A stretch of 62,971 nucleotides of DNA, counting the filler, from Conidiobolus incongruus B7586 (lineage: Eukaryota): NCBI GenBank assembly GCA_000697335.1. It is 17 parts of 17 records of this genome, joined end to end, with 100 filler letters (N's around TTAATTAATTAA, not from the genome) between each part and the next. Parts side by side here need not be neighbours in the genome. Positions count along the whole stretch, not along the records: positions 24,998 to 28,505 come from JNEM01000066.1; 16 more parts are not named here. One strand, written 5' to 3'. The translations under genes were made by a program, and so were the position numbers. The stretch's first letter is position 1. Each line of letters opens with the position of its first letter. Positions 1 through 62,971 of this stretch are shown here, piece after piece. The notes beneath the pieces were generated by a model. The model made no database searches. It worked only from the letters and a program-made list of their open reading frames with translations, and had not been told where the DNA came from.

Positions 1-12330: not shown

Positions 12331-15300
12331 TAATAAAAATTCAAATAAAATATATAAATATTTTAAATATAACTTATATATATATTAACTAAAAAAACTT
12401 ATAATATTTTCATTTTTATCTATTAATCTTTTTATTAATATACAAAACCTATAATTTATAATAATTATAATATTAACAACTAATATTTAATTAAAGATTA
12501 AATCAATAAAAGAAATATAGCTAATATAAATTTATATCCTTATATTAATTTTTTTACCATTTTTAAAAAATTATTATAATATAATAAAATTGATTTTAGT
12601 GTTTTATTAACTAGCAAAAAATAAAAAGAGTTTTGAGGTTGAAAAATCAAAACAACTATTATAAATTCTAATTAAATTATTTAATAAAAATTAGATATTA
12701 TTATCAAGTATCAATATTAATATAATAATATTCCACTAATTATTATCTGAAAAAAAGATTTAAAACTGGAATATATTTTCGATTTTCTAGCAAATAAGGT
12801 TATCTAATTATTTAAAGAGAATTTGAATTCAAAACCCATTTATTTTATATATTAATAGGTAAATATATATAGCAAACACTATCAGAGTTTTATTTATTAA
12901 AAAACTGGACTTTATTATCATATCCATATTATTCACTAAATATGAATTTTTGTGTTTATAATTGAATTGGTAAATTAAATTAAGAAAAATATTTATTGAT
13001 ATTTTAACTATAAATTTCAAAATTAAATATTTAATTTAAATCTTAAAAACATTTTTAAAGGATGAAAAAATTATCATTAATATGAAAAATTTTTGATAAA
13101 TTATTGGTAAGTTATGAAAAATTAAATTCATATTATTTTATTTTTATTTAATTATATTAAAATTTAAATTAAAAGTAAATAAAATAATTCTTTATACCTT
13201 AGTATTTTATATTTTAAAATCCATTTATTAATAAATATTTTTATTTATAATTTTAAATTATTTTATTAAATATTTAAGAAAATTATTAAAAAATAATATT
13301 GATTTATTTGTATTGTTTTTTATAATTTATATAAATTAGGTTATATATTTCTTATAATATAATATTAAAGTTTTTATATAATTTTTTTGCAATATTATAA
13401 TTATTTAATTTCAGAGATTATTATCTTAAAATTATTAGTTATTATTTTATTAATATATCCTGAATTAATTTTTTAATATTTAATATAAAATTTTCAAATT
13501 AATATAAATATTTTACTGTTATTTTTGATTATTTATTCTAGTAAGCTTAATAAAAAATAAAATTAATAATTATTTATTATCAAATTATTATTATTATTAT
13601 TGTTTAATATTCTAACAAAATGATTAATATTATCATTTTCCATATCATAAATTATATTATTAGATATATGTATACAATATAAATANNNNNNNNNNNNNNN
13701 NNNNNNNNNNNNNNNNNNNNNNNNNNNNNTTAATTAATTAANNNNNNNNNNNNNNNNNNNNNNNNNNNNNNNNNNNNNNNNNNNNTCAAATTATTAAATT
13801 TGATAAATAATAATGAATATAATGATATTTATTAATTTATAATTACCTTTTTATTTTTTTGTCACTAAAATTATCAATATTTAACTAAGTTATAGAATTA
13901 TCTATTGCAAAATATAAGTAAAAATATTTTAAACTTTTTAATTATTAATATTAAATTGATTATATTAAAACAAATTAGAATTAAATTTAATATAAATTTT
14001 TATAAAAAAATATATTTTAGATTAATATAAATAGTTTTAATAAAATTATTTGGTTATATCTTCATATCCAAATATTTATTTTATTATGAATATATATTAT
14101 TATGTTTTTCTGAGGTCAAAGCTTATATAAAAATCAGTAAAGGTAAAATCTAAGTCTATGTTTATTTTATGCTTTATTTAACAATATTAATTCATATCTT
14201 AAAAACCAGATATTATCTATCTATTACTGGATTTTCTAAATAAAAGTGAAATCAAGTAATGACAAATAACTTAGTAATTATAAGATAAATTGAAATTGTT
14301 CGATTAGATGATAATAGTATAAGTGGTTGGTAATAATATTAACATATATATGTAACTTATCAAAAAAGGAAATATCTTAAGATCTTATTATATATTTTAT
14401 CATATTTTTTATTAAGAACAATTTTTGTTTGAAAATTTATTAAAGATATATGACTGAATTATATCTTGCGAATTTGGATAAAATAAAATATGTAAATTAT
14501 TTTATTAAAAATACTGATAAAATGTTGTTTTAATAAAATATTTGGAATCCCAAAAATAATTTATTAAGGCTAAATCAATTATATTATATATCACCGATTT
14601 TCACTATTGTTTAATTAACTTATTCTCATTATTACACATATTTAGATTGCGATAAATCCTATCTGACCTGATCATTAATAAATCACTATTCTTTCGCATC
14701 TTATTTCAATATTATTTATTATTCATTATTTATATCAGTTTTTATTTAAAATTGGTCTAAAAAGATAATCAATGATTTCTGATTTTGGCTTTGTGTTACC
14801 ATGATTCTAGTAAATTTTATCATAATTCAATTTTAATAAACATTTGGATTTAATTGAAACAATTTATAAAAAAATTTATATTATTAAATATGAAGTAATA
14901 TATTGTTGAGAAATAATGAATTTTTAATAATATATTATTAGTAATAGAATCATATTATTTTCAATATTTTGCTAATTAATTCAATCAAATATTAGCTATT
15001 AATACCTGTGGCCAATAATTTGATTTTATATTCCAAATTATTTATTAAAATTAAGCTAATTTCAATTATCTTGGATGGTAACATATATAAATATATAATT
15101 TCATTAGTATCAACTTATTAATTTTCAATTTGAGCCTATTATTCTGTTTAATTCTAATAAATTATATAATAATATTATATATTAGTTTATTTTATTGAAT
15201 ATTAAATAAAATTATAGCAAATAATAATTTAAAAGTATTATATAATCTTATATCTTAATAAACTCCTTATTTAAAGAAAATAAATGATTAAATTTTAATA

Positions 15301-15757
15301 ATATATTTTTTTATTCTTATATTAATATTATTCTTCATATATTTTTAAAAATAATATTTTAATCTGTTTAAAAATCAAATATCATTTTAAAAGATATATT
15401 AGTAAGAGATAAATATCAAATTATGAAACTAATATATTTGTATTAGTTTTTAAGGATTACAGAGTAATACTTAATAACTTAATAATTAAACTATATCTAA
15501 TTCTTGAATAATTATCTTTTAAATTAGCTGGAAAATATATGGAAGAAAATTGATACTTTAAAGATAAATTCAAAATATCAAAAAATTATATATAAATTCA
15601 AATAAATTATAATATATATAGTAATATATATTATATTAAGTGATTTTATTATTAAGGGCAAATAATATATATTGTATATTGGCATTCAACTATGAAAACC
15701 GAAAAATGCTAAACCCTTAGTATATTTTAACTGGTATTATATTGTTGTAATGCTTGT

Positions 15758-16075
15758 TGCTAGCAATGGATAAGTAACTCAGGCAGGTAAGCTATTGCTT
15801 TTAAGTGACAATACTAAATTGAAGGCTTTATTGGGAGGATGAAAGGATGTTGTTAACTAGTGGGAGATGCGCTGATCTTCCCTGGTTAGACTTATGACAT
15901 CTATTCTTTTATAGTCTAATTGTCGGCTAAAGACAGTGTGTAGAGGCGAGATAGATCCTCCAAAGTATGAGACCTTTAGAATAGAGCGATCTGCCTTCCG
16001 GAGTAACATTCCCATAGGGAAATAGATGGCAAGGCAAAGACACTCTGTCAAGTCACCATCTAGGCAGCCATAGCA
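15758..16075 (-). mobile_element. GC-rich non-coding island, probable solo LTR
   Basis: Bounded by a TGCTA...TAGCA inverted 5-mer. On the minus strand GACTATAAAAG (15916-15906) precedes AATAAA (15832-15827). No credible ORF. Flanks CTTGT/CTATT are only an imperfect target-site duplication. Confidence 0.45.
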
Positions 16076-17888
16076 CTATTTGATATTTCAAAGAAATTTC
16101 ATTTATTTTCCAATAATTTTTGATCATAAATCTGATTTATAATTATTTTTTTGACTAATAACCATGGCTTAACACTTGTTCTTATATTTTATCAAATTCT
16201 TAAACATTTACTTATTACAATTTATCTCATTAATAATCATACTTTTTATTATTCATTATCAAATAATATAAGTATTATTTTTTTATCCTATTAACTAATT
16301 TGTGTTTAAATCGAATTTAATTTATTTTTGAAAATCCATCTTTGCATTACCCTATATATTTTCTTTTATGGTTACAACTGTATTTATTTAAATTATCAAC
16401 TAAGTTCCTATATCAATAGAGATAACATGAAAATATAGCAATCACAATATGAAAACAAGTTTAACTAGATTTATGATTGTTAGGTAATAGCATTATATAT
16501 TATTTTTAAGGAAAAATTAAGAAAAATTAAAACTGAAAATTATTCAAAATACAGAGTAAAAAATTTAAATTTAATTAAATAGTCGATCTTTTGACTTTAT
16601 TAGCAACTTGAATGATATTACCATTAAAATATATTAAGTCATTGACCAATTATTGTTTCGTCTAATATCAGAAATATTGGTTATAAGTTGTTGACCTAAT
16701 TGTTTATTTATGGAACTTAAAACTTTCAAACTAATGTTTTTTCCATGATCTTGGTTATAAATTGAAAATCAAAGTATTTTGAAATATAATATAATTGCAT
16801 AACTTGCTAGATAAATATTTTAAAATCGATGTTAACTTAATTTTTTATTGCAATATAAAAAAACTTCAAAAAAATCTAAATATATACCATGTTATTGGCA
16901 TTTGTATTTAAAAATTATTCAATGCTTAATAATTTTGGAATAGATTCATAGAAAATTTAAAATACAAATATTTTGGTTTGGTATTTGTCTATATTATAAC
17001 TTAAAAATATATTGTGTCATTCATTTCCAATAATGAATATATCTAATTTATTGAATTGATATCATTAATGATGTAATATTGATTTTTATTTTACATTTTA
17101 TTTTATAATTTATCATCAATATTGATATGAGTTTGATTTATCTATTCATTATCTGTTTTCGTGGTAATGTATTGACAGTACGAATAATATTCAAATACCG
17201 TCTTTTTTCTATGAAGCTATGATTTGTTTTATTAATATAATAATTTCTATCATACTCAACTTATTTTGAATTATTAACAAGATCACATTACAAAGTATGC
17301 TTTGGTCAAATTATATTCTATAAACTTTATTATCAAAGCATACTGTAATTTATAAACTGATACGTTATAGATTTAGAATTATATAATTAAGTAATCACTT
17401 TTTAAAATTTCTTATAAGATTTAAAATTTTAATTTTATATATTTTTAACTGGATTCAACTGGATAAATCTATAGTATTATTCAAAGATAAGCAAATATTG
17501 TGAAGATTGATTTCTATTTATCAACTATTATTACTAATTTTTTTATCATTTGATTAATATCAAATTTTATTTTAATGATTATTTTTTATAATAATTATAC
17601 TTTCTAATCAAGTAATATATTCTATTGATATTTATTTTAACTATAATCATATTGAATACTATATTATATAATTTAATTTTAATTTATTATTTAAATCTTT
17701 ACTCGGGAAAAATAATTATTAAACTACAAATATAAATTATATTTTAATAATTTTCATTCAACTATATTAATTTAATTTTTAAAATGAAAAAAATTGTATT
17801 TAATTAAAAAAATTTATTTTATTATAATTAAAAAAGTCCTTGAATCTGAATTAAATTAAAATATTATTATTAAAAATAAAAATTAAAT

Positions 17889-20800
17889 TTATGAGAATCG
17901 AGTTCGACTCAAACTCATTGGCATTAAACTTTCGAATCTTCTGAGACCAGTGGAAGGGATCGAGGTGAAGATTTCTGTGGGGATTAGTCGGATAGCGACA
18001 CCAACGGGAAGGGACAGAAAACCGATAGCTAGGCAAATGCCCCAGTCAGAGCCTTGCAGAGGGATGGTTTGGAAAACGATTTGGCCGAATTGAATGATAA
18101 TCACTTGGACGATTGCGGTACAGATCCAAATCACAATGAAGTAAGCGTTTTTGTGGATGTCCTTGAATACATTGAAGTTGCCAGTGACGCTGCGCGAGTT
18201 GATCTCATTGAACAGTTGGCACCAAACGAATGTGTTAAAGACCATAGTACGGAGTTCAGGATTGTTATATCCGAGAGTATATAGTGGGGTTTGGAATTTC
18301 GATGCAGCTCCATACAAAAGGGAGAAGATGGCAATAAGTTGGAAAATTGCTTGACCGATGATCATCTTCCACATAGTTGGTGTAATCAAACTAGCTTTTC
18401 TAGAATCGGGAGGTCGATTGAGAAGTTCGGGGTTAGGAGCGTCGGTAGCAAGAGCAAGAGCTGCAAAAGTATTCATAATCAAATTGATCCAAAGGAGTTG
18501 AATGGCACTGAGTGCTGAACCGTCTTTTGGATCGACAACAGCTGTAACGAAAGTGATGATAACTGCAGAGACATTGACAGTAAGCTGGAATTGTAAGAAT
18601 TTCTTAATGGATTCATTGACCATTCTACCCCATACGATAGCTTTAACAATGGAAGCAAAGTTATCATCCATCAGAATAATAGAAGATGCTTCCTTAGCTA
18701 CTTCAGTTCCGGCGATACCCATACTAAATCCTACATCAGCAACCTTGAGAGCTGGACCATCGTTTGTACCATCACCAGTAACAGCAACAGTCTGACCCAA
18801 ATGCTTCAATCTCATAACTAATTTCATCTTATCCTCAGGAGAAGATCTCGCCAAAACTCTCAATCTTGGCAAAATTTCATCCATTTCATCATCAGACAAC
18901 TTTCTAAAGTCTGGACCTTCCATAACAATAGCACCTTCACGGTAGATACCACATTTGGTAGCGATAGCTTTAGCGGTTAACACATTGTCACCAGTGACCA
19001 TTCTGACGATGACACCAGCTCTGCGACATTGTTCGACAGCTTCAGTGACACCTTCACGCAAAGGATCTTCAATACCGACGATACCGATCAGTGTCCAATC
19101 CGCGCGATTCAGCAACAAGTCCTCCCAAAATTTGGCTGAATCGTCTTCATCCAAATTACCTAATTGCTCCAACTGGTCGTTCGTTAGAGTAATATCGTGC
19201 ATCGCTAATCCAATAGTTCTGAGGGATTGGTTAGCGTATTCTGAAATTCTTTGCCCGAGAGCTGCTTTGGTTTGGGCGTCGATTTCTCTAGTAACGAAAT
19301 TGGGCTCCTCCAAAACTTCGGGGGGATTAGATAATTTGGATTCTCGTACTTCAATTAATTTATCACATTTAGAGAGTACTATTTCGGAAGCTCCCTTAAC
19401 GAACAATCTGTAGTAGGTTTGTTTATCCTGGGTGACTTTGATGATTGTTGACATAGTCTTACGTGCACTGCTGAATGGCCACACTTGGACGAGAGGGTAG
19501 TGATGACGAATTTCCGCGACTGGTACAGATCCCAAATCTTTGGTGAGGCCAAGGAGAGCGCATTCAGTTTTGGATCCTTGGAAGGATAGAGCACCGTTCT
19601 CGTCTTTGGTTTCGAAGGCGGTGGAATTTACACTGATTCCGTCGATTAGCAAGTTTAACACGTTAGGTGGAAGAGACTTTTTGAGATCTTCAAGAGTTAA
19701 TGGAGTATGATGTGAGATCACTTCAACATCGGGGGTTCTTCGGAATTGGGTACCGGTACCGATAGTACCAACCACAACCGTCATCTTGTTCTGAGTCAAA
19801 GTACCTGTTTTATCAGAGCAAACTGTAGTAGCACCTCCCATCGTTTCACAGGCTGCCAAAACTCTTACCAAGTTGTTATCTCTCATCATACGTACAGTTG
19901 CAAAAGCCAAAGAGATGGTTACAGCTAATGGAAGACCTTCAGGCACTGTGACGACGACAATAGTCACTACAGATACCAAAATTTTGACTAAAGCTTCAGC
20001 GATAGCGTCAGCTTCGTGCGGCTGATGATTCCAGTTTGCGAAATAAATAGCCAATCGGGTGATGAGCATGATTAATGCAACCGAGAGTCCAACTTTAGCG
20101 ATTCTACCCGCTAAAATTGCCAATTTCACTTGTAGGGGTGTGTTTTCGGGCTCGGTACGCAAATTCATCAGAATTTTACCAAAGAAGCTTCGTTCTCCAA
20201 CACTGGTGACCACATACTCGCCAACGCCTTCCAAGACGCTTGAACCACTGAGGATGAAGGGATCAGTGTGCTTCTGGATGGGTACGCTCTTGTTGCTGAC
20301 GATCATATCGCGAACAATTTCGATATCGTCTTCGCTGATTTGAGTATCGGTTTGATTTGTGGCTTCCTTCTTCTGGGCGAGTGCAACATTTCTAATAATA
20401 TCTTCATATGGAATCTTGGTAATCGCGTCAGTTTCTCCGGTTGCAGAACTCTCGTCACAGTGGAGATTGTGGGATGAAATTACGACACCGTCAGCGGCAA
20501 TAACATCACCAGGTTCCAAGTGAACGATATCCCCGACGACTAGATCAAAAATAGAGATCATTTGAACTTTGCCATCTCTCGTCACCTTGATTTCTCTCTC
20601 TTCTTTCTTGGCATTGAGTTTCTGGAATTGTTTCTCTTTACGGTAGTCGTTCAAACTACTTACCATCACGACGATTGCTACAGCCACTAGAATGGCTAGA
20701 CCTTCGACAAAGTGTAGCTTTGGCACCGGTATTTCAACAATTTCGCCGTCCCTTTCAATCCTGGTGGTTCCATTAGTACCGACATCTTCATAAATACCAA

Positions 20801-21149
20801 CAGCTAGCGAGACCACAGCTGCCATGGAGAGTAAAATGAGGGTTTTATCCTTAATCGTCCTAAGCATCAGCTCCCATAAAGATTTCGTCCTAACTGGAGG
20901 CAATCTATTTGCTCCATAAACCTTCTGACGTATCGAAGGGTTTTGTTGCGTTCCGTGGGCTTCTGCGGAACTTAGGCCGAGATGTTTATCTGTTTTTAGC
21001 CCTTTTAAAATACCATCAATTCCTTGAAAACTCCCGAGCAGAGAAATATTCTTGGGGTCGATTAGAGCTTGAAGTTCTTCTGGGGAATAGTCGAAACCAT
21101 GATCGTTATCCCAACCACCCTGTACCGCTCTTTCTTTACCTTGAGTCAT
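17889..21149 (-). CDS. PMC1: P-type IIB Ca2+-transporting ATPase (vacuolar PMC1/PMCA-like), single exon, 1086 aa
   Basis: DESSATGE, VPEGLPLAVT, CSDKTGTLT, KGASE, MVTGDN, VAVTGDGTNDGPALK, KFLQFQLTVN and QLFNEINSR motifs. Confidence 0.95.
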   Translation of the reverse strand: MTQGKERAVQGGWDNDHGFDYSPEELQALIDPKNISLLGSFQGIDGILKGLKTDKHLGLSSAEAHGTQQNPSIRQKVYGANRLPPVRTKSLWELMLRTIKDKTLILLSMAAVVSLAVGIYEDVGTNGTTRIERDGEIVEIPVPKLHFVEGLAILVAVAIVVMVSSLNDYRKEKQFQKLNAKKEEREIKVTRDGKVQMISIFDLVVGDIVHLEPGDVIAADGVVISSHNLHCDESSATGETDAITKIPYEDIIRNVALAQKKEATNQTDTQISEDDIEIVRDMIVSNKSVPIQKHTDPFILSGSSVLEGVGEYVVTSVGERSFFGKILMNLRTEPENTPLQVKLAILAGRIAKVGLSVALIMLITRLAIYFANWNHQPHEADAIAEALVKILVSVVTIVVVTVPEGLPLAVTISLAFATVRMMRDNNLVRVLAACETMGGATTVCSDKTGTLTQNKMTVVVGTIGTGTQFRRTPDVEVISHHTPLTLEDLKKSLPPNVLNLLIDGISVNSTAFETKDENGALSFQGSKTECALLGLTKDLGSVPVAEIRHHYPLVQVWPFSSARKTMSTIIKVTQDKQTYYRLFVKGASEIVLSKCDKLIEVRESKLSNPPEVLEEPNFVTREIDAQTKAALGQRISEYANQSLRTIGLAMHDITLTNDQLEQLGNLDEDDSAKFWEDLLLNRADWTLIGIVGIEDPLREGVTEAVEQCRRAGVIVRMVTGDNVLTAKAIATKCGIYREGAIVMEGPDFRKLSDDEMDEILPRLRVLARSSPEDKMKLVMRLKHLGQTVAVTGDGTNDGPALKVADVGFSMGIAGTEVAKEASSIILMDDNFASIVKAIVWGRMVNESIKKFLQFQLTVNVSAVIITFVTAVVDPKDGSALSAIQLLWINLIMNTFAALALATDAPNPELLNRPPDSRKASLITPTMWKMIIGQAIFQLIAIFSLLYGAASKFQTPLYTLGYNNPELRTMVFNTFVWCQLFNEINSRSVTGNFNVFKDIHKNAYFIVIWICTAIVQVIIIQFGQIVFQTIPLQGSDWGICLAIGFLSLPVGVAIRLIPTEIFTSIPSTGLRRFESLMPMSLSRTRFS

Positions 21150-23941
21150 TATTTACAGTTTTCAATGATTACCTATATCACTAATAGGAATCAATATAAA
21201 ATTAACTAGAGTAATTCCATCGCAAGCGATTACATCCATGTGTTTATAAATCCCAAAATCCAACCTTACGGTTATGCTAATGATGAAATCATATCAGTTA
21301 CAATAATCAATTTCCATAACCCGTTTATTCCAATTTTGGTAATTTTTGTCATTTGTCTTTTTATCTATAATTCCTTTATCCACTACCCACAATATTCTAA
21401 ATAGAATTTTTGTAACAATTTTTAATATCTTGTAGTCAGATTCTGGGAAAAAATTGGGTGATAGGATGGTAAATATTGATGAAGTTGGATTTTTGGAGTG
21501 TTTTTCGATGGATACTTTGGGTCCGACCGACGAATTGGGATGGATTGATAGAATATAATGCATCCTTGGTAGTGTTTAATTGGTCGTTAATTAATTGGTA
21601 GTAATAGTTTGGAATTCTTTTTAATGTTTTAAATCTCCACATTGTCATATTAATATTAATTTATTATAGCTATTTTAACATATATTCCTATGTTAAAAAT
21701 GTGAATATATATATATATATTTATATAATATTTATATTAAATTCCAGAATGCTGGATTTCAATAACAATATGTGGTATATTTAAGAAATATTATAATAAT
21801 AGTTTTGCCATATGGCCCTTAAAGATATTTTAAGTGTTTTAATGTGTTACCTAAATTGCGTCAGTTGTATTGAATTTGTGTAGGATCTCACATTTTAAGA
21901 CAATAAAAATGCTTAATTATGAAATTAATGGTCATTGCACAATATAATTGAATTGTTCTATTTTAAATAGAATTGATTTGATTGTTCATAAAATATTTCT
22001 ATTAATAAAATGTGATCAACTTTGAGAGAAAATTGAATAAAGATTGAATGATATATAGACGTTAGAAAATGTGATTATAATTGACAACCAATGGTTTCTT
22101 CTAAAGACGGTAGTATATATCTTTCATTTTTAGCTTTTCAATCAATTTAGACTATTATTGAAAATGATTGCCTTAATATTTATAATTTCTAAATAATGGA
22201 TTATCCATAATTAATTTAGTTCTCTTGTATATTATAAACACGGAGTTAGCGTCAAATTGCCATTTTTCAATCAATTTCATGAAAAATATCATAAAATAGT
22301 CATAAATAACACAATCGAATATATATATATATATTTATACCAACAATGATTTTTGGAAATATAATTTTAATAATCTGAAAATGTATTAATCCCTCAATTC
22401 ACATTATCAAGAAAGGCAAATTTTAAACCTATATGATATCCAATTTGTTTTCCACTCTAAATCTTTAACCGAATATCTGTGAGACTGAAAAAACTATAAT
22501 TTTGCTATGTTTCCATTTATAAACTGCATCGATTCCTGTTGCTATAATCACCTCAAATATCAATATTTATGGAAATTTAATTTTCACAAATCAAATACCA
22601 TATTGCTTTTGTATTGAGCATTAATTAACTTTCAAATTTACCTTATTAGTAATATTAATCATGTAATAGATAAGCATTACTATATCTGTTTTGATTTGTT
22701 TTATTTGGACTCAATATTATTTAACAAAATTTTTATCACTTAATTATCCGTGTTAAATTTGATAAATATTTGAAAAACTATAATCATACCATACTATATT
22801 TAAGCTCAGCATAATTCTTTCCAATAACTACTAATAATATCTTTCATTGATATATATTTATTGCATTATAATTTATAAAAATAAAATGATTTGATATATC
22901 TTCTAATCATTCAGATATTTGGCAAAGTTATTTGTTAACCTTGATACATAATTGAATAACTTAATAATTCAAAATTTTATATTGAATAATTAAAAAATAA
23001 ATAAAGAATATATGAAAATGATCGTAATATTTAATATCAATTGAATTTATTTATTTTTTAATTTATATTCTTTGATTTCAATCATTATTTAATTCTAAAT
23101 TAAATTATTTTATTCTTGAATATTAACCATTTTTTGGTATTTTGAGAATATATATATACGGTCGCTATATATTCATAATAGTATTAAATTAATTAATTGA
23201 TGTTTATAAATAAATAAAATTATAAAATAGCTTAGTAGAGATAGTATTCAATATATACTATTTTGTAAGAAATTTGTCAGGAAATTAAACTTTCAATGTA
23301 TTAAAATTTTCTTAAAGTTTATAATATCAATATTCATATGTAGAGCTTTTGGAATTTTTATAACTTTTTCATTTCATTTTATCAATAAAATTTCCAATAT
23401 TATTAATTTTTTGCATAATTAAATTTTTAGGTTATTTGATTGAAAAACATTTAAACTGTATTATAATAATTTTAAGTTTTTTGATTACTTTTTAATGCTT
23501 GTCATTCAATTAGAAATATTAATTTTAAATTATAATAATGTAAGATTTAAACATTTAGCTGTAATTATATTGCTTGATAAGTAATATTTTGTATTGTAAT
23601 GAAATTGATCTATATATAAATAATATCATATTAGAAAATTTTATAAGGGATTTCTGTTATTAAAATAATTTAACTATTTCTGTTTAAACCAAACTTTTCT
23701 TATATAATATATTATATATAATATAACTTTGCTGTCATTACCTTTAAATATTTAATCTTATTTATTATACTCTTAAATTATTAATATTCCAATTTACAAA
23801 ATATGAAAATTATATGAATTTTTATATTAATTTGATTTTAATATCTTTTTAACTATATTATATATATATAATATTTTATATTAATAAATTATTTTTCAAA
23901 TATTAATATAATATAAATAAAAAATTAAACTCTTTTTATAT

Positions 23942-24275
23942 TGCAAGGCTTCTGGAAAGTAGTCTTGCGATAAAGATCACGTGAGTTCGATGAAACGGGC
24001 CAAAGACAACAAATAAGATACTTTAGAGGAGTTTTATTAAAATATCAAGATGTAGTGCTTGGCCCTGATCGAAGTGATCGTCCAGCAAATGTCTGTCCAG
24101 TGACTACTTTGTAGTGTTGTTGATCCTTTTCGAATATGTTGAAGCTCTAACTTCTGTTATAGTCTGGAATTTTCCATTGTGCAAGGGTTGTTCCTGATAT
24201 TTGTGAGTGGATTACATCCGGAATCTTGACGGACAGTTAAAGTTGAAAGGCGAGTGGACCTCCCGATCCGCGACA
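23942..24275 (-). mobile_element. 334-bp GC-rich island, probable solo LTR
   Basis: TG...CA ends (minus strand TGTCGCGG...CCTTGCA), with ATAT on both sides (23938-23941 and 24276-24279). On the minus strand AGACTATAA (24165-24157) precedes AATAAA (24038-24033). No long ORF. Sharp GC boundary against very AT-rich flanks. Confidence 0.55.
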
Positions 24276-25681
24276 ATATTAATTTTGATATTTTTATTAT
24301 TATTATTATTATTAGTTATAAAAAATTTTGAACTTTAATATATTTGCTCTAAAATAAAAATAAAATTTTTTGATTATTTTTAAATTAAATACAAAATATT
24401 AAAGGTACTTTTTATTTATACCCTTTTTATACTAAAAATTTAAATTAATATTAATTAATAATATTTTCTTTGATTTTGATATTAAATGTTTGAATTAATG
24501 ATTTTGATGCTAATTTAAAGATCACTCTTTATTAAAACTAATATATAAAACTTTAAATATAAATCATTATAGGGTAAACTATAAACAGAAACATATATTT
24601 ATATGTTTTTTGAAATAATATAAATTTAAAATATTTTAATTAATAATATAATTTGGTTTATATAAATAAATTATTAATATTTTATAATAACTTATCATCT
24701 ATTTAATACTCAAAAAGATATATTTGAAATTATTTAATTTCAAATTATTTCGATTTTAAATAATCTTATTATATTAAATTATAATTTTTTAATAATTTTA
24801 ATGTTTAGTTTTATTAAATATTCTTGAAATGTTTTTTAAACTAAATTAAAAACTTTAAAATATAACTTTATATTGTTAATATCTATAAATAATTTTCNNN
24901 NNNNNNNNNNNNNNNNNNNNNNNNNNNNNNNNNNNNNNNNNTTAATTAATTAANNNNNNNNNNNNNNNNNNNNNNNNNNNNNNNNNNNNNNNNNNNNGTA
25001 TTTTTAATATAATTTCAAAATATTTAATATTTTGTATAATAATCTTAAAGTTTATAAAGCTGAAGTTATAAAATATTTTGTAACTGAAAAAATTAAGAAA
25101 ACCAATTATATTTAGTATACTTATTATATTATATCTATATTATTATAATTACCTTAAAAAATTAAAAAAATAGCTTATAAAAGAGAAAATTTCAATAAAA
25201 ATATAAAATTAGTTTAAAAAAGTCAAATTTTATTTTTTATTATAATATCTATTTTTTAAGAGTTTGAAATTTAAAAAAAATACTGCAAAAAGTGAACAAT
25301 AATAAAAATAAGAATGTTTTTACATTATATATTTATTATTATAACCTATATATAATAATCCTTATTTATTTTTAATCTAAAAAATTCTTATTATTTGAAA
25401 TCTAAATTAAAATATTAATAAACTTTGTATTAATTATTTATGAAAAATATTCAATGAAATAAAGGTTTAAGTATAAAATTTATAGTATTATATAATACAC
25501 TGTAAATTATAAATTTTAGTACTTTATTTTTTTCTGCTTTTAACATTTATAATTTTGTTTATATTGAATATTAGAAATTAAATTTTTTCAAAATTATTAT
25601 ACAAAAATTAAATTTAATTTGATAAATTCTTTTATTAAACTTTCAAAATTAAAACGAGATGTTGCAAGTTGACAAAATGGT

Positions 25682-25981
25682 TTAGTAGTAGTTACCTCCG
25701 TGGTGGCCTCCCCAGCCCCATTGTCTTCTGTAGTAGTTTCCACCATGGCGACCTCCCCAGCCCCATTGACGTCTGTAATAATTACCACCGTGATGACCTC
25801 CCCATCCCCATTGGCGTCTGTAGTAGTTACCACCATGATGGCCTCCCCAGTTGTTGTAGCCCCAACCACCATTAAAGAAGTTCTCCTCAGCTTCAGAGGC
25901 CAATTCGGCATTCTCAGACTCTGTAACAGGAGCAGCAGCGACCAAAGCAAAAGTGAAGATTAGAGATTTGAAATTGACCAT
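25682..25981 (-). CDS. Secreted Kex2-processed repeat peptide precursor (KEP): signal peptide, acidic pro-region, and RR-separated QWGWGG(H/R)HGGNYY repeats
   Basis: 99-aa ORF with a hydrophobic N-terminus (AAA|AP cleavage), 45-bp tandem units and RR at aa 55-56, 70-71 and 85-86. GC-rich coding island. TATAAATA on the minus strand at 26054-26047. Confidence 0.88.
   Translation of the reverse strand: MVNFKSLIFTFALVAAAPVTESENAELASEAEENFFNGGWGYNNWGGHHGGNYYRRQWGWGGHHGGNYYRRQWGWGGRHGGNYYRRQWGWGGHHGGNYY
25685..25849 (-). repeat. About 3.7 copies of a 45-bp coding tandem repeat
   Basis: Plus-strand units read gtaRtaRttWccWccRtgRYgRcctccccaKccccattg..tct and differ almost only at third codon positions. 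Confidence 0.92.
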
Positions 25982-27191
25982 ATTTGTTATTGATTAAATT
26001 GGATTAATACTTGATTTGATGATTAACTTAACAATACTACTCAGGGTATTTATATTAATAAGATTAAAGAACTGATTGGGATTCGCAATATAATCTCCAT
26101 AATGCCTAGAAATTGAACAATTTTGAAGTTTTAACTCCAACCTTATAATACAAACCAAATGAATGATTAAAATCCTAATTTATCAAATTTTCTCCAAACC
26201 TCCAAATTTTTTAATGATATAATTTTTGTAAATGAATTTTTTTGGATAAAGTGAATATTCTAATAGAAATAAAAATGTATGATAATTTAAAAACTCATTA
26301 TGTATAATAAGATCTTATAAAGCTTTCTAAACTACAGAATTACAGCTAACTCATTCATGTATCATATCTAGATTTATTATCTAAAGAAATCATTAAACTA
26401 AATAAGCTATTAAAAGGTCAAATTAAATTTACCAAATATTTAAAAAATATTTTAATTATAGTAATATTCATTAGTTACAAATACCAAACTAATATATTAA
26501 TGATATATTTACAAATTTAATAGTATTAAAAAAGTTGAATAAATTGAATATGACTGATTTGAAAGGATATTTTGTTATGAAATCAATAGAACGAATACAT
26601 AGAGCACTTCAAATTTAAATTGTAATGAATTCAATTAGCAATAGTAGCATAACTGGACTTGTATTTTGAAAAGTATACATTTTTATTAAAGTAATCTAAG
26701 ATTTCCAAAATATAGATCTTACAATTGTTTAATTCAATTTAATTTGGATTAATATATTTCTAATTAATATTTTTGAGTTAGCTTATTATTTTGTTGGAGT
26801 AAATTTTATAATATAATATAATTTTAAGTTACAAAATATTGTCTAATCCTTAAGTTTGATTTTAATTTGTTTTTTGACAATTTAATTTTTAAACTCAGAA
26901 TTCTAAAATTTTGGATTTGATCCCATAATATAAAAATACTAATGAATATATGAATAAAATCTGTTTAACAGTACTATTAAACCTTAAATAATCAAATCAT
27001 TTATTCAATAATTAAAATTAAATAATATATTAATATTATATAAACAAATTGATTATTTTCTATATTAATTATTTCAAATACATTTAAAAAATTTGCTTAA
27101 ACTGAGTTGTATACGAATTAATGTAATTAAAATTTTCAATTATATTTTATTCACATTAATCATATTCCTCTTAGTCCAATTAATTGTAAGG

Positions 27192-28505
27192 ATGACAGAA
27201 GTTGAAGAACCCCCTAAAGAAATTTGGTCAAATATTTTAAATACTGTAGCTACTTCCAAAGCTACTCCCACTAAAAATATCCTATTACTTGGTAAATTCC
27301 TCCCTAATAATCATTATTCGACTTCTAACGAACTATAGGTGAACCCAATAGTGGAAAATCGAGTTTGATAGATTTTTTCAAACATGAAAATATTTTGAAA
27401 GATAAGCAAGAAAATGACAATAATGAAGATTATCTTAAAGTTGAGGATAGTAACGAAATTAAAAATAATTTGGGATTGAATTACGATTTTGTTGATTTAA
27501 AAGATGAATTAGAAGGTGAATACTATTTTCAATATACTATTTTAATTTATATATAATTAATTGAGAATGTTAGATACAATTGGTCGTCTTAATTTCTTCG
27601 AATTAAGTGATACTCATGAACAATTTCACAACCTATTAAATCTCAGTTTAAATTTAAAAAATTATACTTCTACTATAGCTTGTATATTTTTGGATTGGAG
27701 TAAACCTTGGAACTTTATTCAAAATCTTCAGAAGTGGCTCACCTGCTTGGAGGTTGCCGTTTACAGCATTCAGGAGAGTGGTGGCGATGCTAGAAGTGAG
27801 GGTCAGAAGGATCGTTGGACCCTTGGCAAGCAGTTGGTTGATGAGGCTAAAGAAAAGTGTAATTTTAATGTATTCAATATATTGATGATTGGGTTTTAAT
27901 GAATTTTGCTCTTAGTACAGAGATCAATTCAAGAATTCAAAGAACCTACATCTGCTGAAAAGAAGTTGAATGCCATGAAATCTGATACTAACGGCTCTAC
28001 AGATCACTCTGTTTTATTACCTTTGGGTAATGGTTGTTTGACAATGAATTTGGGTATTCCTATTATTGTCATTTGTTCCAAGGTAATTCTTATACTATAT
28101 AACTACAATAATCATAATAATTAACAATTACTACAGTCTGATCAAATGAAAGTCATCGAAAGGGAAGGCAACTATAAAGAAGAAGAATTTGATTTTATTC
28201 AACAAACTTTGCGCACTACCTGCTTACAATGTAAAATTCATCGAACTTAAATAATATCTACAATTAATTAATTTGTAATTTGATAGATGGTGCATCTCTC
28301 ATTTACACATCCAACCAATCCAAAGCCAGTCTCAACCTTCTCAAGAATTACCTCTTGACAAAATCCTTCCCAACGACCAACAATATCTCAATCCTGCCCA
28401 ACTATTTAATGAATTACAACTTTAAGGCCCAAGTCGTCGATAGGGAAAAAGTGTTCATACCGGCGGGTTGGGACAGTTGGAACAAGATCCGAGTTTTGAG
28501 AGATA
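27192..28505 (+). CDS. Cytoplasmic dynein light intermediate chain, multi-exon, 3'-truncated
   Basis: IWSNILNTV..KNILLLG/EPNSGKSS (P-loop across intron 27292-27338), LDWSKPW, LPLGNGCLTMNLGIPIIVICSK, FDFIQQTLR..GASLIYTS and VFIPAGWDSWNKI. Confidence 0.93.
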
Positions 28506-28606
28506 NNNNNNNNNNNNNNNNNNNNNNNNNNNNNNNNNNNNNNNNNNNNTTAATTAATTAANNNNNNNNNNNNNNNNNNNNNNNNNNNNNNNNNNNNNNN
28601 NNNNNG

Positions 28607-28810
28607 ATTTTCGCTGATCCTGAAGTCGTCTCAAAAACTAAAATGAACATTTCCAATCTTAGTATGGTATTTGGGCCTAGTTTCCTGAGAAATCCCAGTG
28701 AAAATCTCACCGAAGTACTGGATAAGGCACCGAAAGAGAGGGATTTCCTAGCCTGCTTAATTCAGCATTACTATCCTGAGGGTGAGAAGACAAGAGATTT
28801 TTTCTTGTAA
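28607..28810 (+). CDS. RhoGAP domain protein, C-terminal fragment (ARHGAP39-like); not in the ORF track
   Basis: Translates as IFADPEVVSKTKMNISNLSMVFGPSFLRNPSENLTEVLDKAPKERDFLACLIQHYY...*, containing the RhoGAP KM..NL..VFGP.LR motif. Confidence 0.85.
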   Translation: MFADPEVVSKTKMNISNLSMVFGPSFLRNPSENLTEVLDKAPKERDFLACLIQHYYPEGEKTRDFFL

Positions 28811-29919
28811 ATTGTGTTGAAATTATTCAATATGGCCCAATATTAATGCATCATCATGTAAAATTATACACATTCACCATTCCGTTCTACTTCATTCTAA
28901 GCTGATAACTAACCTCATTATCTTTAAATTTTTATATGAAACCCGCCTAGCTAACACTAATTCTCCTATTCAATTAATCTTGTCAATATTTTATCTTTAC
29001 TCTCTTCATTTTCATTGATCTGGTATCAAACTAACAAGATAATTTATTCTATTCTATACCTATAATAATATGTCATTAAATTATACATCAATATACCTCA
29101 CTATCAATTTTGAATTATACATAACTTATTCTGATTTGTTTGGAATAAATTACTATTAATCTTAAATTATGTTCATATATTTATCATTGTATCAAGTTAA
29201 AAGAATTCTATTTAACAAAGTGATGATTTAATAGTTTGATTCAATAAAACCTATTAACACAATTACTTTGATATTATTGACATTCTTACCATTATTAATT
29301 AATTGATAAATTTATTAAGAGATTTTTATTAATCTGAGGAATATATCAGTTATCGATGCTAAAAAATCCGATTAATACTATCTACTTTGAACTTTAACTA
29401 CTTTTGTCCATCATTATATTATCAATATTATTTAGCAAAATTCCTATACATTTTAATATTAATATTATAAATACTATTGATATTTCCAGATCAAAACTTG
29501 GACTAGTAATTTTAACAATTTATTCAAAAAATATGATAATTTGATGATATTAGAACTAAATAAGGTTGTGTAAAAATATTTAATCTTAATTTTAATCCTT
29601 GAGATTTTATTAAAATAACTAATAATAATCAAATGGTGACTTTTTGTTTTTCCATGATTTAATACTAAGGTTGATGAAACTATTAATTATATGATTGATT
29701 ACTATTTACTAAATTTCTAAATTGATTATAAATTTACTAAGAATTGGTGAATTTATTAATTTATGGTTTTTCAAACATATTATTGGCTTTAAAAATAAAT
29801 TATGTTTAAAATATATAACAAAGTTAATATTTTCATTATATATGTATATTTATTTATAATTATTTTTTCATTAAAATATTTTTATTTAAAAATTTAAGGT
29901 TGAATTTAATAATGTTTAA

Positions 29920-30253
29920 TCTAGATTATAGTCATCAAGTTTTTTATTTTAGTCAAATTAAAACTTAAACCATAAACCCTGTAAAAATCCATTAGAATTT
30001 GTAGACAATTTAAAAAATTAATGATTTATCTAAAACTACTATTTATTACCTAATTTATTACTCTAAAGTTTAAAATTATTTATAATTTAAAAAATTAAAT
30101 TTTTATCATAATTCTTTTACTTATTAATAAAAAAAATATATTAAAAACCATCCTTTTATTTAAATTACCAAATTATCTAAGCAATTAAATATTAATTATA
30201 TAAATATATTATATATGCTAAAATTTGAATTTATATTAATCAATAAAAATATA
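29920..30253 (+). repeat. Degenerate dispersed repeat (transposon remnant); other copies at ~35220-35470 and ~53950-54300
   Basis: All copies share the core ccataaaccYtKtaaa and collinear flanks; ttttacttattaataaaa and aatattaattatataa are shared by the 29.9k and 54k copies. Confidence 0.65.
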
Positions 30254-30353
30254 NNNNNNNNNNNNNNNNNNNNNNNNNNNNNNNNNNNNNNNNNNNNTTA
30301 ATTAATTAANNNNNNNNNNNNNNNNNNNNNNNNNNNNNNNNNNNNNNNNNNNN

Positions 30354-30774
30354 TCACGCCAAGATGCATTTAAGGGATCACGTACGCCAGGACGATGTTG
30401 ATTTCGCCATCTCCACATTCCTTAACTCCTTCATCGGCTGCCAAAAGGTCAGTATCTCTAAACTCCTCAGTCGTGCACTCTCGAAATACTTGCACAGGGG
30501 TCGCGATCGCACCGATCTCTTGTCGGCCTTACTCAACAGACTCGTCAAAGAAAGTGTCCATCTGTACGCGATGACACATATGTCACAGGACGTGAACCAA
30601 ACACGACCCGATGTGGTCACTATCCCTATATCGGATTTTGAAGCTAGAGCCAGAGAATTGGGTGTCACACACAATCAGATTCAAAGCTTCCTCAATCCTG
30701 ATAATCTTAACAAACTTCAATTCACATTAACCCAACAAGATGGAACGAATGTGTTGATGAAGAGATGGCAGTAA
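30354..30774 (+). CDS. MCM2: DNA replication licensing factor MCM2, C-terminal fragment
   Basis: HAKMHLRDHVRQDDVDFAI..FLNSFIGCQKVS..L.R.LSKYL..RD..DLL..LL..LVKE matches the MCM2 C-terminus. Confidence 0.88.
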
Positions 30775-30999
30775 CTTTTAGGCTTTTAATATATTTTTAG
30801 TGGAGTAATAATAAATAAAATAATATGATTACAACTAGTTAGATAGAGCATCCCAAATTTCCATTTAACTTGATTTCCAATTTTGAAAGATCTATTAAAA
30901 TTACCATATCAATAAGGTGTATCATAAATTATATGGAATATTTAGATTTAATTTTTAATAATTAAATTTGTTAATATTAATATTAATTTATTTAAAATG

Positions 31000-32560
31000 A
31001 TATATGATATAATAATCCGGTTGATATTTTGTAACTATCATGCCTAAAAATATCATTTTAGAACAAAAGGCTTTGAGCAAATTTTCAAAATACAATTAAC
31101 AGAATTTACCTTGAATACTACATCTATTGAAGATATGGTTCAAAATAGTGTTAATTTTCATGTAGAAGATCTACGAGATACTTATCTTCTAATGTTGTCA
31201 GATTTTAATACTGATAATCCCAATGAATTGCTATTATTAATAGTTAAACTTATCAATCTCTAACTGATTCCAAGAATACTGATCATCTGTTGTTTTCATA
31301 TCATTTAGAGTCTAGGAAGATGAAGTATTACAATGCTGATATCATGGCTTCTCATCAGTTTGGAAGCTTCCCTCGATCTGGTTACACTATTACTGCTTCC
31401 TGAGCTCATCAAGAAGATAATATTAAATACATCACCATACATATATATATATATATATATTTAGAGGGTTTACTTTTAAAGATCGACTTAAGGGACCAAC
31501 AATGAGCAATTAATTTGATTGATATGATGTTAACACTAAAAAATTAAAAATTTTAATAGCCATTATTGCAAGACACAAGGTTCCACCAATGGGATATTAT
31601 GTAGTATTAATTAAAAATCGATATATCTAAATGCTAGGTGGATAGAGAGTACTAGAAGGTAATTAAAATGATCAATTAGCGAATTATTTATCTTTTTAAT
31701 TTTATTAAAATAGCTATTAGTCTAGATAGTCAGAATAATTCTTAGGCATTAATAGAAACATCTTCAGGCATTATGGATAAAAATATTAGTTTTACAAATA
31801 TGTATAATTTAATAGGATTTTCCGTTCAATATTATAGTGAAACGATTATAATTTTTGGAGGTGTGTGTGAAAGCAATAAGATTATTCAACTGACATCAGT
31901 TATGATTCTAATGAAACTATTATGGAATATAATATTCGATCAAGGACATGGGGTTTCTAAAAATTTTTAATTTTCAAGGTAAAAGCTCAACGATTATTTT
32001 ATGAGTCTTGCTGAGAGTATCATTTACAATAATTAAATGTTTTTAATTGATGGAGTGAGATCGAAGGACGCACCATCTTCATTATATATAAATGTGCTTG
32101 ATTGGATTACTAGTAGAATTACAAATACTGAAAAATTAGAAGGAGGTAATAAAGATTCGAACATTTACTGATTATCTTTCTCACCACATAATAATTCGTT
32201 TCCAATATTAGGGATTGTGTTTATCATCACCAAAACAGTAATTACTATTCACACTATCGCATTCATATTGTACTGGAAGTAGCTTATAAAGACTTCATAT
32301 AAATTAATTTGGACAAGATATAAATTTTTAATATCAACTCAATCCCAATATTTTCATCCTTATTACCGATAAATTACGTTTTATTCAAAAATTAGAAAAC
32401 TGACAAAAGCTACTAACAACTCAAAATGGTCAATCATAGATTATCCCATTTTGAGGCAAAGGAAGGTATGAATTAATATTTAAGCTCTGATATAATACTT
32501 GAATACAATTTAGTTATTGAAACAATTTTGGATTTTCAAAAAATATTACACATTGAAGAT
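31000..32560 (+). pseudogene. Degraded kelch/galactose-oxidase-repeat membrane protein gene; boundaries approximate
   Basis: Fragmentary kelch-like motifs in shifting frames: FPRSGYTITA (~31368), GYYVVLIKNRYI*MLGG (~31592), GFSVQYYSETIIIFGG (~31816) and NN*MFLIDG (~32028). A hydrophobic segment follows at ~32205-32280. Many stops, plus a (TA)n tract at 31441. Confidence 0.55.
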
Positions 32561-33506
32561 ATAGTATCCAACCTATAAAACATTGTGTTTAAATCATATC
32601 ATTATATATTAACCTGTAGCTTATATTACATATATTTCCACAGATAAGTTTCAATAAACATTAAGAATTATTGATAAATTAATTATATTCGTCGAATATA
32701 AATTTCATAACTATTACTTTTAATTTAAATTGATTTAAAGTCTAATTGCAATCAACCTTCAAACTAATTATAAGAACTGATTATTTGATATAATAAATAT
32801 GGTTATAAGTTTAACTGTTTAATTTACCTATAAAGTAATATTTTTCACCGTGTTATTTAGTGCTCTTATTTTTGTCTTAAAATAATAATGGACTGAAATT
32901 TACTTAAAAAATGGACTAATCAAGAGATTTTTAATTATATTTAATACAAAATGAATTAACTATGCTAAATTGAATTAAATTAAACAAATGTTTTTAGTAA
33001 TATATATTTATATAGTTTATAAAGCAATTTTGACATTATATCAAAACTACATTAAGAAATAAGTACTTTTCAAAGTAGTTTCAAATATTCAAATTATAAA
33101 TTGATAAAATCTTTAATGTTTTAAAACTTTATATTTTCAACTATAAATAGGTACTACATGCTGAATTTTATTTTATATTAGATAATATATACAAAATTCT
33201 AAAAACCTAAATGCCTAGTGGTGAATTTAATAGGTATAACAAAAATTTCATTTTAAATTAATATTGATTATATTTTTATAATACCAATATATATCAATTT
33301 AAAATTTCTTTATTTTAATATTATTATAAAATTAAAGAAATGGGAAATTTTTTAATTTCTGATTTTTTAAACTTATTATTAGTTTTGAATAATAAAAAAT
33401 ATATAANNNNNNNNNNNNNNNNNNNNNNNNNNNNNNNNNNNNNNNNNNNNTTAATTAATTAANNNNNNNNNNNNNNNNNNNNNNNNNNNNNNNNNNNNNN
33501 NNNNNN

Positions 33507-33915
33507 GACTCTACTGTCACTTGGATTCCTGTGAATACTGCAGCCGATGCTATTATTGAGATTGGAAGTCAAGATCAAACCACTCAAAACTCATTTGCTC
33601 ATATTATCAATCCTTTACAATATGATTGGAAGATTATTTACAATGCTCTTAAAACATATGGAATGGAATTCCAAGTTGTACCAGTTCAAGAGTTCATCAC
33701 CCAGCTTAAAACCAACCCAAAATTCCAAAATGCAGATGATAATCCTGCTGCCACTTTAACTGATTTCTTTGATAATGTCTTCTTGTCAGGTCATGGCACT
33801 AGAAACCGAATTGACTAAATTATCTTCCCCATCCATTGTTAAATGTCCTGCTTTAAACAGTGATCTAATGATGAAATATTTGAGATTCTGGACATCACAA
33901 AGATTAATTCAATGA
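33507..33915 (+). CDS. C-terminal thioester-reductase (NAD-binding) tail of an NRPS-like/carboxylic-acid reductase, with a frameshift near 33785-33800
   Basis: VTWIPVNTAADAIIE...HIINP...W...NPAATLTDFF in one frame. LETELTKLSSPSIVKCPALNSDLMMKYLRFW..* continues in the +1 frame to TGA at 33913-33915. Confidence 0.72.
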
Positions 33916-36900
33916 TGAAACAATTTTCTAATATATTTAGTAAATATTTTTATTTCATACACTCTTTCAATTAATTAGCTTTTAAAGTACTAAATTATTA
34001 TAAATAATAATTTTCAACTTTGCATAATAATCTCATATTTAATTATATTTAGTAATTTCATATATGAAAAAAAATTTAATTAAATTATGGATAAAATTTT
34101 ATTAATTCGATTTAAGAATCACTATATATAAAAATCGACTCAATTATACAGGTCTTAAATATCGAATTAATCAAAATGTTCAAAATTAAATTTTAAAACA
34201 ATGCTTCTACATTGTTTCTGAATACAATATTCAATAATTTCGTAATCGATATATATATTAATAGAATTTTATTCAATCATTATTTCATCAAACGGTTTAA
34301 AATACAATTGTTTAAAATAATATATTGATTTTGTGGTTTATTTTGGAAACAGATGCATGCGCAATTAATTCACGTTTCATATGTCATTGTTTTTATACAA
34401 TCTTTGATGTATTATATATTCATTATTTCTTTATTTTTAATAATAACTGATATTTTTAAATTATCATCATTATTATAATACTATATTTATTCTTGTGTTT
34501 TCTATATTAAATATTTTTATATAACTGATTTTATTGTTAAGCTTACGTGATGTAAGGTGTTGATACCAACTCCATTTCAATACTCTTCCGATGAATATAA
34601 TAAAAATTATATTTTAATGTTATAATTTACGTTTACTAACCAAAAATTCAAGATGTATAAATCATTAATTGCTCAAATAACTATAAAAAATTATTATATA
34701 TAATTTCACAATATTTTACATTGAATAGAGTTAACTCAAGCTATATATACGGTAATTTCTTAAGTATAATATTAACTAAATGAACATAATAAATAATTAC
34801 CAATACAATATTAATAAATTCAATATTTATTTAATGGATCTTGATTTGTTTATAATTAAATTATAAAAAATATGCAAATCATATCTTGATGCAATGGTAC
34901 AGAGTTTTAGAGAATATAATATATTGGTATAAATATTATCTATTTTATTGCATTTTGTAAATCAATATGAAATACAATATTAAATGAGAAAGAATTCTTT
35001 TATATATTTTGATATTTAAAATAATAATATATCATTATTACTGAACTAAAAAAATGTGAAAATTTTTCATTATTGATTTTTCAAATATATAATTGTTTTT
35101 ATAATAAAAATTTTATATAAAATAAATAAAAAATAAATAATTTCAAAAAATATTTATTTATTATTGGAGGATGTAATTTTTATTAAAAAATTAAGTTTTG
35201 AAATTCATTGTTTATAATAACTAAGCTTAAATAAAATAATGATCTTAAAAAGCCTTATATTTTAATATAAATAAAACTTATCCATAAACCTTGTAAAGCT
35301 ATATAAAATTTATAAATATCTTACAAAAATAAAGTTTTATATAAATTAGCTATTTATTCCTAGGTAAATTATTTTTAACTTAAAAGAAAAACTATCCGAA
35401 ACTTACCAAAATTATAAAATTATATTTAACTATTACTCTTGTGATTATGAGTATATTAAAAAAATTATACCTTTCAATATATTTTTAATCGAAAAGATAG
35501 TAAAATATTTCAATATTAGTTCTATAAATATAGATTAAATCAGTAAATAGATATATAAAATAGATACTTATAATTATATTAAAATACAAAATAAGCAAGA
35601 TTAATTAAAATTCGATATAAATTTCTAAAATATAATTAAAATTTAAATTAGTATAATAAATTATTATAATTTATAAAATATATATTCTGATATATATTTT
35701 TTAATTTAAATTTAATATAAAGTCATAAGTTAANNNNNNNNNNNNNNNNNNNNNNNNNNNNNNNNNNNNNNNNNNNNTTAATTAATTAANNNNNNNNNNN
35801 NNNNNNNNNNNNNNNNNNNNNNNNNNNNNNNNNTAATTAATTATAGTTAAAGATGAAGACTATTATAAAAAAATATTTTAATAAATAATATATTTAATAA
35901 TAATTATATTTCTCTCATAAAATAATATATAATTTGATTATTTATATAATGACTTTTTTCAACTAAAAAAATGCTTATGTTTTATATCTATATTTTTAAA
36001 TAATTATTAAAATTATGATAATTACTTAAATTTTAATTTATTTTAACATAAATATCAAAGTGAAATATCATCTTATATTGTATTTTTATAAATTATCCAA
36101 AATTTGATTATTGAAATAATTACAGATATGGAATGAACTTTGTTTTATTACTTATATAATCAAAAGCTTGGAATAATCAAAATTATATAATATTTAAATA
36201 TTTTATTATATTTTATATAGTATAATAATCTAATTAAAATTAAATAACTTTTATTCAACTCTTAATATAAAATTATAAAATTGATAAAAATTAATAAATT
36301 TTAAAATAAAGTGAATTACTAGATAAAAATAGCTATATTTAGAATCAATATATTATAAAAACTTTGAATAATATCCTAAATTTATAGACAAGAAATTTGA
36401 GTAAAATATTGAATATTAATATGGAATTAATATCTTACTAAACGGAGTTATTCAAAATAATGGTTATTAATATCCATGACATTAATAATACTTAAATAAT
36501 CGTTAAAAGATGTTTAACTAAGAAAGAACAAATGATTTGTGAATCTTTGTAATAATATAATATATCCGTTGGATACTCAAGAATGTTTGATATCAGATAT
36601 TTGTATTTATAAAAAAGAATGGCTCAAATTTTCATTGCGATTTAGCCAAGAGTTCATTTGTCAAAATTTTCAAAATTTGATGTATAATTTTATTTTAAGG
36701 TATTTTAACTGATACTTTGGTGAATAAATTTATATATACACCCTTTTCAAAGATTTTGAATTACTTATTTTAATGGATATTGATTAAGTTCCCTAGACTT
36801 TATTAAAATACTTTATAATTATATATATTTACCAAATAAAAATAATTGAAAAAGTTATGATTTCATCAATAGTATGATAAAATGAGCTTTCATTGTACTC

Positions 36901-39900
36901 AATTGTGGAATTAAATATTTCATCCATTGATTTATTAATTATGCTAAATATATTTTATAATTATAACTTTTATTCATTAGTTAAAATATGACATACATTT
37001 AGGATACTATAGTTTAACAAGTTTTTAATTATTAGAATAGATTAAATTTGGCAAAGTCATTTTACATTGGAAAAATAATATTGAAATAAATAACATTGCA
37101 TAATTATTTTTACTATAATTTCCTAATTTTAAATATGAACTTATAATTTTTTTGTTTCATCAATCCAATGTATGTATGTTTAAATCTACTTGATAATACT
37201 ATATTAATTTATGATAGGGCATTTTTCAAGGATAATATGTAATTATCTATCCAATCTACTAATTAATCAACCTAACACAAAAATGAGTTAAAATTTCTTT
37301 ATTGATAACTCTTTATCTGATAAAGAATTCACGATTAATATTTTTAAAAAGATAGACAGTATTCGGTAAAAGTCGGGAAATGATCATTGAATGTGTGAAT
37401 AGACTATTTAGTATTTTCACCTTATTCTAGTTTTTAATAAATTCTGCATGATCTATTAATTCCAATTGATTCTTCAAATATCAATTATTAATTATATTAA
37501 CTTGTTGAGTGAACTTTGTTATCTGATTAAATTTTATATTTAATTCCAGAATTTAATAGGCTTAAGATATTTTTTATGAAATTAACATTTTATATGCAGA
37601 CATCACAATGGATATATCAAGCAAGATTTAACTGAAATCATAGATAGGACGAAAGGAGTGTAACCTATAATATAAATAAATATTTATGAACGATTATTTT
37701 CAGCAGGATAAATAGACAGAGGGTATTTAAATTTTAGAATTCATTATTTAATCAAATGTATTATACCATATACATTTTCCTTTTGATATAAACAATGATT
37801 TTAAATATGATTTTCTGATTCCATATAAACCTCTCAAAATCAAAATCGATCATGCCGACCTATTACTATTATATCAGTAACCTTAATAAAATCAATTATT
37901 TCTCAATTAAAATTTATTTTTTAGTTTATGAATGAGGACAATATCAGTTGAAATAGGAATATTTTTAAATTCCATTTAAAGATTCGTTTTAGTCCTTATA
38001 TCTAAATTCAAATATATTTAAAACCTTGTTATTTATTTTGGATTTTGCGTCAAACAAAATTTTAAAACAATAATATATCTGATTCTAAGTCAGATGGTAC
38101 TGTTAAAAACTAATGAATTATATACAATCAAATATTTTAAATTTAAAAATGATAGTATCATTTGTAATTATTATCAAATGAATGTAAGCTATTTAAATTA
38201 CATATTTTAATCATATACAAATTATAACTTGGATACTTTTATATTATATTTCAAAGCCAAAAGAATTCAACAATATCAGTGATATATCTTTAACTAGTTC
38301 CGTTCAAAAAAGTAATACCTTTAACTATATCAAGTATATTCAAAGTTATAGAACTCATTAAAATACTATGATAATATGAGGTGATAAGTTTAAACCTTAT
38401 ATTTTAAAGTAATATCAATTGTTAAATCCAAAACGGTAAATAAAGAGATTGACGACCTTTAATCCTTATTCGCAATATTCTTTATTAATATGTCTTGTGA
38501 TCAAAGAATGAAGTCAGTGACTTAAATATTTTAATTCTATGATAACACTCTATTGGACTTTTAGTATGGAAATTCAAGTATTTATTCAAGTTAAGTCAAT
38601 AATATATTGAAATATTAATTTTTGAAATATTTAATCAAATTATCTAATTACTTTTTATGAAAATCCTAATATATTAATATATATTTTTGTTACTATCTAA
38701 TTAAATTATATTTCTTATTTAATCTTCGACCAAATGAAAACGTTTAATTACTAGTTTATCAATTAAATATTGATATTAGGTTCAAATAACCAATATATAA
38801 ACAGTTCAAATATAAAAATTTGGTTATATTCTTCATTTTAATAAACTTTGTTTTATGGTTAGTATATAGAAGCATTTAAATTAATATTCTCCTAATTGAT
38901 ATTGAACACTAAGTTTTAATAGTATTAGTATTCAGTCTTGCATATCCAGGTTCGAAGCAATTAAAATTAATTTGAATTTATATTTATATAATATGCAATA
39001 ATAAAATATCTGATACACAATTTTTTAATGCTTGGGGTCTATTATAATTTATTATTTATATGTTTTATACTAGTAAAGTTGGTATAATATTTAGAAACTT
39101 TACACCATGTCTTTAAAACCTTTAGTTAAAAGTCTTATAAATAAATATAAAGCCAATTTCAAACTTTGTTCTTATTGATATAATTTTTAATATTATAAAA
39201 CTTTTATATTAATAATAAACTAAATAGGATTTAAATTAAATTTATAACTTAAAGTTGATATATGGTGTGAATATTTAATTATAATAGTTATTGTATTCTT
39301 ATTAATCTTGATCATATTGTATAAAATTAAATTATCTGATATAATATATAGGTGTGTGTAAGTATGTTGTTAATTTTATATCCGTTATTTTGGAATTAAC
39401 TTTAATAAATTTGAAATCATTTTGTTTATATATCAAATTAATTTGGTTATTAAAAATAATAATTTAGTCAAATTTATTATTATTATTTTCAATCTAAACT
39501 ATTTATGGAAAAATTTATATGATTAATATTTATTTCATATTCATTCTCTCTTTTTCCTAAATTCAGAACTACAATATCATTAAGTTATCTATTAATATAT
39601 TAATACATTTCAATTGATAATTGTTGAAAAGATCTCTTATAATTTGATATTTTAGTATATTTTTATTATAATTTGAAAAATTTATTTGCAATCTTAGAAA
39701 TGCATATTATTGTTTTATTAAAAATAACATCGTAGCATTATTAAGCAATTATATTAATCAATTGAACATCATAAAGTTATCTGATATAGTTTTTTAAGTA
39801 ATTTCTTTTAATCATTTTAAGTAATTTATCATGTCAGACTAAGGTATTGAACCTTTTACATAATGCATGTTTAATAAATAAATAGGCTACTCTTAATCAT

Positions 39901-41131
39901 GTGAATATATTATTGAAACACTCATATTTTAATAGTTATTGAATTGAATGATGAATTAAATATCATGATAATTGAAACAAAAAAAATTAATACAAGATTG
40001 AATTTTGAATATAATGAATAAAAATAAAGATTTAAATTAGAAAAGCATTCACACTTCCTAATTGAATCAATAAAATATTTATAGCATCAATGACATTTAA
40101 ATCAATAAAAATATCACCTTATTTTAATTCCTTAATACCAAGTGTCCATATGTGTTAATATAAATATGGATGAATTTAAATTGGAAATTCTATCTGATAA
40201 AAAATTGTCCATGCCTCATCATATGTCATAAAATCACATTTGTATTACACTTGAATTTTCTGTAGAAACCGTATAAGAGAAATCTAAGAGAACAAACAGA
40301 TTTAAAAGAACCTTCAAGGTAACTATTCCATAAAGAATTATTTATAATTTATAATCAAAACAAAAATGAATTATTTTGAAATAATAGAATTTATTATATT
40401 ACACAGTTTTCAAAATATCTTACCATTCGAAATTTTGATAGATTGATTAATTTTTGCTTCCAAAATATCATATGTAATACATATAAAATTCATTGTAAAT
40501 TGAATGATAGGGTATTTTTAACTCAATTATTACATATAAAAAATAAAAAAGTTGTTTGGTTTTTCAGATATATAGTCCAAAAATTAGCATCAAAATCAAC
40601 ACTGCAATTGATCAATATTTCATAAAAATATACAGAGATACTTAACGAATACCAAGCGTAACACGAGATATTGATTAAATAATTTATTTTAACTTATTGG
40701 ATTCTAATCTTGAAATAGTAATATTTTGTCAATTTCAAATATAAAAATTTAGGCAAAATCTGTGATTAAATATTATCAGATTTTTATGTGAAATAATAAT
40801 GAGTATATTCGGGTAAATCTGAAGGAATTTTTATTACTTTTAAAATAATATTTTAAAGTTTTAATGGTCGAAATTATTTTAATGATTAAGTTGATTCGCT
40901 ATACGGGATAATTTCAAATCATTAATATTTAGAATAAAAAAGAATTAGTGATTAAAATATTCAAAGAATATTGTGGTTAGATTCTTGTTGAGTAATATAT
41001 CCCAACATAGATTATATCTGGAAATATATTTTATTAACAAGATTTGTCAAATTTTATCTGATAAAATTGAAGAAATTTTGAAATATAAATAGTAATTTGC
41101 AATACAATACTAACTTTATTCTTTTGTAAAT

Positions 41132-42811
41132 ATGAAAGATTTAACTAGGGCTAACGATGACAACCTGGAAACTCCTGTTCCGGAAGACGCTCCCGAAAAC
41201 CAAAATGAAAATCATTTGGTGACTAAAATGGCACAGGTCAGAACAAAAACTGATCAATGGATTATTTTCGTTAGTTTGGTCTTGCTCGGTCAAGCTCTAT
41301 CCCTCATTGGCACTGTGACATATTCGCTTGTGCCTCATATTCTAGATGAACTTAAAGCTTTTGATATTTCCACTGTTACCGACATTTTCAATACTCTCCT
41401 TGCTATTTTCTTGGTACCTCTCCTGGCTGCACTTGCAGATATTTATGGCCGTGGTCTCATCCTTGGTATATTTATGGCTATCATGACAGCTGGTACATTT
41501 ATTGTTGGTTTTGCCAATTCATTCACTATGTATAGTGTTGGTAATATTATTAGCCAAATCGGAGAGCAAGGAAGAAGTTTCCTAATCCCCATTGTTATTG
41601 CCGATTTCCTCAGACCTAGAAATAGAGGTTTTGGATTTATTCTTTTTTGGATACCCAGTTTTATATCCCTTGGTCTCTCAATTCCCATTGCTTTGCCTGC
41701 AAAAGCACTTGGATGGAGATGAATGTACATCATTAGAGCGATATTTATGGGGATCCTCTCTATTCCGGTATTATTGGGTCTCTTCCGCGTTCAAAAGCGT
41801 GCTAGAAATCTCATGCCCAATTTTAACTATAACGCCTCCTCTTTACTTGAAGTCGACTGGATCGGCCTTATTTTATTATGTGTTGGTCTTGGCTTCTTTA
41901 CTACTCCCTTTGTCATTGCCACTCGCTACGAAGGAGGCTTCTCTCATCCTGCCGTATTCGTTCCAATTATTGTTGGTATTATTATATGTGCAGTGTTCAT
42001 TGTTTGGGAATGGAAATATTCTAAATATCCAATTATTGACAAGAATTTAATCAAAAATCGTGCAACCTTCATTATGATTATTGCTAGATCATTTGAATCT
42101 TTAGAAGGATCTATCACTTGGGCTTATTTAAACGCATATCTTCAAGTGTCTAGGGGTATAGAAGAAGATAGAATTTTGTTAATTACACTTGCTTTCCGTG
42201 TTTCTTGGTACCTCATGGGATTTATCACAGCTTTTGTCCTTAAAAAGGTGAACCGCGTTAGATATATAGTTTGGTTTGGCTTTTCATTGACCGCAATTGG
42301 TGTTGGTCTCACTATTCCAGCTCGTCATCCTGATCACTCTGAAGCATGGATTATTACTGCCGAAGCTTTGATCGGTACAGGTTCTGGTATTACATCATGT
42401 GCTGGTTTAGTTGTTCTCCAATCTACTGTTGATTTCAAAGATATTGCTAGGATTTCAGCTTTAGATTCTATTATATCTAATGTTTTGTCAGCTTTTGGTA
42501 GCGCCATTGCTACTAGCGTTTGGAATGCCAACCTCTCAAAGAATTTGCTTGCCGAACTCCCTGCTGAATACTCCGACCAAGTAAAAGATTTCCTTGAAAG
42601 TCTCTTAAGTCTCAGAAAGTTACCTTCCGAGTTAACCGATAAATGGCTCACTGCTATTGGCAACACCCAATGGCTTATGTGCACAATTTCAACTGTTTTT
42701 GCTGTTTCATTCTTAGTTGCTGCATTCTGTCTCCCTGATATTGATTTGGATAAATGCCAACTGGAACAAGAAGCCAAAACCAATCATTCAGAAAAAACTG
42801 AGAAAGTCTAA
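41132..42811 (+). pseudogene. Siderophore-iron transporter-type (ARN/SIT) MFS gene with one in-frame TGA at 41720-41722
   Basis: ORFs 41132-41722 and 41723-42811 are in the same frame and align end to end with the paralog at 47483. GWR*MY corresponds to KWRWLY. Confidence 0.8.
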
Positions 42812-43479
42812 AGTTATTTTAGGTCAAATTTTAACCCAATTCACTTATACGATATGAATGCTTTTCAATAAATAATATTATAATAAATGAGATATTTAAT
42901 TTTTAATATAGGATATTTTTCCATTTTAATAAAATGGTTCATATTATACATATCATAGTTCAAATATATCAATAGTACAATGGAACCTATTTAAAATCGG
43001 ATGGCGTGAAATTATTTAAATAACTTCAATATCATATTAATTTATCAATCTCTTACTATAATATGTAGGTTATATCCAAGTAACGTTGGTTAAATACTTA
43101 GATATTTACTCTGGAATATATAAGATTGTAAATAAAGTATTATATTATTTTGAACTGGGTGAACTATCAGATTAATTAAATTTGTTATATTTATTATTAT
43201 TATTATAAATTTATACATTATATAAATATAAGAACTGTATTATTTATATCTAAATGTAAATATCCATTTCGATATAAGTTTATATTACTTAATACAAATT
43301 CAATTTTCAATTTTATTTTATTCAATGAGATTCTAATATATGTTAATAGAGTTTCAAAAAGTAAATACTTCTAGTGAAATCAAGTATTATGCATAATAAT
43401 TTTTCACCATTATTTTAATATTATTTTAAATGATCCTGAATAACCTAAACACTCATTATACTCATTATAAATAATAAAA

Positions 43480-43680
43480 CATTCTATAGAAATTTCAACA
43501 TAAGCCAATATAACTGAATATCAGGAATTTACCAATTTTACCAAAATTGAACAAAAAGTATTTATTAAATTAATTTATATTGAAAAAATATTATAACAAT
43601 TATTCATAAAAATCCATAATTGATAACTAATGGCAAAGGGATTTTAAAATATAATATAATATAATGTTTTAATATATAAT
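43480..43680 (+). mobile_element. Decayed retroelement remnant, homologous to 12090-12330
   Basis: Collinear DNA similarity; degenerate NFTKIEQKVFI...LITNGKGILKY. Confidence 0.45.
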
Positions 43681-46600
43681 TCATTAATAATATTGGCAAT
43701 ATTACCAACCACTTACACTATTATTACTTAATCTAATAATTCAACCTATCCCATAATTATTATGCTATTTGTCTTTATTCTATTACAATTTTATTTAGAA
43801 AATCTAATACTGGGTAAAATGGCCCTTATTTAAAAATATACAAACAATCATTGTTCAATTAAATATAGAATAAAACATAGACTCAGATTTTGCCTTCTTT
43901 ATTTTTTTATATAGACTAACCACAAAAAACCAATAAATAAGCAATGAAATAATTATTAGAGTTAAAAAATCAAATTAATAATTCTAAATTTTTTCATTAT
44001 TTTACCAATTATTACTAGAATTAATAAAATATAGAAATAAAATATAGTCAAATTTTTAAAAACTAATTTTATTATTTAAATAAAATATATTATATTAAAT
44101 AATAATTTAATTTATATATCAAACACTATATATATTTAACCAAGATTATTAAAATCTTTTTTATAATAAATAATTTTTCTTTGTAGCCTTGTTAGTTATA
44201 TTCACCAGTTGCGGATTCTTATAATTATGTTTTAATAAACTAAAAATTCAAATTATAAGAAATAACAGTTTACTTTTAATTTTAAATTTTTTTATTATAT
44301 AATAATAAATAAAACTTAATAATTATCATTTATATAAAATTTTACCATCGATATAAAAGGAGAACATTACTTATAATAATGGTATTATTTCAGCTATACA
44401 CTTTGTAAATTATTATAATAAAATTTATAACAATTAAGTTTTTTTTCAGCAATTCTATTATTTTGAGTATATAGTTGAATAAATTTTATTAATAACTTTA
44501 TAAAATTAATAATCCTATATTAATATTATTTTCAATTATACTCTATTCTCTTAATAAAATTAAAAATATACCAAATAAATTTAAAATTTAAAATTTCTAA
44601 TCAAATTATATATAGACCAAAATAGTAAAAAAATAATATAAAATATTATAATTTTTAATAAAAACATTTAGATTTCAAAAATTAATAAAAATTACTATTA
44701 TTAAGTTATAATTTGATATTATTTATAAACTAAAAATATCTAAGATAATAATACTTATTTAATAGACAATAAATGTATTTCATATTAAGCTTAATATTTA
44801 ATTTAATACTTGATAGTATTATTCCAAATTTAAATAATATAATATTGGAATGAACAAAATTAATATAATATATATCATTTGGCCTTATTAAAAATTTCAA
44901 AGAAAAAATAATAAAAGTAATTTGTTTTTCATTTGTTTAATTCTAAATTAATCCATATAATATTCATATTAAATACCTTACAAAAATCAAAAATTATATT
45001 AAACACATATTAAGATGTGGATGTTATTAAGAAATATCATTTGATATTTTTTTGATTATTTAAAATATTATTATAATTTCAATTGAAAATCAATCTTTGA
45101 AATTTTTATTTTAGAATAAATTTTGTTGATAACATGAGTTTATGTTATTATAATTATTATTTTAATATAATTACAAAGGATTATAATACAACAGTATATT
45201 GGTAGATTTTTTTCGATTATTTCAAGAGGAAGCTTTATTCATTAATAACCGAGATTTCCCAATAATCGATTAAACGCTGGGATTATTCTAAACATTACTT
45301 AATTAATTTTTTGATTCTATTTAATGAATATTATATTAAATTACTTTTAATATTTCTTATAACAAATATAACCTTGTTTGCCCATATTATTGATACTTGA
45401 ATTCATTAGCTTAAAAAATAAAAAATAAAAATAAAATTCTAGTTATTTAAATATAAATTATACAAGAATTCAAATTTAGACCCTGATTAATAAAAAGAGT
45501 TTATATATTTTCAAAATTTCTGAATATTATATATAAATCATATTTCCATTAATAACTGGACTATTTCAAATATTATTAATTTTCTGATTATAAATGATTT
45601 ATTATAAATATTGAATTTGAAAATAATTATAAATTATAAATTATAATGTTAAAATAAAAGAGTATTTTTTTAAATTTTATTTAAAATATTATTATGTGGT
45701 GAAAATAGATTTAATTAATAATATATTAATATCAAAATATATATTCTATAATATGGTAATATATTTTGGCTCTTAATAAATATTAATATTTTCATATTAA
45801 ATTATAAATTTTAATAGCTAAATTAATATTAATATTAAAAATTCATCAAATTAATATATATAAATTAAAATTTATTTATATTATACTTGTCAATATGATT
45901 ATATAATAACCTATTTGATTCAAGAATCCTAAAATATTTTATTAAACTATTTTTAAAATTAATGTTGGTAATTTTTTAAAGTTTTTATATTAACTAAAAT
46001 TTTTTTGAATATAGGCAATATTAATAAATTTTTCTCTATTGAAAATTAAATGAAATCATTAAAATTAAAGTTTTTAGATTTGAATTAAATGGGAATGTTT
46101 CCATTTGAATGATGACAATTGGGTTTAGAAGAAAATAATTAATTCCCATATGTCCCAATTCATCTAAAATCGGGCTAATAGCATGAGGAAACTATTATGA
46201 TATTAAATACTCAAAAGAAACAGTTTTGTATTTACACTCAATTATCCGTAAATTTGAAATTATTTTATGTAAGTAAATTAACATAATGAGCTATTATAAA
46301 AATATAAATATGCAAATAAAAGTTTACATTGATATAATTTATATGATTCATGGTAAAAGCAATATTGAGTTGATTATAGTACTATATAACATCTATTACT
46401 GATGTAAAAATAATATGATGAAATAGATATTAAATATAGAAATAATATAAATATAATAGATAATAATTACCTATTTTGTTAAAAAATGGCAAAATATAGA
46501 AGAAATTTTCAAGAGACTTATTTTAATTTTAAATCGCTATAAACAGTTCAAATGATTTTTAGAAACGAAATAACTGTGATAATGATTTTAACAATCAATC

Positions 46601-47482
46601 GCCGATGATGTAACAATGAATAGATATTAAAATTCCAATATACAATATGAACTTGTTTTTCAAAATATCAAATTCCTAATAATTCATTATTTAAAAGATT
46701 TTTATTTTTTTTTATAATTGACAATAATATTTTCCATCTCAACTCTCAACATTATTATGATATTTGTGAATTTTCTAAATTTATTTAGATATGAGATCCA
46801 GTATTATGAGGAAAACAGGGTCCTACTATCCTTATACCAATGATCCCTTTGATATATTCCAATAAATTCAATAACACTTTTTAACAATCAAACTATTATC
46901 CAATTTAATTTTTAATTGTAAAGATTAATACTAAAGTCAGTATATATGTTATATGATTTAATAATGGATATCAGATAATCCTAATAAAGAAATTACATAT
47001 TTAGTTAAAAAACGTAAATTATACTCTAAATTAATATGTTGAGTATATTAATATTGACGATTAAAAAGTTTTACCTTTACCTTTATTTTGAAAAGAGTAT
47101 ATAATTAATTATTACTTTAATTATTAAATATTAATATATTAATAATATTTAAAAAATTTTGAACTTATTAATAAAATTAATAAAATATTTAAATTATAAA
47201 ATTATATCAGATAATATTGTTTATAAATTAGATTATCTGATGATAGTAATACAAAATTTATTAATTTTGGATTTTAATTGAAAAATTTGTATGACAAACT
47301 AAGTGGCAATTATGGAAAGGATAAACTGTATTTGTTTAAAATTAGCACAAATCCATATAAAAGTAACATTTTGAAGTGAAAAAAAATATTTATATATACA
47401 TAATAATTTTATCTTTTTAGTTATTGAGATTGATATAAATAGATGCGTATTACTCTTTTTAATTAATTTATCTTTTATAACA

Positions 47483-49156
47483 ATGAGCGACCAAAGAAAT
47501 GAGGTTGAGGAGTCCCTCCCTAGGTACTCAGAATTTGATACCAATGAGAACATTGTATTGAAAATGTCTCAAATCCGTAATAATATCGATAACTGGACTA
47601 TTTATATCGGTGTTCTATTGCTCGGTTTAACAATCGCTATCCTAGTTAATGCTCAATCTACTTTATCCTTCGTCATCACATCAAGTTTCCAATCTTTTGA
47701 TATTGGTGCAGTTACTGATGTTGTCAACACTCTTTTAGGCATTCTTTTTGTTCCACTTGTAGCTGCTTTGTCTGATGTTTATGGACGTGGTCTTATCCTT
47801 ACTATTTGTTTAATTATTAACATTATTGGTTCAGTTATTGTTGGAACTGCAGCCAGCTTTGGTGCATACAGTGCCGGTAATATCATTGCAGGTCTTGGCG
47901 AAACTGGTCGTGCCCTCTTAGTTCCTATTATTTTAGCCGATTTTCTTGCTCCTAAAAATCGTGGTTTTGGTTTTATTTTAAATTGGTTACCTAGTGCTAT
48001 TGCTCTCGGTGTTGCTATTCCAGTTATTGCTGCTTCTGAAACTGATGGCAAGTGGCGCTGGTTGTATAATGGTCAAGCCATTTTTGTTGCTGTTACCGGT
48101 GCTCCTATCCTCCTCGGTTTATTCCGTTTACAACGTAGAGCCCAACGTTTATTGCCTCAATTCAATTACCAGGCTTCATCTCTTCGTAAAGTAGACTGGA
48201 TTGGTATTATTTTATTGACCACTGGCTTGGGTTTTATCCTTGTTCCTTTCACCCTCGTTGTTCGTCAAGAAGATGGCTGGGCTGCTCCTGCTATTTTTGT
48301 TCCCATTATTTTCGGCATCCTTATAATTCTAGGATTTGTATTGTGGGAGGTTAAATATACCAAATACTCTCTTGTTAGTTACAGACTCTTGCGCAATAGA
48401 TCAGCTATGATCATGATTGTTGTCCGTGCTTTCTTAATGTTTGATTCAAGTCTCACTTGGCAATATATGACCCCATACCTGTCTTTGACTCGTGAAATTG
48501 ATCCTAACCATGTAGCTCAGATTAATTTGGGCTATCGTGTCACATGGTATGTCTTGGGTTTCATATGTGCTTTTGTACTTAGAAGATTCAACAAATATAC
48601 TAGAAGCATTGTATGGGTTTCTATGGCAGTTAACGCTTTAGGTGTTGGTCTTACTCTTCCATCTCGTCATCCACACACCGCCGAAGGTGTTGTCGTTTTC
48701 GTTGAAGCTTTGATTGGTGCTGGTGCTGGTGTTTCCGCATGCGCTGGTTTAGTTGTCCTCCAAACTACGGTTGATTTTAGCGATATTGCCAATATCTCAG
48801 CTATTGATACCCTTGTAACCAGCGTCTTCACTTCTATTGCCTCAGCCGTTGGTATCAACGTTTGGAACAACAGCTTGACTAAAAATTTATCTAAAGAGCT
48901 TCCTGAGAAATTCCATGACCAAATCGCCGATCTTATTGCTGATACTTCTAAATTAGCAGCATTACCTTTAGAGGTCAAGGAGAATTGGATGACAGCTTTA
49001 GGTGATAGTCAATGGCTCATGTGTACCATTTCAACTGTGTTCGCTTGCGTATGCTTGGCCTTAACTTTCTTTTTACCCAGTATCGATTTGGAAAAATGCC
49101 AACAAAATATGGTGCAATCTAATCAAACTGAATCTAAAGAAATGACGACATATTAA
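47483..49156 (+). CDS. Siderophore-iron transporter-type (ARN/SIT family) MFS permease, 557 aa, single exon
   Basis: LSDVYGR, YSAGNII..LG.TG..L..IILADF....NRG, GKWRW, VDWIGIILL and W...L...LP motifs, with about 14 hydrophobic segments. Confidence 0.85.
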   Translation: MSDQRNEVEESLPRYSEFDTNENIVLKMSQIRNNIDNWTIYIGVLLLGLTIAILVNAQSTLSFVITSSFQSFDIGAVTDVVNTLLGILFVPLVAALSDVYGRGLILTICLIINIIGSVIVGTAASFGAYSAGNIIAGLGETGRALLVPIILADFLAPKNRGFGFILNWLPSAIALGVAIPVIAASETDGKWRWLYNGQAIFVAVTGAPILLGLFRLQRRAQRLLPQFNYQASSLRKVDWIGIILLTTGLGFILVPFTLVVRQEDGWAAPAIFVPIIFGILIILGFVLWEVKYTKYSLVSYRLLRNRSAMIMIVVRAFLMFDSSLTWQYMTPYLSLTREIDPNHVAQINLGYRVTWYVLGFICAFVLRRFNKYTRSIVWVSMAVNALGVGLTLPSRHPHTAEGVVVFVEALIGAGAGVSACAGLVVLQTTVDFSDIANISAIDTLVTSVFTSIASAVGINVWNNSLTKNLSKELPEKFHDQIADLIADTSKLAALPLEVKENWMTALGDSQWLMCTISTVFACVCLALTFFLPSIDLEKCQQNMVQSNQTESKEMTTY

Positions 49157-52100
49157 AATTACTATAGCTTAATAAAATATTTATTTAATTGAAATTATTC
49201 GATAACAAATAGATTTCAGTAGAATATTATATAATAAAAATTAATTTATTTACTATGTATAATTTATATATTTCTTGATAATTGGTTAATAATTTTAACA
49301 AATATTTTATTATATTTTATTTTACCTTGTGTTATAATATCAGTTACCTTGCTACTTCTAGGAATTAAAATTTTATTAAATTTATTATTATGCTGTACTA
49401 TTAATAGATCTTTTTTTCGCTTATCATAAAATTAATTTGTTTTTTAAATATGGATATCTGGTTATTCAACTATGAATTTCTTTACTAAAATGATAAAAAT
49501 ATTTTATAAAAAGTATAGAAATGTGTTCATCAAAGGTATTAAAATATTTGATGTATTGATAAGTTTATTATAATTTTTATTAAAAATAAAAATAAATCAA
49601 AGCAGTTTATTTATTAGCTGTAATTAATATATTAATAACACATTTGATAAAATACAAATTGAATATATTGTTTTTAAAATTTAAAATGTAAAATAAGTAA
49701 TAAGCAGAGATTAGTAATATTACCAAATTTCAAGTCTTTATATCAATATCATAGTTAGCTATGATATATTAGATTGACGTGTTTCATAGATAAAATTTGT
49801 ACTTACAATGAAACTATATATCTATTTTCCTACTTTGATTTTTAATATGTCCGAATAAGTTATTAAAATGATATTTTTTATAATTGGATATTATAAATGA
49901 ATTGAAAATAATTTGTGATTAATTGGGTAATTTGTAAGTAAAGATCTTTTAATAAATGATCGTTCAATTTTAAAAAAATATCACCAATATTATGATATAT
50001 TAAGTAGATATAAATATATCAGTATTATTGAAATAAATATTCATTACCAAATTGATTAAGGATTAATATAAATATATCATTAAGTAATTTTAAAAATTAT
50101 TTAATTATATCCTTAAATAATAAATATATATTAATTTGGCTAATATAATTTTTTATAATTTGATATATCATTGTAAATCTATGATTGAGATGTAATATGT
50201 AAAATTTTATAGAGTGCAATTTATATAAAATTTGAATAAAAAATATGAAAGTTAAAAATAATATAATAAAAAACCATTGATTTTTATATTTGTATATTCA
50301 TATATTCGGATAAAATGTCCATCTAATATTTTGAATTTAAAATTTTTAAATATTATTATTAATATAAAAATAAGAATCAATATTAAAAATTTAATATTTA
50401 AAATAATATTGAAAGTTTATTTTTAATATTCCATACTTTTCTGTATTAAGTATTTTATTTAGTATATAATTATATATTGTAATATCAATTCCAAATTACA
50501 GCGAGATGATTAACAAAATAATTTTATTAATTGCTAGTGTACATTATTAATCCAATTATATAAAAGAAATTCATTCCTTGAATATATGAAATTTAATCAT
50601 TGCATCTTGCTGACACAATATTTATATAATTAATTGCAAAATTATTGAATATTAAGAAAATGATTCTCTGAATAATTTATAATATCTTAATCATCATTAC
50701 CATTCAAAACATTAAATTATAGTTATAAGCTGACTAAACATTTATTAATTCTATTCATTTAATCAATTTATTTTTTAGAATAAAATTTAAATGATCACTT
50801 TTATTCAAAAATTAAGTAAAACTATATTCTTAATAAAGTGAATTTATCTTTGTGAATATTAATAATTTTAATATTGAAAAATCAATCAAAAAGTTGAAGT
50901 ATATATTTGGATCATACTTCCCTTTCTAAAATATTCAATGAAATGGTTTCATTGATCAGCCACGCATTATAATTTATTACTTTATTACTAAACTGTATTT
51001 ATTTTTTTTTGGGAGTTTCTCAAAATCCGTTAAATTATGATTTTGTGTGTGAGTAGAAAAAAAATGATTAATTCTATCCGGATGGTTAATATTCTGATCA
51101 TTTTGAGTAAAAATAAATATATTCATATTATATTGCACTATCCACTCATTATAAAAAATAAAGGTCCAACTATGAGATGTGATGTTAGATTCAAATAATA
51201 CAAAATAACTGAGCTCATTTAATCTGAAGAAATAACCCAAAATTTGAAATTTGTATTGATGATCTTATATTGGTTAATAATTTTACGATTTTAAAATATC
51301 AGATAACTGTTTCGATTTGTTTAGAGGATTTATCAGATAATGGATAAAATATGGATGGAAATTAATGATACAATTTTTCTCATGTGATACTTCATTCTAA
51401 TCGGGATTTTAGTATTTTAAATCATTAGATTATTGATATTTGAATATTTAATCAGTACATATTTAATTATATGGAACAATTTGATAAACGCTCATATTTG
51501 GATATACATTTTTTTTGTAAATAATAAAATAAATCAAAAATAGAATATCTCGTACAATTTAACCCAGTATTCTAAAATTGTTTAAAAAAATCCAAATTGA
51601 AAATTGGAATATTTCGGTATCCATATATAAATGATACAGTTATTGATCTTATATCCAATCAAATTAATATAATTAAATCAATTGAGAAATATTGATCTGA
51701 TAATTAGTAGGATTTTCATAACATTTTTCACTACACGAGACAGATAAGTTGGGAATTTTAGTTAAATAGCAAATATGAGAAAATCTTTATTTTTATATTT
51801 ATTTTTAAGGAAACGAACGATTGAATAAAAATAATATAAGCGATAGAGTAGAATTCATTAAACCTTAGAAATAGTATATAGCTATTCAATGCAAAATATT
51901 TCTTCAAAATCGTTTTAAAAGATAATATTTGAGAAGGATTTTATTAATTCCAATTTTTGATTAATAATATGACTCACCCCAATTTTATATAATTTCAAAT
52001 TTGATAAAATATTTCAAAATTCACTCAATTTGATTGGTTGGTTAATGGGTTATGTTTGATATAAAATTTTTACAAAAATTACCTATGAATAGGAAAAAAA

Positions 52101-55100
52101 TCAATTAAGTTACAGTCAAGTAGTGAAAAAAAAACTTATTTTTAAAGAATTTATAATGCTGGGGTTGATATAGGATTATTATATCAAGTCGAAATGAACA
52201 ATAAAGACAGTTTAATTAAAAATCAATATTATAAATAATGAACTATTAAATAAAACCTAGGACCTTTAGAACTTTCATTGTAGTTAATATTAGTATATAT
52301 GACTATAATAATATATAATATGATAAGTTTGTAATGAATATATTTTGTCATAATTTGGACTCTGTTATATATATATATATATATCTAAATAACTTGGGCA
52401 AGGTTTTATAATTTATTAATTATTTTATATACTTTGATAAGGATTAGTATTTTATTGATAAAATGAATTAAATATTTATTTTTACAAAACTATTAATAAT
52501 TAAATAAAAACAAAAATTTATTATAAGTTACTCATTAAGTAAAAAAAAAATTGATAATTGTTCCACTTTCTTAACTAACAAAATATATTCTAATAGTTAT
52601 TAAGGTTTTAATATTAAATCTTTAATTGTTGATATATGTAATAAAGTTAAATTATTTAGATAATCAAGATCATTCAATTAATAAAATATTAGTTAATAGT
52701 TATAAAGGCTAAATACCGAAGTTATATTTATTTTGATTATTCCTTGAAATATTAGGTGAAATTTATTAGTAATTAACCTTAACTATAGCTTATCATCTTA
52801 AAGTCCGATATAACCTTTAAAATCTCAAAAATTTACCTCTTAATAAAAGATCAATTGTGTAAAAATTAATTGAGTTATCTCTATGGGACATATGGAGAAA
52901 AGTTTATCATTTTAGTTATATTAATATTTTGATAATTTTGAATTGTGAGAATTACTTTGATGAATTTAAATTGATCCAACTTTACTATTATATTAATCAT
53001 TCAGTTAAGCGCACGCTAGGAAATATATTAATTATATCATTCAGTTAAAATTATAAATCAAATATGATATACATTATTTTGTTCTTGATACTTTAAAATT
53101 GAAATTTGATCCATATATTAATTAAATCATAGTTTATTTGTTTAGTTTAACAAATGTAATGTTAGCTGTTACTTGAATCTAATTTTTATAGAAAATATAC
53201 TCAAGTTTTAACTTATATAATGATATAAAATCAATCAAATTAATTAAAAAGATTTATTCAAAATTATTTGAATAACCAAATATAATATTGATAATTAAAA
53301 TCAAAATCATTTTATTTATATTAAAAATTAAAAAATTTGATTTTAAGTTATATTGATATATTAAGTATTAATAACATAATATCAATTTCAGTTTATTATT
53401 ATATAATTAAAAACTATAGTATTGAAACATATCTGTTATTATATGTATATTTTCTTACTTACTAAAACTCTTATAAAAAGAAAAAATTATTAGTATATTA
53501 ATTCAATCACAATAATAAACTTAATTTGGAATTATATCTTAGCTATTATAAGATAAACGTCAAATCAATTTATAAGTAATAGGGATTATATAATAAGAAT
53601 ATATAGAGTATTAATTGGCTATTGTTGACTATTGAATTGTAAAGTGAATAAATTATAAATTAAACTATAATATTAAATATAAAAATATTATATGTATATA
53701 TTTTTTTAAAGAAATTTATCATTGAAAAAGGAATTTTAAATAAATATTTAATTAATATTTCAGAATTAAAAAAATAGGGAATTATTTAATATTAGATTTT
53801 TCAAATATATTATAAATTTCAATATATATATAATAAATATGAAAATATTTACATTTAAACTATATATATATATATATATATTCAATTTTAATTATTTTTT
53901 TTTAAAATATTTTGATTTTAAAATTTATACTTAAATTTATTTATACTTTAACTAAATAATGACTATCAAAAGGCTTTTATTTTTGTATTTTTAAAATTTA
54001 ACCATAAACCCTTTAAAAACATTTAAAACTTGCAAATAGTTTATAAAGATGATGTTTTATTTAAAACTACCATATATTGCTAGATTTGTGATTTTAAAGC
54101 TAGAAGGGACACTATTCAAAATTTACCAAAATCTAGAATATTAATTTCTATTATTACTTTTTTACTTATTAATAAAATAAAAAAATATATTAAAAGATAT
54201 TTTTTTATTCTTGTTAAAAAACTATCAAAGTGATTTAATATTAATTATATAAGCATGTTATATTTACTTAAGTTTAAACTTAGATTAAATAATAAAAATT
54301 TATAATAGATATCTTATAATTTAACAAAAACTTAAAAAAACTAAAGCAGCTATAGCTAAACTAAACTTATTAAGATATAGCCAAAAATAATGGTTTTTAT
54401 AATAAATACTAATAATTAATAAATTTTAAATTTTTTTATATCATTCTTTATCTAAAAATAAAACAAGATGTTAAGTTAAGCTAAATTAATCTTTCTTTAA
54501 AAATTCTAATAAATAAGTATTTTAAATATAAGCAAATATTAATTATTAAAATAGATTATAATGGTATATAGTTTTTTTATTTAATATCTCAAGGAAAATT
54601 AAATAATAATAAATTTTATATTATCTTTTTAAATAAAATAATTTTTAAATGGTATTCTTAATATAAATTAAAGATATCTATTATTTTGCATAATAATTGC
54701 AAAATATATAAAGCTAAAGTTATAAAAGATTTTATATATAAAAAAAATAAAAAGAGTTACCATATCTAATATATTTATTTGATTATTACCAATATAATTA
54801 TAATTGTTTTACATAATTAAAAAATAGCTTGCAAGAAAAAAAATTCTTATAAATAAATTAAATTAGTTTATAAAATATCAAATTTCAGTCTTTAATAAAA
54901 AGAACTATTTTTTTAGATATTAAAAGTTTACTAAAAATATAGAAAAAAGTTAATAATAATAATAAAGGCTATTTATATTAAAAGAGGCTATTAATTTTAT
55001 ATTATTCATTATTGTTTATATATTATTTATTAATTAATTTTTTAAAATTTTTTAAAATTATTTAAAATTTATTACTAGATAAATTATTTTAAAATTTAAA

Positions 55101-56487
55101 AGAATATTATCTAAAATTTATTAGAATCAATATAACTAATTTTATTTATTATTTTTTAACTATTAATAAATCAATAAATATATTATTAAATATTTATTTT
55201 TGAATTAAAAAGTTATTATAGTATATTAATATTACTGATTTTGATATATTATATTTATTAACCCATANNNNNNNNNNNNNNNNNNNNNNNNNNNNNNNNN
55301 NNNNNNNNNNNTTAATTAATTAANNNNNNNNNNNNNNNNNNNNNNNNNNNNNNNNNNNNNNNNNNNNTATCCGAATCTGCTTAGATGGAAGCATCTCAGT
55401 ATATAGTTTTTAGAATCTTATCTTGTTTATATATATGTATTCATATTATTAATCTTATATTTTAAAATAAATAGAATTCATGGTTAATTTGTTAATGAAT
55501 ATAGTTAGAGGTATATATTTCGATATCGATCCAATTTAAAGATTGCATAGATATGTAATTATAGTTATTAAAAATAATATATTTGCATTGAATTAGGATA
55601 TATTATGAAAAATGTGAATAAGTATTACTATAACTTGCAAGTTAAGATTGTTTTTTAAAATTTTTAATTTTTACTTATAGTGTGATTATTCATCAAATTT
55701 CTGGAACTTAAAATTAAATTCATAAATTTGAAAATTAGATTATTATTTTTATTATTATTATTATCTTGTATAAATAATTTTTAAAGCAAATTTTGACAAA
55801 TTTAGTCTATTACAATGTTAAAAATAGATAAATTAAAATGCATGGTTTTTATATAGGGCATTTTTTTTTATTTTGAAGCCTTTCTCTCATTATTAATTGT
55901 AATATAAAGATATAACATTATATGATAATTTGAATTTTATGATACATATTAAATTATGATTTTATTTTGAACTGAAATCCTTAAATTTACCTTATAATAT
56001 TGAACTGAGTTTTCAATTGGTAATAAATATAAAGTTTGATATAACATCCTGAATATTAGAGTATATTCTGACATAATTATTAAAAATAGTAATCAATTTC
56101 ACCAAAAGTATCTATATTATAAGCATTTTGATTATAATTAGTTTAATAATATTTTATCATTATTTTTAAAATGGGCACTATTTTAATAATTTTTTCAATT
56201 ATTAAAGTCCGTTGGTTTTTATATAGAATGTTAATAAATAATAATTAACTTAAATAGCAAATAGCTTTAAAAAGTTTTTAAACAGAAATATTTAAATTAA
56301 TATAAGGATCGAATTAAATTTGTTATCCCTAATTAAGGTAGACCAAAATTAAGTTATTAAATTCATTCTCAAGTTATAGTTATTAAANNNNNNNNNNNNN
56401 NNNNNNNNNNNNNNNNNNNNNNNNNNNNNNNTTAATTAATTAANNNNNNNNNNNNNNNNNNNNNNNNNNNNNNNNNNNNNNNNNNNN

Positions 56488-57815
56488 AAGAACAGATACT
56501 TTCATAGTAATTCTTCCAAATTAGCTTGGTCTGAAGCAGTGAAAAAGGCTGAATCCTTAGTGAACCCTACCTCAAAGCCTTTAATTGATTTCAGGCAAAT
56601 CGTTCAAGATGATCTCTCCTTATTAAATCATAATATCAAAGAAATTCTATCTTCGGGTCATCCTGTATTAAACACTATCTCACAGTATCACTTTAACGTT
56701 GGAGGTAAACATATTCGTCCTATCATAGTATTGCTACTCTCTCAAGCTACTAGCATTGCTCCCAAGAAAATTGAAGATCCTAGCTTGGTTGATATTGATC
56801 AGCCTATTGATCAAAATTTCACTTTGAACGGATCAAGATGGAAAGATGATTATAATACTCACGGTAAACCCAATGGCTCTCAACTTCCTTCAAAATGTCC
56901 CGAAGGTTGCACTATCTTGCCCTCTCAAAGAAGACTAGCTGAGCTTGCTGAAGTCATTCACACCGCCTCTCTGTTTCATGACGATGTAATAGATAATTCA
57001 GATTTACGTCGTAACGCCCCTTCAGTTAACGCTCAGTTTGGAAATAAAATGGCCATTTTAGGAGGTGATTTCTTGCTTGCTAGGGCCTCTGTGAGCTTAG
57101 CAAGGCTTAGAAATGTCCAAGTCGTGGAATTAATGTCAACCGTCATTGCCAATTTAGTTGAAGGAGAATTACTTCAAATTAAAGACGTCTTGCCCACCGA
57201 ACACTGTGATACAAACGGGCCCAATGACCAAGTTTTCGAGTATTATTTGGAGAAAACTTACTTAAAAACTGCTAGTTTGATTGCCAATAGCTGTAGAGGG
57301 GCTGCTGTATTGGGTAATTCAACCGATGAAATCAGCGAAATAGCATATGAGTATGGAAAGAACTTGGGAATGGCTTTCCAGGTATTTAAATACTGTATTA
57401 TATTGTCTTTAATATTAAATTGTTTTGATTAGTTGATTGATGATATGCTTGATTTTGTTGTGAGTGCCGATGAATTTGGCAAACCTGTTGGAGCTGATCT
57501 TGAGCTTGGTTTAACTACTGCACCCGTTCTATTTGCCTGGCAAGAGTTCCCCGAGCTTGGGCCTTTGATCAAGAGGAAGTTCTCTGAACCCGGAGATGTC
57601 CAAAGGGTAATCGCTATAATTTATATTAATGACTGTTACTAATTGTATACTAGGTTCGCGATTTGGTATTCCAAAGCCAGGGGCTCCACAGAACAAAAGA
57701 TTTAGCTATCAGCTACTGTAAATTAGCCACTTCAGCTATTTCTCAATTGCCATACTCTGAATCAAGAGAAGCTTTAATTCAGCTTTGTGAAAAAGTCGTT
57801 GAAAGAAAGCGCTAA
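56488..57815 (+). CDS. COQ1: Trans-polyprenyl diphosphate synthase (coenzyme Q side chain), 5'-truncated. Exons <56488-57381, 57433-57606, 57654-57815
   Basis: GGKHIRP, QRRLAELAEVIHTASLFHDDVID..RR, GNKMAILGGDFLL, YLKTASL, AFQ/LIDDMLDF and GKPVGADL..G..TAPVL. Confidence 0.95.
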
Positions 57816-59217
57816 TCATATCATCATTATTTACATATTTAATAACCCCTTAAAAACATTTAAATATACTTTCAACCTTATTCCATAGAGCTAACTATAT
57901 TTATTTATTTGTTAATAATTAATTATACCACATGTTTCAAAATCATCCAAAAGATTTCAATAGATTTTTCCTATTTATATAAATTTATTTTGGTTATGAT
58001 TTTTAAATTTCCATTAAATAATCAAGATGCTGTTAAATATATATATATATATATATTTATATAATATGTGCAATAGTAATTTCATATTATATATTACTTT
58101 CTTTAACCAATTCATTTTTATTTCAAATTTCATTCATAATATATTCAATGCAAAAATTTATTTAGATTTTGATTGATTTGTTCTAATAACAATCCCAATT
58201 TATTTCTTTTGTCCTGTTATTTATCTATTGTTAATTACACAAATCTATCAAGCTACAAAACTTCATCTCCAATATATCTAACAACACTAACAACAGCTTA
58301 TCTATGAACAAATGTTATATATTATTAATTCTATATCAGCCAATAATATATAATTTGATTAATTTTTAAATTTTTTGGATAAAATTAATTTTGATTATTA
58401 AATATAATTAATATATATACAATATAATGTATTTATTAACATTCATGATTTGTCAAATTTTGATAGTAAACACCTTTGCTCAATTTTTAAAATAATCTGG
58501 ATAAATATCATTAATTTTTAAAATTATAACATTACCAAGTTTCTTGATCAATTAAACATCAAATTCATAATTAAGATAAAAAATTTTTTCAATTAATCAT
58601 CATAAGAAATTTTAGTGAAATATGAATAATGAAAATTATGTTAATATGTTTCATTTGAAAATATTATTAAAATTTAATTTTAGCAATGGCATTGCTAATA
58701 TATTTTTGTGATTATAACTGTAATAGTAATATTTATGATAAAAAAATTGAAAATAACCTCAGAAAGTTTATTATATAAGTATAAATAATTTGCATTGAAA
58801 ATTCAATTAATGAAAGTATTTATTTGCATAATTCATTTAATCTTTTAAAAACAAATCAATAATTTAGAGATTAATTGATAAAAAAACTCTATATACATAA
58901 TATAGTTTTAAATAATAAATATTATAATTTATAATTTTAAAAGTGATCTTATTATTAATAAGAAAGTTATATTTATTTGAAATAAATAAAACCATAACTT
59001 GTTTAAATTTTAATAAATATTACCTTATATTTTAAATAATGGGAATTTTTTGTGATTAANNNNNNNNNNNNNNNNNNNNNNNNNNNNNNNNNNNNNNNNN
59101 NNNTTAATTAATTAANNNNNNNNNNNNNNNNNNNNNNNNNNNNNNNNNNNNNNNNNNNNCTTATTCTATATTAATCAAGTCTTTAATTCCTAATCTATTA
59201 ATCATCTTTTGATCAAA

Positions 59218-59493
59218 ATGAAATTCACTGTCGTCGTTGCTACCATTTTGGCCACAGCTTTCGCTTCCCCAACTGATGTTCTCAATCTCGTTAATGTTAA
59301 GCGTGTGCCTGTTTCTGTTTTGAGCTCTGGAAATACCTCTGCTGATAACATCGACATCTCTAACATTAGTCAAGATGGTGTCGGCAGCGGGGTTGGTGCC
59401 GATCAAGTTGTTCGTGAAGCAACAAGAAATTATGAAGAAGATGCCGTTGAAGCATTGTTGGCTTTATTAGTTGGACACGACTATGAAGAATAA
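59218..59493 (+). CDS. Small secreted acidic protein of unknown function (91 aa) with one KR site
   Basis: MKFTVVVATILATAFA|SP signal peptide, GC-rich coding-like codon usage, AAAATG start context and AATAAA after the stop. Confidence 0.78.
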   Translation: MKFTVVVATILATAFASPTDVLNLVNVKRVPVSVLSSGNTSADNIDISNISQDGVGSGVGADQVVREATRNYEEDAVEALLALLVGHDYEE

Positions 59494-61430
59494 TAGACTG
59501 ACATGTTTAAATTAATTTATTATAAATAAATATTAATTTATATTACATTATAGTGTTAATTTTATAATATACTATTACATTTATTCAAGTATTAATGACC
59601 AAAATAATTGGAAATATTAATTAATTCCTTTAGTATCCTGAATTATTAGTTATATTTCAATATCAATTATCAACGTTAAATTAATCTAATAATTAATTAA
59701 ATATACAGTTCTTTGAAATTCTGATTGAGAATAAGATCAATGAGTTTTTTCATTTACAACTTACGAAGAGATTAATATACAGTAATCAAAATTTTATTTT
59801 AATAACTATTAAATATTAATGCATATACTAACCTATTCTATAGTGATCATGCTTCTATTTACTTTTGTAAGTATTTTTGCTCAATACAGTCATTTAGCAT
59901 TCTTCTCGTATTGAAATTGCGTTTTGTATAATAACAAAAATATTTCGTAAATTTTACTATATTTGATTATATTTACGTTTAATACATCTAGTATTTTATT
60001 AATTGGACTGGTAGTTTGGTTTCGATATCATTCCATAATATTATTAAATTGAAAATTTTTGTCATAATTATCCAATACAGCAACTATAGAGAAAAAGGTT
60101 AGTGTTTATCTATTTATTTGTTAAAGTATACACTACAACTATGGAAATAGAATTTAATACAATTTAAATTATTCAGCGGTTATCCAAATAAGAGATCCGA
60201 ATACTTATAAATTCATCATATTTCAGCTCATAAATTTGATATATTTGACCAAAAAACCACCTCAAGTTTGAGATATTTATTATTTTTATTATGTTTGATT
60301 TTCATATTATTTGGCAAATTGACATATAATTTCATGATGGTGTTGGACTTTGAAAAATTTTCCGTACAATTTTTCAGTTTAATAAAACTGTACCAAATTT
60401 TTATATCAAAAACAATTTGTAATGAACTACAAACCACTTCAATCAAATTATAAATGCATCTAATGATGACTATTAATAAACTATCTAATACATGTAATAT
60501 TGACAATGGCGATCTTAAATTTCGATTCCTAAGATTATTTTTTTTCAATTTCAAAAAGCCTTTAAATACATATCTTTTATTAATAATATCATTTATTTTT
60601 AAATATGCTATACAAATTACTGAAATATATGGAAAAGAGTTGTTTAAATACGCAGGAAGGATTATAAATTGACTTTGAAGTTTTAGGTATAACAAATCAA
60701 TTTTTGCCCAAAAAATACAAAATTTTATAATAAGAGGAGAAATTGAAAAATATATATTCTTTAATATAATGTGTTGATAGGAATATAAATTTGTATTAGC
60801 ATTATATGTATATTATTGAACAACTATATAACTTATTAAATAATTTAAGAAAAAACAATTTTTATCATAAGATACTATGAGATATACAATTGAGGAGAAT
60901 ACTCTAACATGATAGAGCTAAATAAAATTCATGATATTTTAGACAACATTAAATATGACCAGTATAGAATAGGTTAGTATATGCATTAATATTTAATAGT
61001 TATTAAAATAAAATTTTGATTACTGTATATTAATCTCTTCGTAAGTTGTAAATGAAAAAACTCATTGATCTTATTCTCAATCAGAATTTCAAAGAACTGT
61101 ATATTTAATTAATTATTAGATTAATTTAACGTTGATAATTGATATTGAAATATAACTAATAATTCAGGATACTAAAGGAATTAATTAATATTTCCAATTA
61201 TTTTGGTCATTAATACTTGAATAAATGTAATAGTATATTATAAAATTAACACTATAATGTAATATAAATTAATATTTATTTATAATAAATTAATTTAAAC
61301 ATGTCAGTCTATTATTCTTCATAGTCGTGTNNNNNNNNNNNNNNNNNNNNNNNNNNNNNNNNNNNNNNNNNNNNTTAATTAATTAANNNNNNNNNNNNNN
61401 NNNNNNNNNNNNNNNNNNNNNNNNNNNNNN

Positions 61431-61962
61431 ACTGCGATCAGAACCATATCTCATAGATTGATCTTGTAAATCACATTCACCACCTTGATCACAGATGGGA
61501 CAATCAAGCGGATGATTGGCGAGAAGAAATTCCATAACACCTTCACGAGCTTTCTTTACCAAAGGAGTATCAGTGTGGACTTTCATTCCAGGCATGATTG
61601 GGAAGGCACATGAAGCAACAGGTTTGGGAGATTTTTCTAATTCAACCAAACACATACGGCAATTACCAGCCACATTTAATCTTTCATGATAACAGAATCT
61701 AGGAATATCAACTCCAGCCTTTTCACAAGCTTGGATTAATGCAGAACCTTGTTCAACTTTGATGGGCTTTCCATTAATAAATAATTCAACCTCAGCTTTA
61801 CAAGCACGAGTAGAAGAAAGGTGACGAATTCCTAAAAATTAAAATTGAAAGATCATAAGTTGATTGAATTAACAAGAAAAGGTATTATTAAAGTTTTAAA
61901 GTACCTTGTAAAGGAGCTCTTAAAGGTGACTTTAAGGATTGTTTTAATAAAGCTGATAACAT
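61431..61962 (-). CDS. NDUFS1: NADH:ubiquinone oxidoreductase 75/78-kDa subunit, 3'-truncated. Exons 61962-61905, 61831->61431
   Basis: Mitochondrial presequence [28 protein letters not shown], followed by [22 protein letters not shown] and [19 protein letters not shown]. Confidence 0.96.
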
Positions 61963-62971
61963 CGCTCTCTTATTTTATTTTATTAAACGATGTGAGAGTT
62001 AGCGTAATTTTGAATCTAATCTTATCTATGAATCAACCTATCATCTGAATTCATTTATGACTTTTGCTATATTATTTGATTGGCCAATTTCATCAATTTG
62101 ATCAATTATTTCAAATTTCCATTATTCGAAAAAATTCAATCCCATAAATCATATACCGTGATTTAAAATAATATTGTTTATTACATCACAATTTTAAGCA
62201 TTTTCAATAGGATTAATTTTCAATTTACAGCTGATATCTTATATAGAATAACTTTGGTTTGCTCTTAAATATTATATAAACATTCAAGAATATTATTTTG
62301 AAATGATGCAGGTTAATTCAACTAATAATTCGAGGTTTATAGAATATTTTAAATTCATAATAATATAATAATATTTATATTTCAAAATAATATGAGATAT
62401 AACTGATTTTTTGAGTTCAATAAAATACTTATAAATAATATAATTGATTTGTAATTAATTGTAAGTTTAATGGCTAATTATTAGTCAGTGAAAACTAAAA
62501 AGCTTTAAACAATTTATTATCATAGTTTAATTTTATTTTACAAAGAGAGTAATCAAAAAGAATTATCTTTTTTAACTATAAAGATCAAATCATATATATT
62601 TTTATTCAAACAATAGAATTGGCAAAACTATATATCTATAAAATGTTTGATATTAAGATAAAAAAATATAATTAGATTTTATTGGCAATATGTTGTAATA
62701 TGGGTTATTTTATTTAAATTATATTCAATACTAAAATGGTTTTAATATATAATATTTTACCAGAATAATAAAAGTTAAGAAGCTTATTATGAACTCTCAC
62801 TATAATAATCGATATATTTATTAATATTTTATTATTATTAAATAATTCATAAGTAATATTAAAATTTAATAAAATATACATTATAATCATTAATATTTAG
62901 AATCAAATATAATTTATATATTATTTAGCTAATATATTAGATTTTTCCTTTAATATTCAATATAAATTAAA

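What the first reader, a model, noticed from the sequence alone, without database searches (positions are those of the whole stretch)
25682..25981. Secreted precursor of repeated Trp/Gly/His/Tyr peptides (QWGWGGHHGGNYY): candidate new fungal peptide system
Seen: signal peptide, acidic pro-region (ESENAELASEAEE), then WGGHHGGNYY-RR-QWGWGGHHGGNYY-RR-QWGWGGRHGGNYY-RR-QWGWGGHHGGNYY-stop. The last copy ends exactly at the stop, with no trailing RR. The 45-bp units differ at many third positions (TAC/TAT, AAC/AAT, GGA/GGT/GGC, CAC/CAT, AGA/CGT/CGC) but carry only one amino-acid change (H>R), which points to purifying selection on the released peptide. Established: this is the architecture of Kex2-processed repeat proteins such as alpha-factor and ustiloxin-type precursors, where Kex2 cuts after dibasic sites and Kex1 trims them; an exposed N-terminal Gln readily becomes pyroglutamate. 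Inference: three 13-mers plus one N-extended variant are secreted as a signal, antimicrobial or effector peptide. I do not recognise this core from any characterised family. No tailoring enzyme lies on this short contig.
Basis: partly seen in the sequence, partly recalled or inferred. Interest (0 to 1): 0.88.

Follow-up and report, generated by a model that had tools for sequence, protein, structure and literature searches.

The report
Conidiobolus-type aromatic repeat-peptide precursor
A real, multi-copy fungal gene encodes a small protein predicted to be secreted and likely cut at Arg-Arg sites into short glycine- and aromatic-rich peptides; a close relative is already listed in computer surveys of such precursors, and the peptides' job, most likely a self-assembling surface coat or glue, is untested.

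Summary
A 99-aa single-frame gene (25682-25981, minus strand) has a signal-like start, an acidic pro-segment and four WGG[H/R]HGGNYY units split by three RR sites, and it ends at YY-stop. The units show 11 synonymous changes against 1 amino-acid change (p about 1e-6). It is a Kex2-processed repeat protein (KEP) of a Conidiobolus-like fungus.

It is not a wholly new system. Its nearest relative, C. coronatus KXN68836.1 (65% identical), is a row in the Umemura 2020 KEP catalogue, marked there as also found by Le Marquer 2019. No function for it turned up in my searches.

What I add: it is a small lineage-restricted, multi-copy family. All 14 of 14 dibasic sites in six genes are [K/R]R preceded by Y[Y/H]. 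Cores are 10-17 aa, 81% G/Y/H/N/W and almost without aliphatic residues. His-His is not conserved (5 of 14 cores). Ustiloxin-type cyclisation is unlikely, and no dibasic site frees the first unit from the pro-segment.

Processing into linear peptides: about 0.85. Function: self-assembling surface or adhesive material about 0.35, GPCR signal 0.27, metal-dependent antimicrobial 0.13.

The parts
25682..25981 (-). Single-frame ORF, 99-aa KEP precursor
   Evidence: homologues
25934..25981 (-). Predicted signal peptide, aa 1-16 (cleavage before Ala-Pro inferred)
   Evidence: hydropathy; helix 4-15 in model; conserved in relatives; SignalP not run
25883..25933 (-). Acidic pro-segment, aa 17-33, six Glu; no dibasic site after it
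25820..25882 (-). N-extended first unit, aa 34-54 (NFFNGGWGYNN + WGGHHGGNYY)
25814..25819 (-). RR site 1 (predicted Kex2/Kex1)
25775..25813 (-). Core 2, QWGWGGHHGGNYY (calculated monoisotopic 1517.62; pyroGlu form 1500.60)
25769..25774 (-). RR site 2
25730..25768 (-). Core 3, H>R variant QWGWGGRHGGNYY (1536.67; pyroGlu 1519.64)
25724..25729 (-). RR site 3
25685..25723 (-). Core 4, QWGWGGHHGGNYY, ends directly at the stop codon
26049..26054 (-). TATAAA 73 bases upstream of the ATG (possible TATA box; AT-rich DNA, so weak)
24998..28505 (.). The 3.5-kb contig carrying the gene; its only other gene is a divergent, truncated dynein light intermediate chain gene (from 27192, + strand)

Best explanation
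The gene encodes a predicted secreted precursor that is likely cut by Kex2 and trimmed by Kex1 into linear 13-residue Gly/aromatic peptides, which would most likely self-assemble outside the cell into a surface coat or adhesive matrix. Shown: the layout, selection on the unit, the invariant Y[Y/H]-[K/R]R junction across the family, and several related copies in the same DNA sample. Inferred from known pathways (about 0.85): ER entry, late-Golgi cleavage, release of three 13-mers with N-terminal Gln prone to pyroglutamate, and a pro-plus-first-unit fragment of about 38 aa. Inferred from composition only (about 0.4 given processing): the six Glu and seven Arg would keep the precursor soluble; removing the Arg pairs would leave near-neutral peptides with Trp/Tyr stickers and Gly spacers; these would condense or form fibrils as His deprotonates after secretion, and might be cured through the terminal Tyr-Tyr by secreted tyrosinases. 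This would work like Ustilago Rep1 repellents (same processing, surface fibrils) with squid-beak or mussel-like chemistry.
For: 14 of 14 dibasic sites in six genes are [K/R]R (11 RR, 3 KR, no RK or KK), preceded by YY (12) or YH (2) and followed by N/Q/D/G; this is the Kex2 rule (PMC8528282). The last unit ends at YY-stop in the query and in P0005. The 14 cores are 81% G/Y/H/N/W, 27% aromatic, 0.5% aliphatic and have no Cys; length (10-17) and order vary between genes while composition persists. Units are nearly identical within this gene despite pS up to 0.72. In run X1, 28 of 41 contigs laid on the gene are under 99% alike, and some extend into upstream DNA, which fits a multi-copy family. 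The model is disordered beyond the signal helix (mean pLDDT 47). Precedents: Rep1 peptides form surface amyloid fibrils (PMC3133707 abstract); His/Tyr-driven pH-dependent coacervation of squid-beak peptides (PMC9999432 passages). Entomophthoralean conidia carry an adhesive mucinous film (PMC9026835). The nature of the Entomophthora adhesive is undetermined (PMC8588673). Hydrophobins are nearly Dikarya-only (PMC6784888). C. coronatus has 55 tyrosinases (PMC12387763).
Against: No experiment, expression pattern or localisation supports it. Squid-beak peptides need at least two GHGLY motifs, and a 13-mer may be too short to condense. Mussel adhesives are polycationic, while these cores are near neutral. 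Rep1 peptides are described as amphipathic, and these cores have almost no aliphatic residues. Strict conservation of every position fits receptor recognition equally well. Knock-outs of Coprinopsis KEP genes gave no phenotype (PMC9769878 abstract). No tyrosinase lies on the 3.5-kb contig. One of the six genes counted (P0015) is a doubtful member (profile E 0.019; pairwise E 0.38); without it the count is 13 of 13. The divergent contigs could partly be alleles.
Confidence: 0.35

Rival explanations
1. The released linear peptides are diffusible signals (pheromone- or hormone-like) read by the fungus's own expanded class-A-like GPCRs, with each paralogue giving a different ligand.
For: Multi-copy precursors of short linear peptides are the alpha-pheromone design (PMC6339444). 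The 13-residue length, two Trp near the N-terminus and a C-terminal Tyr resemble yeast alpha-factor (recalled, not tested). Position-by-position conservation. Likely pyroglutamate cap. C. coronatus has 125 PF00001 receptors (PMC12387763).
Against: No Ste13 XA/XP spacer follows any of the 14 sites. KXN68836.1 carries no mating-factor or pheromone mark in Umemura Table S2, and Pfam gives no hit. Low-complexity cores that drift in length between paralogues are unusual for ligands (inference). No receptor lies on the contig.
Confidence: 0.27
2. The peptides are His/Gly-rich metal binders (Zn/Cu) with antimicrobial action against competitors on cadavers or in litter, like plant shepherin I.
For: His-His-Gly-Gly in three of the four units; 12 of 14 cores contain His, and P0004/P0013 cores are about 30% His. 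Shepherin I forms antifungal fibrils with Zn(II) (PMC10698721 abstract). This is partly compatible with the assembly model.
Against: His-His is in only 5 of 14 cores and two P0008 cores have no His. The first His is replaced by Arg both here and in P0001. One divergent contig appears to carry Phe-Pro in place of His-His (read by hand from a joint, short side 25 letters, weak). Cores are near neutral and not amphipathic.
Confidence: 0.13
3. The protein is not cut; it is secreted whole as a Gly/Tyr/Arg-rich wall or adhesive protein in which RR serves cation-pi cohesion.
For: No dibasic site removes the pro-segment. Arg/Lys-Tyr-rich adhesives exist (PMC9999432). The only Atlas look-alikes of P0015 are unnamed Gly-rich proteins at a non-significant 0.76. 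Kex2 itself could not be looked up because no genome is held.
Against: The P1 residue is always Arg and K/R exchange occurs only at P2. Terminal units stop exactly where a site would begin.
Confidence: 0.1
4. The peptides act on the host (insect, possibly vertebrate) as effectors or neuropeptide-like mimics.
For: Linear KEP peptides include effectors and candidalysin (PMC7329392). The nearest relatives are from an insect pathogen. The family is lineage-restricted and multi-copy.
Against: No similarity to any known effector, toxin or neuropeptide in Pfam, NCBIfam or the PDB. No amidation Gly precedes any of the 14 sites. No infection-stage expression data.
Confidence: 0.08
5. The cores are cyclised into a dikaritin-type (ustiloxin-like) RiPP through Tyr.
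For: Tyr-rich cores, and HH and W occur in some DUF3328-linked KEPs. Many tyrosinases in C. coronatus.
Against: No DUF3328 protein was detected outside Ascomycota and Basidiomycota. 0 of 185 Zoopagomycota KEPs have one nearby. The KXN68836.1 row is blank for it. No tailoring gene lies on the contig.
Confidence: 0.03

Closest known systems
C. coronatus KXN68836.1 (CONCODRAFT_18747), stand-alone KEP 'type 0' in Umemura 2020 Table S2, marked as also detected by Le Marquer 2019
   Same: 65% identity over 98 aa, pairwise E 4e-33; same signal, acidic pro-segment, GGHHGGNYY-RR units
   Different: 16-residue cores starting with Asn rather than 13-mers starting with Gln; the annotated model has a degenerate second copy as a tail; catalogued only by computation, no function found
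KEX2-processed repeat proteins (KEPs; PMC6339444, PMC7329392, PMC9769878)
   Same: Signal peptide plus repeated cores between KR/RR sites
   Different: Core matches no described type I could search; invariant Y[Y/H] before each site; no Ste13 spacer; no site after the pro-segment
Ustilago maydis Rep1 repellents (PMC3133707)
   Same: [quoted passage not shown]
   Different: No sequence match found by my searches; Rep1 gives 11 amphipathic peptides, while these cores are aromatic/Gly-rich; assembly is shown for Rep1 and only inferred here
Ascomycete alpha-pheromone precursors
   Same: Several copies of a short linear Trp- and Tyr-bearing peptide between dibasic sites (13-mer likeness recalled)
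   Different: No MF_alpha Pfam hit, no XA/XP spacers, no N-glycosylation sequon in the precursor, different phylum
Squid-beak His-rich peptides and mussel foot protein 3 (PMC9999432)
   Same: Gly/His/Tyr-rich, disordered, candidates for pH-triggered condensation and oxidative curing
   Different: Analogy of composition only; animal proteins are longer, mussel proteins are cationic and MFP-3 is not repetitive
Shepherin I (PMC10698721)
   Same: Short Gly/His-rich peptide
   Different: His content is lower here and not conserved across the family; aromatic residues dominate

Membership tests
KEP (Le Marquer 2019 / Umemura 2020 definitions) | N-terminal signal peptide (SignalP) | tested here: inconclusive
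   SignalP not available; basic residue, hydrophobic core (peak 2.7) and small-residue end fit; homologue KXN68836.1 passed SignalP in the survey
KEP (Le Marquer 2019 / Umemura 2020 definitions) | At least four fragments on KR/RR cleavage and at least three similar repeats of 8-100 aa | tested here: met
   Four fragments, four copies of a 10-residue motif, three full 13-mers (criteria)
KEP (Le Marquer 2019 / Umemura 2020 definitions) | Repeats cover at least 15% of the protein | tested here: met
   3 x 13 of 99 aa = 39% (criterion)
KEP (Le Marquer 2019 / Umemura 2020 definitions) | Actual cleavage by Kex2/Kex1 and a KEX2 gene in the genome | not testable with these tools
   No genome held; site pattern fits
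Dikaritin (ustiloxin-type) RiPP | DUF3328 gene near the precursor | tested here: inconclusive
   None on the 3.5-kb contig, too short to exclude; survey found none in the phylum or near the homologue
Dikaritin (ustiloxin-type) RiPP | YXIX-like core of the ustiloxin/phomopsin type | tested here: not met
   No Ile in any of 14 cores (motif)
Alpha-pheromone precursors | MF_alpha or pheromone profile match | tested here: not met
   No Pfam family at E 0.01; homologue unmarked in Table S2
Alpha-pheromone precursors | Ste13 XA/XP dipeptides after the Kex2 site | tested here: not met
   Post-site dipeptides QW, NG, NE, DW, GW, QY
Rep1-type repellents | Sequence similarity to Rep1 | tested here: not met
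   No Rep1-like hit among the hits; no direct pairwise comparison was made
Rep1-type repellents | Peptides form amyloid fibrils on aerial structures | not testable with these tools
   Needs synthetic peptide and localisation
Shepherin-like His/Gly metal-dependent antimicrobial peptides | Conserved multi-His core | tested here: not met
   His-His in 5 of 14 cores, no His in 2 of 14

The most novel reading that the evidence does not exclude
This family is the protein part of the unexplained sticky coat of Conidiobolus-type spores: Kex2-released, pH-triggered, Tyr-Tyr-ended peptides that condense and are cured by the lineage's expanded tyrosinases. It would be a fungal, short-peptide counterpart of mussel and squid-beak wet adhesives in a lineage that appears to lack hydrophobins.
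Probability: 0.12. Interest if true: 0.75.

Novelty: new member of a known kind. Interest (0 to 1): 0.35.

Why it matters
KEPs are common and almost all lack a function, so one more is modest news. This one is a clean, cheaply testable case from an early-diverging phylum. Exact peptide masses are predicted, the cores are easy to synthesise, and the family rule (Y[Y/H]-[K/R]R, aromatic/Gly cores) separates the hypotheses. If the peptides form the spore coat or glue, they would answer an open question in Entomophthorales biology and give a very short wet-adhesive motif. If they are GPCR ligands, they would be a first peptide signal for this group, as far as my searches reach.

Tried and rejected
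No whole genome is held, so KEX2, KEX1, glutaminyl cyclase, DUF3328 and tyrosinase genes and the true copy number could not be looked up. The exact protein is not in the 15-billion collection. No RNA holder was listed; this says nothing on expression. Runs X5-X7 held none of the sampled words and nothing of X5 was laid; this is no proof of absence.

Search for longer relatives: 0 of 7,991 candidates scored (weak). Metagenome contig scans: 0 of 370 and 0 of 227 pattern matches confirmed. Pfam and NCBIfam: no family for the query or the relatives tested. PDB profile search: 0. Atlas: no usable hit for the query; two look-alikes at 0.76 for P0015, treated as noise. The structure model is low-confidence, so no fold search was run.

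Dropped as compositional or repeat noise: 6 of the 11 hits (P0003, P0006, P0007, P0010 read; P0011, P0012 not read, dropped on length, low identity and many short stretches) and P0014. P0002 and P0013 were left out of the site count as near-duplicates of P0001 and P0004, and P0009 has no repeats.

The overlapping ORFs 25597-25911 (-) and 25745-25963 (+) are rejected as shadows: the variable columns are third positions of the 99-aa frame. No second family member was found in the window (tblastn; pattern).

Literature: 0 papers for Conidiobolus + Kex2, for six accession or locus tags or for five core motifs. No tags in the supplements of PMC9026835 and PMC12387763. Core motifs are absent from the held supplements of the two surveys, which list accessions rather than sequences. 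Le Marquer's Table S2 is an external web table that I could not see, so their motif for this family may be on record there. The hydrophobin review PMC13514795 had no passage on early-diverging fungi. Earlier-findings look-ups by sequence, place and specific words were empty.

Full report
Observation. The minus strand of 25682-25981 holds an uninterrupted 99-codon ORF, 50% GC within flanks of 13-20% GC. It reads as a signal-like 16 residues, an acidic segment with six Glu, then NFFNGGWGYNN-WGGHHGGNYY, RR, QWGWGGHHGGNYY, RR, QWGWGGRHGGNYY, RR, QWGWGGHHGGNYY, stop. The 45-bp array is the highest-scoring of 48 tandem-repeat rows in the window. Across units I count a minimum of 11 synonymous changes and 1 non-synonymous change, with pS 0.41-0.72 and pN 0-0.044. 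Binomial p is 1e-7 to 4e-6 under transition biases of 1 to 8. The precursor is predicted disordered beyond a helix at residues 4-15 (mean pLDDT 47). One correction: no dibasic site separates the acidic segment from the first unit, so that product would be about 38 residues unless another protease acts.

Context. The window is 17 small contigs joined by artificial linkers. The gene's contig is 3,508 bp and otherwise holds part of an intron-split dynein light intermediate chain gene. Genes further away are not real neighbours, and the lack of tailoring enzymes here is uninformative. No genome is held.

Relatives. The word-indexed search found 1 of 2 candidates (P0001, 63%). Its cluster contains C. 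coronatus KXN68836.1 (P0002), 65% identical to the query over 98 residues. The exhaustive search of 1.84 billion representatives gave 11 hits. Five share the signal or pro-segment (P0001, P0004, P0005 = C. coronatus KXN65018.1, P0008, P0009), and six were dropped as long compositional matches. A profile added a doubtful C. coronatus member, P0015 (E 0.019; pairwise E 0.38), and one dropped hit. All named relatives are from C. coronatus, so I infer a Conidiobolus-like entomophthoralean fungus. The query and two neighbouring ORFs are not in the protein collection letter for letter.

Several copies in this genome. In DNA run X1, 41 contigs lay on the 351-base gene region: 13 at 99% or more, 5 at 95-99%, 12 at 90-95% and 11 under 90%. 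Divergent contigs also cover upstream and downstream DNA. Of the 37 listed differences, read singly, 24 are synonymous third-position changes. Loose ends show other signal and pro-segment versions, and one joint, read by hand, suggests a unit with Phe-Pro in place of His-His (short side 25 letters, weak). Runs X1-X3 are one sample that may be the window's source. Depth is no copy number, and some variants may be alleles. Several paralogues are nevertheless the simplest reading.

Family rule. In six genes (query, P0001, P0004, P0005, P0008, P0015) all 14 dibasic sites past the signal region are RR (11) or KR (3), each preceded by YY (12) or YH (2) and followed by N, Q, D or G. Without P0015 it is 13 of 13. 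An invariant P1 Arg with Lys/Arg at P2 is the Kex2 rule (PMC8528282, passages). The 14 cores are 10-17 residues, 81% G/Y/H/N/W, 27% aromatic, 0.5% aliphatic and Cys-free. 12 have Trp in the first five positions, 12 have His, and only 5 have His-His. The His-to-Arg change recurs in P0001.

What is in print. Umemura 2020 (PMC7329392; abstract, passages, sections 7, 9, 11 and supplement searches seen) lists KXN68836.1 among 19 C. coronatus KEPs as stand-alone, with no DUF3328 or pheromone mark, and as also found by Le Marquer 2019. It reports 11.56 KEPs per Zoopagomycota strain, 0 of 185 with DUF3328 nearby, and no DUF3328 outside Ascomycota and Basidiomycota. Le Marquer 2019 (PMC6339444; passages, section 24, supplement legend) keeps its motif table on an external site that I could not see. 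Vogt 2022 (PMC9769878; abstract, passages) detected linear, often pyroglutamated KEP peptides in mushrooms and saw no kep knock-out phenotype. Searches for Conidiobolus with Kex2, for the accessions and for the core motifs returned no paper. So the class is known, a homologue is catalogued, and I found no function on record.

Mechanism. Processing into linear peptides is likely (about 0.85, inferred). For function I rank self-assembly into a surface coat or adhesive first (0.35 overall). The composition is that of aromatic stickers on Gly spacers. It persists while length and order drift between genes, yet units within a gene are held identical, as in-register stacking would require (general knowledge). 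Many copies suggest a need for quantity. The six Glu and seven Arg would keep the precursor soluble until Kex2 and Kex1 remove the Arg pairs. Precedents are Rep1 (PMC3133707, abstract) and His/Tyr-driven coacervation (PMC9999432, passages and section 27 part 1). The ecological fit is an adhesive conidial film (PMC9026835, passages), an unidentified adhesive in Entomophthora (PMC8588673, passages), near absence of hydrophobins outside Dikarya (PMC6784888, passages) and 55 tyrosinases in C. coronatus (PMC12387763, passages). Against it: 13-mers may be too short, the cores are neither cationic nor aliphatic, and there is no direct evidence.

Rivals. A GPCR signal (0.27) is close behind, given the alpha-factor-like layout (likeness recalled) and 125 PF00001 receptors in C. 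coronatus. Ste13 spacers and pheromone profiles are missing. A shepherin-like metal-dependent antimicrobial (0.13; PMC10698721, abstract) is weakened by the poor conservation of His. An uncleaved wall protein (0.10), a host effector (0.08) and a cyclic dikaritin (0.03) follow. PMC11105155 (passages) added only that tyrosinases and PF00001 genes are also numerous in E. muscae. PMC13514795 gave no relevant passage. Eight earlier AI notes on other fungal KEP candidates only show how often this class turns up; I did not test them.

Verdict. The feature is real and well selected, but it is a new member of a known kind whose nearest relative is already catalogued. The upside is the 0.12 chance that it is the peptide glue of entomophthoralean spores.

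Noticed in passing
window, 16 places (e.g. 24898-24997, 28506-28605): The window is 17 small contigs joined by an N44 / 12-base stop linker / N44 spacer, so apparent gene order across linkers is artificial.
   Followed up: yes
window 59218-59493 (+): Another small single-frame, secreted-looking ORF (91 aa) with one KR site after a short pro-piece, a Val/Ser/Asn/Ile-rich middle and an acidic tail; no Pfam family, only a far-below-cutoff NCBIfam match.
   Followed up: partly
P0002 (KXN68836.1) residues 96-135: The annotated tail is a degenerate second copy of pro-segment plus first unit (45% identity to query 15-56), suggesting a gene model that fuses two tandem copies. Adjacent accessions KXN68835 and KXN65014/16/17 are also catalogued KEPs (types 300, 328), hinting at tandem arrays; their relation to this family was not tested.
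   Followed up: partly
P0005 (KXN65018.1): Clear family member whose annotated N-terminus lacks the hydrophobic signal; it is not among the 19 catalogued C. coronatus KEPs, so the surveys likely undercount the family.
   Followed up: partly
window 41132-42811 and 47483-49156 (+): Two related MFS transporter genes on one 19-kb contig; the second also matches TRI12.
   Followed up: no
window 25982-26276: Divergent contigs in the DNA runs match the upstream region at roughly 90%, so some copies of the gene share promoter DNA and are probably recent duplicates or alleles.
   Followed up: partly
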